Source: an uncultured Acidobacteriota bacterium (GTDB taxonomy: Bacteria; Acidobacteriota; Vicinamibacteria; Vicinamibacterales; UBA8438). Taken from it: 64,000 nucleotides of DNA. Under the pieces are notes generated by a model that worked only from the letters and a program-made list of their open reading frames with translations, had not been told where the DNA came from and searched no databases. Location of the stretch: contig CAJWLU010000012.1 in assembly GCA_913043225.1 (NCBI GenBank), forward strand, positions 45,132 to 109,131. Direction: 5' to 3'. This document shows, piece after piece, positions 1 to 64,000 of the stretch (its first letter is position 1; every line of letters begins with the position of its first letter). The position numbers and the translations under genes were made by a program.

Positions 1-945
1 GCCGTCCAGCCGGGCGAGAAGGTCCGGTCCCGACTGCCCGGGAAACGCCACGTTGAGCGTGTTTGGCAGCCGCCGTTCTGGATGGCCGTTGAGCACCATC
101 CGGTTTCCGAATTGCGTCGCGAGTGCGTCCCAGAACCGATCGCGCAGTGTTCGCAGGTGTTCGTAGCAGGGGGCGGTCGTGGCTAGACGGCACGCTGCGC
201 CTAGCCCGCTTGCCAGAAGCGCGCTTTCCGTGCCGGCCCGCCGCCCCTGTTCGTGTCCGCCGCCGTCAATCAGCGGTGGCAGCGAGATCGCGCGGCGGAT
301 GAACAGCGCTCCAACGCCTTTCGGCGCGTACAGCTTGTGTCCGGCCAGACTCAGCAGATCGACGCCAAGTTCGTCCACACGAGTCGGAATCTTGCCGACC
401 GACTGCGCCGCGTCCGTGTGGCAGAGGGCGCCGTGCGCGTGTGCGATCGCCGCGATTTCAGCGATCGGCTGGATGGTGCCCACCTCGTTGTTCGCGTGCA
501 TGACCGACACGAGCACGGTCTCTGGCGTCAGCGCGGCCTTGATGTCAGCCGGGTCCACCAAGCCGTGGTGATCGACGCCGACAATGGTCACGCGTGCTCC
601 GAGTTGCTTGAGGTAGCGGCACGGTTCGAGGATGGCCGGATGTTCGATAGCGCTCGTGACCACGTGGGTGCGCGTCGGGTCGCGGCCGGCGAGCATTCCC
701 TTGATCACATGGTTGTTCGCCTCGCTGCCGCCGCTGGTCAGGACGACCTCGCCTGTCTCACAGCCCAACAGTGTGGCGATGTCGGCTCTCGCCGCGTCGA
801 CCGCCCCGCGGGCTGGCCGTCCGGCCCAGTGATCGCTGGACGGATTGCCGAAGCCCATGTCCAGTAGGGGGCGCATGGCGGCCGCCACCTCGGGTGCGAT
901 CGGGGTGCTGGCGTTATAGTCGAGGTAGATCTGGGCTGGTGTCAC
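1..945 (-). CDS. iscS: Cysteine desulfurase (IscS/NifS-type class V aminotransferase), 3' end runs off the window
   Basis: Minus-strand translation from GTG 945: VTPAQIYLDYNASTPIAPEV...GFGNPSS, later HTDAAQSVGK, KLYAPKGVG and RAGTE; absent from the ORF track because there is no stop in the window. Confidence 0.85.
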   Translation of the reverse strand, partial: MTPAQIYLDYNASTPIAPEVAAAMRPLLDMGFGNPSSDHWAGRPARGAVDAARADIATLLGCETGEVVLTSGGSEANNHVIKGMLAGRDPTRTHVVTSAIEHPAILEPCRYLKQLGARVTIVGVDHHGLVDPADIKAALTPETVLVSVMHANNEVGTIQPIAEIAAIAHAHGALCHTDAAQSVGKIPTRVDELGVDLLSLAGHKLYAPKGVGALFIRRAISLPPLIDGGGHEQGRRAGTESALLASGLGAACRLATTAPCYEHLRTLRDRFWDALATQFGNRMVLNGHPERRLPNTLNVAFPGQSGPDLLARLDG

Positions 946-1150
946 GTGTGCTCCGCGTTCGCGAGTGGGGAACGTGAGGCCTCCCACCGCCGGTCTACCC
1001 GCTGCCGTCGTCGGGCGAATAGACCCGACCGACCGGCGTATCTAACGTCAGAACGGCGTGGTCACCCGGCGCCTCACCGGCGGACGACGTCCATTCTACG
1101 CCCGCACGGCGGAGTAATATGCAGTTGTGTGCCGGTACTCCATAACGTCC

Positions 1151-2623
1151 GTGACTCAGTTCTTTCGCTCTTACTGCATTCGTCGAGTCTTTCTGGTGGT
1201 GCTGCTTGCGTGGGGCGGCGCGACCTTCGCGCTCGCGCAGCCTGACGTCGAACTGCCGGTCAGTAACGAGATCGACCTCTTCATGGAGCGCGTGCTCGAC
1301 AACCGCGATGCCGCCTGGCGGCGCCTCGAGGGTTTTCTGCTGCAAGAGGTCGAAACTTTCGAGGTAGAGGCGCCCCTCGGAGTGCCCCTGTCGGGGTTCC
1401 TTCGCGAGTACGAGTGGTATGTCCGTGACGACACTGTGGTGCGTAGCCCCGTGCGGTTCGACGGCGTCGAGCTCGACGCCGACGCCCGGCGCAGCTATGA
1501 AGAGGAGTGGCTGGAGCGCGAGCAACGGGAGCGCGGTCGGCGCGCTGGTCGGCGCCGGGGCATTAGCCGCCGCAGCCAGGAAGACAATATCCGCATCACG
1601 ATTGAACGCAGCTGGGGCGGCACGGTCGACGAGACTCTACTGGCGCGGATCGCCGCGGATGCCGATTTCCTCGGGCACGACCTGGCGGCGGTCGCCCTGA
1701 ACACTGGAGCCATCCTCGATGCGCTGGGCGGAGTCGAGGCCGTCGGGTTTATCGACGCGGTCGAACAGACCCGCCTGCTGTTCGTGATGCTCGACGAGGA
1801 GCGGCTGAGCGTCGACGAGGTCGCACGAGCCTTACGCCGTCCCTTGCTGGCATTGGTCGATCAGCTCGATCTGGTCGAGGCCGAAGGGGACGACGCGCTT
1901 GCCGGGCTGGTCGAACTGGCGACTTTGGCCGAGGCGGCTGGTGTCGACGGACGCCAGGTGGGCACCTACCTTGGCCAGGCCGCGGACCGACTCGAAGCCA
2001 CGCACCCAACGACGGCTCAGGTGCTTGCCTCGCTTCGGGCGGCTCTGCCCGTAGCTGAGTTGGGAGATGTTGCTGAGGACGCGCTTCCTGGTGTCGAGGA
2101 AAGCTTGATCGACGCAGCGCGCATCGAACCTAGCTTCATTTCCGTGCCGGGCTTCATGGAGTTTACCTTCGAGCCGGGCAACTACTACTTCGCGGGTCGC
2201 GAAACGCTGGCTGGACGTGAGGTTGTGCGGGTCGAGTACTACCCGACTGACATGTTCGACGATCGGGTCGATAATGACCGGTCCGAGCGTGCACGCGAGA
2301 TCGACGAAGGGTTCAACAAGACTTCGCTGGTGACGCTGTGGATCGATCCGACTCAACATCAAATCGTTAAGCAGACATTCGACAACACAGGAATGGGTTT
2401 TCTGCCGGGCCGTTGGTTGGTCCGGTTCGACGGAATGTCGGCCACCATGGAGATGGGGCAGCCGCTGCGAGACATCTGGCTCCCTCTTCAGCTGACTGTG
2501 GTGGGCGAGGTTTCGACTGCGCTTGGCGATTTCGATGTGCGCTTTACACAGGTGTTCGACGAATACCGCGAGACGGTGACCGGTGGCCGGCTCATCGATG
2601 TCGGGGCGTCCGGTGTTCGCTGA
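1151..2623 (+). CDS. Secreted hypothetical protein
   Basis: 498-codon ORF, signal peptide ending ALA-Q, beta-rich N- and C-terminal parts around a helical middle; start uncertain (1127 or 1151). Confidence 0.7.
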   Translation: MTQFFRSYCIRRVFLVVLLAWGGATFALAQPDVELPVSNEIDLFMERVLDNRDAAWRRLEGFLLQEVETFEVEAPLGVPLSGFLREYEWYVRDDTVVRSPVRFDGVELDADARRSYEEEWLEREQRERGRRAGRRRGISRRSQEDNIRITIERSWGGTVDETLLARIAADADFLGHDLAAVALNTGAILDALGGVEAVGFIDAVEQTRLLFVMLDEERLSVDEVARALRRPLLALVDQLDLVEAEGDDALAGLVELATLAEAAGVDGRQVGTYLGQAADRLEATHPTTAQVLASLRAALPVAELGDVAEDALPGVEESLIDAARIEPSFISVPGFMEFTFEPGNYYFAGRETLAGREVVRVEYYPTDMFDDRVDNDRSERAREIDEGFNKTSLVTLWIDPTQHQIVKQTFDNTGMGFLPGRWLVRFDGMSATMEMGQPLRDIWLPLQLTVVGEVSTALGDFDVRFTQVFDEYRETVTGGRLIDVGASGVR

Positions 2624-3890
2624 ACGGTTCTGGCGACACATCCTGACCCGTGCCGCCCTCGGCTGCGCGCTAAGCGGCGGCGTGGCCTTCGCCCAGCCGT
2701 CGGCAGGAACCGAGGTGGTCACCGAGCTTCGGGTGCACGGTAACTACTCCATCGAGGATACCGAGATCCTCGCGCTGGCCGCGATCGCTGTGGGTGATCG
2801 GCTCGAGCCTGGGAGCGAGACGGCGATCGTCGAGCGTCTCCAGGCGAGCGGCTGGTTCGACCAGGTAGAGGTACGGAAGCGTTATACGTCACTTAGTCAG
2901 AGCGACCGGATCGCGCTGATCCTGCTCGTGACCGAACGCCCCGCGGCCAGCGTGGCCAATCCGGTCTTGCGGACGCTGGCCCGTGTGTCCCAACAGGCGC
3001 TGTTCCTACCCGTCCTGCGTTATGACGAGGGGCTAGGCATGACCTACGGCGCACGGTTCCGCCTCGTCGACGTGCTGGGCGAGGGAGGGACCGTAGCGAT
3101 CCCGTTGACGGTTGGCGGCCGCAGGGAAGCGGCGCTGGAGGTGGAGAAAGAGCTGGACCGAGGACTGCTCGACCGATTGCGCGCGGGTGTTTCGTTCGCC
3201 CGACAGGAGAACCAGCACTTCCGTCTCGACGATCGACGGAATGAGGTCTGGGTGGGCGCCGACCGCACGCTGTTCCCGTTCGTTCGCGTCTCGGCTGATG
3301 CGCGCTGGAGCGACATCGACTTCGGCGGCGTCGATGACCAGGCCACTACCTACCGAGCTGGGGTCGAGCTAGACACGCGACGTAATCCAGGGTTCCCGCG
3401 TGACGCGGTCTATGTACGGGCAGGGTGGAGTTGGCTCGATAGCCTGGCCGCACCGGCCGTGATCGACCGGCCAGAGCTGGACGCCCGCGGGTATTTGGCG
3501 CTGGTCGGACAGAGCGTGCTCGCCCTTCGGGCGCAGTATGTAGGGGCGAGTGCCGGGCTGCCTGGCTACGCCCAGCCGCTGCTCGGCGGCGTTGGGTCGG
3601 TGCGGGGCCACAGCGTCGGCGCGCGCGCCGGCAACCGGCTCGCGGTTGGTTCTCTTGAACTCCGTGTGCCGATTAGCTCGCCGTTCAGCTTTGGTCGGGC
3701 CGGGCTGCGCGCGTTTGTCGACACCGGTGCGGTGTTCGGCGTCGACCAGTCGATTCGCAAGGCGCGATTCAGTCGCGGTGTGGGCGGGGGGCTCTTTCTG
3801 AGCGCCGCGATTTTCACGTTGCAGATCGACGTGGCGCACAACACCGTGAGCCGCGCTCGCGTCCACGTGTCGACCAGCGTCAGCTTCTGA
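2613..3890 (+). CDS. Omp85 (BamA/TamA-family) outer-membrane protein with one POTRA domain
   Basis: Signal peptide, POTRA-like VTELRVHGN...RLQASGWFDQV, barrel motifs DTRRNPGFP, LGG..SVRGH (VRGF-like), ELRVP, FVDTG, C-terminal Phe. Confidence 0.8.
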   Translation: MFAERFWRHILTRAALGCALSGGVAFAQPSAGTEVVTELRVHGNYSIEDTEILALAAIAVGDRLEPGSETAIVERLQASGWFDQVEVRKRYTSLSQSDRIALILLVTERPAASVANPVLRTLARVSQQALFLPVLRYDEGLGMTYGARFRLVDVLGEGGTVAIPLTVGGRREAALEVEKELDRGLLDRLRAGVSFARQENQHFRLDDRRNEVWVGADRTLFPFVRVSADARWSDIDFGGVDDQATTYRAGVELDTRRNPGFPRDAVYVRAGWSWLDSLAAPAVIDRPELDARGYLALVGQSVLALRAQYVGASAGLPGYAQPLLGGVGSVRGHSVGARAGNRLAVGSLELRVPISSPFSFGRAGLRAFVDTGAVFGVDQSIRKARFSRGVGGGLFLSAAIFTLQIDVAHNTVSRARVHVSTSVSF

Positions 3891-3908
3891 CCGAGCGGGG
3901 CGGCCTGG

Positions 3909-4886
3909 TCACGGCACGTGGAACAGGGTGAGCGTGTCCGCGCCGGCCGCCAGGACGATGTCGTCGACGAGCGCCACCGTGCGGGTCGGCGCGCTGTGAC
4001 TCGCGACCACAAAGGGGTGGCTCGGGTCGGCGACGTCGATAACTGTTAGGCCACCCCGTCCCTGGGCGAGATAGAGGAGGTCGTCCCGCGCGGTAAGCTG
4101 GACGACCCGGCCGGCGGGTTGATAGCTCCCGACCCGGGCCGGTGCCGCTACGTCGGTCAGGTTCACGATCTCGACCAACGCCGTGGCCCCGTCGGCGATG
4201 AAGGCGGTGCGGGTGGCCGGCGCGACCGTGACCAGCTGCGTTGTCTCGCCTTCGGCGAAGTGGATGCTAGTTTCCTGCGGATCAGCAGGCGCGTCGATGC
4301 CGACCACGTGCAGGCCGTCGGGCTGGTCGGCCACCAGCCCGAGACCTGGGAGTCCGATCACGTCGCGGGAGTAGCCACCGGTCAGCCACTCGCTGAGCAT
4401 GACGGGCATCGTGGGTTTGCTGACGTCGAAGACGTTCAGTCCGGTCTGATTGTTGGTGGTTAGCACGAGCTGTCCGGCCATCGCCACTGAGACGGTCTGG
4501 CCCTGACTCACCACTTCGTAGGACCCGGCCACCTGCGGCTGATCCGGATCGTCGAGCGTCACCACCACGAGTCCGATGAACCCGTTCGCCAGATAGGCCC
4601 GGTCGCCGTCGACGACTACATCCCAGACGCGGTCGGTGAGCTCGAGCTGGCCCCGGACCCGCGGTTCAGTCAGATCTGAGAGGTCTAGCACGGTCAGTGT
4701 CGAGCCGTTTCCGGCGACCCCCAGCGGGCCGTCGGCGTGTACCACGGCCGCCGTTAGCGGCAAGGTGGCCACAGGCGTGAGCGTCGATTGGGCCGCAGCC
4801 GGCGCGGTGAGGAGCAGCAAGCCGAGCCACGTGCCATGGCCGAACCGGGATCGGGCGGCGCCCAGACAGCGATGAGGGGCATACAT
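3909..4886 (-). CDS. Secreted LVIVD-repeat beta-propeller protein
   Basis: Repeated G-L-x-V-x-D-x-x-D-P-x-x-P units; signal peptide ending AAA-Q. Confidence 0.8.
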   Translation of the reverse strand: MYAPHRCLGAARSRFGHGTWLGLLLLTAPAAAQSTLTPVATLPLTAAVVHADGPLGVAGNGSTLTVLDLSDLTEPRVRGQLELTDRVWDVVVDGDRAYLANGFIGLVVVTLDDPDQPQVAGSYEVVSQGQTVSVAMAGQLVLTTNNQTGLNVFDVSKPTMPVMLSEWLTGGYSRDVIGLPGLGLVADQPDGLHVVGIDAPADPQETSIHFAEGETTQLVTVAPATRTAFIADGATALVEIVNLTDVAAPARVGSYQPAGRVVQLTARDDLLYLAQGRGGLTVIDVADPSHPFVVASHSAPTRTVALVDDIVLAAGADTLTLFHVP

Positions 4887-4933
4887 GCGGGGCATTCGAC
4901 CATACCGGGCGCGGTTCCAGCAATGGCGGACGG

Positions 4934-4939
4934 TATAAT
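4934..4939 (+). promoter_or_regulatory. -10 box (TATAAT) of the HAD gene
   Basis: Perfect TATAAT in GC-rich DNA 11 nt before ATG 4951; no Shine-Dalgarno. Confidence 0.55.
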
Positions 4940-4950
4940 CCGCCTTCGGT

Positions 4951-5610
4951 ATGCGTCCCTTTTCGACCTTTCTGTTCGACCTCGACGGCACGCTGATCGA
5001 CTCCGAGGCACTCATCATGGCCTCGTTCCGTCACACCATGCGCACCCATCTCGGCGCGGTGCCGCCCGACGAGTCGTGGCGGGCCGGCTTTGGTACGCCG
5101 CTGCGGCCGCAGCTGGCCAAGTTTGCCGATGGCCCAGAGCAGGTTCTGGCGATGACCGCCACCTACCGGGCCCATAATCTCGAGCATCACGACCGGCTCG
5201 TGCAGTCCTTCGACGGCATCCGTGCCGTAGCCGAGACGTTGCTCACCCAGGGGATGCGGCTGGCCATCGTTACCAGTAAGAATCGGGTGGCGAGCGAGCG
5301 TGGCCTGCGGCACTGCGAGCTGGACCACTTGTTCACCGTGCGGATCACGTCTGACGATGTGGTCGAACACAAACCCAAGCCGGCGCCGGTGCTGGCGGCC
5401 CTCGAGGCGCTGGGCAGCGCCGCGGAAGAGACCGTTTTCATCGGTGATTCGCCGGCAGACTGTGAGGCGGGCCGGGCCGCCGGTGTGAGCACGGCCGCCG
5501 TGCTCTGGGGCCCGTTCACGCGGGAGCGTCTGGCGCCGCACCAGCCGGATTACTGGCTCCAGACGCCGGACCAGATCCTGGCCCTGGCTGGGAGTAAGCA
5601 GTTGGAGTGA
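4951..5610 (+). CDS. HAD-superfamily phosphatase (PpaX/Gph-like)
   Basis: Motifs FDLDGTL, IVTSK, KPKP, FIGDSPAD. Confidence 0.9.
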   Translation: MRPFSTFLFDLDGTLIDSEALIMASFRHTMRTHLGAVPPDESWRAGFGTPLRPQLAKFADGPEQVLAMTATYRAHNLEHHDRLVQSFDGIRAVAETLLTQGMRLAIVTSKNRVASERGLRHCELDHLFTVRITSDDVVEHKPKPAPVLAALEALGSAAEETVFIGDSPADCEAGRAAGVSTAAVLWGPFTRERLAPHQPDYWLQTPDQILALAGSKQLE

Positions 5611-5616
5611 AGCGAG

Positions 5617-6054
5617 GTGAGTATGTCGATTCCCGAGGGGTATCGGAAGTTCGAGTTTATCGATCCGTTCGAAGAGCACGTCGGACCGCTCTGGTATCAG
5701 GATGGTGACGACGCTCTGCGGTTCGCGTTCAAGGCGACCGACAAGCATGCCAATACGGCGGGGCAGGTGCATGGCGGGATGCTGATGACCTTCGCCGACT
5801 TCGCCCTGTGTCTTGCGGCCATCCACGGGCTCCCGGGCGAACGCTGCGTGACGGTGTCGCTTAGTTGCGAGTTTACGGCGCCGGGCGAAGTGGGCAACCT
5901 TATCGAGTCGACGGCCGAGGTGGTCCGGCGGGGACGGTCGTTAACCTTCGTGCGCGGCGTGATCACGGCCGGCGATCGGGTGCTTCTGAGCTACAGCGGA
6001 ATCGTCAAGCGCTTGCCTCGGCCGGACGATGTTACCCGCCGGGATGATGGATAA
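5617..6054 (+). CDS. PaaI-family thioesterase (hotdog fold)
   Basis: HANTAGQVHGGMLMTFAD motif, 145 aa. Confidence 0.9.
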   Translation: MSMSIPEGYRKFEFIDPFEEHVGPLWYQDGDDALRFAFKATDKHANTAGQVHGGMLMTFADFALCLAAIHGLPGERCVTVSLSCEFTAPGEVGNLIESTAEVVRRGRSLTFVRGVITAGDRVLLSYSGIVKRLPRPDDVTRRDDG

Positions 6055-6116
6055 TGTGAGGCACCGTTAGAGTGCGGCGCGTCTTGCAGAGTGCGCGCCC
6101 AGAAAGGTTCTTCAGC

Positions 6117-8081
6117 ATGCGTCCAGCCCTCAGTCTTGTGATGGGTGTCGTGGTGATCGGAAGTCTCGCGAATCCTGCGGCGGCCCAGTACGGAGCCACC
6201 GATGGTGAGTGGCGTGCGTTTGCGGGCGATGCCGGCAGCACCAAGTATTCCTCGCTCGACCAGATCGACGCTGACAACGTCGGGTCGCTGGATATCGCGT
6301 GGCGCCGGCCGCTGGTCGATCCCTCCTACTTGGAGATGAATCCGGAACTCCGGTACTCGAACGTTTCGAGCGCGGCGCCGCTCGTCATCGACGGTGTCGG
6401 CTATGTACCGAACAGCATCGGGCTGGTCGAGGCCTTCGACGTCGAAACGGGCGAGACACTGTGGGCCCAGCCACCCTACGGCGGGATCGAAGACCTCCGG
6501 GGCGCTGGCACCCGCGGTGTGGCGTACTGGAGCGAAGGCGACGAGGAGCGGATCCTCGTCCAGCGCGGTGAGTATCTCTACGCCCTCCGCCCCGACACGG
6601 GTGCACTGTTCGACGACTTCGGCGATGGCGGTCGTGTGCATCTGACGATCGGCCTGGCCGAAGGCGCCCGTTACCGTTGGGGCGGCGCGCCCACTGTTGT
6701 CCGCGATGTGGTCGTGCTGGGACAGTCGATGTCGGACACCTTTCAGACCAAGGAGGCGATCCGGGGTGACGTCCGGGCTTTCGACGTGCGTACGGGTGAG
6801 CTGCGCTGGGTGTTCCACACCATCCCGCAGGCGGGCGAGTTCGGCACCGATACCTGGGCGGACGATTCCTACGCCTACTCCGGTCATGCCCCGGTGTGGG
6901 CGCTGTTTGCCGCCGACGAGGAACTGGGTTACGTCTACATGCCCGTGTCTTCGCCGACCAACGACATGTACGGCGGGCACCGAGGCGGCGACAATCTCTA
7001 TGGTCAGAGCATCGTCTGCGTGGACGCCACGACGGGAGAACGGGTCTGGCACTTTCAGACGGTGCACCACGGGCTGTGGGACTACGACCCGCCCGCCGCG
7101 CCGATCTTGATGGACCTCACTGTCGACGGGCGCGAGGTCAAGGCGGTCGTCCAGCTAACCAAGCAGGCCTTTGCGTTCGCCTTCGATCGGGTGAACGGGG
7201 ATCCCATCTGGCCGATCGAGGAGCGTCCGGTCCCGCAGTCGGCGGCCCCGGGAGAGCTGACCTCGCCTACGCAGCCGTTCCCCACGAAGCCGCCGCCGTT
7301 CGACCGCCAGGGCGCCACGATCGAGAACCTAATCGACTTCACCCCAGAACTGAGGGTGGAGGCGGTCGAGATCACTGATCGCTACGTCATCGGGCCGATG
7401 TTCACGCCGCCGTCGATTCGCGGAGACGGGCCGAACGACAGGCAGGGCACCATTCAGCTTCCCGGGTCGCAGGGCGGCGCGGACGTCCAGGGCGGGGCAT
7501 TCGATCCCGAGACCGGCTATCTCTATATACCGTCGATTACGTCGCCGTTTGTTGCCGACATCCTCGAGGGCAACCCAGACCGCACGAACCTGAACTACGT
7601 GAAGGGAAGTCGGCAGTGGATCGGCGGTCCCCGGGGGCTCCCGCTCTTCAAGCCGCCCTACGGTCGGATTACCGCCATCGACATGAACCGGGGAGAGATC
7701 GTCTGGATGACCCCTAACGGCGATGGCCCCCGGAACCACCCGGCCATCGCCCACCTTAATCTGGGCAAGCTTGGGGTGCCGGGGCGCCCGGCGCCGCTGC
7801 TCACCAAGACCCTGTTGTTCCTGGGAGAGGGCTCGACCAACTTACCCGGTGGGTCTCGGGTCCCCGAGGGGATGCCACCGCAGATCGTTACCAATTACGG
7901 TGGTCGTACCTTCCGGGCCTACGACAAAGCCACGGGTGACGTGATCTGGGAGACCGAACTGCCTGCTGGGACGCTGGCACCTCCGGTGACCTACATGGCC
8001 GGCGGACGGCAGTACCTGTTGGTCGCCACCGGTGATACCGACACGCCGGGCGAGACGCTCGCCTTCGCCTTGCCGCAGTAG
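6117..8081 (+). CDS. Periplasmic PQQ-dependent dehydrogenase (glucose/quinate dehydrogenase type)
   Basis: Signal peptide; GEWRAFAGD..STKYSSLDQI, WHFQTVHHGLWDYD, PIEERPVPQS, PTQPFP, PVTYMAGGRQY. Confidence 0.9.
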   Translation: MRPALSLVMGVVVIGSLANPAAAQYGATDGEWRAFAGDAGSTKYSSLDQIDADNVGSLDIAWRRPLVDPSYLEMNPELRYSNVSSAAPLVIDGVGYVPNSIGLVEAFDVETGETLWAQPPYGGIEDLRGAGTRGVAYWSEGDEERILVQRGEYLYALRPDTGALFDDFGDGGRVHLTIGLAEGARYRWGGAPTVVRDVVVLGQSMSDTFQTKEAIRGDVRAFDVRTGELRWVFHTIPQAGEFGTDTWADDSYAYSGHAPVWALFAADEELGYVYMPVSSPTNDMYGGHRGGDNLYGQSIVCVDATTGERVWHFQTVHHGLWDYDPPAAPILMDLTVDGREVKAVVQLTKQAFAFAFDRVNGDPIWPIEERPVPQSAAPGELTSPTQPFPTKPPPFDRQGATIENLIDFTPELRVEAVEITDRYVIGPMFTPPSIRGDGPNDRQGTIQLPGSQGGADVQGGAFDPETGYLYIPSITSPFVADILEGNPDRTNLNYVKGSRQWIGGPRGLPLFKPPYGRITAIDMNRGEIVWMTPNGDGPRNHPAIAHLNLGKLGVPGRPAPLLTKTLLFLGEGSTNLPGGSRVPEGMPPQIVTNYGGRTFRAYDKATGDVIWETELPAGTLAPPVTYMAGGRQYLLVATGDTDTPGETLAFALPQ

Positions 8082-8095
8082 CGCGTGGGGGTTCG

Positions 8096-8476
8096 CTAGA
8101 ACCCGCGCTTGCGGCCCCGGAGGCCTCGACGGCTCCCCTTGGGCTTCGCTGGCTTGCGATCGAAGCCCATACCGCCGCCCCCCATGGGTGGGCCGTCATC
8201 CATGAACGCGGGCTGTGACGCTCGCGGTGCCCGGTCGCGTGCTTCGCTCACACGGAGGTTTCGACCGTTCAGTTCGGCACCGTCCAGCTTTTCAATGGCT
8301 TGGGAAACGGCGGCCGCATCGCCGAACTCCACAAAAGCAAAGCCGCGCGGGCGATCTGTGGCGCGATCAACGGGGAGGAAAACCTCGGTGACCTGACCAA
8401 CCTGCCCGAACAGAGTTTCGAGCTCCGTCTGTGATGTTTCGTAACTAAGGTTACCGACGAAAATTCGTGAAGAAAT
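8096..8476 (-). CDS. Single-RRM RNA-binding protein with a Gly/basic tail; probable ATT start
   Basis: RNP2 IFVGNL, RNP1 RGFAFVEF; AGGGAGG lies 5 nt before in-frame ATT at 8476. Confidence 0.9.
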   Translation of the reverse strand: MSSRIFVGNLSYETSQTELETLFGQVGQVTEVFLPVDRATDRPRGFAFVEFGDAAAVSQAIEKLDGAELNGRNLRVSEARDRAPRASQPAFMDDGPPMGGGGMGFDRKPAKPKGSRRGLRGRKRGF

Positions 8477-8526
8477 AACTGCCTCCCTTGTCGACCCACG
8501 ATCGCGCCACACGTCACGCGTGTCTC

Positions 8527-8555
8527 AGGATACTCGACGGGCATGCCGCACACAA
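8527..8555 (-). promoter_or_regulatory. Sigma70-type promoter of the RRM gene
   Basis: TTGTGT-N17-TATCCT on the minus strand. Confidence 0.5.
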
Positions 8556-8562
8556 CTACTGC

Positions 8563-9258
8563 TCAGCCGCGACGCGTTCGGTCGGGAGAGCGCCTAAAGA
8601 GCGCAACGTTCGAGGCTGGGATTGCCAGACCCACGCCCCAGTGGGCGGCGATCCACCGGCAGGTCTCGGGGCAGAAAAAGCAGACGTGGGTCGGGTCGCG
8701 AATGTAGCGCGAGCCTACGAACCACTCGCGGGGCTCGGCCCACTGCGTCATCACCGCAAGCAGTCCGTTCGGCCTGAGCGATTTGAACAAGCGGTCCAGT
8801 TCGCCCCGCGGGTCTCGCAGATGCTCGACAACCTCGCTCGCGGTGATCACGTCGTAGCGCTGTTCCCACACCGTTGGGTCGGCCGCATAGAACGGGTCAT
8901 ACAACGACATCCGGAGCCCGCGTTCCTCCAGCATTCCGGCGAGCGTTGGGCTCGGCCCCGAACCGAAGTCCAGGCCAACAGCGTTGTGCGGGACCCGCTC
9001 GACCACCGGGTCCGCCAGACGGGCCAGGAAGCGACGGTAGCCGGCGTCGCCGGGTTCGTTCAGGTGCTGGTCGTACCGGGCGCGTTCGATGTCGGCCGAG
9101 ACCCAGGCGTCTGGGGAGACGAAGATCAGGGCGCAGCGTCTGCACCGCCAGTAGGCCCGCTGCCGGTCTCGGTGATAGGACGGCGCCCGGTCTGCACCGC
9201 AGAGGGGACACGCGGGCGGTGTGTCGTCCCTAGCGTCGCCGGAGCGGATACTCATCAA
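8563..9258 (-). CDS. Class I SAM-dependent methyltransferase with N-terminal CxxC...CxxC
   Basis: CPLC, CRRC, LDFGSGP, YDPFY, EVVEH, DPTHVCFF. Confidence 0.85.
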   Translation of the reverse strand: MMSIRSGDARDDTPPACPLCGADRAPSYHRDRQRAYWRCRRCALIFVSPDAWVSADIERARYDQHLNEPGDAGYRRFLARLADPVVERVPHNAVGLDFGSGPSPTLAGMLEERGLRMSLYDPFYAADPTVWEQRYDVITASEVVEHLRDPRGELDRLFKSLRPNGLLAVMTQWAEPREWFVGSRYIRDPTHVCFFCPETCRWIAAHWGVGLAIPASNVALFRRSPDRTRRG

Positions 9259-9274
9259 AGCAATGGTTAGATGA

Positions 9275-9297
9275 GCGGGGCGGTGTTACCGCCCCGC
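9275..9297. repeat. GC-rich intergenic inverted repeat
   Basis: GCGGGGCGGT-GTT-ACCGCCCCGC between divergent genes. Confidence 0.6.
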
Positions 9298-9342
9298 GTA
9301 GCCCAGATTCTACAACCCTCTTATCGCCGATACTGATAGCCC

Positions 9343-10239
9343 ATGGCGCCGATCGTCCACCTGGCGAGCTACAACCTGCAGCGGGGTATTAACTATCCGC
9401 ACTTGCTGGAACAGTTCGGTAGTCTGCCCGAACTGCGCGATGCCGACATCATTGCGGTCCAGGAAGCTCTGGTGCCGCGTGGAGGGCGCAATACCTTGGC
9501 CCGACTGTCCGAGGACCTGAGGGCCGGCCACCGGTGGAGCTATGAGCCCGTCATGCGCTATTCCGACAAGGAGTACGGCAACGGGTTTCTCTATCGGCCG
9601 GCGGTCTCGGTACGCGACGGGCGTCGGGTGTCTCTCCCTCGAGTAGCCCGGATGGGATGGTTGGCGCGGTTCAAGACCGAGGGCGGCGTGCCCGACACGA
9701 AGTCGGCCTTTGTCCAGACGTTCGACCTGCGCGGGTGCCGGTTGCGGATCGTCAATCTGCACCTCGACTTCGCAGGCGGGGCCGAGCACCGCGTCGCGCA
9801 GTTGACCCACCTGCTCGACATGGTTGATAGCCCCCTGGGGGGCGGCCACGAAGTGGACATCCTCTGTGGAGATTTCAACACCAGCGGCCCTGTCAGCGTG
9901 CCTCGGGTGGTGGCCGATACCGATCAGGTGCTGGAGGTGGCCAGGCGTCGCGGGTTCGTCGACTGCTCGGCCGACGTGGCCTGGACCAGCGATCTGTTCA
10001 CCAGCATCGACGATGCCGATCCGGCGCGTCGATGGCTTGTTCTGGGCCGGGCGCTCGGATTGCACTACCGCCAGAAACTGGACCATGTAATGGTGCGCGG
10101 AGGGGTGCCGGTGGAGCCGGCCGGCGTCGTGGCCGGCGTGGTCCGGGGATCCGGGGCCGCCTCAGACCATTTGCCGCTTACCGTCCACATCGACCTGGTG
10201 GGGCGGTATTATCGTGAAGATAGGGAGACCGCACGATGA
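9343..10239 (+). CDS. Endonuclease/exonuclease/phosphatase family protein
   Basis: SYNL, DIIAVQE, YGNG, NLHL, CGDFN, KLDH, SDHLP. Confidence 0.9.
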   Translation: MAPIVHLASYNLQRGINYPHLLEQFGSLPELRDADIIAVQEALVPRGGRNTLARLSEDLRAGHRWSYEPVMRYSDKEYGNGFLYRPAVSVRDGRRVSLPRVARMGWLARFKTEGGVPDTKSAFVQTFDLRGCRLRIVNLHLDFAGGAEHRVAQLTHLLDMVDSPLGGGHEVDILCGDFNTSGPVSVPRVVADTDQVLEVARRRGFVDCSADVAWTSDLFTSIDDADPARRWLVLGRALGLHYRQKLDHVMVRGGVPVEPAGVVAGVVRGSGAASDHLPLTVHIDLVGRYYREDRETAR

Positions 10240-10502
10240 TGACCATTCAGAACCAGACGGCTCGTTTTCTGCGGGTCCCGTTGTCTCGTGGTAAGGTGCT
10301 GCGCCTTGGTCCACGCAAGGAGGGCCAGATCTCCACCCAGGACGCCGAGCGGGAGTCGGTGAAGGCGTTGGTCGACGACGGAACCCTCAAGGTGATGGGG
10401 GTCGGACCACAGGCCGGCTCCGCCTCGCCCGCCAATCCCGCCTCGCGCGCCAACGTCCACGGCCACCTACCGAGAGTAGCTGGACGCCGGGGCGATCGTT
10501 GA
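10236..10502 (+). CDS. Small basic hypothetical protein
   Basis: 88-codon ORF, GGGAG RBS, ATGA overlap with the upstream stop, coding-like codon usage. Confidence 0.6.
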   Translation: MMTIQNQTARFLRVPLSRGKVLRLGPRKEGQISTQDAERESVKALVDDGTLKVMGVGPQAGSASPANPASRANVHGHLPRVAGRRGDR

Positions 10503-10583
10503 TCCGGCACGTCTGTCAATGCCAGACGTCCGGCAGGCCCCGGCTATAATCTCCGGCGTCTATCAAGCGGAGGAGTCTCGACT

Positions 10584-12701
10584 ATGCAAGGCAAGGTGAT
10601 GACGCGGTGTGCCCTAGGCGCGCTGCTTGGAATGCTATCGGCGACGGCGACCCAGGCGCAGGACGGCTCGTGGCAGACCTACGGTACCGAGAATGGCGAG
10701 TGGCGGAGTTATGCCGGCAATATCGCCGGGCAGAAATACTCGCCGCTGGACCAGATCGACGGTAGCAACTTCGAGCAGCTCGAGCTCGCCTGGAGCTGGG
10801 AGTCAGCTGACCGGATGGTCAGCCGGACCATGCCCGACGGGAGCGAGTGGTGGGCGCCACTCGAGACTATCGTCGAGTCGCTGGTCGAGGACACCCCGGA
10901 TCTGTATCGCACCAGCCATCTTCCTCGGGCTGGCGGCATGCAGGCGACGCCGCTGATGGTCGACGGCGTGCTCTACTTCAACACCGCGCTGTCCCAGGGC
11001 GTGGCGATCGACGCAACCACCGGTGAGACCATCTGGGTCTATAACCCCAAGAGCTACGAAGAGGGGACTACCCCGATGAGCGGCACCTTCCGCCAGCGCG
11101 GCGTCGCCTACTGGACCGACGGCGAGGGTGACGAGCGGATCCTCTGGGGGACCGGCGCCGGGTATCTGGTCTGTGTCGAGGCCAAGACCGGGCGCCCGTG
11201 TCCAGATTTCGGGGACAACGGCAACGGCATGGTCGACGCTATGGTGGGCATTCCGCGGGCTGTGCGCGAGGAGCGGGACGAGCTCAACGCGATGCTCTAC
11301 GGCATCCACTCGCCGCCGATCGTGGTGCGCGATAAGGTGATTCATGGTTCCCAGATTGCCGACCGCCGCCATACCAAGGAGGCGGTACCCGGCTGGGTGC
11401 GGGCCTGGGACATTAAGACCGGCCAGCACGCATGGGACTTCCACACTGTCCCGAACAGCAACGACGAGTTCGGCGCCGACACCTGGCTGAACGAGTCGTG
11501 GCGCTACTCGGGCAACGCCAACGTCTGGTCGATGTTGGCCGGCGACAACGAACTGGGGCATGTCTATCTGCCGACTGGCACAGCCACCAACGATTACTAC
11601 GGAGCCGATCGGCCGGGTGACAACCTTTTCTCTGAGTCGATCATCGCCGTGGACATAGAGACCGGCGCGCGGATCTGGCACTTCCAGGCGGTGCACCACG
11701 GTTTGTGGGACTACGACTTCCCGACCCATCCAAACTTGGCGGATATTACCGTGGACGGGCGCGACATTAAGGCGCTCGTGCAGGTCAGCAAGCAGGGCTT
11801 CGTCTATACCTTCGATCGGGTCACGGGCGACCCGGTGTGGCCGATCGAAGAGCGGCCGGTGCCGACCGAAACCAACATGCCGAACGAACGGGTGTCGCCC
11901 ACCCAGCCGTTCCCCACGAGACCGGAGCCGTTCGAGTATCAGGGTGTCACTATCGACGATCTTGTCGATTTCACCCCTGAGATCAGGGAGATGGCGATCG
12001 AGGCGGTCAAGCCCTTCCGTCTGGGGCCACTCTTCACGCCAATCTCGCGGCCGGTCGAGGGCGGATGGCAGGGCACGCTGATGCGGCCCCCCGACGGCGG
12101 TGCCGCCACTTGGGCGGGCGCTGCGCTCGATCCCGAGACCGGGTGGCTTTATGTGCCGTCACGGAACCAGGCAGTGGTGATCACGATGTATGCGCCCGAT
12201 CCGGCCATCGGGGCGACCGTGGCGTATACGCACGGGGCTCCGGAAGTGGACCGGCTCGCTGGCCGGGGGCCCGGGTCATCGCGGAGCGGCGCACTGATGC
12301 CGCAGGGGTTGCCGCTTCTCAAGCCGCCTTACAGCCGGATGACCGCCATCAACATGAACACCGGAGACCATGAGTGGATGCAGCCGCTTGGCAATGGCGA
12401 CCGTATTCGCAACCATCCGAGGCTGCGGGACCTCAACCTGCCACCGCTGGGCGGCGACGGGGTTGGGGGGCCGGTGCTCACTAAGACGATGGTCGTCAGC
12501 GCGCTTTCGGCCGGTGGTAGCACGGGCGGCCCGCGTCTGGTCGCGCGGTCGAAGGAGACCGGCGAGGAGTTCGGATCGGTCGACCTGCCGACCGGGGCTC
12601 TCGGAACGCCGATGACCTACATGGTCGACGGCGTCCAGTACATAGCGGTGCCGATCGGTGGGCGGCCACCACAGATGGTCGCCTTCCGTCTGCCGGAATA
12701 G
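10584..12701 (+). CDS. Periplasmic PQQ-dependent dehydrogenase (glucose/quinate dehydrogenase type)
   Basis: TATAAT at 10545 and GGAGGAG RBS; GEWRSYAG..KYSPLDQI, ATPLMVDG, HHGLWDYD, PMTYMVDGVQY. Confidence 0.9.
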   Translation: MQGKVMTRCALGALLGMLSATATQAQDGSWQTYGTENGEWRSYAGNIAGQKYSPLDQIDGSNFEQLELAWSWESADRMVSRTMPDGSEWWAPLETIVESLVEDTPDLYRTSHLPRAGGMQATPLMVDGVLYFNTALSQGVAIDATTGETIWVYNPKSYEEGTTPMSGTFRQRGVAYWTDGEGDERILWGTGAGYLVCVEAKTGRPCPDFGDNGNGMVDAMVGIPRAVREERDELNAMLYGIHSPPIVVRDKVIHGSQIADRRHTKEAVPGWVRAWDIKTGQHAWDFHTVPNSNDEFGADTWLNESWRYSGNANVWSMLAGDNELGHVYLPTGTATNDYYGADRPGDNLFSESIIAVDIETGARIWHFQAVHHGLWDYDFPTHPNLADITVDGRDIKALVQVSKQGFVYTFDRVTGDPVWPIEERPVPTETNMPNERVSPTQPFPTRPEPFEYQGVTIDDLVDFTPEIREMAIEAVKPFRLGPLFTPISRPVEGGWQGTLMRPPDGGAATWAGAALDPETGWLYVPSRNQAVVITMYAPDPAIGATVAYTHGAPEVDRLAGRGPGSSRSGALMPQGLPLLKPPYSRMTAINMNTGDHEWMQPLGNGDRIRNHPRLRDLNLPPLGGDGVGGPVLTKTMVVSALSAGGSTGGPRLVARSKETGEEFGSVDLPTGALGTPMTYMVDGVQYIAVPIGGRPPQMVAFRLPE

Positions 12702-12746
12702 CTCGGGCACATTAAGGTTTTGGGCCTTCTATCAGGAGCTGAACTG

Positions 12747-13757
12747 ATGCCTGCGTATCGATTGTGCGGCATCCTGCTTGTGGGGGTGAGCCTCGGGTGT
12801 TCGCCGTCTCCATCAGGGTCGCTTCCGCCGTCAGAAGCCTCATCGTCTCCTTCACCGGCCTCTTCATCGGCGCGAGAGGTAAGCACCGTTGCCACGATCG
12901 CCTTCACCGAAGGACCCACTGCCGATCAGGATGGCACGGTCTACTTCACCGACCTCCGAAACAACCGGATCCTGCGGCTGGGTGTCGATGGCCAGGTGTC
13001 CACCTTTCGCCAGCCGAGCAACGACGCCAATGGGTTGTTGTTCGACAGCGAGTTTCGGCTGCTGGCCTGTGAGGGGGGCGACGGCGAGACGGCCCTGCCG
13101 CGAGTGACTCGTACCAACATGGTGACCGGCGAGGTCGAAGTGCTGGCTGACAGCTTCGAGGGCAAGCAGTTCCATCGCCCCAACGACCTGACCTTCGACA
13201 GTCAGGGCCGCATCTATTTCACTGATCGGCCCGGTGCCAACGTCACACCCGAGCAGACCGGCGTACATGGGGTATATCGCATCGATCCTGATGGCACCGT
13301 CGCCCGTGTCCTGACCGAGCCGGAGGTGGTGCGTCCCAATGGCATCGTCATCTCGCCTGACGACTTGACGCTGTATGTCATCGAGACTGAACAGAGAGAG
13401 GGGGGGGCTCGTCTGATTCGCGCCTACGACTTGGCGGAGGACGGCACGGTCGGCAATCACCGGGTGTTCCACGACTTCTATCCTGGGCGGAGCGGTGACG
13501 GGATGACCATCGACAGCCAGGGCAACCTGTATGTGGCCGCTGGGCTGAACGCGTTGCGGGGGACCAGCGAGACGCTCGACACAGTGGCCGGCATCCATGT
13601 GTTCTCGCCGGCGGGTCAGCTGCTCGAGCACATCCCGATTCCCGAGGACACGATCACGAACGCAGCTTTCGGTGGCGACGATATGCGGACGCTGTATGTC
13701 ACCGCCGGGAAGACGGTATACACCTTCCTGACCGACATCGAAGGGACGAGACGATGA
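12747..13757 (+). CDS. SMP-30/gluconolactonase family lipoprotein
   Basis: Lipobox SLG-C, FTEGP, PNDL, PNGI, DGMTID.QGNLY, FGG...TLYVT. Confidence 0.9.
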   Translation: MPAYRLCGILLVGVSLGCSPSPSGSLPPSEASSSPSPASSSAREVSTVATIAFTEGPTADQDGTVYFTDLRNNRILRLGVDGQVSTFRQPSNDANGLLFDSEFRLLACEGGDGETALPRVTRTNMVTGEVEVLADSFEGKQFHRPNDLTFDSQGRIYFTDRPGANVTPEQTGVHGVYRIDPDGTVARVLTEPEVVRPNGIVISPDDLTLYVIETEQREGGARLIRAYDLAEDGTVGNHRVFHDFYPGRSGDGMTIDSQGNLYVAAGLNALRGTSETLDTVAGIHVFSPAGQLLEHIPIPEDTITNAAFGGDDMRTLYVTAGKTVYTFLTDIEGTRR

Positions 13758-14896
13758 GTATACGCGTGCGCTCGTTGCTCGTTGCGTGGGCCGTGGTGCT
13801 GACTCCCCAAATGACCTTGGCGCAGTCGATTGACACGGTCGCCGCCCTCGTGCCGGCGCCTCTGGGCTACGCCTCGGTGGTCGAAGAGGCTCGACGCCTG
13901 GTGATCGCTGATCAGGCGGAGCGTGGCTACCCGGGCATCGCGATTGCGGTTTCGGTCGACGGTGAGACGGTATGGTCCGAGGGGTTCGGCTACGCCGACC
14001 TCGAGCATCGGGTGCCGATGTGGCCGTCGGCCAAGTTCCGGGTCGGCAGCATCTCCAAGTCGATGACGGCCGCCGCCGCGGCCACTCTGGTCGAAGCGGG
14101 GCGCCTCGATCTCGACGTGCCGATCCAGCGCTATGTCCCGTCGTTTCCGGAGAAGGCGCACCCCATTACGGCTCGTCAGCTCGGCGGGCACTTGGGCGGC
14201 ATTCGCCACTACAAGGGCGACGAGAACCTGATTAACGAGCAGTACGACACGGTGTCGGAAGCACTCTTGATCTTCGCGGCCGATCCACTGGAGCATCCCC
14301 CCGGAAGCGAGTTCCTCTACACGAGTCACGGTTTCAATCTGTTGAGCGCCGTGGTCGAGGGGGCTGCGGGTGAGGACTTTCTGACCTACATGCGTCACGC
14401 TGTGTTCCGTCCGCTTGGGATGGGAGATACCGTCGCCGACCATGTCGCGCCGATCATCGCCGGACGGACGAGTTACTACGTGCGGGACGATGCGGGTCAG
14501 GTGGTGAACGCACCGTGGGTGAACAATAGCTACAAATGGGCGGGTGGCGGGTTCCTGTCAACGACCGAGGATGTCCTCCGGTTTGCTAACGCCCATCTCG
14601 GCGATGAATACCTGTCTCGTGAAGCCCGCCGCCTCCTGTTCGCCGAGCAGCGCAACGCGGCCGGTGAGGGCACCGGGTACGGTCTTGGCTGGTTCGTCGA
14701 TACTGGTGATGACGGGCGGCGACTTCTCTTCCATGCGGGTGGGTCCATCGGCGGAACTTCGCTGATGATCATGCAGCCCGAGACTGGCGTCGTGGTGGTC
14801 GGGCTGATCAACCTGTCCGGGGCACAGAACGGTGTCGTGCGCGATGTCCTACGGCTGTTCGTTGGGGCGGCCGATATGACCACTAGTGAATCCTGA
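13754..14896 (+). CDS. Secreted serine hydrolase (class C beta-lactamase-like)
   Basis: SxxK (GSISK), YTS, HAG; signal peptide. Confidence 0.88.
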   Translation: MSIRVRSLLVAWAVVLTPQMTLAQSIDTVAALVPAPLGYASVVEEARRLVIADQAERGYPGIAIAVSVDGETVWSEGFGYADLEHRVPMWPSAKFRVGSISKSMTAAAAATLVEAGRLDLDVPIQRYVPSFPEKAHPITARQLGGHLGGIRHYKGDENLINEQYDTVSEALLIFAADPLEHPPGSEFLYTSHGFNLLSAVVEGAAGEDFLTYMRHAVFRPLGMGDTVADHVAPIIAGRTSYYVRDDAGQVVNAPWVNNSYKWAGGGFLSTTEDVLRFANAHLGDEYLSREARRLLFAEQRNAAGEGTGYGLGWFVDTGDDGRRLLFHAGGSIGGTSLMIMQPETGVVVVGLINLSGAQNGVVRDVLRLFVGAADMTTSES

Positions 14897-14937
14897 CGAC
14901 ACTGCTCCGCACGCCCGCTCCCGATCAGGACACCGGT

Positions 14938-15366
14938 TTGCATAGGCGGTCGCTGGAGTTTTGGCGCTGGGAACCGATCTACCGCCACGAAGGTGAGCTG
15001 TATCTCGAACGGCTGCGTTTGATCGCCTGCCGCTGGTTCGGCATTTACGTGCACTGGTTCCATGAGAGCGACGACGACTCCTTGCACGACCATCCCTGGC
15101 CGTTCCTCACGATCATCCTACGGGGAGGCTACTGGGAGCACACGCCCGGTCCGGGCAGCACCCTCGGCAAGCGGTGGCATCGGCCTGGCGCGATCCGTTT
15201 CTGTCCCGCGAACTGGCTGCACCGGGTCGAGATCGACCCAGCCCGCAAGCCGCTTACCGTCGTGATCCGAGGAACTCAGATCCGGCGCTGGGGGTTCCAG
15301 ACTCCCAACGGATGGATCCCCTGGCCCGAGTACAAGGGACAAAAAAAGCGATCCGCTTCGTCCTGA
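14938..15366 (+). CDS. Cupin-like protein (HDHPW family)
   Basis: LHDHPWPFLTIILRGGYWEH...HRVEI...RWGF; start codon uncertain. Confidence 0.7.
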   Translation: MHRRSLEFWRWEPIYRHEGELYLERLRLIACRWFGIYVHWFHESDDDSLHDHPWPFLTIILRGGYWEHTPGPGSTLGKRWHRPGAIRFCPANWLHRVEIDPARKPLTVVIRGTQIRRWGFQTPNGWIPWPEYKGQKKRSASS

Positions 15367-15431
15367 TCAAACGTGAGTCACGCCCTCCTCTTTCTCCCCG
15401 ATGCGCCCGACCATGGTCCAGTGGAGGCGGG

Positions 15432-16277
15432 CTAGTGGCTCATGGCGTGTAACAGGACGTTGACGCCTAGCGAGTAACCCTCCGGGGCGAATTGATCAAA
15501 GAAGCGGGGGTCTTCACCCTCGCGCTCCCACGAGTCCTGAATGTCCGTGTTGTGGGTCATCGCTACCAGAATGCGTCCGTCGTCGTCGGTGATTACCCGG
15601 AAGTGAGCCGCGTTGCTGTCGATGCCACGTTCCGAGGTAGATGACCCTCCGGTTCGCCGCCAGTAGCGGATATTGGTTATCTGAGGCACTTCCCAGATGT
15701 TGTAGTGCGCCTGGAACAGCGGATGATCGAGCGGCAGGTCAATAATGGGATATTCCGACGGCGGCAAGACCCGTGAGATCTCCGCCTCCCACTGATTCCA
15801 GGCCGGGGTACCCCAGAAGTCGTCCACCCAGAGAAAGCCGCCCTTGAGCAGATACTCGCGCAGGCGCTGCACTTCGATCGCAGAGAATCCCACCGTGCCG
15901 ACGTCAGAGCCCATCAGGAACGGGCAGGTGAACAGCGCCGGGTCTGTGGCCCCTACCACCCAGTGGTTAGGCCGTTTCCGCTCGTCGAAGTCGACCTTGG
16001 TCGAGGTCAGCTCGGAGAGCCGGATCATAAAGTTGGAGTCGGCGTCAGGATAGTCGGTGCTCCAGCCGTACCCCTCCCGTTCCCGACGCACACTCGTGTA
16101 CATCAACCGGCAGAAGGTAAAGCCGTTGTCACGGTGAGCTGCCGGTTTGAGCCGCGGTGTGCGCCGGCTGCCGCGGAACCCACCCCAGCCTACCTGGGCG
16201 TCGGCGACCGATGCCAGGAGCATGGCAACGACCAGCGCAATGGCGCCGCCGGATAGCCATCGAGCGTTCAGGCGCAT
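15432..16277 (-). CDS. DUF4159-family secreted protein
   Basis: FTFCRLMY, WSTDYP, LREYLLKGGFLWVDDFWG, HNTDIQDSWERE. Confidence 0.8.
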   Translation of the reverse strand: MRLNARWLSGGAIALVVAMLLASVADAQVGWGGFRGSRRTPRLKPAAHRDNGFTFCRLMYTSVRREREGYGWSTDYPDADSNFMIRLSELTSTKVDFDERKRPNHWVVGATDPALFTCPFLMGSDVGTVGFSAIEVQRLREYLLKGGFLWVDDFWGTPAWNQWEAEISRVLPPSEYPIIDLPLDHPLFQAHYNIWEVPQITNIRYWRRTGGSSTSERGIDSNAAHFRVITDDDGRILVAMTHNTDIQDSWEREGEDPRFFDQFAPEGYSLGVNVLLHAMSH

Positions 16278-16411
16278 AATCCTTTAAGAGTGCTGATTGT
16301 GTCACACCGCCGAGGCTCGGCGTTCGGTTTCCAGAACGGTTGCGTCGGAGACTCGGCTGGGCCATTATGCGGGGGCATCGACGCGACCGATGGAGGCAGG
16401 GGAGAGCAGGG

Positions 16412-17431
16412 ATGAGCACTCAACCTCGAGCAGTGGGGCCTAGGGCTTACGCAGCGTTGATTGGTATCGCGTGTGGGCTGATGGTCGCCTCAGTTGTGGC
16501 GCAGGATCCGGTGGGCTGGACGCCGTCGCGTACGGCCGATGGGAAGGTGGACCTGCAGGGCATCTGGGCGAATAATCGCGCGACTCCAATGCAGCGGCCG
16601 GAGCAATTTGGCGAGAAGGCGACGCTCAGTGATGAGGAGTTGGCTGAGCTAACCCAGCTGATCGCCGAGTTCCGTGACTCGGAGCAGGCAGGTGACCTGC
16701 TGGGCGACCGGCTGATCCAGCAGGCTCTGGGTAACTCGACCTTCCAGGACTTCGATGCCGAGACCGGCAATTACAATGCGTTCTGGCTGGTCGACCGAGC
16801 GCTCGACAACCGTACTTCGCTCATCATCAACCCGCCCAACGGGCGTCGACCTTCGATGACCGATGCGGCGCAGGCGCGCGCCCGGGAGCGCGGGGCGGCT
16901 CGCGCAGAACGGGGGCCGTCGGACGGGCCCGAGGACCGGACGCTCGGCGACCGCTGCCTGCACTTCTCGGTGCCGAACATGGGGTCTGGCTACAATAGCT
17001 ACTTCCAGCTGCTGCAGACGCCGGATCAGGTCACCATCATGCAGGAGATGGGGCACCTGGTTCGCACGATTCCGCTCGATGACCGTCCCCACCTCGACGA
17101 CAAGATCCCGCAGTGGGCGGGCAACGCACGTGGACACTGGGAGGGCGATACGCTCGTTGTCGAGACTCGCAATTGGGACCCGCGCAGCCGCTTTAGTGGA
17201 GGCTCCTCGAATCTGGTGTTGACCGAACGGTTTACGCGCATCGCGCCCCGTGTACTGCGTCAGGAGATCACGCTGACCGACATGGATACCTGGATCCAGC
17301 CGTGGACAGTGGAACTCCTGCTGGACCAGAGCGACGACGCGATCTTCGAGTACGCCTGTCACGAAGGGAACTACGCTATGGAAGGTATCCTGGGTGGTGC
17401 CCGCTACGAGGAGCGAGAAGCGGGGCGGTAG
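16412..17431 (+). CDS. Secreted EYACHEGN-family protein, copy 1
   Basis: Signal peptide; DLQGIW, DRC, QLLQT, GHWEGDTLVVET, TERF, FEYACHEGNY. Confidence 0.85.
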   Translation: MSTQPRAVGPRAYAALIGIACGLMVASVVAQDPVGWTPSRTADGKVDLQGIWANNRATPMQRPEQFGEKATLSDEELAELTQLIAEFRDSEQAGDLLGDRLIQQALGNSTFQDFDAETGNYNAFWLVDRALDNRTSLIINPPNGRRPSMTDAAQARARERGAARAERGPSDGPEDRTLGDRCLHFSVPNMGSGYNSYFQLLQTPDQVTIMQEMGHLVRTIPLDDRPHLDDKIPQWAGNARGHWEGDTLVVETRNWDPRSRFSGGSSNLVLTERFTRIAPRVLRQEITLTDMDTWIQPWTVELLLDQSDDAIFEYACHEGNYAMEGILGGARYEEREAGR

Positions 17432-17527
17432 GTAACGCTAGCGTCTAGGTTGGGGTCTATTTACCATGTGGTTGCCTGGTGAGGCATGTCGTTGGCGCGT
17501 CCCGCGCCGGGCTGATAAGAGGACGAG

Positions 17528-18535
17528 ATGTTGACCTTTCGCGCCGCCGCTCTGGGCGGGTTCCTGGCTGTGGTGGGCCTGATAGGCACTGCCTTGGCCC
17601 AGTCATCGGACATTCCCCGTACCCCGTGGGGGCACCCGGACATGCAAGGCCTCTGGAATAACTCCACGACTACCCCGCTCGAGGCACTGACTGGGGAGGA
17701 GCGGGCGCGAAGCCGCGAGGCGAGGCGTCCCGTAATCGAGGCGACGGCAGGCACTGGCGCCGCGTTTCCAGAGCAACGGGGCCCGCTTGACCGACCTTCG
17801 CTCATCATCGACCCGCCAGACGGCCGGATCAAGATGACCGACAAGGCCATCCGACGTCTGATCGTGCGGGAGAACGCACGGGAGGGACGCGGCGAGTCCG
17901 ACTCCTGGCTCGACCGGAACAGCTGGGAGCGTTGCATCTCCCGCACCCTGCCGGTGGCGATGATCCCGAATCTCTACAACGCGAACTATCAGATCTTCCA
18001 GACCCCGGATTACGTCGTTCTGATAATGGAAATGATCCACGAGGCTCGGATCATTCCGCTCGATCTGCCACCCTCCTCGGAGAAGATTCGCCAGTGGCTG
18101 GGCGACTCGCGGGGGCGCTGGGAGGATGACACCCTGGTAGTCGAGACGATCCACTTCAACGACAAGCTCGATGGGGGCGACTATCAGCCGTCACATATCA
18201 TTCAGACCGGGCATCGCGGTTCGGGCGCGACGCTCAAGCTCACCGAGCGGTTCACCCTGACCGACACCAGCACCATTGACTATCAGTTCACGGTGGAAGA
18301 TTCCGAGACGTACACTCAACCCTACACCGTGGCGATCCCAATGGAGCGGTCGGCCCCAGACGTGGTGCTCTTCGAGTATGCCTGTCACGAAGGCAACTAT
18401 GGGATGACCAACCTGTTGCACGCCGGTCGCGCCGACGAAGCCCAGGCGCTCGAGTTGGCCGGGCTCGTGTCTGAGCAGCGGAAGGATGCGGGCCACCCTG
18501 GCGTTCGTGAGCCGGCCGTGCCGTTCGTGCCCTAG
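17528..18535 (+). CDS. Secreted EYACHEGN-family protein, copy 2
   Basis: PRTPWGHPDMQGLW, ERC, YNANYQIFQT, FEYACHEGNY. Confidence 0.85.
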   Translation: MLTFRAAALGGFLAVVGLIGTALAQSSDIPRTPWGHPDMQGLWNNSTTTPLEALTGEERARSREARRPVIEATAGTGAAFPEQRGPLDRPSLIIDPPDGRIKMTDKAIRRLIVRENAREGRGESDSWLDRNSWERCISRTLPVAMIPNLYNANYQIFQTPDYVVLIMEMIHEARIIPLDLPPSSEKIRQWLGDSRGRWEDDTLVVETIHFNDKLDGGDYQPSHIIQTGHRGSGATLKLTERFTLTDTSTIDYQFTVEDSETYTQPYTVAIPMERSAPDVVLFEYACHEGNYGMTNLLHAGRADEAQALELAGLVSEQRKDAGHPGVREPAVPFVP

Positions 18536-18556
18536 AGCTTCACCGATGAGAGCCTG

Positions 18557-19612
18557 ATGACCAGTAAATGCCAGATTCTGATCTGCCTGACCATTGCCCT
18601 CGCCCTTGCCGCGGCGGCGCCGGCCGATGCTCAGTGGACCCCGAAGCGTCTGGCGGCTGATTCGGTCGAGTTGCCCCGTACCCTCTGGGGCACCCCCGAC
18701 TTCCAAGGCCTGTGGAACAACTCCACTACCACCCCGCTTGAGCGGTTGACCTCTGAAGAGCAGGCGCAGAGCCGCCGAGCACAGCAGGCGGTCATCGAGG
18801 CCACTGGCGGCACCGGTGCAGGCTGGCTCGAGCAGGCTGGGCAGATCGAGCGCGAGTCTCTCGTCATCGACCCGCCCGACGGCCGGATCCGGATGACCGA
18901 GGTGGGCGTGCGGCGTCTCATCGACCGCGAGAACGCGCGTGCCGGTCGCGGCGAGGCCGATTCTTGGCTTGATCGGAATAGCTGGGAGCGCTGCATTTCG
19001 CGGACCCTGCCCACCGCGATGATTCCGACGCTCTACAACGCGAACTATCAGATCTTCCAGACCCCCGATCACTTCGTCATCATGATGGAGATGATTCACG
19101 AGGCGCGGATCGTGCCGCTCGACGGCCGTCCCCGCAACTCCGAGAACATCCGCCAGTGGCTGGGTGACGCGCGTGGTTATTGGGAGGGGGACACCCTCGT
19201 CGTCGAGACCATGCATTTCAACTCGCGGCTCGACGGGGGCGACTATCAACCGTCACACGTCACCCCGACCGGCCCACGGGGGTCGGGTGAGACGCTGAAG
19301 GTGACCGAGCGGTTCACCATGATGGACGTGAACACTATCGACTATCAGATCTCCGTGGAGGACCCCCAGACCTTCGCCGTGCCCTACACGGTCGCCATTC
19401 CGATGTCGCGGTCCGCGACCGACGTGACCCTGTTCGAATATGCCTGCCACGAAGGTAACCACGCGATGGTGAATCTGCTCAACGCCGGCCGCGCCGACGA
19501 GCAACTCGCCATCGACGCTGCTGCCCTCGTCTCCGAGCAAAGAAAAGCAGCTGGCCATCCGGGAGTTCGGGAGCCGGCGGTACCGTTCGCGCCCATTCCA
19601 CTCAAGCCATAA
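18557..19612 (+). CDS. Secreted EYACHEGN-family protein, copy 3 (tandem duplicate of copy 2)
   Basis: Long blocks identical to copy 2; FEYACHEGNH. Confidence 0.85.
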   Translation: MTSKCQILICLTIALALAAAAPADAQWTPKRLAADSVELPRTLWGTPDFQGLWNNSTTTPLERLTSEEQAQSRRAQQAVIEATGGTGAGWLEQAGQIERESLVIDPPDGRIRMTEVGVRRLIDRENARAGRGEADSWLDRNSWERCISRTLPTAMIPTLYNANYQIFQTPDHFVIMMEMIHEARIVPLDGRPRNSENIRQWLGDARGYWEGDTLVVETMHFNSRLDGGDYQPSHVTPTGPRGSGETLKVTERFTMMDVNTIDYQISVEDPQTFAVPYTVAIPMSRSATDVTLFEYACHEGNHAMVNLLNAGRADEQLAIDAAALVSEQRKAAGHPGVREPAVPFAPIPLKP

Positions 19613-19754
19613 GGGTGCCAGCAGTCGCGGCTGCACCCAGCGCTACAGTCGTTGGTGCCCATTCCGCCAGATCATCAGATCTTCGCTGGTCTCATCCCAG
19701 GCCGGCACGCTACAATCAGCCGACACTCTGCGCAGTACCGAGGTCCGGAGTTCT

Positions 19755-20246
19755 ATGCGTATTTTCGCGGTCGCCGTTCTCCTGATTGGGGTTGTCGCAC
19801 CGACGGCTACTGGTCAGCAACTCGCCGATCTCATTCCGTCGCCAACAGGCATCGCGCCGTCTGATCCCTCGCTCCGCGGCATCATTCTGGACACGGTCGT
19901 GCCGATGAGCTCGGTGTCTATGCTGATACCGTCCCTGCCGCTGCCATCGCAGACAGTCGGCAGCAGTCTCGAGCTATTCGCGCCAACCTCGGGTCTCAGC
20001 TTCGATAGCCGGACTAACAGTGTCTTTCGTTGGTCGCAGCTGGCGAGCGGGCAGGCTGGGATCCGGGCCACGAATCTCCGCAGTGGCTCGATGTGGTACG
20101 GCACTATCCGTCCAAGTGGCCAGATGTCCGGGTTCGACAGTGACCTGAACTTCTGGCGCTACGACCTGAAGAGCGGTATCTATATCAATACGACCACCGG
20201 GGAGACGTGTGCCGGGCACGGACTGACCGGTGCGTGTGGATCGTAG
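19755..20246 (+). CDS. Secreted hypothetical protein
   Basis: GGAG RBS, signal peptide, C-terminal Cys pair (TCAG...AC). Confidence 0.7.
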   Translation: MRIFAVAVLLIGVVAPTATGQQLADLIPSPTGIAPSDPSLRGIILDTVVPMSSVSMLIPSLPLPSQTVGSSLELFAPTSGLSFDSRTNSVFRWSQLASGQAGIRATNLRSGSMWYGTIRPSGQMSGFDSDLNFWRYDLKSGIYINTTTGETCAGHGLTGACGS

Positions 20247-20284
20247 CGGGCCGGCGTTGGCGCGTCTGTAAGGAGACGCACTCG

Positions 20285-20525
20285 ATGCAGCCCCTGTTGG
20301 TACGCCTACGCATGCTTGTGTGCCTTAGCGGTGGCTTATCGTTGACCTGGGCCCAGGACTAGGTGCCCTTCCTCAGCACTGCCGATGCCGGTGGTCTACC
20401 CGCCTGCAGACCTGGACTAGGACGAGATCCTCATGCCGTGGGATGGTGAGGACAGCACATCAAGCGAATGGATTCCATCGAGTGGCCGGTGCGGGTCACC
20501 GTCTTTGTTGACGGCCGCACAGGAT
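20285..20525 (+). pseudogene. Decayed N-terminus of a secreted protein
   Basis: AAGGAG plus ATG, signal-like start, two in-frame TAG stops and frameshifts; pieces DEILMPWDG and MDSIEWPVRVTVFVDG lie in different frames. Confidence 0.45.
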
Positions 20526-20571
20526 ATCGTAGCCGGCGTCGGCTCCAGCCGTTCGGTGCCGGAACCTGGTA

Positions 20572-21036
20572 GTGTCGGAGGTGATGCGTGTCTGGATACT
20601 AGCACCGCTGGTTTCTCTCGCTGTGTGCGCGTTGCAGGCCGGGCAGCCGTCCGAGGGAGAGGCCGCGCTCGGAGAGCACCGGGCCCGGTTCGAGGCGGCG
20701 GTGGGCGAGGACTACGATGTCACGTTCCAGCGAAGCTGCTTCTGCCCATCCGAGGCACGTCAGCCGTTACGGCTCGAGGTCAGGAACGGAGAGGTGCAAT
20801 CGGTGACGCCGACCATCGAGGGTGCCCCGTCTCCGCCCGAGCTGCTCACAGCCGTGCGCGCCGTCGCGGAGGTCTTCGATCTGATACAGGACGCCTTCGG
20901 TCGAGCGGCCGCGGCGGTGCGTGTGGACTACGACCCCGAGCTGGGTTACCCGCGTGAGGTCTACATCGACTATAGCGAGCGGATCGTCGACGAGGAGCAG
21001 TCCATCACCCTGAGTGATCTGGTCGTCGTCGGCTGA
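20572..21036 (+). CDS. DUF6174-like secreted protein
   Basis: YDVTFQRSCFCP...YDPELGYP..VYIDY....DEE. Confidence 0.7.
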   Translation: MSEVMRVWILAPLVSLAVCALQAGQPSEGEAALGEHRARFEAAVGEDYDVTFQRSCFCPSEARQPLRLEVRNGEVQSVTPTIEGAPSPPELLTAVRAVAEVFDLIQDAFGRAAAAVRVDYDPELGYPREVYIDYSERIVDEEQSITLSDLVVVG

Positions 21037-21293
21037 TCTCTCCCTGTTCGCAGAACACTCGGATCGTATTGCGGCCGATCGAGTTCACGTCGGCCTTTAG
21101 CTCGCGCAGCTCTCCGACGAGTTCGTCGCATTTCTCCAGTTGTGCCAGCAGCCGTTCGGTGTTCTCTGCAGAAATCTGACCTGCGGAATCAAATGATCAA
21201 ACCAAGAAGATCGAACACGAAGATGAGTTCGAATAAGACGCACCCCGACCGGGGCCGAGGGCCAGCTCGAGTCAGAGGTTGGGTGGTGAAACC

Positions 21294-21422
21294 CTACTGG
21301 GCCGCGCGGCTGACGTAGCGCTGGAGCGTGGTTTCGACCCAGTCGGAGGCGCCCGGCATAAACCAGACGATCAGCACGGTCAGGAGCAGTGCGGCGGCGG
21401 TCACCTGATAAAAGTGTTTCAT
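21294..21422 (-). CDS. 42-aa single-pass membrane peptide
   Basis: MKHFYQVTAAALLLTVLIVWFMPGASDWVETTLQRYVSRAAQ; ATG overlaps the upstream TGA (ATGA); below the ORF-track length cutoff. Confidence 0.6.
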   Translation of the reverse strand: MKHFYQVTAAALLLTVLIVWFMPGASDWVETTLQRYVSRAAQ

Positions 21423-21934
21423 CGCGGTGCGGCCTCAAACAACCAGGAGGAACCAGATTCGACTGACTCGCGGGTTATGCGCGATGGGTACTTGCTAGTG
21501 ATGGCGGCCGTGATGCCGTCCAGCTCCGGCCCCTCGGTTATCCGGCGTAACTGGCGTTCGAAGCGCTTGCTCCCCATCCTCAACACGGCCCGGCCATCGC
21601 GTTCTGCATCCCCCGGCCAGCCCTTCCAGATCTTGCCGACCGCCGAGCTCATGTAGCCCGACCAGACGTAGAGTTTGCCATCGTGATGGGTGGTCCAGAT
21701 CCGGCGCGATCGCGGTGGGTCAAGAAGCTGCAACTCGATGGTCCGGACGTCGTCGAGGAAGCCCCAGTCGGGGTCTGGACCGGTGTGCAGATCACCAGCG
21801 ACGAGGGGACCGCCAGAGAAGAAGGCCTTGGCTCCGTCTGACATCCGCTGCTTGGTGGCGGCCGTCACCACCGCTGTGATGGGGATCAGGAGCAGGCATC
21901 CGAGGACGATGAGGGCGCGGAGCACGTCTTTCAT
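21419..21934 (-). CDS. Membrane-anchored hypothetical protein (split-barrel-like)
   Basis: N-terminal TM helix; TIELQL..PPRSRRIW...GKLYV...W....RDGRAVLR. Confidence 0.7.
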   Translation of the reverse strand: MKDVLRALIVLGCLLLIPITAVVTAATKQRMSDGAKAFFSGGPLVAGDLHTGPDPDWGFLDDVRTIELQLLDPPRSRRIWTTHHDGKLYVWSGYMSSAVGKIWKGWPGDAERDGRAVLRMGSKRFERQLRRITEGPELDGITAAITSKYPSRITRESVESGSSWLFEAAPR

Positions 21935-21994
21935 GATGCCCCAGTCTAGCACCGCCGGCGTTTCGGCGGCCGCGTAGCGGACCGGCGCGGTCAG

Positions 21995-22531
21995 TCACGG
22001 GCCCGCGATTCGCCATAGGTAGATTCGTCGACCGGCCACGCGTTGCATCTCATCCGGCGGCCAGTCCCCCATGTCGTAAGAGTGAGATACTACCCGGGCA
22101 CCGGGAGGTAGTTCGGCACGCAGGCGGGGTCGGAGCCGTAGGTTCGGCTCGGGCTGCAGGTACAGCATCGCGACGGTGGCGTCACTGAGGTCGGCTTCGA
22201 ATAGGTTGCCCACTTCGAATCGGGTCCGGCCCGACACCCCCTCGTACTCGGCCCGCGTCCTGGCTCTCTCCACGAGCGCCGGATCGCTCTCCACACCGAC
22301 CCCGCGCGCGCCGCGTTTCGCCGCCGCAACGACGATGCGACCATCACCACATCCCAGGTCGTAGACGACATCGTCCGGGCCGACGTCGGCCAAATCCAGC
22401 ATCGCCTCGATCACCTCTGGTGGGGTAGTGGCGAACGCCACATCCTGTCCGGCTGCAAAGCTCCACCGAATTTCGGAGGGCGTCATTGCCACCAGGGCAA
22501 TCAAGCAGAGCGTCTGGCCCGTGAGGCGCAT
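21995..22531 (-). CDS. Class I SAM-dependent methyltransferase
   Basis: TPPEVIEAML, VYDLGCGDGRIV, ATVAMLYL, GARVVSHSYDMGDW. Confidence 0.88.
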   Translation of the reverse strand: MRLTGQTLCLIALVAMTPSEIRWSFAAGQDVAFATTPPEVIEAMLDLADVGPDDVVYDLGCGDGRIVVAAAKRGARGVGVESDPALVERARTRAEYEGVSGRTRFEVGNLFEADLSDATVAMLYLQPEPNLRLRPRLRAELPPGARVVSHSYDMGDWPPDEMQRVAGRRIYLWRIAGP

Positions 22532-22541
22532 GATCAGCGGT

Positions 22542-23930
22542 CTAGTTGGCCGTGACCTTCCAGATGCGGTTACCGCCGTCATCGGAGACCAGCAGCGACC
22601 CGTCCGGCGCGGTGACTACACCCACCGGTCGACCCCAGTGCTCGACCCGTTTGCCATCCTCTCCGGTGTTGGCTAGAAAGCCGGTCATGAAGTCTTCGAG
22701 CGGGCCGGGCCGGCCGTTCTCCATTGGGAAGAACGCCACCCGGTAGCCGGTCGGAACAGTGCGGTTCCATGAGCCATGGAGCGCGATGAACCCGCCGTTC
22801 CGGTAGCGGTCCGGAAACGCGTCGCCTTCATAGAATGTGATCCCGAGCGGGGCCGAGTGGGCCGGGAGGAGTACGTCCGGCACGAGGGTGCTCTCGACCA
22901 ACTCGGGGAATGCGCCGACGAACTTTGGGTCGTAGTGACTGCCGATGTAAGAGTACGGCCAGCCGTAGAAGCCGCCGTTCTGGACTGAAGTGACGAAGTC
23001 TGGCACCAGATCGTCACCGAGATTGTCCCGTTCGTTGTTCGCGGTCCAGATAATGTCGGTGCCTGGCTGCAGCGCGAGACCGACCGGGTTTCTGATGCCG
23101 GCGCCGTAAACGCGGGGCTCGGTCCCGTCGGGGTTCACCTCGAGTACGGCGGCTCGTCGACAATCCTCGCCCGCGTCACTGTTCGAGCGTGAACCAACTG
23201 AGATATAGAGCTTGCTGCCGTTTCGATTGAACAGGACGTTCCGGCTGCGATGGCCGCCGGTCGGTAGGATAAGCAGCCGTTCTGGCGTACCCCGAGCTTC
23301 GAGGTCGCCGTCTTCGTACGCGAATCGCACCACCGAGTCGGTGTTCCCTACATACAGATAGCCAGCGGTGAACGCGAGGCCGAACGGCAATCGGATACCG
23401 CCCTCGTCGCGGACGACGTAGTCAGGTGGTGGAGTACAGGCCGGTGGGTCCTTGACGAGGGACTGTGGTCCCTCGAGCACTCCGAGTACGGGCGGCGGCG
23501 GTTCGCCCCCAGGCGGCGGGGGGGGGATCGGGGCCGGGTAGGTTTCACCGTTCGCGTAGATGCCCCGCGCCTCGAACGTGCCGTCGTGGTTCTGGTCTCG
23601 CAACACATGAATGCTGTTGGTCGAGGGCGAGCTGACGAACAGATCGCCGTTGGGCGCGAACACCATCATGCGAGCACCGCGCAGCTCGGCGTAGCTAGAC
23701 AGCGCGAACCCGGCCGGGACCTGCGGCAGCATCCCTTCGGGACGCAGGATCCGTTGGCTGCCATTGGCAGTTGCCAGAGTTGGGCTGGGGAGTGCATCCG
23801 CTCGTGGCTGTTGGTGGACGGTGTTCTCCTGTGCTGCGGCCAGGCCGCTGGCGCTCATCAAGCCCGCCAGTGCCAGGACGATGTGCCAGCCTGCGTGAAC
23901 CGGAGTGCGCCTTGGGGGTGTTACGGTCAT
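22542..23930 (-). CDS. PQQ-dependent sugar dehydrogenase (L-sorbosone dehydrogenase/sGDH type)
   Basis: LYISVGSRSN, GIRNPVG, NERDNLGDDLVPD, FYGWPY, HGSWNR, GRPVGV, VSDDGG. Confidence 0.88.
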   Translation of the reverse strand: MTVTPPRRTPVHAGWHIVLALAGLMSASGLAAAQENTVHQQPRADALPSPTLATANGSQRILRPEGMLPQVPAGFALSSYAELRGARMMVFAPNGDLFVSSPSTNSIHVLRDQNHDGTFEARGIYANGETYPAPIPPPPPGGEPPPPVLGVLEGPQSLVKDPPACTPPPDYVVRDEGGIRLPFGLAFTAGYLYVGNTDSVVRFAYEDGDLEARGTPERLLILPTGGHRSRNVLFNRNGSKLYISVGSRSNSDAGEDCRRAAVLEVNPDGTEPRVYGAGIRNPVGLALQPGTDIIWTANNERDNLGDDLVPDFVTSVQNGGFYGWPYSYIGSHYDPKFVGAFPELVESTLVPDVLLPAHSAPLGITFYEGDAFPDRYRNGGFIALHGSWNRTVPTGYRVAFFPMENGRPGPLEDFMTGFLANTGEDGKRVEHWGRPVGVVTAPDGSLLVSDDGGNRIWKVTAN

Positions 23931-24081
23931 CAAAGTTCTCCTCGGGCGGCCACCATTCAGTCACCGCACGCGCGATTCTAGCGCGAGGCGAGCGCTATAC
24001 TGGCGTGGTTCCACGCCTGTTATCTGTCCGTTCCCGTAGCGTCCACGGCATCTACCGACAGGGTGGCCATTAGGAGAAGTC

Positions 24082-25857
24082 ATGTTTCGATCGTTGTCCT
24101 TGTCCGTGCTTTGTTGCGCCATCGGCCTGGCGTCGGTCTCGGTTCCGACAGCGACGGCTCAGTCGAGGGAGGCCGCTATCACCCCGGTGACCGACGCCGA
24201 TCTTCAGGACCCCAATCCGGACGAGTGGTTGACCTGGCGGCGCACGCTCAACAGCTGGGGCCATAGTCCCCTCGACCAGGTCAACCGCGACAACGTCGGC
24301 ACGCTCCGCATGGTCTGGACCCGCGGGCTGACGGCGGGGCTGCAGCAGGGTACACCGCTCGTCCGGGACGGTGTCATGTTCATGCCGAATCCCCGCGACG
24401 TGGTGCAGGCGCTCGACGCAGTCACGGGCGACCTGATCTGGGAGCACCGCCGGGAGCGGCCCGACGATCTGGCGGACCATCTGAGTCGGGCGCAGATGGA
24501 CGCGAACCGCAACCTGACGATCTATGGCGACCGCATCATCGATACCAGCACCGACGGGCACGTGTTTGCCCTTGACGCGGCTACGGGTGAACTGGTCTGG
24601 GATACCGAGATTCTCGACCATCGTATCCATCCGGTGACGCAGACCTCCGGTCCGATTATCGCCAATGGGAAGGTCATTTCGGGGCGCAGCTGCATGCCGA
24701 GCGGAGGACCCGAGGCCTGCATCATTGCCGCGCATGACGCCACCACCGGCGAAGAGCTGTGGCGTCGCCGGCTGATTCCAGGACCGGGCGAGCTGGGTAA
24801 CGAGACGTGGGGTAATGTGCCGTTCGAGCGGCGTGGCCACGTCGGGTCATGGATGGTGCCCAGCTACGATGCTGGGCTGAATCTGGTGCTGGTGGGAACA
24901 TCCGTAACTTCACCGGCGCCGAAGTTTCGGCTGGGAGGTGTCGAGAACAAGCACCTCTACCACAACTCTACGCTGGCGCTCGACGCTGACACCGGCGATA
25001 TCGTTTGGTACTACCAGCATCTAAATGATCACTGGGACCTTGACCACCCGTTCGAGCGTCTCATCGTCGATACCGCGCTCAATCCCGACCCGTCGGCCGT
25101 GCAGTGGATCAGCCCGAACTTCCAATTGGGGGAGCGGCGTCGGGTGATGACCGGCATTCCTGGCAAAACCGGCATCATCTATACGCTCGATTTGGCCACA
25201 GGCGAGTTCCTGTGGGCGACGCCGACCGTTATACAGAACGTGGTGAGCGACATTGACGGAGCGACCGGCGCCGTGACCGAGAACAGCGAGGTGGTGTTCA
25301 CTGGACCTGGACAGCAGGTGTTGACGTGTCCGCATGCCAGCGGGGGGAAAGACTGGGAGACTGGTGCCTACAGCCCCGAGCGGAACGTCATGTTCTTCCC
25401 GCTGCGGAACACCTGCTCGCGGATGCGGGCCACCGACGTCGAGACTGGTAATAACAACCTCTACGCCATTGATTGGCGCCGCGAGATTGCGCCGGGGACC
25501 GACAACGTTGGCACCGTTCGCGCCATCTCGGTGGAGACGGGCGAGACGCTCTGGATGTACGAGCAGCGGGCGGCGACGATGTCGCTATTGGCCACCGCCG
25601 GAGACCTGGTGTTCGGCGGCGATATCAACGGCCGGTTCCGCGCACTTGACCAGGACACGGGCGAGGTGCTCTGGGAGATCAATCTCGGCTCTGGGGTGAC
25701 GGGATTTCCGGTGACCTACGCGGTTGATGGTATCCAGTATGTAGCCGTGAGCACCGGTACCAGTATCACTACGTCCGCTTTCGGGATGTTGACACCGGAG
25801 CTCCGCCCCAGTACCGGAAACAATCTGTTTGTCTTTGCGTTGCCGTCGAAACGATGA
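24082..25857 (+). CDS. PQQ-dependent dehydrogenase (alcohol dehydrogenase type, divergent)
   Basis: WLTWRRT...GHSPLDQVN, TPLVRDG, WYYQH..DHWDLD, GGKDW, PVTYAVDGIQY. Confidence 0.88.
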   Translation: MFRSLSLSVLCCAIGLASVSVPTATAQSREAAITPVTDADLQDPNPDEWLTWRRTLNSWGHSPLDQVNRDNVGTLRMVWTRGLTAGLQQGTPLVRDGVMFMPNPRDVVQALDAVTGDLIWEHRRERPDDLADHLSRAQMDANRNLTIYGDRIIDTSTDGHVFALDAATGELVWDTEILDHRIHPVTQTSGPIIANGKVISGRSCMPSGGPEACIIAAHDATTGEELWRRRLIPGPGELGNETWGNVPFERRGHVGSWMVPSYDAGLNLVLVGTSVTSPAPKFRLGGVENKHLYHNSTLALDADTGDIVWYYQHLNDHWDLDHPFERLIVDTALNPDPSAVQWISPNFQLGERRRVMTGIPGKTGIIYTLDLATGEFLWATPTVIQNVVSDIDGATGAVTENSEVVFTGPGQQVLTCPHASGGKDWETGAYSPERNVMFFPLRNTCSRMRATDVETGNNNLYAIDWRREIAPGTDNVGTVRAISVETGETLWMYEQRAATMSLLATAGDLVFGGDINGRFRALDQDTGEVLWEINLGSGVTGFPVTYAVDGIQYVAVSTGTSITTSAFGMLTPELRPSTGNNLFVFALPSKR

Positions 25858-25871
25858 ACACGTGTTCATCG
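25852..25871. repeat. Perfect 20-bp palindrome over a stop codon between convergent genes
   Basis: CGATGAACACGTGTTCATCG. Confidence 0.75.
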
Positions 25872-25922
25872 AGCTAGCGATTCACTTAACGCTGCTTCTA
25901 CCGTCGGCCTGCGAGGTTTCAC

Positions 25923-26873
25923 TTAAGGTGCCGCAGGAGGCTCGATCCACTTACAGCCGAGCGTGGCTTCTGGGCCTGCGTCGTAGCAGGCCTCGATGGC
26001 CGCGTAGTCGTCGGCCATTGAGCCCGGCGCGTTCGGTGGCATGAAGTCGTTGACGTGATACTCGCCGGCGTCCAGGAACCGTCTTGGATCAGGAGCCCGG
26101 TGGCAGGTGGTGCAACCGTTACCTTCGATGTGTACCGTGCGCCGGTCCCACTCGGGGCCGCCGATGATCCAGTACGGCGCATTGGCGCCGCCTAGCTCGG
26201 GAATGACCGGCTCGCCCGGGTCCTCGGGCCAGCGCGCGCTGTCGATCCAGGGATCGTGGATGAACGGATCCGCCTGGTGACACCGGGTGCATTGGATGGG
26301 GGGTGGCATGAATGCCGCATCGAAGCCGGGATCGTCCGGGCCAGGTAGCTTCCCGCTGAGGATGCCCTGGGCGTCGAACTCGAGTAGATCCGGCTGAGGA
26401 TTCGGGCGGTCGGGGTCGGCGTCTGGCGCTTCGAAGAAGGCGGTGGCGCCGGTTCGTTTGTTGTGCCCGATCATCTGCACCGAGAGGATGCGGCGTTCGT
26501 AGAGCTCGACTCCGGCCGAACGGCAGAAGTACACCCACACAACGTCGGGTAGCGGCTCACCAACGCTGTCTCGGCCTGCGAGCCGGTTAACCCGTGAGCC
26601 GACGTAGCAGCTGCCACGAAAGTCGGGGTTGTCGCAGGCAAAGCGCTCCTGGTCCTCGAACACCTCGACGCCGTCGACATGAATCGGCACCCGCACGCCC
26701 AAGCCGCAGTCGACGGTTGGCACCACGCCGAGCTCAGAATCAACCATCCGTGCATACTCTGACGCCGTCTCCGGCATGTTCTCGGCCGGCAGGTATTGTG
26801 CGGCGCCGTGGCCGGCCAGGACCAGAGCGGGAAGAATTAGTGCGGTGGCGGCGAGCGGACGAAGGTATCGCAT
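25923..26873 (-). CDS. Secreted Cys-rich dihaem cytochrome c-like protein
   Basis: Signal peptide; CTRCH and CTTCH. Confidence 0.7.
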   Translation of the reverse strand: MRYLRPLAATALILPALVLAGHGAAQYLPAENMPETASEYARMVDSELGVVPTVDCGLGVRVPIHVDGVEVFEDQERFACDNPDFRGSCYVGSRVNRLAGRDSVGEPLPDVVWVYFCRSAGVELYERRILSVQMIGHNKRTGATAFFEAPDADPDRPNPQPDLLEFDAQGILSGKLPGPDDPGFDAAFMPPPIQCTRCHQADPFIHDPWIDSARWPEDPGEPVIPELGGANAPYWIIGGPEWDRRTVHIEGNGCTTCHRAPDPRRFLDAGEYHVNDFMPPNAPGSMADDYAAIEACYDAGPEATLGCKWIEPPAAP

Positions 26874-26967
26874 GAGATGTCTTGTGGCTGTGTCGCCAGC
26901 ATCCTACCCGATCGGGCTGGTTGGGTACAGGCGCCGTCGCAGGGGGCGCAATGCCAGGGGAACCCGC

Positions 26968-27863
26968 CTATTGGTCCAGGGCGCGCGCCGTCTCGAGCAT
27001 GTGCGTGAGGCTGACGTTCCCCTCATGGCAGGCATACTCAAACAATGGGGCCTCGGACCGCTTCATGGGGACCCGCGCGGTCCAGGTCGTGGCCCACATC
27101 TTCGGGTCGTTCACGGTGAACTCGTATTGCAGGGTGTCGCCGATCCGGGTGAACCGCTCGACTAGCTGGCTCGGCTCGACGCCCAACATCGCCAATTCGC
27201 CATCGAAATTGGCAGACTCCACGACCAACGTGTCGCCATCCCAGCGCCCGCGGCCGTTGCCGCCGAACTGCGGAAGCCCTGAGCTGGGGCGTCCGTCCAG
27301 CGGGATGATCCGCACGAAGTGCACGCTCTCGGCCAGGAGGGCAACGACGTCGGGGGTCTGAAAGATCTGGACGTTGTTGTTGTACGGCTCGGGGATGAAC
27401 GGAAAGCCGATGGTGCCGAGGCATCGGTCGAGAAGATTGAGCTGCGTGTAGGTGACGAACGGTTGCTCGGCGTAGGAACCGATCGCGGCCCGAGATCTTG
27501 CGACGGCGCCGAGAACCGTTGGAGGGTAGCGCCCGGTGGGTGGGTCGATGATGAGGGAACTGCGACGGTCGTCGACGACGTCGGTGCCCCGGTCGACGAA
27601 CGCACGCTGGAAGGGTGGGGCGAAGCGTTCCCGGGCGTCCTGTACGCTTCTGACGTAGGCCTCGGCCTCCGACAAGATAGCCAGATTCCGGTGGGTGTCC
27701 GGCCGCGAGAGCGGGGTCAGCGAGCGGCAGTCCCAGATTCCGCCAAGAATCCGGCCCCCCCCCACGGGGTACGCGGCGTCTCCGTGGCCTGGCTTCTGAC
27801 AAGGCCTGCGCTCAGAAGCAGCACGGGTGCCAGCAGCCCCAGCATGGCGAGGTGGCGTCGCAT
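26968..27863 (-). pseudogene. EYACHEGN-family protein, copy 4, frameshifted after the signal peptide
   Basis: ATG 27863 gives MRRHLAMLGLLAPVLLLSAGLVRSQATETPRTPWGG; the mature part (LGGIWD...FEYACHEGNV) is in another frame across a G9 run. Confidence 0.75.
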
Positions 27864-28172
27864 GATGATTCTCACGATACCTCAGCATGCTTCCTGCGGC
27901 TCGACGGTGTCTTTGTCTCACCGTTTGTCGATAGCTCATGCCTAGACAGCACGCGGGTCAGGTGGTCAGTGCAGCAAAGTCCTGCAATAGAGAACATGTT
28001 TTCTCTTTGGGCGATGACTGGATCGACGGAATAATGGAGAAGGTGGTTAATTGGTTTGTCTGGAGTCCTGTCGCAACCAAGTCAGCGGTGCGGTAGGCAC
28101 TGTCACGGAAAACTGATCAAGTTAGTGGCCGCAGCTCTTCGAGACGCGACGTAGCTATAAGGAGGAACACAT

Positions 28173-28415
28173 ATGGCAGTTGATGTGAATAAGACTTTAA
28201 AGTCGGCACTGGCCGCGCTGGAGTCGCAGCGAGCCGAGATCGACAGACAGATCGCCGGTATCCAGGCGGTGCTCGGTGCCACGAGCAAGGCTACGGTCGC
28301 AAGCCGTCCCCGACGGAAGCGCCGGAAACTAACTGCGGCGGAGAAAAAGGCAATTTCGCGCCGGATGAAAGCTTCCTGGGCTAAGCGAAAATCAGCGTCC
28401 AAGCGTAGCCGGTAG
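28173..28415 (+). CDS. Small basic coiled-coil protein, candidate DNA-binding protein
   Basis: TAAGGAGG RBS; heptad N-terminus; K/R-rich C-terminus ISRRMKASWAKRK. Confidence 0.8.
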   Translation: MAVDVNKTLKSALAALESQRAEIDRQIAGIQAVLGATSKATVASRPRRKRRKLTAAEKKAISRRMKASWAKRKSASKRSR

Positions 28416-28503
28416 TCTTGAAGGACCGAGCGCTTCTCCGCGTCGGCCGTCCTTACTTGGGCTGATACACTCGCGGCGATCCGAGTTGTTCGGGTGGCCG
28501 CTT

Positions 28504-30534
28504 ATGTCACATAACCCCGTGCGTTCGTTCGTTGTGACGCTCGCCGTTGTCACAGCCGGGAGTGTCGCGTCTTGGTCTGAGCGCGCCTATGCTGGCCAGC
28601 ACGGCGCGCTCGGCGGCGAGTGGCGTAGCTATGCCGGCGATGCCGGCAGCACTAAGTACTCGCCGCTCGACGAGATAACAACTGAGAACTTCGGCGCTCT
28701 CGAACTGTCGTGGCGCTGGGTCTCGGTAGACGGTAAGCTCGACCTCGACGCGCTCCGCGATCGTTACCCGGCCCTCCGGGTAGCCAACGACACTGCCAAT
28801 ATCAGCATCAATGGGCTGAAGGGCACGCCCCTGATGGTGGGCAATACGCTCTATTTGAGTACACCGCTGTCGCAGGTGGCTGCGATCGATGCCGCGACTG
28901 GTCAGACCCGCTGGGTGTACGACCCACGAAGCTATGCAGCCGGCATACCGATCATGGTGCTCGGTTTCAGTAACCGCGGTCTGGCGTACTGGAGCGACGG
29001 CGAGCGTGGGCACGTCATCTGGGCTACCGGCGATGCCATGATGCACGCCGTCGACGCGGTCACCGGCGTGCCGGTAACCGGGTTCGGCGAGAACGGCAGC
29101 GTCGACCTGATGCGGGGCATCTCACGGGCTCGCCGTGACCCGCCTCCCATCAACTACTCGGTCACCTCACCGCCAGTGGTGTGCAACGACGTGGTCGTCG
29201 TCGGGTCGGCTGTCTCGGACCAGCCTCGCTTCATGGAGTCACCGCCGGGCCATGTGCGCGGGTTCGATGCCCGGACGGGCGCGTTACGCTGGACGTTTCA
29301 CACCGTGCCGCAGCCCGGCGAGTTCGGTCACGACACCTGGGAGGCGGGGGCGGCCTCCTACAGCGGGAATGCCAACGTCTGGACCATGATGAGCGCTGAT
29401 CCCGAGCTGGGCTATGCCTACTTGCCGGTCGGCAACGCCACCAACGATCACTACGGCGGGCATCGTCCCGGTGCCAATTTGTTCGCGAACAGCCTGGTGG
29501 CGGTCGATTGCGCGACAGGGCAGCGTGTTTGGCACTTTCAGATGGTGCATCACGACCTCTGGGACTACGACCCGCCCGCGGCGCCTAATCTGGTCGACAT
29601 CACCGTGGACGGCCGCCGGGTGCCGGCAGTGGCGCAGGTCACCAAGCACGCCTTCACCTTCGTCTTCGATCGGGTCACCGGCGATCCAGTCTGGCCCATT
29701 GAGGAGCGCGCCGTCTCACCTTCGACGGTGCCGGGAGAGTGGACGTCGCCCACCCAGCCGTTTCCAACCAAGCCGCCGTCGTTCGATCGGCAGGGTGTCA
29801 CCGTCGACGATCTGATCGACTTCACGCCCGAACTGCGGGCTGAGGCGGTCGATCTCCTGGATGGCTATTTGTACGGACCGATGTTCACTCCGCCGTCGCT
29901 GATCGGCACAGGTCCGGACGACACGAAGGGGACCATCGCCCTGCCTGGCTACATCGGCGGGGCCAACTGGAACGGCGCCGCCGCCGATCCCGAGACCGGA
30001 ATTCTGTATGTGCCGTCGATTACCCAGCCGATTATCCCGGCTCTGGTTCAGCTTGGGCCGGACCAATCGAACTTGCGGTACTCTCGCGGGCAGATGCGGC
30101 CACCTGGCGGACCAGACGGGCTGCCGCTGTTCAAGGGGCCGTATGGGCGGATCACGGCCATCGATCTCAACCGCGGCGAGATCGCCTGGCAGCGTCCCAA
30201 TGGCCTGGGATCGCCGGCCGTTCGGGACCATGCCCGCCTGCAAGAGGTTGATCTGCCACCGCTGGGCAGCGGGCGAGACTTTCTGTTGGTGACCCCCACC
30301 CTGCTGATCAGTGCGCAGCAGACGCCTGGCGCGGGTGGCGGGTGGGTGCTGGCCGGCCGGGACAAGGCCACGGGCGATGTGGTGGCCGAGATTCCGCTAC
30401 CGGGCCGCTCCATCGGGGCTCCCATGACCTACGAGGTCGGCGGCCGGCAGCACATTGCGGTGACGATACGCGGCCCACGCGACGCTCCTCCCGAGCTGAT
30501 CGCGCTGGCGCTGCCGCGGGACGGAGGGGTGTGA
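28504..30534 (+). CDS. Periplasmic PQQ-dependent dehydrogenase (glucose/quinate dehydrogenase type)
   Basis: GEWRSYAGDAGSTKYSPLDEI, HHDLWDYD, GGANWNG, PMTYEVGGRQH. Confidence 0.9.
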   Translation: MSHNPVRSFVVTLAVVTAGSVASWSERAYAGQHGALGGEWRSYAGDAGSTKYSPLDEITTENFGALELSWRWVSVDGKLDLDALRDRYPALRVANDTANISINGLKGTPLMVGNTLYLSTPLSQVAAIDAATGQTRWVYDPRSYAAGIPIMVLGFSNRGLAYWSDGERGHVIWATGDAMMHAVDAVTGVPVTGFGENGSVDLMRGISRARRDPPPINYSVTSPPVVCNDVVVVGSAVSDQPRFMESPPGHVRGFDARTGALRWTFHTVPQPGEFGHDTWEAGAASYSGNANVWTMMSADPELGYAYLPVGNATNDHYGGHRPGANLFANSLVAVDCATGQRVWHFQMVHHDLWDYDPPAAPNLVDITVDGRRVPAVAQVTKHAFTFVFDRVTGDPVWPIEERAVSPSTVPGEWTSPTQPFPTKPPSFDRQGVTVDDLIDFTPELRAEAVDLLDGYLYGPMFTPPSLIGTGPDDTKGTIALPGYIGGANWNGAAADPETGILYVPSITQPIIPALVQLGPDQSNLRYSRGQMRPPGGPDGLPLFKGPYGRITAIDLNRGEIAWQRPNGLGSPAVRDHARLQEVDLPPLGSGRDFLLVTPTLLISAQQTPGAGGGWVLAGRDKATGDVVAEIPLPGRSIGAPMTYEVGGRQHIAVTIRGPRDAPPELIALALPRDGGV

Positions 30535-31733
30535 TGACAATCCGAATTGGCGTGGCGCTCGGCGCCCTGGTGTTCGCTTCGACGCCGATCCAGGCGCAGG
30601 TCGAAAAGCAGTTCATCAACCCGGCGGGCGGGTTCACCCAGGTGGTGACTGCCGAGGACCGGGGCGTGACGACCATCTATGTTTCAGGCCAGGTGGGCAG
30701 CGGGTCGACCCTGCAGGAGCATGCCGAGTCGGCGTTCGCTGGCGTGGCGTCGCAGCTTGAGGCGGCCGGCGCGACCATGCGCGATGTCGTCAAGATTCGG
30801 ATCTACGTTACCGATTTCCACCCGTCGGAGTACGGCGTAATCAGCGAGGCGCGGCTGGCTGCCTTTCCAGAGGACGCCTGGCCGGCTAGCACCATGATTG
30901 GCGTGAACGCGCTCGCCGCAGAGAACTTCAGGGTGGAGATCGAAGCCACAGCAGTGGTGGCCGAGCCGGACGCTGACTTTGAGCTGGCCCGCATCGGTCC
31001 CTCCAGAGGTTTCAACCAGGCGGTCATCGTGCGCCACGGCGCGGTGAAGACGATCTGGATTGCCGGTCAGGTGGGGCAGGGCGATACCCTGACCGAGCAG
31101 ACGCGCGTCGTGCTCGACCGAGTATCGCAGCGCCTCGAAGCCGCCGGCGCGACGATGGCCGACGTCGTCAAGTCGAACACCTACATCGTCGACTTCGATC
31201 CAGACACGCAGCTGCAAGCGTTCGCGGAGGGCCGGACGGGAGCCTATGGCGACAACCCGCCTTCGAGCACATTGATCGGCATCGACCGGCTGGTGAACGA
31301 CTCGATGCAGATCGAGGTGGACGCGGTTGCGGTGGTGGATGAGAGCGAGCACACCGAGCGCGTCACGACGGAGCACCTCGACCCGGCTGGCTCTTTCACC
31401 CAGGTGGTAACGGTGCGCGGCGCCGGCGCCAAGACCATCTATGTATCCGGACAGGTGGGGCAGCCGGGTGATTCTCTGGAAGCCCAGGCAGTGCAGGCGT
31501 TCGCCGGCATGAAGGAACGGCTGGCGCTGGCCGGGGCGGCCCCAGAAGACCTGGTTAAGGTCCTCTACTACATCCCTGGCTACACCCCTGGGAACGCCGG
31601 CATCGGTGCCGCGCGCGAGGCGAACGACTGGCCCACCGACAACCCGCCTGCCGCGACGTTGCTCGGTATCCACTCGCTATTCTCGTCCACGGCGACATTC
31701 GAATACGAAGGCATCGCGGTTGTAGACCCTTAG
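30534..31733 (+). CDS. Secreted protein of three tandem Rid (YjgF/YER057c/UK114) domains
   Basis: TGATG overlap; signal peptide; three repeats of F.Q.V...TIY.SGQVG...L..AGA...DVVK...P..T.IG...E.E..A. Confidence 0.85.
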   Translation: MTIRIGVALGALVFASTPIQAQVEKQFINPAGGFTQVVTAEDRGVTTIYVSGQVGSGSTLQEHAESAFAGVASQLEAAGATMRDVVKIRIYVTDFHPSEYGVISEARLAAFPEDAWPASTMIGVNALAAENFRVEIEATAVVAEPDADFELARIGPSRGFNQAVIVRHGAVKTIWIAGQVGQGDTLTEQTRVVLDRVSQRLEAAGATMADVVKSNTYIVDFDPDTQLQAFAEGRTGAYGDNPPSSTLIGIDRLVNDSMQIEVDAVAVVDESEHTERVTTEHLDPAGSFTQVVTVRGAGAKTIYVSGQVGQPGDSLEAQAVQAFAGMKERLALAGAAPEDLVKVLYYIPGYTPGNAGIGAAREANDWPTDNPPAATLLGIHSLFSSTATFEYEGIAVVDP

Positions 31734-31917
31734 GCGTCAGAGACCGCCAGAGGTTGTCGGCTGGGCGTGTCTGTCGCTCACGCCGTTGACCGCTCGGTGC
31801 GTGGGTCGACGCTAGCCGACGGCGAGTTGGGCTAGAGGGCTCGACGAAGATGGCCGCCGAGGCGAACACTAGTGCGAGCAGCAGTAGCAAGAACACCGCC
31901 CACGCGATTCTAGTCGC

Positions 31918-32007
31918 CTAATTCTGGAACGGCGCCACCGAGAAGAACGCCGGAAGCTCGTTGAATACCTGTCGGGCGAAGTAGGTGAAGATCGGCAGTG
32001 CGGCTAG
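31918..32007 (-). pseudogene. Orphan 3' gene fragment
   Basis: LAALPIFTYFARQVFNELPAFFSVAPFQN* with coding-like codons and no start codon. Confidence 0.3.
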
Positions 32008-32100
32008 GCTAAGTGAGAGTCTTTAGCGAAGACTTTGCAGGGAAAAGTACAGGTTGGACTTCGCTATAATCGGCCAGTGACTAGGGAATGAGGAGCGACG

Positions 32101-33099
32101 ATGAACGTCCTACGATTACTCGCGATGCGCTTGGCTGGAGGCTTGGCGCTTGTAACTCTCGTCGCCGTTTCGGCGCTTGGACAGTCGACGACCGACGTCC
32201 CACGGACCCCGTGGGGTGTCCCCGATCTCGGTGGCGTATGGGACTACCGAACGATCACGCCGCTTGAGCGTCCCGAGGAATACGGCGACCGCGCGTTTCT
32301 GACCGACGAGGAGGTTGCCGAGCTCGAGCGCGAGGCAGAAGATCGCGAACGCGTGGCCGACGAGGCGCCTGCCAGGCTGACCGAGGTGGCCGAGGAGGGC
32401 GCTAATTTGGTGTCGGTGGTCGGTTGTTGCAACCGCTTCTGGCTGGACTATGGCACGCAGGCGCAGGCCACCGGACGCACCTCCCTCATCATCGATCCAC
32501 CGAACGGCCGCCTGCCGGCGATGACTCCGGAGGCCGAGGCACGGCCTCCAAGGCGTAGCTCATTCGGTACGCATGCCTTCAACTCGATGGAGGACTTCAG
32601 TCCGTCTGACCGTTGCACGGCGACGCTTGGCGTTCCGATCCGTCCGATTCCCTACAACAACAATATCCAGCTGTTCCAGACCGAAGAGCACTTGGTGATG
32701 TTTGTGGAGATGATGAAGACTATGCGGATCATCCCGATCAGCGAGCGGCCCCATAGCGCGGTGCGGCAAGATGCTGGTAGCTCCAGTGCCCACTGGGAAA
32801 ACGATGTCCTGGTGGTGGAGACCACCAATTTTGCAGACGGACCGTCGGTTGGTGGCGCGAGCGCAGAGGCGACGTTGATCGAGCGCTTCCGGCGGGTCAG
32901 TTCCGAGATCCTCGAGTACGAATACACCGTTGATGACCCCGCCACCTGGACCGCGCCCTGGTCGGCGCTCCAGACCCTACGGAGCAACCCGCTGCCCATC
33001 TTCGAGTACGCCTGTCACGAGGGTAACTACGGGATGACGAATATGCTCCGTGGTGCTCGGCTCGAAGAGGCGAGGGCGGCGGAGCAAGACGCACGCTAG
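32101..33099 (+). CDS. Secreted EYACHEGN-family protein, copy 5
   Basis: TATAAT at 32065, GAGGAG RBS; PRTPWGVPDLGGVWD, GCCNRFW, DRC, FEYACHEGNY. Confidence 0.85.
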   Translation: MNVLRLLAMRLAGGLALVTLVAVSALGQSTTDVPRTPWGVPDLGGVWDYRTITPLERPEEYGDRAFLTDEEVAELEREAEDRERVADEAPARLTEVAEEGANLVSVVGCCNRFWLDYGTQAQATGRTSLIIDPPNGRLPAMTPEAEARPPRRSSFGTHAFNSMEDFSPSDRCTATLGVPIRPIPYNNNIQLFQTEEHLVMFVEMMKTMRIIPISERPHSAVRQDAGSSSAHWENDVLVVETTNFADGPSVGGASAEATLIERFRRVSSEILEYEYTVDDPATWTAPWSALQTLRSNPLPIFEYACHEGNYGMTNMLRGARLEEARAAEQDAR

Positions 33100-33217
33100 T
33101 CGACAGGTGTCGGAGCCGCCGGCTGCCACGAGCACCACCAGTTCGCAGTTAATCTTCCGGGGATCGGCTGCGTTCGGGGCTCCACCGGGTCAGTCTAGCA
33201 GTCGCGCTGGGACAGCC

Positions 33218-35329
33218 TTATTCCGGTAGTGCGAAGACGAACAGCGCGTTGCCGCCTTCCGGTTGATAGACCTCGGGGTTTAGCGTGGCGGTCAGGCTGC
33301 GGAACACCCCGCCGAGGGCCGCCGGCACCGCGATGAATTGACGCCCGCCCGCTTCGTACGTGATCGGGTAGCCGTGGGCCGAGGCGGCGAGCCTGGTCTT
33401 CCAGAGGACCTCCCCTGTCTCGACGTCGAACGCCTGGTAGTAGCGCGCTCCGTCACCGGCGAACACCAGGCCGCCGCTGGTGGTCAGCGCTGAAGTAAGG
33501 AAGGGCGTGCGCTGCTCGTGGCTCCAGAGTTCTTCCATGGTGCGCACGTCGTAAGCGGCCAGCTTGCCGACGTTGCCGTTGCTGCCCGGCATCTCCAGCA
33601 GCTCGTAGCGGCCGGCCGTGCCGCCGCCACCCTCCACGAACTCCACCTCGCGCCCCGTCAGGTACATACAGGCCTGGTGCAGCGGGATCACCAGGGTGCC
33701 GGTGTCGGGGTCGTAGGCAGACGCCTGCCAGTTGTGCCCGCCGAGCAGACTTGGACAGGTGAACACCCGTTCGCCCACGGCGATGTCCTGCAGGTCGTCG
33801 CGGTAGGTAAGCTCGCCCGTCGTCCGGTCGATCGTCTGGAAGACGTCCTGGTAGACGGTCTCACGCAGCGCCAGGAATTCGCCGGTGCGTCGGTCGAGCT
33901 TCCAGAGAATGCCGTCCTTCCCGATGGTGAAGAGCCACTGTTCGCCGTCAGCGTCCACCAGCACTCGCTCGTAGACGATGTCGAGGTCGAGGGTCTCTCC
34001 CGGCGCATGCTGGAAATACCACCGCACCTGTCCGGTGGCGGGGTCAAGGGCGAGCGTCGAGTTGGTGTAGAGTGCGTCCTGCCGCGTGGTCATGCCCCGG
34101 CTGGCCGCTACCCACGGCTTGGCTTGGGCCGTGCCGATGTAGAAGAGCCCCAGGTCGGCATCGAAGCTGCCAGGAATCCAGGCGTCGCCCCCGGCGCGCA
34201 GATAGGGCGGGGTGTCGCCCCACGACGCGTCGTTTGGGTCGCCCGGGAGCGCCACGGTGGAAGTGCGCCACAGCTCGGCGCCGGTGTCGGCATCATGCCC
34301 GGTGATGAAGCAGGTCTGCTCGGTGAACCGTTCGCAGCCGTTGGTTCCGGTGATGACCACGCCGTTGGCCACCACCGGTCCGGCGTTCTGTCTGAACCCG
34401 GCGGCATAGTCGGTTTTGACCGTGCGCCACACTTCTGCGCCGGTTTTGGCATCGAGCGCCACCACGGCCGCATCGGCGGTGGCGAGAAACAGCTTGTCGT
34501 CGTAGAGCGCGAGGGTGCGGGACAGTCCGCCCCGTACGTCGTCCGGCAACGGCGCCCGATAAACCCAGATGACGTCGCCGGTGGCTGCGTTGATCGCCTG
34601 CACAACGTTTCCCGGGTTGGCCAGGAACATCACCCCGTCGTGGACCAGCGGCGTGGTCTGGTGATTGCCGGAGCGGACTGAGATGGACCAAGCCAGCTGC
34701 AGGTCGCCGACGTTTTCGCGTGTGATCTCGTCGAGCGGACTGTAGCCGTGCGCGTTGCGCGTTCGACGCCAGCTCAGCCAGTCTTCCGGTGGAGGATCGG
34801 CCAGCAGCGCGTCGGTCACCGGCGTTAGCTCGAACGGTACTTCCTGGTTCACGAACCGGGTCGACCGACGGAACACCCGCTCACCCGCCCTTTCGGCGCT
34901 TCGCGCCTCGGCGATGTCGGCCGCGTCGCCGATGGTCACGCCGGCGTCCACGGTGAGGGTCGTCTCGCCCGGTGCCGCGCCGTTCGATTCCAGCAGATAC
35001 GCCACCAGATCGATGTAGGCCTGGTCGCTGAGCGTGCCGGCCTGGCCAGGCGGCATCTCGTCCTTCAAATACCTCAAGAGCTCGTCGGTCGTTTGCCCCG
35101 CCCAGCCGTCGAGAAAGTCGACGCCAGAGAGCGCGGGTGCGTGGACCAGTCCCTCGAGTCTGACCCCGTGGCATTCCTCGCACTGGAGGCCGTAGACTGA
35201 CCACCCGTTGCCGGCCTGTTCGGCGGTGAAGGCACCGTCGGCCTGAGGCTGCTGCGCGGCGACGGTTGTGCCCGCAAGCGTGACGCTGGTCGCCACGGTC
35301 ATGATGCGAAGGAACGAGCGGTGCGACAT
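33218..35329 (-). CDS. Quinohaemoprotein: N-terminal cytochrome c plus PQQ alcohol-dehydrogenase-type propeller
   Basis: Signal peptide, CEECH, MPPG (axial Met), then WLSWRRT...[24 protein letters not shown]. Confidence 0.88.
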
Positions 35330-35705
35330 GACGTCTACCTCCGGGAGCGAACGGGGGCCGAGGTGGTATGTGGTGCGTGTGGTCCTTATACCACCACTTG
35401 GCAGACCCTGTGTCCGGCGCACCAGGTGTGGCGCACGCAGTGCTCTTGAAGGGCCCGTTTAGGAGGTTGTCCAGGTCACCGGGAAGGCGAGCAGTGCTTC
35501 GCGATTGATTGGCGGGAGTCCCTGCAGCCTGGTCTGCCCCAGCGGGGTATTTGATGGTCAACTAGTGACATTCTGGTCTCCGCAAGCTTGCCGTTGCTGG
35601 CTCGACGGGGCAGGGGACTCGGTGACAGCCGCCGTGCACGGGGTGACAGTGCTGCCGGTCGTGTGCTCCGCATATGATCAGCAGCAGTCTCGAAGGAGAC
35701 ATGAC

Positions 35706-37658
35706 ATGTGCACAACTCGGTTTGCCTGCGGGACCGTTCTATTCCTGGTACTGGTGGTGGCGTTTGCCACTCTCAGCACCCAAGGCGCCCAGGCGCAGGT
35801 GCCTGACCGCGAATGGCACGCCATCGGTCGAGACGGCGCCAATTCAAAGTACTCGCCCCTCCACCAGATCACGGCTGACAACTTTACCGAACTAGAGATT
35901 GCGTGGACGTGGGACTCGATCTCGCGCGCCGTAACCGCCGAACGGGAAGAATTACGTCCGTCCCCGTTGATGGCTACGCCGCTGATGGCCAACGGCCTCG
36001 TGTATCTCACCAGCGAGTTCGGGCAGGCCGTGGCCCTTGACGCCCGAACCGGCGAACTCGTGTGGTCGTATGATGCCCGCGCGTACGACCTAGTGGACCG
36101 TCCCATCAACATGGGTTGGCGGCACCGCGGGCTGACCTACTGGCAGGACGATGCAAGCGACGACGCCCGCGTCTTCCTAGCCAACCACGACCTGCGGTTG
36201 GTGGCGCTCGACGCGCGCACTGGTGCCGTCTATCCCGACTTCGGTGAGAACGGTCTCGTTGATCTCACACAGGGCCTCGGACGCGACGTGGACGCCGCCA
36301 GGATGACCTACTCGTTCCCCGTGGCGATAGCCGGTGACACCATCATCGTTGGCAGCATTATGCAGGACGGCGCCATCCAGGTGCTGGAGGCACCGCCCGG
36401 ACACGTGCGCGCCTATGATGCGCGGACCGGCGACTTGAAGTGGGTGTTCCGTACCGTCCCGCAGGGCGACGATTTCGGCGTCGATAGTTGGGGCAACGAG
36501 TCGTGGCGCTATAGCGGTCACAGCAACGTCTGGTCCTACATGGCGGTGGATGAAGAACTGGGTTACGTCTATCTGCCCACTGGCACCCCGTCGAACGACT
36601 GGTACGGCGGCATGCGGCCCGGCGACAACCTGTTTGCCGAGAGTGTCATCGCGGTGGACGTCGAGACCGGCCAGCGCGTGTGGCACTTCCAGGCGATTCA
36701 TCACGGCATCTGGGACTGGGATTTTCCGACCGGGCCCAACCTACTGGACGTGACCGTGGACGGTCGGCCCATGAAGATCTTGGCCCAGGTGAGCAAGCAG
36801 GCGTTCACCTATGTGTTCGACCGGGTCACCGGCGAGCCGGTGTGGCCGATCGAAGAGCGACCCGTGCCGGTGGGCGATGTGGAGGGGGAGTGGTATTCGC
36901 CGACCCAGCCATTCCCAACTAAACCGGCGCCGTTCGATCGGCAGGGAATCGCGCTCGATGACATCATCGACTTCACCTCGGAGATTCGGGCCGAGACGCT
37001 CGAGATCATCGATGGTCGAGCACGCCTCGGGCCGTTGTTTTCCACGCCAGTGGTGCGGGGCTCTGGCTTACCCTTCATTCAGGTGCCTGGGCCGGGTGGG
37101 GGCGCCAACTGGCAGGGGGCGGCTGTCGATCCCCAGACCGGACGACTCTTTGTGTCGTCATCCACCATGGGATTCCTGGCCGTTCTGGTCGAGCGAGACG
37201 TTGTCGGCTACTTCACCGACCCCTGGCCGGTGCGCCTGACTGGGCCCCAGGGGTTGCCGCTCTTCAAGCCGCCCTACAAGCGGGTGACCGCCATCGACCT
37301 AAACACCGGCGACCACGCCTGGCAGGTGCCGCACGGTGACGGACCCAGAAATCATCCCCGCCTGGCCCACCTAAACCTCGGTCCCCTCGGTGGCGGTGGC
37401 GGCATCAGCTCCGGTCCGTTGGTCACGCCGACCCTGCTCATCATGAACCACGGCGGCCGAGACTACGGTGACATCAACTCCGGCCTGCGCACTGTCAGCG
37501 CCTACGATAAGGCCACGGGCGTGCACCTCGGATCGGTCGACCTGCCGGTGATGCCGGCAGGTAACCCCGTCACCTACGAGTACGAAGGAAGGCAGTATCT
37601 GGTGATTGCGGGTGGGACCGGCGACGACGCGCAGTTGATGGCGCTGACCCTACCCTAG
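35706..37658 (+). CDS. Periplasmic PQQ-dependent dehydrogenase (glucose/quinate dehydrogenase type)
   Basis: AAGGAG RBS; KYSPLHQI, HHGIWDWD, GGANWQG, PVTYEYEGRQY. Confidence 0.9.
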   Translation: MCTTRFACGTVLFLVLVVAFATLSTQGAQAQVPDREWHAIGRDGANSKYSPLHQITADNFTELEIAWTWDSISRAVTAEREELRPSPLMATPLMANGLVYLTSEFGQAVALDARTGELVWSYDARAYDLVDRPINMGWRHRGLTYWQDDASDDARVFLANHDLRLVALDARTGAVYPDFGENGLVDLTQGLGRDVDAARMTYSFPVAIAGDTIIVGSIMQDGAIQVLEAPPGHVRAYDARTGDLKWVFRTVPQGDDFGVDSWGNESWRYSGHSNVWSYMAVDEELGYVYLPTGTPSNDWYGGMRPGDNLFAESVIAVDVETGQRVWHFQAIHHGIWDWDFPTGPNLLDVTVDGRPMKILAQVSKQAFTYVFDRVTGEPVWPIEERPVPVGDVEGEWYSPTQPFPTKPAPFDRQGIALDDIIDFTSEIRAETLEIIDGRARLGPLFSTPVVRGSGLPFIQVPGPGGGANWQGAAVDPQTGRLFVSSSTMGFLAVLVERDVVGYFTDPWPVRLTGPQGLPLFKPPYKRVTAIDLNTGDHAWQVPHGDGPRNHPRLAHLNLGPLGGGGGISSGPLVTPTLLIMNHGGRDYGDINSGLRTVSAYDKATGVHLGSVDLPVMPAGNPVTYEYEGRQYLVIAGGTGDDAQLMALTLP

Positions 37659-37705
37659 CTGGTCCGGGCGTCTCGGTTGGCCCTCTAACTGCCGCCCACT
37701 CCCGT

Positions 37706-37793
37706 TTGCTCCGCTCCATGAGTCGCCGTGGGAACTGTCTCGACAACGCCGAGATCGAGAGCGGGTTCTCCACGGTGAGGCAGGAACTCGGCA
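37706..37793 (+). mobile_element. IS3-family transposase remnant
   Basis: SMSRRGNCLDNAEIESGFSTVRQEL matches the IS3 integrase-core segment around the catalytic Glu. Confidence 0.75.
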
Positions 37794-37896
37794 CCAGACG
37801 CCATGTCTTTCACGGGATTGTGGATGTAGGTCAGCACGTTCAACATGCCGACGCTGGTTCGGTACGGAGCATGAACCAAGACCACCCGCTCGCTGG

Positions 37897-38802
37897 CTAC
37901 TGAACCTGCAGGCGCCGGAACAGCTCCTGCACCTCCCCGGTCGAGCTTGCGCCGTTCAGGTCGAACGACCAGTAGCACTCTTCCTTCAGCTGGCTCATCC
38001 TGAGCTGCATCACGCCCTGTGACTTGTGTTCGGCGATGACCCAGTTGCCGATAATCTCGAAGTTCAGCCGGTCGTTGAAACCGAGCGTCTGGGTGCGGTC
38101 GAAGCGGGCTACCGGTCCGCCTGACGCCGTGGTGAGCGGATAGCCGTCGAGACCGCTGAATTCGAACGCCTGGTCGCCTAGCGCGCAGGCGAATCCACCC
38201 AGCACCACTGGCCGGCCTGACGCCGGCAGCTGTTCCGCTGCCTGCAGCGCCAGTATGGTTGCCCCCTTGTGGTGGCCGTGGGTCTCGGTGAACGGGACGG
38301 CGCTGATGATCAGGTCGTAGCCGCCATCTCGGAGGATGCCAGCCAGCCGCTGTCGAACCCAGTCAGCGTCCCAGATGTCGGCCAGCACTGGTGCCACATC
38401 GGTGGTGAACGCGTTGTCCAACTGGTCGAAGAAAAAGTACTTGCTGATGCCTACGATGTCCCCGCCAGCCATTAGTTCCCGCTTTCTGATCGCCGGCAGA
38501 TGTTGGCGTGCGACCTCCTCGTTGGTCAGTTCGACGCCGTAGATCTCCTCGGCGAACGTTGAGTAGCGGTAGCCGCCGCTTCCGTCGGTCACCAGTGCCA
38601 GGTCGACCGTGCCGTCGAGTTGGTGCGTTAGCTGGTAGAGCACGCCGCTGAATGCCGCGTCGTCATCGGGATGGGCGATGACCACCAGGGTCTTAGGACT
38701 GTCCGGTATCCGTCCTTGAGCCGAGGCCTCGGTGGGAAACAGCGATCCCGCGAGTTGGGCGATGGCGAGGACTGAGACGGTGTGGCGGACGCACAGCGGC
38801 AT
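37897..38802 (-). CDS. Secreted PIG-L/LmbE-family deacetylase
   Basis: IAHPDD, TDGSGG, RKRE, HGHH; signal peptide. Confidence 0.85.
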   Translation of the reverse strand: MPLCVRHTVSVLAIAQLAGSLFPTEASAQGRIPDSPKTLVVIAHPDDDAAFSGVLYQLTHQLDGTVDLALVTDGSGGYRYSTFAEEIYGVELTNEEVARQHLPAIRKRELMAGGDIVGISKYFFFDQLDNAFTTDVAPVLADIWDADWVRQRLAGILRDGGYDLIISAVPFTETHGHHKGATILALQAAEQLPASGRPVVLGGFACALGDQAFEFSGLDGYPLTTASGGPVARFDRTQTLGFNDRLNFEIIGNWVIAEHKSQGVMQLRMSQLKEECYWSFDLNGASSTGEVQELFRRLQVQ

Positions 38803-38870
38803 GCGTGCAGTCTGTCACCCACGGTGGTGGAACGTCGAGGGGGAACAGCGGTGGCCTCGAGGTCACGCAG

Positions 38871-39815
38871 CTAGCGTCCGGCCCGCTCCTCGGCACGTGC
38901 TCCGCCCAGCATACTGGTCATGGCGTAGTTGTTCCCCTCGTGGCAGGCGTACTCATACATCGCGTAGTTGTCGTTCCGGGATAGCCCAATTCCGACCTTC
39001 CAGGACGTTACCCAGGTCTCTGGATCGCTGATGGTCGCCTCGTAGTCAAGCGTGTTCTGATCGGTCAGCGTAAACATCTCGACCACCTTTAGGTGCTCTG
39101 TGTGCGCGTGGCCCCGGATGGCGCTCTTGTTGGTGAAGTTGGCCGTTTCTACCAAAAGGGTGTTTCCGTCGAAGTAACCGCGTGATCGTCCCATCCATTG
39201 GCTGATGTCGGACGACGAGAGTGGTCCGTCAGTCAGCGGGATCACGCGAACGTCGTGAATCATCTCGTAGCGCAGGATGACGTAACCAGGAATTTGCAGA
39301 ATTTGATAGGCGTTGTTGTAGAGCGACGGGAACGTTGACGCTGGGATACCGCGCGTGATGCAGCGGACCCACGGATCCAGGTAGGTGTAGTTATCGAACC
39401 CCCGTCGACAGATCTCATCAATTCGGTCGCTGCCCGCGTCGGTGAGGGCGGGGACCCGCCCGTTCTCCGGGTCAGAAATCAGGCTCGGCCGCACGTTACC
39501 GACATCGAGAGAGGTCTCGAACCAATGCTCCGGCGGTCCGATGCCCGCGCCACCTTCGAGTTTCGGAATCGGCTCGTCTGATGGGAAGCACGTGCCGGTA
39601 CCGATAAGCAGCCGTGACGCCCGTTCGCCTGGCGGGGGAGGGGTTTCCAGGCTAAACCCCTCGCCGAGGTCGAAATTGGTCCAGATACCGCGCAAGTCGG
39701 GGTCGCCCCACGGGGTGGTTGATTGAGCGCTTGCAGCCCCGGCCAGGAAAATGAGCGCAAGAAAACAGCCCACTGTTGGTCGGAATGACGCCATAGGAGT
39801 GTTTATTCGTCGCAT
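38871..39815 (-). CDS. Secreted EYACHEGN-family protein, copy 6
   Basis: TPWGDPDLRGIW, VRC, YNNAYQILQ, YEYACHEGNN. Confidence 0.85.
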   Translation of the reverse strand: MRRINTPMASFRPTVGCFLALIFLAGAASAQSTTPWGDPDLRGIWTNFDLGEGFSLETPPPPGERASRLLIGTGTCFPSDEPIPKLEGGAGIGPPEHWFETSLDVGNVRPSLISDPENGRVPALTDAGSDRIDEICRRGFDNYTYLDPWVRCITRGIPASTFPSLYNNAYQILQIPGYVILRYEMIHDVRVIPLTDGPLSSSDISQWMGRSRGYFDGNTLLVETANFTNKSAIRGHAHTEHLKVVEMFTLTDQNTLDYEATISDPETWVTSWKVGIGLSRNDNYAMYEYACHEGNNYAMTSMLGGARAEERAGR

Positions 39816-39906
39816 GATCCGCTGCTCCCTCATTATCTAGCCGAGTTCGGCCTAGTTGATACCGTCGTCCCTAGGAACCTGCCTAATCTATTCGGACCAG
39901 CGATTA

Positions 39907-40041
39907 CTAGAGAACGGCGCTGAACGTGTGAGATAGGCCGAGACGGTGAAGAAATAGAGCATTCTAGACCGAGGAGTAATGCAGGTCACACGTGATTTAG
40001 CGCCGTTCGAATGCAGCGGGATTTTCACCGCGGTCTGCTAG
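39907..40041. mobile_element. MITE/IS-end-like element bounded by CTAG
   Basis: CTAG at both ends; GAACGGCGCT..CGTGTGA is mirrored by TCACACG..AGCGCCGTTC; right end ATTTTCACCGCGGTCTGCTAG. Confidence 0.55.
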
Positions 40042-40916
40042 GGCGTGACGGTGACTTTCAGGTAGCCGTTCGTCCAGCAGCACTGGTTGCCGGACGAGCT
40101 GTCGACCCGGCCGAAGTTGTCGCCGCGTACCCGGAGGACATACTGGCCAGGCTGGTCGAAGGTTGCTTCGGTGGTGCCCATTCCCTGGGTGTCCTCAAGC
40201 GACACTGAGTATTCGCTGAAGATGACGTCGCCAGGACCGGTGTGCTTGAACCAGCTCAGCCGCATCGCCGTGGCGTTGCTCCGTCGTCTGACCGGGAGCA
40301 GTTCTTCGTCGCGCACGCTGTCATCGTTGAGCCAGACCGAGAGCGGCAGTGGCGTGCCCACTGAGGCTGTCATCGGCTCGCCCTCCACCCCTGAGGGGCC
40401 CCGGCCGGTCGGGCCGTCGGCGCTGAAGCTGAGCAGCGGCGGTTGTGACCCCATGGCCATCGGCCAGCGCAGCTGGTAGGCGCCGGTCTGTGCGCTGCCG
40501 GGCACGCTGAAAGTCTGTTCCTGGTTGACCAGGGTCCAGACCACCTCGCCACTGAATCCTGGGGGGATCGTCACGGTAAACACGCCGCGCTCCCGACCCC
40601 GACGTCTACGTGGACGGTCGCTACCATGTCCGGCCGGTGGGAACGAGGTCGGTTGGCCGCCGTCGAACTCGGCCGGCTCGATGAAGTTTGCAGCGCCGTG
40701 GGGAATTTCTACGACTTCGTTCAGGTTCAAATTGGAGTAGCCGAACGAAAGGGTCACCGTACCGTCGTCGTTCCGATACCAACCGTCGAAGAACGGGGCC
40801 ACTCGCAATCCGTTGGGTGGTAGGGGAGTCAGCGGTCGCTGCCGTTGGGCTCCTAACGGGAGAGCGCTGATCAGCAGCACGGTTGCGACGCCGCCCACAA
40901 GCCATCGTCTAGGCAC
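40038..40916 (-). CDS. Secreted protein with a C-terminal PKD/Ig-like domain
   Basis: GGAGG plus GTG; VAPFFDGWY.N.DG...LSFGY.N.N, W.K..GPG.V.F, F.QPGQYVLR, QCCWTNG. Confidence 0.75.
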   Translation of the reverse strand: MPRRWLVGGVATVLLISALPLGAQRQRPLTPLPPNGLRVAPFFDGWYRNDDGTVTLSFGYSNLNLNEVVEIPHGAANFIEPAEFDGGQPTSFPPAGHGSDRPRRRRGRERGVFTVTIPPGFSGEVVWTLVNQEQTFSVPGSAQTGAYQLRWPMAMGSQPPLLSFSADGPTGRGPSGVEGEPMTASVGTPLPLSVWLNDDSVRDEELLPVRRRSNATAMRLSWFKHTGPGDVIFSEYSVSLEDTQGMGTTEATFDQPGQYVLRVRGDNFGRVDSSSGNQCCWTNGYLKVTVTP

Positions 40917-41011
40917 TGGCGTTTCCTCCATCAAGACGCGTCCGAAACGCGAAAGAGCCCCTCGATATCGAGAGGCTCCCTCGCGCCGGCAATCCGTCAA
41001 AGCTTGTCCGG

Positions 41012-42331
41012 CTACGGCTGTTCGGTGGTCTCCAATGCGAGTCGTTCCTCCCGCTCGGCCACCAGTTGCTCGTACCCCTTGTCGTCGAGGTGCGTGACGG
41101 CGATCCAGGCGTGCGACATCTCATCCGCCGTGCGACTGCCACGTCCCACCCACTGAGTCGGATCGGGGTTCTGTTTGTTCCCGGCCGTGTTGTCGTAGTA
41201 GCCGGTGATTACCAGGACGGATCCTGCCGGCACCAGCGGTGCCGAGTCGTCGGCGTAGATGTGGCTGGTGTGCCAGTCGTTCGTCCAATCAGAGACCGAG
41301 CTGACCATCTCCAGATCACCCGTCTTCGGGTCAAAGATCTCAAGCGTCTTACCCACTAGGCGGAAGTGACCGTGCGGCTGGAAGCTGTCGATCCGCACCG
41401 GGGTGTCGAAGGAATGGAAGCCCTGGGTCATCGCCGTGCCGTGCGGCTGGAGCTCGAGCTCGCTACCCTTCATCAGGAGGGAATAGAGTTTGAGGTCCTG
41501 CTGGTATTTGCCCTCGTGGTCTTCCGGATAGAGCCACACTCCCATCTCGATGACGTCGTCCTCGATGACCTCACCGGTGGGGTAGTAGTGGACGTCCCAG
41601 GTGACCATCGAGTCGGCCGGGAGCCGTCGGCACGCGTCCTCGGGAACAACCTCGCCCACTTTGCCCAGCGCGTATTCTGAGAGCCGCTCTACCTCGACCC
41701 ACTCCTCGGTCTCTTCATCGAACCCGAGTAGCCGGCTGTTCGCGTGGTGCGCGGCGGCGCGGCCCTGAGGCGACGGCTTGACGGAGACCGCCTTGATACA
41801 GCGATCTTCGGTCATGCCGGTTGGCGTGATTGGGCGCCACCAAACGTCCTGGCCATCGGCCGCTAGGGTATACGGCTTGGTCTTGATGATCAGATCGGGC
41901 GGACCGAACTGTTCCGCGTAGGCCCACTCGCTGAGGTCTGGGAACGACAGCGGCGGCGGGAGGTCGGCCGGGTCGCCCATCGGTGCGCCAGCGTCCACCC
42001 AACTGGAGATCGCCTCGATCTCGGACAGGCTTAGCCGGAGGTCGTCCTTTAGATTCTGAATGCCGATGTCGCGGTCGTAGCGATAGGGCGGCATCTCGCC
42101 CGTCACCACCCGGTTCTTGATGGACCGGGCCCAGGGCCGCACTTCCTGGTAGGTGGTCAGCGACATCGGGCCGATCGAGCCGGGTCGGTGGCACTGCTGA
42201 CAGTTCTTCTGGAAGATCGGCGCAATGTCTTTGGAGAACGTTACCTCGTGCGCATCGCTGGGCGTCTGAGCGGCCGCGGGCGCACTAAAGGCAAGAAGGA
42301 CTGCGATTCCTAGACTCGAGGCAACACGCAT
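41012..42331 (-). CDS. Cytochrome c / copper type II (PHM-like) monooxygenase fusion B
   Basis: Signal peptide; CQQCH, EMPP; AHHA, VHYY, PHGH, DEMS. Confidence 0.75.
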   Translation of the reverse strand: MRVASSLGIAVLLAFSAPAAAQTPSDAHEVTFSKDIAPIFQKNCQQCHRPGSIGPMSLTTYQEVRPWARSIKNRVVTGEMPPYRYDRDIGIQNLKDDLRLSLSEIEAISSWVDAGAPMGDPADLPPPLSFPDLSEWAYAEQFGPPDLIIKTKPYTLAADGQDVWWRPITPTGMTEDRCIKAVSVKPSPQGRAAAHHANSRLLGFDEETEEWVEVERLSEYALGKVGEVVPEDACRRLPADSMVTWDVHYYPTGEVIEDDVIEMGVWLYPEDHEGKYQQDLKLYSLLMKGSELELQPHGTAMTQGFHSFDTPVRIDSFQPHGHFRLVGKTLEIFDPKTGDLEMVSSVSDWTNDWHTSHIYADDSAPLVPAGSVLVITGYYDNTAGNKQNPDPTQWVGRGSRTADEMSHAWIAVTHLDDKGYEQLVAEREERLALETTEQP

Positions 42332-42402
42332 ACTGACACCTCTCGAAAGCACTCTGGTTGCGACTACGCGCATCCTACTACAGAAACACGCCGGAGAGCC
42401 GC

Positions 42403-43413
42403 CTATGGTTGGCAGGACGAAGCCACCGTCGTCACCGACGTCAGGTTCAAGCGGCTGACCGGTTCGGCCGGGATGAGCAACGCCTTCACGAGTACCGTCT
42501 GGTTCCGCAGTGATGGCAGGTTGAACTCCGACGCGCCGATCAGCTGGAACTGACCCTGGCCACCGGTCGGGCCCTCGTGTGGCTGGTCTGTGGGAGGGCC
42601 GTTGGCGATGCTGGCCACCGGGTCGGTGGCGCCGGTCAACATCCAAGCGCCGGGCCCGGTTTCGACGACGCAGCCGGTTACCGAGACGACCTGGACGTTT
42701 GACGGGGAACTTCGCGGTCGGTCCGACGACGTGGTTGGCGGTGGCGCGGGCGGCCGTGGCTCCGATGTACCTCCGCTTCGCGGAGCATCCTTCTTCCACC
42801 AGGGATTGCCGTAGTTGAGGAACGGGCCGCTGTCCTCGGAGATGGTGGTCTGGACCCGGTAGTTGAAGGGCGAGAGCAGCCGGACGGTGCTTCTGACGCG
42901 GATCGTCTTGCGGTTATGGACGAACGGTGCACCGTCGAACCTGATGGTGAACACGCCGCCTAGGTCGCCAGTGACTGTCCCGGTCTGAAGATACGAGTAG
43001 CCGCGGCTGTCGTTCACCATCCGTGCGATGGTGAGGTTGTCTCTCAGGTAGCCGATGGTCTCTCGAATGGTGACCGGCCCGTCGTCTCCCATCGCCTCGG
43101 TGATTGCCTCGAAATAGCCATCATCAAGGGCCTTGAACTCGGTGGTGCCGTCCAGGCTGCCGGCTGGGCCAAGCGCGCTGTCAGGATAATCCCAGGAAAA
43201 CGCCCACCTGCCGCTGAAGTAGCGTGCGAAATCGAGTTGAGGCACATCGTCATCCGGCCTGGTCGGCCGGTCGAGGTTCGGCATCTGGCTGGTCGGCCGA
43301 TCAGAGGTCGGAGGCGCTTGTTCTGGGACCTGACCTTGAATGACAGCGTCCGAGCACGCGATCGCAACAAGGGTGAGGCCACAGCCCGCCGACTGTCGCC
43401 ACCTGCTTCGCAT
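42403..43413 (-). CDS. Secreted two-domain hypothetical protein
   Basis: Beta-barrel-like domain (YFSGRW...YGNPWW), Pro/Ser linker, small domain VTGC...SSC. Confidence 0.7.
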   Translation of the reverse strand: MRSRWRQSAGCGLTLVAIACSDAVIQGQVPEQAPPTSDRPTSQMPNLDRPTRPDDDVPQLDFARYFSGRWAFSWDYPDSALGPAGSLDGTTEFKALDDGYFEAITEAMGDDGPVTIRETIGYLRDNLTIARMVNDSRGYSYLQTGTVTGDLGGVFTIRFDGAPFVHNRKTIRVRSTVRLLSPFNYRVQTTISEDSGPFLNYGNPWWKKDAPRSGGTSEPRPPAPPPTTSSDRPRSSPSNVQVVSVTGCVVETGPGAWMLTGATDPVASIANGPPTDQPHEGPTGGQGQFQLIGASEFNLPSLRNQTVLVKALLIPAEPVSRLNLTSVTTVASSCQP

Positions 43414-43424
43414 GATCCGTAGCG

Positions 43425-44843
43425 CTACTGGTCCTGCGACGTTGTTGCAGGCACCTTGGTGAGATCCTGGCTATCCACCGAGAACTGGATGGTCGGTTGA
43501 TACATCTCGTCCCAGCTTTGCTCCGACCAGTAGACCGGCTTCTCAGGCGCGGGGTTCCAGCGGTTGCCGGGCGAGTTGTCGTAGATGGCCACGTTGGTGA
43601 TCTTGCTGCCGGCGGGCACCTTCAGCGGCATTTCCAGTTCGTACTGAATCTGCCAATTGAAGTCGTATTCCGGTACATCGAGGATCACTTCCTCGCTTCC
43701 GTCTGGATAGGTTACCCACCACTTCATGCTCTTGCCGCGCAGGTGCATGTGCGGTGTTAGCGAGTAGACCGTGATCGGCTCGTTGACGGGCGTGATCCCC
43801 ATCACCCGATGTGCCTCTTCGTAGGGCGGAATCAATGGCCTCGCGGGACTGCGCCGACTGTTGACGGCGTAGCGCAGTTCCTGGCCTGACGAGAAGTACA
43901 GCCCCCGGCCGCCGCTCTTCGGCACCGGGGAACCGGCCTGCAGATTCAGCACCTCGTGTGTCACTGGGTTCTTGGCGAACCACAAGCCGAGCCGGCTGCG
44001 GTCTGTTTCGACCTGGCCGGTCGGGTTGTAGTGCAACACCCAGCGGATGTACTTCCCGGCCGGAATCCGCTTGGCGAATCCGTCGGGGTGTGATTCGTAG
44101 CCGCGACCAGGCACGTAAGACAGCAGTTTGTTCGCGCCCGCTAGCGGGTCGTCGTTCCCTGAACTGGCAGCCCGGCCCATGGGCTGGCTCGGAGGTACCT
44201 GGCTGCCGTCCTCGTCGTGCAGATACCCGTCAGTCACGGAGTAGCCCTCCGGAATGTCGACAATGTAGGCGCCCGAGTGATGCACCACCGCATGGTTCTC
44301 GGGACGTAGTTCCAGGCCGGAGGCCCACCGGTCTTGGGCGAAGGGAATCGGCTGATAGAAGTAGAGGTAGGGTTCGGCGCCGTCCGGCTTGATCGTCCAT
44401 TCGACGGGCTGCTCGAAGATGTAGTCCGGTTCACCTAGCTGCCAGCCGGTGGTGAAGGTTGGCGGCTCCGGCAGGTCGGCATCATTACCTGGCGGTGCGC
44501 CGCCTTCGACCCACGCCACGATGGTGTCGATCTCGTCCTGTATGAGTCGGTTGTCGTTCCGCATCTTCATGCTGGTTGGAGTCGCGCCCCACGGCGGCAT
44601 CTCGCCCGAGACAACCCGGGCCTGGATCGACCGTGCCCATGGACGCGTGCTCTTGTAGTCCAAGAACGACATCGGACCAATTTCTCCCTGGCGATGGCAT
44701 CTGACGCACTTCTGGTACAGGATGGGTGCGACGTCCTTGGCAAACGTCGGCGCGGCGCCGGGCGCTTCGTTGGCATGTGCGCCTCCAGCCGCCGGTGCTG
44801 TCAGAGTAACCGCTACCGCTAGTATTGAGAGAGGACGCTGCAT
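43425..44843 (-). CDS. Cytochrome c / copper type II (PHM-like) monooxygenase fusion A
   Basis: AAGGAG RBS; CVRCH, EMPPW; VVHHS, LHYN, PHMHLRGK, YDFNWQ, WDEM. Confidence 0.8.
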   Translation of the reverse strand: MQRPLSILAVAVTLTAPAAGGAHANEAPGAAPTFAKDVAPILYQKCVRCHRQGEIGPMSFLDYKSTRPWARSIQARVVSGEMPPWGATPTSMKMRNDNRLIQDEIDTIVAWVEGGAPPGNDADLPEPPTFTTGWQLGEPDYIFEQPVEWTIKPDGAEPYLYFYQPIPFAQDRWASGLELRPENHAVVHHSGAYIVDIPEGYSVTDGYLHDEDGSQVPPSQPMGRAASSGNDDPLAGANKLLSYVPGRGYESHPDGFAKRIPAGKYIRWVLHYNPTGQVETDRSRLGLWFAKNPVTHEVLNLQAGSPVPKSGGRGLYFSSGQELRYAVNSRRSPARPLIPPYEEAHRVMGITPVNEPITVYSLTPHMHLRGKSMKWWVTYPDGSEEVILDVPEYDFNWQIQYELEMPLKVPAGSKITNVAIYDNSPGNRWNPAPEKPVYWSEQSWDEMYQPTIQFSVDSQDLTKVPATTSQDQ

Positions 44844-45007
44844 TCCTATCTCCTTCAAGGGTTATATTTGCTATTAGACTCGCCTTGAGGCGCTGGGGCA
44901 ACTTCTGTCTTATCGTACCTTTTCGAGAAGCGCTGAAAACCCAAGTACAGATTGCCGAAGCTGAACGCCTGCTCGTGGAGAAGACGAGGCGTACCCGCTA
45001 TTCCGCC

Positions 45008-45110
45008 ATGAGATACACGCAACTCTTTCTCTCTGCTCTCCTCGTGTGCTCCTGTGCGCCTGGGCCCCAGAGCACGGATTGGTCCACCTATCTGGGCGAT
45101 CCAGGGATGA
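45008..45110 (+). pseudogene. N-terminal stub of a lipoprotein PQQ dehydrogenase
   Basis: MRYTQLFLSALLVCSC...DWSTYLGDPG, then unrelated sequence. Confidence 0.5.
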
Positions 45111-45667
45111 CCTGGCCGCCGGTGGTGGTGACCAGTTCGGCCCTGCCTCAAAGAGCGGGAAAGTATTGCTCGACAACGTGAATTGTTCATTGTCGTAGGT
45201 CACCGCTTGCAAGCCCAAGAGGTCACTTCCCGTCACCATTAGCAGGGTGATGTACCCGCACAGGGCGGTTGCTAGCACCTGTAGCCCCAGGCATGCCTTG
45301 TCGATCGACCCTTGGGTCAGTGCACCGGCCTGCGCAACGCGAAATCCGGAGAAGGTCAGGACGCCAACAAATACAGCGCCCAACGTCGTCAGCAGGTTGG
45401 CTTCCAGGCCACGAGCGATTCGTCCGATAGTTCCCAGCGGAACGGCGAGCATGAAGTTGCTCAGCAGTGCGATCACGACAATGAGGCCGATACGCTTGTG
45501 TAGAGCAGTGCCCTTGGTTTTGGCAAGTACGAAACCGCCGCCGACGAGTGTGATCAGTCCCAGGGCGATGTGGACCTGGACGAGGAGCCCCAACAGACCG
45601 GCGTAGCCAAGTTCCTGCTGGTACGAGACGTCGATGATTTTCTCGATAAGCTCCGCGGCTTGAGCAG
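45110..45667 (-). pseudogene. Truncated DUF2306-like membrane protein
   Basis: HIALG...KG.ALHKRIG and several TM helices; frame open up to the tRNA CCA end; C-terminus degenerates. Confidence 0.55.
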
Positions 45668-45755
45668 TGGTGCGGAAGGGGGGACTTGAACCCCCATGGG
45701 ACTAAGTCCCACTGGCTCCTGAAGCCAGCGCGTCTGCCAATTCCGCCACTTCCGC
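45668..45755 (-). tRNA. tRNA-Leu(CAG)
   Basis: Acceptor GCGGAAG/CTTCCGC-ACCA, anticodon arm CTGGC-TTCAGGA-GCCAG, long variable arm TGGGACTTAGTCCCA, T loop TTCAAGT. Confidence 0.97.
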
Positions 45756-45807
45756 AGTGGGGGAGTGCAACCCCTGGCGGGGCCTTCGGCCGGTCAGCCG
45801 AAGGCTC

Positions 45808-45837
45808 AGTATACCGGAGTCCGAGACGGCGGTGCAC
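45808..45837 (-). promoter_or_regulatory. Probable tRNA promoter
   Basis: GTGCAC-N18-TATACT; GCCTTCGGC/GCCGAAGGC hairpin at 45782-45805 just downstream. Confidence 0.45.
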
Positions 45838-45955
45838 GTATACTCAAATGGGAATGGGCCGTGCTGTTTTGGTCCGAGGGAATCGAGACCGGTGCGCCGA
45901 GCGTGCCGTGGCGCCGGGCGACCGCCGGTAGCCGGAACGAGTAGAAGGAGATACC

Positions 45956-47707
45956 GTGGCAATGCACCGCGGCGTGAAGTTCATCTTCGTGTTCCTGCTT
46001 CTAGCGGTCATGGCCTCCATGGGCGGCATGGTGGCGATGTACTTCTTCGTCTCTGGCAGCGCGCCCTCGGTCAGCACTAACTCGGTGCTGGTACTCCCGG
46101 TGCCGGGCGGCCTCAGCGAGCGCGAGGGTAACCCGCTCCTGACCGCTTTTGCCGGTCCGGGGGCGACGCTGGCCAGCGTGGTGGAGAGCCTGCGCAAGGC
46201 CAAGGTCGACCAGCGTATTCGCGGCGTTATTCTGGCGCCGGCGGGGCCGCAGGTTTACTGGGGCAAGGCGCAGGAGATTCGCGATGCCATCGTTGACTAT
46301 CGCGAATCTGGCAAGCCCATCGTGGCGTTCCTCGAGTACGGCAGCACGCAGGAGTACTACGTGGCCTCTGCGGCCAACAAGGTGTTCCTGAAGCCGGGGA
46401 GTCCGCTCGATCTGGTGGGCGTGGCCAGCTACGAGATGTTTCTGCGGGGGCTGTTCGACAACATCGACGCCTACCCTGACATGCTCAATGCCGGTGATTT
46501 TAAGACGGCGGCCAACCAGTACACCGAGACCACGATGACGCCTGAGCATCGTGAGATGGCGGAATCGCTAAACAACGATCTCTACGAACAATTGGTCGAG
46601 GGGATCGCCGATGGGCGCAAGCTGGACGAGGACGAGGTTCGGCGCCTGATCGATGAAGGGCCGTTTCTGCCGAAAGATGCACTGCAAGCCGGCTTGATCG
46701 ATGGCCTGGTCTACGCCGACGAACTGAAGCGGCAGCCGCCGTTCGACGAAGTCAACTGGCGGGAGATCCACGACAGCGAGTATCGCCAGCTGAGCCTGGA
46801 GTCGGTCGGACTGAACCGTGGCCGGCGCATCGCGCTCGTCTATGCGAACGGCACCATCAACAGCGGCGCCGGCGGCATCGATCTGCTCGGCGGCGAGGTG
46901 CTCGGATCTGACAGTGTGATTCGCTCGATTCGTGCCGCTCGCGATGACGATTCGGTGCGCGCCATCGTACTGCGCATCGACAGCCCTGGAGGCTCAGCTG
47001 TCGCCTCGGACGCCATCTGGCGCGAGGTGGGTCTGGCGGCTCAGGAGAAGCCGGTCATCGCCTCGATGTCCGACCTCGCCGCCTCGGGTGGCTACTACAT
47101 TGCAATGGCGGCCGATGCCATCGTGGCGCAGCCGGGCACGTTGACCGGGTCCATCGGCGTGGTGGCCGGGAAGATTGCCACCGGTGGGACCTACAACAAG
47201 CTCGGCATTACGGTGGAGCCGGTCGCGGCCGGTCGCTTCGCCGGCATCTACTCACCCGTGGCGCCGTTCACCGACGACGAGCGGTTGAAGATGCAGGATC
47301 ACATCGACGCCATTTACGATGATTTCATCACCAAGGCCGCCGAAGGGCGAGACACCACGCCAGACGCTATCCACGAGGTGGGGCAGGGCCGCGTATGGAC
47401 CGGGCGCCAGGCCAAGACACACGGGCTGGTGGACGAACTGGGCGGTATAGGGCGGGCGGTAGCCCTGGCGAAGGACCAGGTGGGGCTCGACCCCGACGAG
47501 GATGTCGAACTCGTGGTCTTCCCTCGTCCCCAGAGCCTGTTCGAACTGTTGAACAACGGCTTCTCGGTGTCTGGCGCCCTGGCCCGTTTGGGCTGGTTGC
47601 CGCCCTCGGCCGAGATGGTGGCCGTAGCGGCTACCCAGCCGCTGCATATGTTCCGCCCGGGCGAGCCGCTGGCTATCCTGCCTGGGGCGTTGGTGCCTGG
47701 CCAGTAG
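45956..47707 (+). CDS. sppA: Signal peptide peptidase SppA, long (67K) type
   Basis: Two S49 domains; LRIDSPGGS, AASGGYY, TLTGSIGV, GQGRVWTG. Confidence 0.95.
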   Translation: MAMHRGVKFIFVFLLLAVMASMGGMVAMYFFVSGSAPSVSTNSVLVLPVPGGLSEREGNPLLTAFAGPGATLASVVESLRKAKVDQRIRGVILAPAGPQVYWGKAQEIRDAIVDYRESGKPIVAFLEYGSTQEYYVASAANKVFLKPGSPLDLVGVASYEMFLRGLFDNIDAYPDMLNAGDFKTAANQYTETTMTPEHREMAESLNNDLYEQLVEGIADGRKLDEDEVRRLIDEGPFLPKDALQAGLIDGLVYADELKRQPPFDEVNWREIHDSEYRQLSLESVGLNRGRRIALVYANGTINSGAGGIDLLGGEVLGSDSVIRSIRAARDDDSVRAIVLRIDSPGGSAVASDAIWREVGLAAQEKPVIASMSDLAASGGYYIAMAADAIVAQPGTLTGSIGVVAGKIATGGTYNKLGITVEPVAAGRFAGIYSPVAPFTDDERLKMQDHIDAIYDDFITKAAEGRDTTPDAIHEVGQGRVWTGRQAKTHGLVDELGGIGRAVALAKDQVGLDPDEDVELVVFPRPQSLFELLNNGFSVSGALARLGWLPPSAEMVAVAATQPLHMFRPGEPLAILPGALVPGQ

Positions 47708-47726
47708 AAGACGTGGCTAGAGCCGC

Positions 47727-49649
47727 CTAGACGGCAATCGCCTGCGCGAACGCCGCCATGTCGATGTCGATGGCCAGGCGCGTCTTCGCTTTCTCTATGT
47801 AGGCGACAAAGAACTGGTTCTGGCGTAGCGCCATCAGTTCGTCGCGCAGCGTCTCGCGAGTGGCCGCGAAATCGACCGGGTCGGCCTCCTGGCGCTCGTG
47901 CACGTGGAGAATGACGGCGCTGTTGCCGGTTAGGACCGGGTCGCTGGTCTCACCCGCATCCATCGAGAACGCCATTGCCTCGACCGACGCGTTCAGTCCG
48001 ACGCCGGGCACCGCGGCGCCGCGGGCAATCAGTTCGCTGCTGTTCACGGTCAGCTCGTCCGCCTCGGCAGCCGCGGTGAAGTCTTCGGCCTCTTTGAGCT
48101 GTGCGGCCACGGCATTGGCGCGCTCTTGCGCGGCCACGAACGCCTTGCGGCGGATGACGTCGTCACGGACTCGCGCTTCCACCTCGTCCAGGGGCGGGAC
48201 ATATGGGTCCTGCACGTCGGTCACCGTGACAAAAGCCGGGCCGGTCGGCGTGGTGATGGGGCCGGCTACTTCGCCTTCTGCCAGCTGAAACGCCTGGGTG
48301 GTTACTTCGGGTGAGAAGCCAAGACCCAGAATCGGCTCGCCAGGTCCGGCAAACCCGCTCTCCTGTGCCTCGAGCCCGCGCCGCTGGGCGGCGACGGTCA
48401 TTTCCTCGGGCGTGGTGATCTCGGCCGCCATCGCCTGGGCCAGCGCCTCGGCACGGGCTTGGGCGCTTTCCTGCTTCAGCAGCTGGACGATGCTCTCGCG
48501 GACCTCGTCGATGGTCTGTGACTCGCCACCGCTCTTTTCGGTGGCCTTGATCACGTGGATGCCGAACATGCTGCTGACCGGGTCGCTTACCTCGTCCTGG
48601 GCCAGCGCGAAGGCTGCGCCCTCGAACTCGGGTACCATCTGGCCGCGTTCGATCGGGCCTAGGTCGCCGCCGGCTTCTTTCGTGCCTTCGTCCTCGGAGT
48701 ACTGCCGCGCCAATTCGGCGAAGTCGGCGCCCTCGCGCGCCTGGGTCGCCAACTCCTGCGCTTGGGCCAGCACCGCGGCCTCGTCCTTGCCCTCGGTCCG
48801 CAGCAGGATGTGGCTGGTGCGGAGGTTCGTGGGCTGGGTGTAGCGCCCGGTGTTGTTGTCGTAGTAGGCCTGCACCTCGGCGACGCTCGGATTGAACGCG
48901 TCCTGCAGGGCAGGCACATCGATCAACACGAACTGTAGCCGGCGCTTCTCGGGCACGAGATAGTCGTTTGCGTTTTGCGCGTAGAGCGCGTCGACATCGT
49001 CTTCGGTGGCCTCGATGCCCTCGCGGAAATCGTCGGCGCGGAAGGAGATAGCGCTCAGCCGCACCCGTTCGTTGCGTGCTTCGTGCTCTTTCTGCAGATC
49101 CTCGTCGGCCACCGTGATCCAGTCGGTGACGGCGGCCTGCAGCCGCTCGAGCATCAGCGAGCGGCGAACTTGCTCCTCGAAGTCGGCCGGCGTCATCGGC
49201 GGCTGCTGCACGCGCAGCATCTGCATGTAGGCCTCTTCACCGATGAACACGCCGTTCTGTTGGAAGAGTGGCAGCGAGAGAATCCGCTCCCGAATCTCGG
49301 CGTCGGTTACGACCACGCCAAGTCGCTCGGCCTCCTGCAGCGCCGCATACTCGTCGATCATCTGCTGCAGCAGCTGACGGTCGATCCCCATCGACTGCAG
49401 GATCTCCGGCGTGATCTCACCGCCCGACTGGGCGCGGTACTGATTGAGTTGCGCCAGGTAGACGCTGCGGAATTCGCCGATCGTGATCTCCTGGTCGCCC
49501 ACCTGCGCGATGACATCGGTGAGGGCGCCCGGGGTCTCGGGCTGCGGCTGAATCAGCGGGAAGCCGAGAACCAGCAGCGCGAATCCGGCGAGAGCCAGCG
49601 TCCACTTTAGCCACCCGCGGTGGCGGCGCATGCGATCGAGCGTCGTCAT
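47727..49649 (-). CDS. PpiD-like membrane-anchored chaperone/parvulin PPIase
   Basis: MTTLDRMR plus TM helix, SurA N-domain, SHILL, FAELARQYSED, GGDLG, MVPEFE, FGIHVIK. Confidence 0.9.
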   Translation of the reverse strand: MTTLDRMRRHRGWLKWTLALAGFALLVLGFPLIQPQPETPGALTDVIAQVGDQEITIGEFRSVYLAQLNQYRAQSGGEITPEILQSMGIDRQLLQQMIDEYAALQEAERLGVVVTDAEIRERILSLPLFQQNGVFIGEEAYMQMLRVQQPPMTPADFEEQVRRSLMLERLQAAVTDWITVADEDLQKEHEARNERVRLSAISFRADDFREGIEATEDDVDALYAQNANDYLVPEKRRLQFVLIDVPALQDAFNPSVAEVQAYYDNNTGRYTQPTNLRTSHILLRTEGKDEAAVLAQAQELATQAREGADFAELARQYSEDEGTKEAGGDLGPIERGQMVPEFEGAAFALAQDEVSDPVSSMFGIHVIKATEKSGGESQTIDEVRESIVQLLKQESAQARAEALAQAMAAEITTPEEMTVAAQRRGLEAQESGFAGPGEPILGLGFSPEVTTQAFQLAEGEVAGPITTPTGPAFVTVTDVQDPYVPPLDEVEARVRDDVIRRKAFVAAQERANAVAAQLKEAEDFTAAAEADELTVNSSELIARGAAVPGVGLNASVEAMAFSMDAGETSDPVLTGNSAVILHVHERQEADPVDFAATRETLRDELMALRQNQFFVAYIEKAKTRLAIDIDMAAFAQAIAV

Positions 49650-50168
49650 GATGCAATCAACTCCCTGAACGGGTGGTCCGTACCGTAGGTAGCGAAGCCA
49701 CACCCGAATTCTCGATCTTACGGTACCGGTTCTGAAAGCGGCAAGCGCTGACCCAGAATGAGACACCCCACCGGATTGCGGGTGAGCTGGGGTGGAGGGT
49801 TGCACTACATTGGTGCGTCCGAGGCCCCCAAATATGTTACATTTATGCGGTACTGAAGGACTTAGGGGAACTGACAGAACAGACCTGAGTATGGCGGCAC
49901 GGGGTCACAGCAAGACGGCAAGACAACGCCAGACGCCACCCCGGCCAGGTCTGACGGTTGCCGTTGTTCATCACGCCGGGCCAGACGTCGAGGCCCATCT
50001 GGCTCGCCTGGCGCGTCAGCGCCGCTACCACTTCGCCTACTGTTTGCAATTAGCGCTCCAGTCGACCGGCTGCTGCAGGCGGTCGAAGACGCCATGTACT
50101 GGGGCAAGGCCCATGGGAAGGACGGTATCCAACTGGCGAGTGCCGTCGCGTGAGAAGGGACTGAGTCG

Positions 50169-51194
50169 TTGAGTTTTCGTTCACTGTTCGCACTGTTTTC
50201 GAGCGACCTCGCCATTGACCTGGGTACGGCCAACACCTGTGTCTACGCCCACGGCAAAGGCATCGTGGTGAACGAGCCGTCGATCGTGGCTATAAACAAG
50301 GTAACTGGGCGGGTCGAGGCCGTGGGGCGCGAGGCGAAGGAGATGCTGGGGCGGACGCCTGGCAACATCATCGCCATTAAGCCGATGAAGGACGGGGTGA
50401 TCGCCGACTTCGAGATCACCGAGAAGATGCTCACCTACTTCATCAAGCAGGCGCACAACCGGAAGATGGGCGTGCGGCCGCGCATTGTCATCGGGGTGCC
50501 GTCGGAGATCACCCAGGTGGAGAAGCGGGCGGTGAAGGACAGTGCCTACCGGGCGAAGGCGAGCGAGGTCTATCTGGTCGAAGAGGCCATGGCGGCCGCC
50601 ATTGGTGCCGGCATGCCGATCACCGAGCCAGCGGGCAACATGATCGTCGATATCGGCGGTGGCACTACCGATATCGCCGTCATCTCGCTGGCTGGCATCG
50701 TCTATAGCAAGGCAGTGCGCGTAGCTGGAAACTCGATGGATGAGGCGATCATCCAGTACATCAAGAAGACCTATAACTTGCTGATCGGCGAACGCACGTC
50801 GGAAGAAATCAAGAAAAGGGTCGGGTCGGCCTACGGGCTGGACGACCGCATCACGATGGAGATCAAGGGCCGGCACCTCATCGAGGGCGTGCCGAAGACT
50901 ATCACCATCACCGATGAGGAGATTCGCGAGGCGCTGGCCGAGACGGTCAATGTCATCGTTGATGCCGTCCGGGTGGCGCTCGAGCGTACCCCGCCCGAAC
51001 TCTCGGCCGACATCGTCGATAGGGGTATCGTGCTGACCGGCGGCGGGTCGTTGCTGAAGAACTTGGACAAACGGCTTCGGGAAGAGACCGGCCTGCCCTC
51101 GGCCATGGCTGAAGCCCCTCTGTCGTCGGTTGTGCTCGGGGCGGGCAAGATGCTGTCTGACTTCGGGTTGCTGAGGAAGATTTCGATTGATTGA
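50169..51194 (+). CDS. mreB: Rod shape-determining protein MreB
   Basis: IDLGTANT, DIGGGTT, LTGGGSLL. Confidence 0.98.
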   Translation: MSFRSLFALFSSDLAIDLGTANTCVYAHGKGIVVNEPSIVAINKVTGRVEAVGREAKEMLGRTPGNIIAIKPMKDGVIADFEITEKMLTYFIKQAHNRKMGVRPRIVIGVPSEITQVEKRAVKDSAYRAKASEVYLVEEAMAAAIGAGMPITEPAGNMIVDIGGGTTDIAVISLAGIVYSKAVRVAGNSMDEAIIQYIKKTYNLLIGERTSEEIKKRVGSAYGLDDRITMEIKGRHLIEGVPKTITITDEEIREALAETVNVIVDAVRVALERTPPELSADIVDRGIVLTGGGSLLKNLDKRLREETGLPSAMAEAPLSSVVLGAGKMLSDFGLLRKISID

Positions 51195-52029
51195 GCCCCG
51201 TCGGCGCACCCGTAACTGGCTGGCCATGGCGGTGACCTGCCATGTCTTGTTGATCTCGTTGCAGGTCAACACTGCCTCCGGCGTGCGCGTGTTTGAAGGG
51301 GTGGCTTTCGGGTTGTTCGCCGAGGTCCAGCGGTTGGTCAGCGGCAGCGTCGAGCAGTTGTCCGAGCTGTGGGCAGGCTACGTGGGGCTGGTCGAAGTTC
51401 AGGCCGAGAACGACGCCCTGCGACGCGAGGTGTCCGAACTGCAGCTCGAGGTGCAGCAGGAGCGAGCGCTGGCCCAACGGGCGCGCGGACTGGAAGAGCT
51501 GCTTGACATGCGTCGGGAGGTGAACTTCTCGACGGTGGGCGCCCGGGTGATTGCCGGTGACGCTACGCCCTACTTCCGCACCGTGACCATCGATCGCGGG
51601 ATTAGCGACGGCGTGCGGCACGATTCGGCTGTGGTCTCGCCCAAAGGGGTGGTGGGGCGCGTGGTGCGCGACCCGGGGCCGCGTGCAGCACGGGTGCAGC
51701 TGCTCATCGATCGCAACGCCGCTGCAGGCGCGCTCGTCGAGCGGAACAGGGTGGCCGGGCTGGTCGCGGGCGAAGAAGACGGCACACTCAGCATGGAGTA
51801 CGTGTCGAACCTCGACGATGTGCAAGTCGGCGATGCGGTGATCACCTCGGGCATCGACGGGATCTACCCGAAGGGGTTCGTCATCGGCACGGTGGCGCTC
51901 GTCGAACATGGGTCCGGGCTCTACAAGACCATCGAGGTGGAGCCGGCCGTGGAGTTTGCCGACCTGGAGGACGTGCTCGTGATCGTGCGTGAGCCGACCC
52001 CGGTCGGGGCGGCCGCAGGCGGCGGATGA
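51187..52029 (+). CDS. mreC: Rod shape-determining protein MreC
   Basis: TM plus coiled coil; IDRG..DGV, GVVGRV, TSG.DGIYPKG; operon position. Confidence 0.95.
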   Translation: MIEPRRRTRNWLAMAVTCHVLLISLQVNTASGVRVFEGVAFGLFAEVQRLVSGSVEQLSELWAGYVGLVEVQAENDALRREVSELQLEVQQERALAQRARGLEELLDMRREVNFSTVGARVIAGDATPYFRTVTIDRGISDGVRHDSAVVSPKGVVGRVVRDPGPRAARVQLLIDRNAAAGALVERNRVAGLVAGEEDGTLSMEYVSNLDDVQVGDAVITSGIDGIYPKGFVIGTVALVEHGSGLYKTIEVEPAVEFADLEDVLVIVREPTPVGAAAGGG

Positions 52030-52553
52030 GGGCGGCCCAGGTCGGGGTGGCGCTGGCGTTCGCGCTGGCGTCGCAGACGACGCTGGTGTCCAGGATGACC
52101 GGGGCGGCTACGGTCGACCTGGTGCTAGTGGTGGTCCTCGGTGTGGCGATGCGGCAAGGAGCCGTCGCCGGGTTGTGGACCGGCACTGTCGGAGGGTTGC
52201 TGCAGGATGCGTTGTCAGGAGGTGTGGTTGGCGTCGGCGGTCTGGCTAAGACACTGGTCGGCTATTTCGTCGGTCGCTTCGCCTCGCAGTTCGACGTCGA
52301 CCGTCTCTGGCAGCAGGTGATGGTGTTTTTCTTCGGCTCGCTGCTCCACGCCGGCGTGTTCGTTGGCATTTACAGCCTGTTGTCTGACGCCGCGATGCTG
52401 AGTTCGTATGCGGCCGCACTGACCCAGGCGGGTGCCAACGCCGCGATTGGCGTCGGTGCCGGTCTGGCGCTGGCCGCCGTGCCTAGCGTGGAAGAGCGAC
52501 AGCGTCGCCGGAAGCGACGCCTGGAACGACGCTTCGGACGACGGGCGCACTGA
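52026..52553 (+). CDS. mreD: Rod shape-determining protein MreD
   Basis: Hydrophobic, GLLQDALSG; operon position. Confidence 0.9.
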   Translation: MRAAQVGVALAFALASQTTLVSRMTGAATVDLVLVVVLGVAMRQGAVAGLWTGTVGGLLQDALSGGVVGVGGLAKTLVGYFVGRFASQFDVDRLWQQVMVFFFGSLLHAGVFVGIYSLLSDAAMLSSYAAALTQAGANAAIGVGAGLALAAVPSVEERQRRRKRRLERRFGRRAH

Positions 52554-52554
52554 C

Positions 52555-54468
52555 ATGAGACCGGAGCTGGACACTGAGCCTGGCCTGCCCGGGCGCGACA
52601 GCATGACGATTCCGCTCGCCCTGATGAGGACGATGGTCGTGGTGGCTTTCGCAGGGCTCGGGGTGGGGTTCTGGTTTTTCCAGGTGGCCCAGCACGAGAA
52701 GTTCGCCGAGCTGGCCGAGAACAACCACCAGCGCACCATCGCGCTTAGCGCGCCGCGGGGCGCCGTGTTCGACCGCGATGGACGTCGACTGATCGAGAAC
52801 CGCTACTCGCTCAACATCTCGCTCGTTCGCGAGGAGGTTGAGGACATCGACGCCACTATCGAGACGTTGTCTGACGTGGCCGGCGTGCCGCTCGCAGCGC
52901 TCGAGGCCGTAATCGAGCGGCATCGCCGTGACCCGCCCTATCGACCCACCGTGCTCATCCGAGATGCCTCGCTGGGGCAGGTGGCGGCGGTGGAGGCCCA
53001 TGCCATCGAGCTGCCCGGCCTGTTCGTGCAGCAGCTGCCCACGCGGCACTACCCCACCAACGAGGTCGGGGCACATCTCTTCGGCTATGTCGGCGAGGTA
53101 AGCGACGCGCAGCTCGCTAGCGACGCCTTTGCAGGTGTGCGTAGTGGCACCGTCGTTGGGAAGTCTGGCATCGAACAAATCTATAATCAGCTGTTGATGG
53201 GTACCGATGGGGCTCGCCAGGTCGTGGTTGACAGCCTCGGCCGCGAAATTGACACACTCGGCGAAGAGCTTCCACTCGAAGGCCAGCAGCTGCAGCTGAC
53301 GCTTGACTACGACCTGCAGGAGGCGGCCGAGGCGGCGTTCGAGGTGGCCGGGTTCGATGGCGCGGCGGTGGTGCTCGACCCACGCACTGGCGAGGTGCTG
53401 GTGTTTGCCAGCGTGCCCGCCTACGACCCCAACGCTTTCGCCATGGGAATCGACGGCGAGACTTGGGGTGCGCTTAACTCCGATGCCAGGCTGCCGCTCA
53501 ACAACCGGGCGCTCCAGAACCGCTACCCGCCCGGGTCCATCTTCAAGATCGCGATGGCGGTTGCGGCGCTCGAAGAGGGGATCATCTCGTCCGACTTCAA
53601 AGTACCCTGCGGCGGGGGCGGTACCTTCTATGGCAGTTATCGCCAGTGCCACAGTTCGCATGGCACGGTCGATCTTCGCACCGCGCTCGAGAAGTCGTGC
53701 AATACCTACTTCTACACGCTCGGCGAGATGATGGAGATTGACCATATCCACCAGTGGGCTACCGCGCTGGGCGTTGGCGAGCTTACCGGGATCGACCTGC
53801 CGTTCGAAGTGGGGGGGGTGATGCCGTCGACCGAGTGGAAGCGTGAGGCGAGAGGCGAGCCCTGGTATCCGGGTGAGACCATCTCGGTGGCTATCGGGCA
53901 GGGGCAGGTCACCGTCACGCCGCTGTCGCTGGCGGTGATGATGGCGACAGTCGCCAATGGCGGCACTCGCGTGACGCCGCACTTGCTGAAGGCAGTCAAC
54001 GAGGGAAATGGGTTCGTGCCGGTGCGGCGCCCGGTGCCCCGGTCTGAAGTGGAGCTGTCGCCCGAGACGTTGAGCGCGGTGACCGACGGGTTGTGGTACG
54101 TCGTCAACCGCGCCGGCACCGGGCGCAGCTCGCGCATCGAAGGACGCGACGTGATCGGGAAGACCGGTACGGCGCAGGTGATTTCGCTGGAGGGCCGCAA
54201 AGCGGCCGGCGAGGATGACGAGCGGTTCCGTGACCACGGCTGGTTTGTGTTTGCGGCGCCCGCCCACGCGCCCGAGATCGCCGGGGTCATCTTCGGCGAA
54301 CACAACGATGGCGGGTCGCGGAGCGCGCCGATCGCGAAGCACATCATGGAAACCTACTTTGCCAAGCAGGACGGCTTGCCGCGACCGGTATTACCGCTGC
54401 CGTCCACGCCGCAGGTGGTGCCGCCCGTGGTGCCGCCGGTAGTGGTGGCCGCGACCGACCAGGATTGA
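52555..54468 (+). CDS. mrdA: Penicillin-binding protein 2
   Basis: APRG.VFDR, PGSIFK, SCNTYFY, GKTGTAQ. Confidence 0.95.
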   Translation: MRPELDTEPGLPGRDSMTIPLALMRTMVVVAFAGLGVGFWFFQVAQHEKFAELAENNHQRTIALSAPRGAVFDRDGRRLIENRYSLNISLVREEVEDIDATIETLSDVAGVPLAALEAVIERHRRDPPYRPTVLIRDASLGQVAAVEAHAIELPGLFVQQLPTRHYPTNEVGAHLFGYVGEVSDAQLASDAFAGVRSGTVVGKSGIEQIYNQLLMGTDGARQVVVDSLGREIDTLGEELPLEGQQLQLTLDYDLQEAAEAAFEVAGFDGAAVVLDPRTGEVLVFASVPAYDPNAFAMGIDGETWGALNSDARLPLNNRALQNRYPPGSIFKIAMAVAALEEGIISSDFKVPCGGGGTFYGSYRQCHSSHGTVDLRTALEKSCNTYFYTLGEMMEIDHIHQWATALGVGELTGIDLPFEVGGVMPSTEWKREARGEPWYPGETISVAIGQGQVTVTPLSLAVMMATVANGGTRVTPHLLKAVNEGNGFVPVRRPVPRSEVELSPETLSAVTDGLWYVVNRAGTGRSSRIEGRDVIGKTGTAQVISLEGRKAAGEDDERFRDHGWFVFAAPAHAPEIAGVIFGEHNDGGSRSAPIAKHIMETYFAKQDGLPRPVLPLPSTPQVVPPVVPPVVVAATDQD

Positions 54469-54485
54469 ACCGGACACGGAGACCA

Positions 54486-55586
54486 ATGCTTGAACGTCGT
54501 CTCTATCGTCACATCGACTGGCTGCTCCTCGGGGCAGTCGTGGTCCTTTGCGCTATCGGCGTGACGATGATCTACAGCACCACTCATGATCCGACGGCCG
54601 GTGCCGCAGGGCCGCAGGTGCGGACGCAGCTCGGGGCGCTGGCGCTGGGCTTCATCGCCTTTGCCGTGCTGCTGCTGATCGACTACCGCTGGTTGTCCGA
54701 TTCCTGGGTGACCATCTTCGTCGGCCTGCTGGCGATGTTGGCCTACGTGCTGCTGTTTGGCGTGGTCGACGGCGGGGCGCAACGGTGGATTGGGCTGGGG
54801 CTCTTCAACCTGCAGCCGTCGGAGTTCGCGCGCATCGTGGTGTCGCTCGGGCTAGCCACCGTGCTCTATCACCGGCGCTGGGCGCTCCAGACGCCGGTGG
54901 GCTGGCTGATGGTGGCGGGCATCGTGGGGGCGCCGGCGTTGCTGATTTACCAGCAGCCGGATCTCGGTGCCGCGGTCACGCTGTTGCCGGTGGCGTTTGC
55001 GATCCTCTTGTTCGCTGGCCTGCGGCTCCGCTATGTGGCGATTCTCGTCGCCGTGGCGATCTTGGTTGCCCCGGTGGCCTGGACCTATGGTCTGCAGGAT
55101 TATCAGCGCCAGCGGATTTCGAGTTTCCTGGACCCCGAGCTGGACCCTCAGGGCGCGGGCTGGCAGCAGCGACAGGCACGGATTACTGTCGGTTCGGGTG
55201 GGCCGCTGGGGAAGGGATTCCTCCAGGGTACGCAGAGCCAGTACAAGTTCCTGCCGGTCGCGCACAACGATTTCATTTTCTCGGTGCTCGCGGAAGAGCA
55301 AGGGTTCCTGGGCGTGGTGTTCGCGCTTGGGCTGTATCTGTTCGTGATCTTGCGAGGGCTCGACGCGGCCCGGCTGGCTAAAGACCGCTTGGGGAGATAC
55401 CTGGTGGTTGGCATCATGTCTGGGTTCGCGTTTCAGGTGATCTACAACATTGCCATGTCGGCGGGGCTCGCGCCGGTCAAAGGGTTGACGTTGCCGCTCA
55501 TGAGCGCTGGCGGAACTTCCGTCATCGCCACCTTGGCGGCGTTTGGGCTTGTCCTCAACGTGAGGATGCGCAGGTTTACGAACTAG
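54486..55586 (+). CDS. rodA: SEDS glycosyltransferase RodA
   Basis: GAQRWI, QPSEF, QPDLG, HNDFIFS..AEE.GF. Confidence 0.95.
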   Translation: MLERRLYRHIDWLLLGAVVVLCAIGVTMIYSTTHDPTAGAAGPQVRTQLGALALGFIAFAVLLLIDYRWLSDSWVTIFVGLLAMLAYVLLFGVVDGGAQRWIGLGLFNLQPSEFARIVVSLGLATVLYHRRWALQTPVGWLMVAGIVGAPALLIYQQPDLGAAVTLLPVAFAILLFAGLRLRYVAILVAVAILVAPVAWTYGLQDYQRQRISSFLDPELDPQGAGWQQRQARITVGSGGPLGKGFLQGTQSQYKFLPVAHNDFIFSVLAEEQGFLGVVFALGLYLFVILRGLDAARLAKDRLGRYLVVGIMSGFAFQVIYNIAMSAGLAPVKGLTLPLMSAGGTSVIATLAAFGLVLNVRMRRFTN

Positions 55587-55809
55587 GACTCGTGAGGGTG
55601 CTGAGCAGGAGGCTCCGCGACCTCACCTTCATCACGCCGTCGCCGGTTCGGTCGGTCGGACGGTAGGAGAGCGAACGAGTTGCCGATGAGCGCTTTCCTG
55701 GGTGAGACCCCGTCGATCCGCACGCTCGGTGTCGAGCCGCGGATCCGAGTGTGTGTCGAAGCTCAGGCAAGGAGCGGCGCCCGTTCGCCTCTGATCTGGA
55801 GCTGCATCG

Positions 55810-57498
55810 ATGAACAAGGAGATGATCATCTCCGCCAGCGGCCACGAGACGATGGCCGCTATCCTCGAAGACGACGACGTTGTCGAGATCTTTGTCGAAC
55901 GCGATGAATCCCGCGGCGTCGCCGGCAATATCTACAAGGGACGGGTGTCGAAGGTGCTGCCAGGCATGCAGGCCGCCTTCGTGAACCTGGGGCTTGAGCG
56001 AGACGGTTTCCTGTACGTGGCCGACGTCATCGACCCGATGGCCTCGATGGAGGGCATCGACGCGTCGGACGGCGAAGGCGACTCGAATGGCAACGCCGCC
56101 GAGCCGGACGGGAATGTTGCGGAACCGAAGGGTAATATCGCCGAGCCCAACGGCAACGTGGCGAAACCGAAAGGCAATGTCGCGCCAGCCAACGACAAGG
56201 GCGCAAATGGCTCGGGAGGGCGTGGCCGTGGGCGTGGCCGTGATCGTGGCCGTGATCGTGGCCGCGACCGGAGCGGGCCCGACCAGCAGATCGACAAGTT
56301 GCTGACCGCCGGTCAAGAGATCATGGTGCAGGTGGTCAAGGAGCCGCTCGGCACCAAGGGCGCCCGGATCACCTGCCACATCTCCATCCCTGGACGCTTT
56401 CTTGTCTTCATGCCGACCGTCGACCACATCGGTGTGTCGCGAAAGATTTCCTCACGCGAACAGCGCGGTCGCCTGCGGCGGATCGTGCGCGAGTTCCGTG
56501 AAGAGCATGCCATGCCGGGCGGTGTCATCATCCGGACGGCCGCCGCCGAGCGCACCAAAGAGGAGATCATTAGCGATCTCACCTATTTCCACGAGCTCTG
56601 GACCGAGACGCTTGAGAAGGGGGAGAAGCGCCGGGCGCCGGTCGTGATTCACCGGGAGGAAAGCCTGGTGGCCAAGCTGCTGCGCGACCTGCTTACGACG
56701 GACTTCTCGTCGATTCGCATCGATGACCAGAAGGCGTATCGGAAGGCCGAGCGGCTGGTCGAGCGGATTATGCCTGACCTGGTGTCGCGCGTACACCACT
56801 ACGACAAGAGTTTTCCCATCTTCGAGGAGTACGGGGTGCAGGCCGAGATCGACAAGGCGCTGCGCAGCAAGGTGTGGCTGAAGTCGGGCGGGTATCTGGT
56901 CATCAACCAGACCGAGGCGTTGGTGGCCATCGACGTCAACACCGGCCGTTACGTTGGCAAGCGGACGGGCCGGCTCGAAGACACCATCGTCAAGACTAAC
57001 CTCGAGGCAGTGAAGGAGATCGTGCGCCAGATCCGTTTGCGGGATCTTGGCGGGATCATTGTGCTGGACCTCATCGACATGGAGGAGCGTAAGAATCGCC
57101 AGAAGGTCTATCAGGCATTCGAGCAGGAGATCCGGCGAGACCGGTCGCCCTCCAAGGCGGTACAGGTATCCGAGTTCGGGTTGATCATCACCACCAGGAA
57201 GCGGGTTAAGCAGAGTCTCGAGCGGCAGCTGACCGACCCTTGTCCCTATTGCTCTGGCAGTGCGGTGGTGAAGTCCACCTCGACGATCTGCTTCGAGATT
57301 CTTACCGAGTTACAGAAGATCAGCGCTGACCTCAACGGTCAGCACATCCAGCTGCGCGTTAATCCTGACGTGGCACGTGCCCTGACCTCGGAGGAGCGCG
57401 GCGTGTTCCGCGAGATCGAACGCACCCTCGACAAAGCGGTCACGCTCTCTCCGGACGCTCTCTTGCATCACGAGCAGTTCGACGTGATGACGCTCTAA
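55810..57498 (+). CDS. rng: Rne/Rng family ribonuclease (RNase G size)
   Basis: GNIYKGRV..VLPGMQAAFV, IDVNTG, LRDLGGII..D.IDM, CPYC.G. Confidence 0.92.
   Translation: MNKEMIISASGHETMAAILEDDDVVEIFVERDESRGVAGNIYKGRVSKVLPGMQAAFVNLGLERDGFLYVADVIDPMASMEGIDASDGEGDSNGNAAEPDGNVAEPKGNIAEPNGNVAKPKGNVAPANDKGANGSGGRGRGRGRDRGRDRGRDRSGPDQQIDKLLTAGQEIMVQVVKEPLGTKGARITCHISIPGRFLVFMPTVDHIGVSRKISSREQRGRLRRIVREFREEHAMPGGVIIRTAAAERTKEEIISDLTYFHELWTETLEKGEKRRAPVVIHREESLVAKLLRDLLTTDFSSIRIDDQKAYRKAERLVERIMPDLVSRVHHYDKSFPIFEEYGVQAEIDKALRSKVWLKSGGYLVINQTEALVAIDVNTGRYVGKRTGRLEDTIVKTNLEAVKEIVRQIRLRDLGGIIVLDLIDMEERKNRQKVYQAFEQEIRRDRSPSKAVQVSEFGLIITTRKRVKQSLERQLTDPCPYCSGSAVVKSTSTICFEILTELQKISADLNGQHIQLRVNPDVARALTSEERGVFREIERTLDKAVTLSPDALLHHEQFDVMTL
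56086..56271 (+). repeat. Coding tandem repeats inside the S1 domain of the ribonuclease
   Basis: About five 21-nt units (A-E/K-P-x-G-N-V/I), then 12-nt CGTGGCCGTGAT-type units (RGRD). Confidence 0.85.
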
Positions 57499-57530
57499 GT
57501 CAGGAAAGACCAGCGGCCTACACGTAGGCT

Positions 57531-58038
57531 TCAGGCGCTAGCCCGAAGGCTAGGGGCGGAAGCTCTCGGGCTGGAGTGCGTTTGTCCGACCAGCAGATGC
57601 AGAAAATGATGTGTCCCGCCTTGATTCACCAAGACGTGAAGATACTCCTCGTCGCGGAGCACGTCCACGCGTGAGCTGCCACTCGATGGACCCTGGTCTT
57701 AGCCTCGTTGCCGATCTCACTCTGCGGCACGATGCTCGCTAGGACGCGGCCGCACACCTGGTGCCCTGCCGGAAGGCGACGAAGCCTTTAAGCACGCTGA
57801 GCTAGCCCACCGCGGCGGGCGACGCCTCACTAGCCGTCAATTGAGACTCGTACGTGCCCGCGGCCAGCGACTGGCCGTTGGCCATGACCTGTCTTGGCAG
57901 CTTTATCGATCTCAGTTCGACCTGGCAGGCCGGTACGTTGACGGTACCGGCGGTCGTCTATGCGACGCTCGGCCTGGTCAGTTCCAGCCCAATCGCGACG
58001 CTCGCCAATGTGTATACCGCGAAGTTGTGTCGAGTTAT
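57531..58038 (-). pseudogene. Decayed gene for a small secreted protein
   Basis: Signal-like TRHNFAVYTLASVAIGL..PSVA*, LPRQVMANGQSLAAGTYE...PAAVG*, then frameshifted GRVLASIVPQSEIG and VDVLRDEEYLHVLVNQGG; start codon reads ATA. Confidence 0.65.
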
Positions 58039-58235
58039 GCGTTTTCCCGTGCCAGGGAGTCCGGCTGTTGGGACCAGGCAGATCCGAATAGGAACCATTC
58101 TGACTGAGCGCCGATCGGGCCCTTGGCCGCTAGCAGTGGGCTACGCGACTAGCTCGGTCTCGGGGTCGCGGCGAGGCGTCCTTGCCTGCGGTCTTACTTT
58201 TCGTTCGCATACTGCCCGTATGCTCCCTCGTCGCG

Positions 58236-58266
58236 CCGGCAGGCTGCTCCATAACGAGCCTGCCGG
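58236..58266 (-). terminator. Hairpin downstream of the MGMT gene
   Basis: CCGGCAGGCT...AGCCTGCCGG; no U tract. Confidence 0.4.
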
Positions 58267-58284
58267 GCGTGCGGAGGGGACCCA

Positions 58285-58596
58285 TTAGGCTCTCCAGCGG
58301 ACGCGGTCGAAGTCGCGGATGGCGCGCGGTCCCACCACGATACCTTCGGCTTGGAGTAGCTGGCGCTTGCGGAGCGGGTTGCTGTAGCCACCCAGCCGGC
58401 CACCGGCTGCGATGACCCGATGACATGGCACGGTCGGGGCACAGCAGATGCGCATGATCGTGCCCACGGCGCGCCAGGCGCGCGGACGTCCGGCCAACTC
58501 CGCCACGTCGCCGTAGGTAGCGACGCGGCCGGGAGGAATCCGACGCACCACGGCCAGGACTTTGGCCTCGAAGGTGGAATCACGGTGAGTGGGCAC
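58285..58596 (-). CDS. MGMT-family O6-alkylguanine DNA alkyltransferase (C-terminal domain only)
   Basis: IPPGRVATYGDVA, RAVG, PCHRV. Confidence 0.9.
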   Translation of the reverse strand: MPTHRDSTFEAKVLAVVRRIPPGRVATYGDVAELAGRPRAWRAVGTIMRICCAPTVPCHRVIAAGGRLGGYSNPLRKRQLLQAEGIVVGPRAIRDFDRVRWRA

Positions 58597-58600
58597 CGCC

Positions 58601-59104
58601 CTATTGCATCGGGGTGTTTTTCCAGACCTCGTCCAGTAACCCGGCTTGGATGAGCTTGGTGGCGTACATGATCTGACCGGCGTGGCTGGTGAAGTGCAGC
58701 ACCTGATTGAAGATGAGCTCCCCGGTGCTCACGATCTTGCCGGTTCGGTCATTTGTCTCGTCGAGCATGACAGGGTCTACCGCCTTGAGCACCCGGTCGG
58801 CCTCGGCCATCGCCACCTCGAAGTGCGCTATTAATTCCTCTCTGGCGAGAGGGCCCGGTTCGGAGAACTCGCGCTCCCGGTCGCGCACGTAGCCGCTGTT
58901 GCCGACTCCGTGTCCGATGAAGAACCGGGTCGAGCCGGTGAGGTGAAGCACGAGGTTGCCGATGCTGTTCGAGTCTTCATTCGCCCGCCACCAGATCTGA
59001 CCGTCGTTAAGCACCTCGAGACACGCCCGGACCAGTCCCGCTTGATGCACGATGAGGCGCGCGCGGGCGAGATCGAGCAGGCTCTGGTTGGCGGAGTCGG
59101 TCAT
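58601..59104 (-). CDS. DinB/DUF1572-family protein
   Basis: NSIGNLVLHLTG, RDREREF, HFTSHAGQI. Confidence 0.85.
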   Translation of the reverse strand: MTDSANQSLLDLARARLIVHQAGLVRACLEVLNDGQIWWRANEDSNSIGNLVLHLTGSTRFFIGHGVGNSGYVRDREREFSEPGPLAREELIAHFEVAMAEADRVLKAVDPVMLDETNDRTGKIVSTGELIFNQVLHFTSHAGQIMYATKLIQAGLLDEVWKNTPMQ

Positions 59105-59150
59105 GACGGTGTCCTCGACTGGTAGTCGGGAAGATCGGGGTCCGGCGGCG

Positions 59151-59603
59151 TTACCGTCGCACGATCGGCAGATAGCATACTCCAGCGACCGCCACGTCGT
59201 AGAGCGCGCACGCCGTCGGATACCACTCTGGAACCGAGGCGGATGGTAGGAGCGTGGCGCCGTGCAGTAGATCGACCACGGCGTGGCCGCCGAACCCGGC
59301 CGCTACCAGGGTCAGCGCGGTGGCCGGTTCCTGCGTTTGGGCGTAGGAGGCCAGCACGACGAACCCCACCGCTAAGGCGATGTCCAGGCCGCTGCCGGTG
59401 ACCTCGGACTGGGTCAAGGCGAATCCCACGTAGGTTCCGGCCACGACGGCCATTACTAGCGCCCCGAACTGGGCCAGCCGTAACTCGGCCACGAGTCGTT
59501 CGGGACTGTTGTTGTCAGTGCGGACGGCCAGAATCGACAATCGCACAATGGCGATGGCGAGTGCCGCACCGGCCACGATGAGCGCGAGCATGGCGTCAGG
59601 CAT
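59151..59603 (-). CDS. Small membrane protein (DUF6010-like)
   Basis: Four to five TM helices; YVGFA, HAVVD.LH, VPEWYP..C..YD. Confidence 0.65.
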   Translation of the reverse strand: MPDAMLALIVAGAALAIAIVRLSILAVRTDNNSPERLVAELRLAQFGALVMAVVAGTYVGFALTQSEVTGSGLDIALAVGFVVLASYAQTQEPATALTLVAAGFGGHAVVDLLHGATLLPSASVPEWYPTACALYDVAVAGVCYLPIVRR

Positions 59604-59672
59604 GAGTTGATGTCTGGGTGGGTCGCGCGAGGAGCGGCAAGGCGAGACGAGCCGGACATCGTCCCAGCTGCA

Positions 59673-59684
59673 ATGATTAATCAT
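59673..59684. promoter_or_regulatory. AT-rich palindrome, candidate operator
   Basis: ATGATTAATCAT between divergent genes, overlapping a minus-strand TATGAT. Confidence 0.45.
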
Positions 59685-59741
59685 AGCGCGCCGTCGGCAT
59701 CGGGGCGTCTCGGTGGCCGAACCGCGTATGATCACGGCGCG

Positions 59742-61094
59742 ATGGTGACGGCTGAGACATCCGAATGGTGCTGGAGCCACGAACGGGGCCTCCGGCTGGC
59801 CTGGCTGGGGCTCGCGGTGGCCCTGGGACTGGTGGCCTACATGCTGCGTGACGTAGTACCGCCGGGGGTGCGGGCTGGTGGCGGGGTGGTGGCGTTCCTC
59901 GCCCTGGCGGGAGCCTTCTCGGCCCGTCCGCGCCAGGTGAATGTGCGGCTGGTGGCTACCGGTCTCGCCCTGCAGGTGACCCTCGCCGTACTCATTCTCA
60001 AGGTCGAGGTGGGCGGAGTCCGACCCGGCTACGAACTGTTCGCCACCCTGGCGGCGGTGGCGACGCGGTTCCTCGAGTTCGCCAGCGCCGGGTCCCAGTT
60101 CGTCTTCGGCGTGCTGGCCAATCCGGTCGCGATGGGCGAGCAGTTCGCCGACGGGTTCGTGCTGGCCTTTGCCTCGTTGCCGATTCTCATCTTCATGTCG
60201 GCCATGTTTACCGTTCTGTACCACCTTGGGGTGCTGCAGGTAGCAGTGAGGCTTATGGCGCGGATGATGGCGCGCACCATGGGCACGTCCGGTGCCGAGA
60301 GCTTATCTGCCGCCGCTAACGTCTTCCTCGGAGTGACCGAGGCGCCGATCGTCATTCGCCCATACATTCGGCGGATGACCGACTCGGAGCTGCTGGCACT
60401 AATGACTGGCGGGTTGGCCACCATCGCGGGTACGGTGATGGCCATCTATATCAGCCTCGGCGCCGATCCGGTCGGGGTGTTGACCACCAGTGTCATGGCG
60501 GCGCCATGTGGGCTCTATCTCGCCAAGATCCTGTGGCCGGAAACCGGGCAGCCGGAAACGGCCGGAACGGTGCGACTGGTGGTCAAGCGCGAGCACGTCA
60601 ACGTCATCGATGCGCTGGCTGCCGGCGCCTCGGACGGGACCAAGTTGGCCATCAACGTGGCGGCGATGCTGATCGCGTTTCTTGCCGTCATTGCCATGTT
60701 CGACTACTGCCTCGGCCTACTGCACGAGCAGCTGAGCATGGCAGTTATCTTTGGGGCGCTGTTCGCGCCGGTAGCCGCGCTGCTTGGCGTCGCGTCGAGC
60801 GAGATGACTGCGGTGGCCGACCTGCTGGGGACCAAGCTGGCCACCAACGAGTTCGTGGCCTTCATCAAGCTTAACGATGTGTATCTGGCGACGATGAGCG
60901 ACCATGCCAGGATGGTGGTTACGTTCGCGTTGACCGGCTTCGCGAACTTCGGGTCGATAGGGATTCTGCTGGGCGGCATCGGGGGGTTGGTTCCAGACCG
61001 CCGGTCGGACTTGGCCCGCCTTAGCCCGCTGGCCCTGCTCGGCGGGTTTCTGGCGACCCTGATCAACGCCGCGATCGCGTCGATGTTGTTGTAG
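59742..61094 (+). CDS. Concentrative nucleoside transporter (CNT/NupC family)
   Basis: GSQFVFG, GTSGAESL.AAAN.FLG.TEAP, GG.ATIAG, SVMAAP, KL..NEFVAF, GFANFGS. Confidence 0.92.
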   Translation: MVTAETSEWCWSHERGLRLAWLGLAVALGLVAYMLRDVVPPGVRAGGGVVAFLALAGAFSARPRQVNVRLVATGLALQVTLAVLILKVEVGGVRPGYELFATLAAVATRFLEFASAGSQFVFGVLANPVAMGEQFADGFVLAFASLPILIFMSAMFTVLYHLGVLQVAVRLMARMMARTMGTSGAESLSAAANVFLGVTEAPIVIRPYIRRMTDSELLALMTGGLATIAGTVMAIYISLGADPVGVLTTSVMAAPCGLYLAKILWPETGQPETAGTVRLVVKREHVNVIDALAAGASDGTKLAINVAAMLIAFLAVIAMFDYCLGLLHEQLSMAVIFGALFAPVAALLGVASSEMTAVADLLGTKLATNEFVAFIKLNDVYLATMSDHARMVVTFALTGFANFGSIGILLGGIGGLVPDRRSDLARLSPLALLGGFLATLINAAIASMLL

Positions 61095-61161
61095 GGACGG
61101 AGTGCAGAGAGGCTTCAGGCGCTCACCACGACCTTGATTCAAGCACTCAGCTCGGGTTTCT

Positions 61162-61185
61162 GTAGGGCAGGGCTTCAGCCCTGCC
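61162..61185 (+). repeat. REP-like element
   Basis: GTAG followed by GGCAGGGCT-TC-AGCCCTGCC. Confidence 0.65.
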
Positions 61186-61320
61186 GGCGGTTACGCGGTC
61201 GAGCGCTTGGGGTTTGTGGCCTGTAGCCGCTGGTAGCCGGTCCGAGTAAGATCACCGGTCACCTAACCGGCCTTGGACGAGATTCTGCCAATGCCGACAC
61301 CGAGGAGCACCACCGAACTA

Positions 61321-62379
<1,059 letters not shown>

Positions 62380-62390
62380 CCTGACCAGAT

Positions 62391-63195
62391 ATGAGCACGA
62401 CGCTACTAGCCATCGAGACCTCCTGCGACGAGACCGCGGCCGCCGTGGCTTCCGGGGATCAGAGCGGGCCGGTGTCGTGGGAGGTGCGGTCGAGCGTCGT
62501 TGCCTCGCAGACCGAGGTGCACCGTGAGTGGGGAGGCGTGGTGCCGGAACTCGCCTCGCGGCAGCACCTGCGCGACATCTGCGGCGTGGTCGAACGGGCG
62601 CTAGAAGACGCCGAGACTGACTGGGCTGGACTGAACGGGATCGCGGTGACGCAGGGCCCTGGGCTGGTCGGGTCGCTCCTGATCGGTGTGGCCTTCGCCA
62701 AGTCTGTGGCGGCAGCGCTCCCGTTGCCGCTGGTGCCGGTGCATCACCTGGTCGGTCACATCGAGTCGTTGTTCCTCTGTCACCCAGGTCTTCCGCTGCC
62801 GGCTGTGGTACTGGTGGTGTCGGGCGGACACACCAACCTCTATCATCTGCCCGAGGCGGGCGAGTATCGGTTGATCGGTCGCACGCGTGACGACGCTGCT
62901 GGCGAAGCTTACGACAAGGTGGCGAAGCTGCTGGGGCTGGAGTATCCCGGAGGGCCCGTGATTGACCGGCTAGCGCGTGGCGGCGACGAAGGGGCCATCT
63001 CGTTCCCCGTGGCTCGTATTACCCATGCCGACCGCAATGTGGGACCGCCTACCGTGCAGACGCCAGGGTGGCCGCGTGCGGCCGAGGGGCGGATGGACTT
63101 CAGCTTCAGTGGTCTGAAGACCGCCGTGTCTCGGCATCTGCAGCGCCGGGGCGAGGCAGGGCTGGCCCCGCCGGCGGACACCGAGTTGGTTGCCG
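62391..63195 (+). CDS. tsaD: tRNA threonylcarbamoyltransferase TsaD, N-terminal ~268 residues only
   Basis: IETSCDET, GGVVPELASRQH, GPGLVGSL, HHLVGH, SGGHT, DDAAGEAYDK, FSFSGLKTA; C-terminal motifs absent. Confidence 0.9.
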
Positions 63196-64000
63196 GCGCC
63201 AAGAATCTCGTCACCGAAGCTCGAAATGAAGACCTCCCATACGTGGCCACCAATTGGGAAACGTCCGACCCGGCCCTTCAGCTCCCCAAATATTTGATCC
63301 GAGAGGTTCCCGATGATGAAGGCGTAATCCGCTTTGCCTTCTTGGCGGTCACCGACCCAGCCATCTCTAAATGGGTACCCCAGGTTGCCGCTGAAGGTGT
63401 CACGTTGCTGGACCCTGTAGTCGCCATCAACACCGTCGTGCAAGAGTTGTACGCAAGCGATGAGCCTCCGGACCTTGTGGTGGTGCTGACTACGAGTCAG
63501 CCAGAGACCCTTTCGAGAATGAAGTCCGGGCTGCGTGGCGTGGATATTGTGCTCGGCGATTTGTCGGGGAGAAACCTTCGCATGGAGAGCTTCGATTTAG
63601 ATGTAATTCAGAATGAAGACTGTACTCGGAAAGCCGCCGCCATTCTGCCGGTCGAAGATATCGCGTCAGCCGACCTGACCCTCAACCGCCGAGCGGGCGC
63701 CTGGTCCCTGAAGCGGGTGGAGAGCCGACCTCACCGGATTTCTGGTTCGTTCCCGCCAAACCCCACAGTACTCACGGAAATCACAAAAACCCGTGGGAAG
63801 GTCTACCCTGGGCGCGACAAGCTCCTTTTACCGCCACCGCCCGGGGTTCCGTCGGAAGTTTGGAAGGGCGGAGATTGGGGGGACATCGTTTGTGAAGCGG
63901 TCCGTTCCGCCACAAACGCCGACGCCGTGCTCCTTCCAAACCTCCCTCCCGCACCGCTCATCCCCGGTCCGTTAACGGAACTGATGGTCATGGACCGGCT
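63196..64000 (+). other. 5'-nucleotidase/metallophosphoesterase-like coding sequence joined in frame to tsaD, runs off the window
   Basis: LPYVATN, FAFLAVTDP, DPVVAI, DLVVVLT, GVDIVLG, WGDIVCEAVRSATNADAVLL...PGPLT; lower GC than upstream. Confidence 0.6.

Follow-up and report, generated by a model that had tools for sequence, protein, structure and literature searches.

Two gene pairs for putative haem c-fused, PHM/DBM-like copper enzymes and their partner proteins in a marine Acidobacteriota genome

A total of six co-directional genes were found on the minus strand of the window, by which we mean the whole 64,000-nucleotide stretch of DNA analysed here (Table 1). They run in the order A, P1, B, P2, EYACHEGN gene and PIG-L gene with intergenic gaps of 11, 71, 80, 204 and 68 nt, and this layout together with its coordinates was confirmed as given in a preliminary description made from the sequence. 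An NCBIfam search was uninformative for five of the six proteins of the locus. The secreted deacetylase matches the PIG-L/LmbE family (PF02585) above threshold (E 8.6e-13; 49.4 bits, cut-off 28.2). The EYACHEGN motif was confirmed in its protein, whose Atlas matches are unnamed ‘hypothetical’ clusters only.

Table 1. Genes of the locus, with the motif residues of the two enzymes
Gene	Position	Strand	Length	Features	Residues
A	43425-44843	minus	472 aa	Signal peptide (read from sequence), mono-haem cytochrome c domain, PHM/DBM-like predicted two-copper core	CxxCH 46-50, MPP 82-84, HH 188-189, H271, HxH 365-367, M447
P1, partner of A	42403-43413	minus	336 aa		
B	41012-42331	minus	439 aa	Start MRVASS; signal peptide (read from sequence), mono-haem cytochrome c domain, PHM/DBM-like predicted two-copper core, C-terminal helix	Numbering from V3: C42, C45, H46, M78; H193, H194, H246; H318, H320, M403
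P2, partner of B	40038-40931	minus	297 aa	Signal peptide, two Ig-like beta-sandwich domains	
EYACHEGN gene	38871-39833	minus		Neighbour, not a demonstrated part	
PIG-L family deacetylase	37897-38802	minus		Secreted; neighbour only	

The two large genes encode divergent paralogues (30% identity, E 2e-50), as had been proposed, and both were found to carry the features first read from them, namely a signal-like segment, a cytochrome c domain and the motifs HH, HY, HxH and EM, whose columns are invariant in relatives. On reading the sequences, each N-terminus is a hydrophobic signal-like segment with an AxA-type site at its end. Among 21 relatives of A, the positions C46, C49, H50, M82-P83-P84, H188-H189, H271-Y272, H365, H367 and E446-M447 are all invariant. 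The same holds in B numbering for C42, C45, H46, M78, P79, P80, H193, H194, H246, H318, H320 and M403 in a more diverse set of 32 relatives with 29-51% identity to B. Conservation of the haem motif and the putative ligand columns is far more than chance would produce. With CxxCH and MPP invariant, the N-terminal domain is assigned to the class I-type mono-haem cytochromes c with predicted His/Met ligation; the Pfam Cytochrome_CBB3 matches of the two window enzymes lie below threshold (21.2 and 23.2 bits vs 27).

The HH / H / HxH / M series had been taken for the copper ligand set of PHM and DBM, a reading that is borne out by profile alignment, in which the motifs fall onto VHHM, VHY, HTH and DEM of PHM and onto the matching motifs of DBH. 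Against the PDB, the diverse A2 family profile found DBH at E 1.1e-8 and PHM at E 2.3e-6 with all ligand motifs aligned, and it was the only query to find PHM, which was detected neither by single-sequence searches nor by the narrow A1 profile. The predicted CuH site of B consists of H193, H194 and H246, aligned to VHHM and VHY of PHM, and the predicted CuM site of H318, H320 and M403, where HxH is aligned to HTH and the Met is aligned to DEM through a weak second stretch of 0.7 bits in the A2 profile. The identity of the CuH and CuM ligands in PHM is as given in excerpts of PMC12164859. In the Pfam search, A reaches 18.8 bits for PF03712, under the cut-off of 23, B has no match to this family, and PF01082 was undetected in both; at E <= 0.01, 14 of 32 family members match PF03712 and one of 32 matches PF01082.

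An AF2 model of B (pLDDT 89.3, pTM 0.86) was used for the structural comparison that the preliminary description had proposed, and the outcome agrees with it. The best 31 Foldseek matches of the model are all DBH or PHM, with E-values down to 5e-12. VIA-align superposes it on DBH (4zel) with Z 21.8, rmsd 3.0 and 273 aligned residues and on PHM (6ala) with Z 20.4, rmsd 3.0 and 249 aligned residues, whereas the next unrelated fold, PNGase F, scores Z 8.8. At the level of the model, the catalytic core is confirmed as a two-domain double jelly-roll of the PHM/DBM fold.

Nineteen paralogues of the enzyme were found in this 3.85-Mb marine genome, and 18 of them keep all six copper ligands together with the haem motif. 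In the exception, on contig C4 (51154-52368), the copper ligands are lost and only the haem motif is left, so that not all copies need be oxygenases. The same haem module also heads other large periplasmic proteins of the genome, with eight weaker matches that cover the cytochrome part only.

P2 had been described as a PKD-domain protein ending in a vicinal CC. The cysteine pair is present (C284-C285, 13 residues from the C-terminus and inside a conserved QCCWTN motif) but the domain name is only approximate, as there is no Pfam PKD match and the model consists of two generic Ig-like sandwiches. Fold searches with P2 returned generic Ig-like matches only, the best with Z 10.2 and the others with 8.4 or lower, and the PKD-like domain of ColH (Z 7.5) is one among many equal Ig-like matches. 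No His, Cys or Met is invariant in the P2 family, and the CC motif is present in five of the 13 P2 partners of this genome. Five aromatic residues (F97, W132, W227, F258 and Y264) are invariant in the family, and none of them is at the predicted interface with the enzyme.

The pairing of P2 with its enzyme is strict. Each of the 13 P2-like genes of the genome has an enzyme gene no more than 500 bp away, where the random expectation is that 0.2 of the 19 enzyme genes would be near one. A true P2 match was found at 20 loci, 18 of them from 17 other genomes, and at every one the enzyme gene adjoins P2 on the same strand, either before or after it. In the tree, a single split (support 100/99) sets apart the 13 enzymes linked to a P2, and the five whose P2 is of the CC type make up a subclade (support 92/98). 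Natural fusions also occur, as three metagenome proteins (P0123, P0135 and P0138) join enzyme and P2 in a single open reading frame, in both orders and without an internal signal peptide.

Multimer prediction of B with P2, also proposed at the outset, gave an ipSAE of 0.66 against 0.00 for the best of three controls, a score that is the model's own confidence and not a measurement. The values of the individual runs were 0.64, 0.66 and 0.68, with at least 70% of contacts common to the runs and a partner pLDDT of at least 82. Of 157 solved complexes, 116 score at or above the ipSAE mark, as do two of 215 mismatched pairs, counts that hold only roughly here because our own alignments were used for B-P2. 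On B, the predicted interface involves residues 245, 247, 321 and 387-401, which flank the ligands H246, H320 and M403. In the predicted docking, the P2 loops 45-50, 148-152 and 276-283 enter the cleft between the copper sites, the last of these just before C284-C285. The interface residues were no more conserved than the rest of either protein: mean entropy is 1.69 vs 1.72 for the enzymes (752 of 2000 random subsets as low) and 1.38 vs 1.54 on the P2 side (254 of 2000). P2 is most likely a 1:1 complex partner of B that would lie across the interdomain cleft near both copper sites, as a lid or specificity subunit.

P1 has two domains, as first described. A DUF1579-like domain (about 45-215) is followed by a Pro-rich linker and a small C-terminal domain (about 232-336). 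Most related loci encode the two halves separately, with a C-domain gene of roughly 100 aa. The N-terminus is a hydrophobic segment ending in Cys and may be a lipoprotein signal. The match of P1 to DUF1579 (PF07617) has an E-value of 0.036, under the cut-off; 11 of 21 relatives match, the best with E 4.5e-8. A piece of P1 lies within 400 bp of the enzyme in 18 of 19 loci with at least 51% identity to A (17 found by script and a fused copy in L038), and the sole exception ends at a contig edge. From this synteny, P1 may interact with A. No His, Cys or Met is invariant in the P1 N-domain family, and with none invariant in P2 either, both partner types appear to be non-redox proteins. A relationship between the P1 C-domain and P2 was ruled out (hhalign probability 0.2%). 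Atlas matches of the C-domain are unnamed ‘hypothetical’ clusters only. A PDB search with the A4 profile gave one spurious repeat-protein match and nothing else.

We propose that the enzyme of each gene pair is periplasmic and consists of an N-terminal mono-haem cytochrome c fused to a double jelly-roll core of the PHM/DBM fold, with a CuH site of three His and a CuM site of two His and a Met. A periplasmic one-electron carrier would reduce the haem, which would pass two electrons singly to CuH, and from there they would cross to CuM, where O2 would bind and a C-H bond of the substrate would be hydroxylated. The haem c domain is naturally read as the electron entry, which would replace ascorbate. 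Each enzyme type would work with its own non-redox beta-protein, A with the DUF1579-like barrel and small domain of P1 and B with the tandem Ig-like P2. The substrate would not be peptidyl-glycine and would probably be a small organic molecule. The analysis shows the fold, the conservation of the ligands, the pairing of the genes, the natural fusions and, at the level of a model, the interface, and we infer haem and copper occupancy, the direction of electron flow, monooxygenase chemistry and the class of substrate. For the whole explanation, two modules of haem-wired PHM/DBM-like monooxygenases each with a partner, we estimate a probability of about 0.6.

The locus is two independent two-gene modules, A+P1 and B+P2, and not one system. 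The preliminary description had favoured a cassette of four to six genes, which is unsupported, since A+P1 and B+P2 are separate conserved pairs in related loci. It is very unlikely that the six genes, EYACHEGN gene and deacetylase included, are a single co-evolving multi-component system acting on one substrate, although they are co-directional with the short gaps given above, our scan found no minus-strand terminator-like site among them, and one other locus, L018, likewise juxtaposes P2, B, pieces of P1 and A. The arrangement in L018 is divergent and has B in pieces. In the DNA retrieved around the closest B+P2 orthologues (85, 76 and 73% identity) A+P1 is absent, as is B+P2 from the closest A+P1 loci. 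The last two genes do lie on the same strand as the modules, as had been noted, but their membership in a system found no support. This genome has at least 81 members of the EYACHEGN family, which show no enrichment around the enzyme genes (six of 19 vs 3.7 +/- 1.7 expected; 73 of 500 shuffles as high), and apart from the window's own copy no PIG-L deacetylase was found in the 63 + 30 related loci examined. A promoter-like site between P2 and the EYACHEGN gene also speaks against one system, weakly, as one was found where 1.9 were expected. No RNA-library contig from four runs spans P1 and B, or B and P2, or falls on the PIG-L gene, and such contigs cannot show absence or transcript boundaries.

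With two modules accepted, the function of the enzymes themselves can be read in other ways. They may not be oxygenases at all and instead form an electron-transfer or oxidase/reductase module, for example for O2/ROS detoxification or with another acceptor, or hold structural copper sites; one paralogue keeps the haem only and the same haem module heads the other periplasmic proteins mentioned above. We consider this unlikely, because the full six-residue set of the noncoupled two-copper monooxygenases, including the Met that marks the O2-activating CuM site, is invariant across relatives at about 30% identity, and the 19 divergent copies with variable pocket positions fit substrate diversification. 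Maturases that act on a dedicated protein are known, as LodB acts on LodA and MauG on methylamine dehydrogenase, and P2 could by analogy be the protein substrate of an enzyme that hydroxylates or cross-links one of its residues, for example near QCCWTN or in the conserved FDGW segment. The 1:1 gene pairing, the predicted entry of P2 loops into the cleft and the restriction of CC-type partners to a single enzyme subclade would all suit such a role. Yet it is rather improbable: the CC motif is in a minority of the partners and Cys, His and Met are never invariant, the invariant aromatics are outside the predicted interface, P2 consists of two plain Ig-like sandwiches in which no active site can be recognised, and stable fusions in both orders are easier to reconcile with a domain partner than with a released product. 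The least probable reading, and in our view a highly improbable one, is bacterial peptide amidation, in which a C-terminal glycine would be hydroxylated as by PHM and a PAL-like lyase encoded elsewhere would complete the reaction. An NHL six-blade propeller adjoins the cassette in nine of 63 related A-type loci and one such protein matches PAL (3fvz) with E 5e-24, but its matches to generic NHL domains (Thin, TRIM71) are better than that to PAL, and the window's contig C12 has no NHL match. The positions of R240, N316 and Y318 of PHM are moreover T, Q and T in A and Q, H and W in B, and variable among the 19 paralogues. All three positions serve PHM in binding the carboxylate and backbone of its substrate. 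The role of R240 is described in excerpts of PMC12164859. As these peptide-binding residues are not kept, A and B are better called PHM-like enzymes than peptidylglycine monooxygenases, and peptidyl-Gly is an unlikely substrate.

The haem-wired monooxygenase reading can be set against three known systems. With PHM, the catalytic core of PAM (1phm, 1opm, 1sdw, 6ala), the window enzymes share the double jelly-roll (Z 18-20) and the CuH ligands HH + H and CuM ligands HxH + M at aligned positions. Unlike PHM, they are bacterial and apparently periplasmic, with an N-terminal haem c domain and a dedicated partner; they are only about 12-14% identical to it, fall under the Pfam cut-offs and are without its peptide-carboxylate binding residues. 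Nor does the window hold the PAL domain, or an adjacent PAL-like gene, of the two-step PAM system (PHM + PAL). DBH (4zel), with tyramine beta-monooxygenase, is the best match by structure and profile (Z 21.8, E 1.1e-8) with the same ligand set, and its small-molecule substrate offers the likelier analogy. The window enzymes differ from it by the absence of a DOMON match and of a DBH-type C-terminal dimerisation domain, by the cytochrome c at the N-terminus instead, by an ascorbate dependence that is presumably replaced, and by the separate Ig-like or DUF1579-like partner. In the known PHM/DBM family there is no counterpart of the obligate Ig-like partner with its predicted capping of the active site. 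Type II quinohaemoprotein alcohol dehydrogenases are PQQ propellers with a fused cytochrome c domain, and they likewise wire a periplasmic catalytic domain to the respiratory electron pool through a mono-haem cytochrome c. However, their electrons leave the substrate for the haem, whereas an inward flow is proposed here, and their catalytic fold and cofactor are unrelated.

To our knowledge, PHM/DBM chemistry has been studied so far in ascorbate-fed eukaryotic enzymes. How electrons cross from CuH to CuM in these enzymes is a long-standing question, and a natural built-in haem donor would offer a spectroscopically visible, stoichiometric injection of electrons with which to follow the transfer. 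Excerpts of PMC8812541 describe the double jelly-roll of PHM and state that the protein occurs widely in eukaryotes. A term search in a 2025 PHM/DBM review (PMC12164859) gave no occurrence of ‘prokaryot’ and one unrelated mention of ‘bacteria’, and no account of DUF1579, or of a PHM-like enzyme that is bacterial or fused to a haem domain, turned up in a literature search outside subscription journals.

The A and B modules point to bacterial oxygenases of a large and as yet unstudied class, for which vitamin C would be dispensable. The expansion to 19 copies suggests a broad range of extracytoplasmic oxygenases that is still unexplored and that might play a part in carbon turnover and be of use in biocatalysis. 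A wider proposal, which we regard as speculative and rather doubtful, is that haem-wired two-copper monooxygenases with lid subunits are a large unrecognised class of periplasmic C-H hydroxylases, filling in marine and soil Acidobacteriota the role that P450 or flavin monooxygenases have elsewhere, and fed by a periplasmic cytochrome/cupredoxin pool that the PQQ dehydrogenases reduce. If true, the attack on refractory organic matter outside the cytoplasm would link hydroxylation to alcohol oxidation and require neither NAD(P)H nor ascorbate. This genome has roughly 75 PQQ dehydrogenases, and enzyme genes are not enriched near them (five of 19 vs 3.5 expected). The family itself comprises more than 5,000 proteins at E 0.001, which is a lower bound, and 903 cluster representatives at E 1e-30, and its members are labelled in the databases only as ‘cytochrome c’ or ‘hypothetical’.

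The enzyme genes A and B, their partner genes P1 and P2 and two neighbouring genes form a co-directional cluster of six in which the gaps, in order from A, are 11, 71, 80, 204 and 68 nt, and the plus-strand PQQ gene at lower coordinates is convergent with this cluster. The ORF listed for B runs further upstream, into P1, and its start was set at MRVASS because the signal peptide lies there. A minus-strand ORF without a Pfam match (44910-45593, 227 aa) is found directly upstream of A; its first half is multi-pass membrane-like and its second half wrong-frame-like, which leaves the gene model uncertain.

Features annotated at and around the enzyme cluster (window positions)
Feature	Position	Strand	Remarks
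A	43425-44843	minus	472 aa
P1	42403-43413	minus	336 aa
B	41012-42331	minus	439 aa; start MRVASS...
P2	40038-40931	minus	297 aa
EYACHEGN gene	38871-39833	minus	
PIG-L deacetylase gene	37897-38802	minus	
PQQ propeller dehydrogenase gene	35505-37658	plus	PF01011, E 1e-175
tRNA-Leu	45668-45755		beyond A, higher coordinates

A and B share 30% identity (E 2e-50) and are divergent paralogues, as had been proposed, and both carry export signals as read from their sequences. The HH, HY, HxH and EM motifs and the cytochrome c domain (CxxCH...MPP) that the preliminary description had noticed are present in both proteins; among 32 diverse family members with 29-51% identity to B, the CxxCH, MPP, HH, H, HxH and M columns are invariant, and distant members vary at Y and E alone. 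The cytochrome c matches of both proteins in Pfam are below threshold, as is a Cu2_monoox_C match of A (18.8 bits vs a cut-off of 23), and an NCBIfam search of the two gave nothing useful. The family comprises at least 5081 proteins at E 0.001 (8000 candidates scored), the best 120 of which are labelled 'cytochrome c', 'mono/diheme cytochrome c family protein' or 'hypothetical', with a precomputed PF03712 match in 8. Cluster representatives number 12,800 at E 0.001 and 903 at E 1e-30, and many of the weaker ones among the 12,800 probably share the haem domain alone.

The AlphaFold2 model of B (pLDDT 89.3, pTM 0.86) was compared with the PDB using Foldseek, where the best 31 matches are human dopamine beta-hydroxylase (DBH) or rat PHM (E 5e-12 to 1e-7). 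The superposition on PHM that had been suggested as a check bears out this relationship, as VIA-align gave Z 21.8 for DBH 4zel (rmsd 3.0 A, 273 aligned) and Z 20.4 for PHM 6ala (3.0 A, 249 aligned), followed by open PHM forms at Z 15.8-18.5 and by the next fold, PNGase F, at Z 8.8. Closed forms (DBH 4zel and the H108A-citrate form of PHM, 6ala) fit the model better than open PHM does; PMC12164859 describes 6ALA as a closed conformer. PHM was missed by single-protein sequence searches and by the narrow A1 profile of the family, and the diverse A2 profile finds both DBH (E 1.1e-8) and PHM (E 2.3e-6). The A2 alignment places the family HH on VHHM, H on VHY and HxH on HTH, and a weak second stretch places (D/E)M on DEM; the PHM ligands are H107, H108 and H172 at CuH and H242, H244 and M314 at CuM (PMC12164859). 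The fold, haem motif and ligand set of the enzymes are shown, the last being the CuH and CuM set of PHM/DBM claimed earlier; that these residues would form two copper sites is supported through alignment and superposition only.

Judged by their substrate-binding positions, A and B are unlikely to be PEPTIDYLGLYCINE enzymes. N316 and Y318, substrate contacts in PHM, correspond to Q and T in A and to H and W in B. R240, which binds the substrate carboxylate in PHM (PMC12164859), falls two residues ahead of HxH in the A2 alignment and is replaced by T in A and Q in B. All three positions are variable across the 19 paralogues of the window's genome, and this spread of pocket residues suggests that the paralogues may act on many different small substrates. 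DBH contains a DOMON domain whereas A and B have none according to Pfam, and the window's contig, in contrast to PAM-type systems, has no PAL-like gene. Nine A-type loci of the 51-57% identity group (L007, L008, L010, L012, L013, L014, L016, L024 and L049) hold genes for an NHL six-blade propeller and a HupE/UreJ_2 membrane protein in the cassette, in several cases between a DUF1579-like gene and a small C-domain gene. Of the NHL proteins, one resembles PAL 3fvz (E 5e-24) but is closer to generic NHL domains, and this PAL-like neighbour pattern is not applicable to the window.

The window's genome (3.85 Mb, 55 contigs, 96% complete) encodes 19 full-length enzyme paralogues, 18 of which retain the haem motif together with the full set of six copper ligands. 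In the exception (contig C4, 51154-52368), CxxCH and MPP are still present but all except one of the six ligand residues are gone (RH, L, E.D, L), and this copy is possibly a haem-only derivative. Eight further weak matches consist of the haem module alone, heading proteins of 823-1151 aa. Within the phylum, 45 of 201 sampled genomes, counting one flagged as unpublished (G024), have an enzyme match at E 1e-30 or better; related contigs are labelled Acidobacteriota, chiefly Vicinamibacterales and Blastocatellia. Marine and seawater metagenome runs contain near-identical DNA: at least half of the sampled words are present in 12 rows, and 2 of these rows may be where the window DNA came from.

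The preliminary description had treated the locus as a single system of four to six genes. Synteny upholds the A-P1 and B-P2 pairs, which are conserved, but not the joint cassette: A+P1 is missing from the 12-15 kb that surround the B+P2 orthologues nearest to the window's (85, 76 and 73% identity), B+P2 is likewise missing from the nearest A+P1 loci (69-74%), and only one related locus, L018, juxtaposes both modules, in a divergent arrangement and with B in pieces. A+P1 and B+P2 are most likely not one cassette. The two neighbours are not supported as cassette members either: EYACHEGN genes lie near 6 of the 19 enzyme genes against 3.7 +/- 1.7 expected and the PIG-L gene recurs in no related locus.

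The P2 family contains 1157 proteins at E 0.001, and all 120 listed relatives are without a Pfam domain and named hypothetical. No His, Cys or Met is invariant in its alignment, and the P2 model (pLDDT 77.5) consists of two Ig-like sandwiches with generic structural matches only. In the window's genome, all 13 P2-like genes lie less than 500 bp from an enzyme gene and 13 of the 19 enzyme genes have one, where 0.2 is expected at random and none of 500 shuffles gave as many. A maximum likelihood tree of the 19 paralogues groups the 13 P2-linked enzymes in one split (support 100/99), with the five enzymes whose partner has a QCCWTN motif as a subclade (92/98). Of the 201 genomes, 16 have a strong P2 match over its full length; a wider tally of 28 takes in weak PKD-like repeat matches in giant proteins as well as two unpublished genomes (G152 and G024). 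In all 20 true-P2 loci (18 from 17 other genomes and 2 from the window's genome) an enzyme gene adjoins on the same strand, in either order, and no enzyme gene adjoins in the 10 weak repeat-only loci, L113 and L116 from unpublished genomes among them. The P2 profile also matches 7 of the best 150 representatives of B. Three of these 7, the metagenome proteins P0123, P0135 and P0138, are natural fusions in which one full-length ORF joins both parts and lacks an internal signal peptide; the partner comes first in P0123 and the enzyme in the other two.

Multimer prediction with the partners, suggested earlier as a check, gave for B and P2 an ipSAE of 0.66 (runs 0.64, 0.66 and 0.68), and the best of three controls scored 0.00. 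Of the pairs used to calibrate the tool, 116 of the 157 solved complexes and 2 of the 215 mismatched ones reached the ipSAE mark, counts that apply only roughly to B-P2 because our own alignments were supplied. The runs have at least 70% of contacts in common, with a partner pLDDT of at least 82. Confident contacts on B in the complex model (residues 152, 161-165, 245, 247, 287-294, 321 and 387-401) flank the ligands H246, H320 and M403, so that in this model-level interface P2 would span the cleft equivalent to the PHM substrate site. The modelled P2 contacts include 45-50 (the conserved PFFDGW segment), 141-152, 158-160 and 276-283, the last directly preceding C284-C285. Arguing against this interface, its positions are no more conserved than the remainder of the protein in either B-type enzymes or P2.

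The N-domain of P1 is probably a divergent DUF1579 domain (E 0.036 for the window copy; 11 of 21 relatives match, best E 4.5e-8) without invariant His, Cys or Met in its alignment. The C-domain resembles only unnamed Acidobacteriota proteins of ~106 aa; a relation to P2 was considered and rejected, as the comparison showed none. A P1 piece lies within 4 kb in 34 of 63 loci with A relatives (33 found by script plus a fused copy in L038), and within 400 bp in 18 of the 19 loci with at least 51% identity to A, the exception being truncated by a contig end. Most loci encode the two domains in separate genes, whereas the window, L038 and close database relatives have them fused.

In the proposed mechanism, a periplasmic carrier would reduce the haem, which would supply electrons to CuH in place of the ascorbate of PHM, and CuM would activate O2 and then hydroxylate a substrate other than peptidyl-glycine. 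P2 could act as a lid or specificity subunit, and P1 likewise by analogy. In the literature searched, mostly outside subscription journals, no haem-fused or bacterial PHM/DBM homologue is described.

Contigs from four RNA libraries of four studies (95-99% identity) cover parts of A, P1, B, P2 and the EYACHEGN gene, most of them on B, and one 233-nt contig crosses from A (176 nt) into P1 (46 nt). These contigs give a weak hint of expression, since such libraries can hold DNA and contigs do not define transcripts. At 40945, between B and P2, contigs of two RNA-library runs (X14 and X18) depart from the window and continue into the same unrelated sequence, which could reflect strain variation, a chimera or another downstream arrangement in relatives.

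The window's genome has at least 81 EYACHEGN-like genes and ~75 PQQ propellers. PQQ propeller genes show no enrichment near its enzyme genes (5 of 19 vs 3.5 +/- 1.6 expected), and an Atlas search with the EYACHEGN protein returned unnamed clusters only. Of the 81 EYACHEGN genes counted, 17 have a PQQ gene within 500 bp, where 5.8 +/- 2.3 would be expected and 0 of 500 shuffles gave as many; because this proximity exceeds expectation, the family may be a partner of PQQ dehydrogenases.
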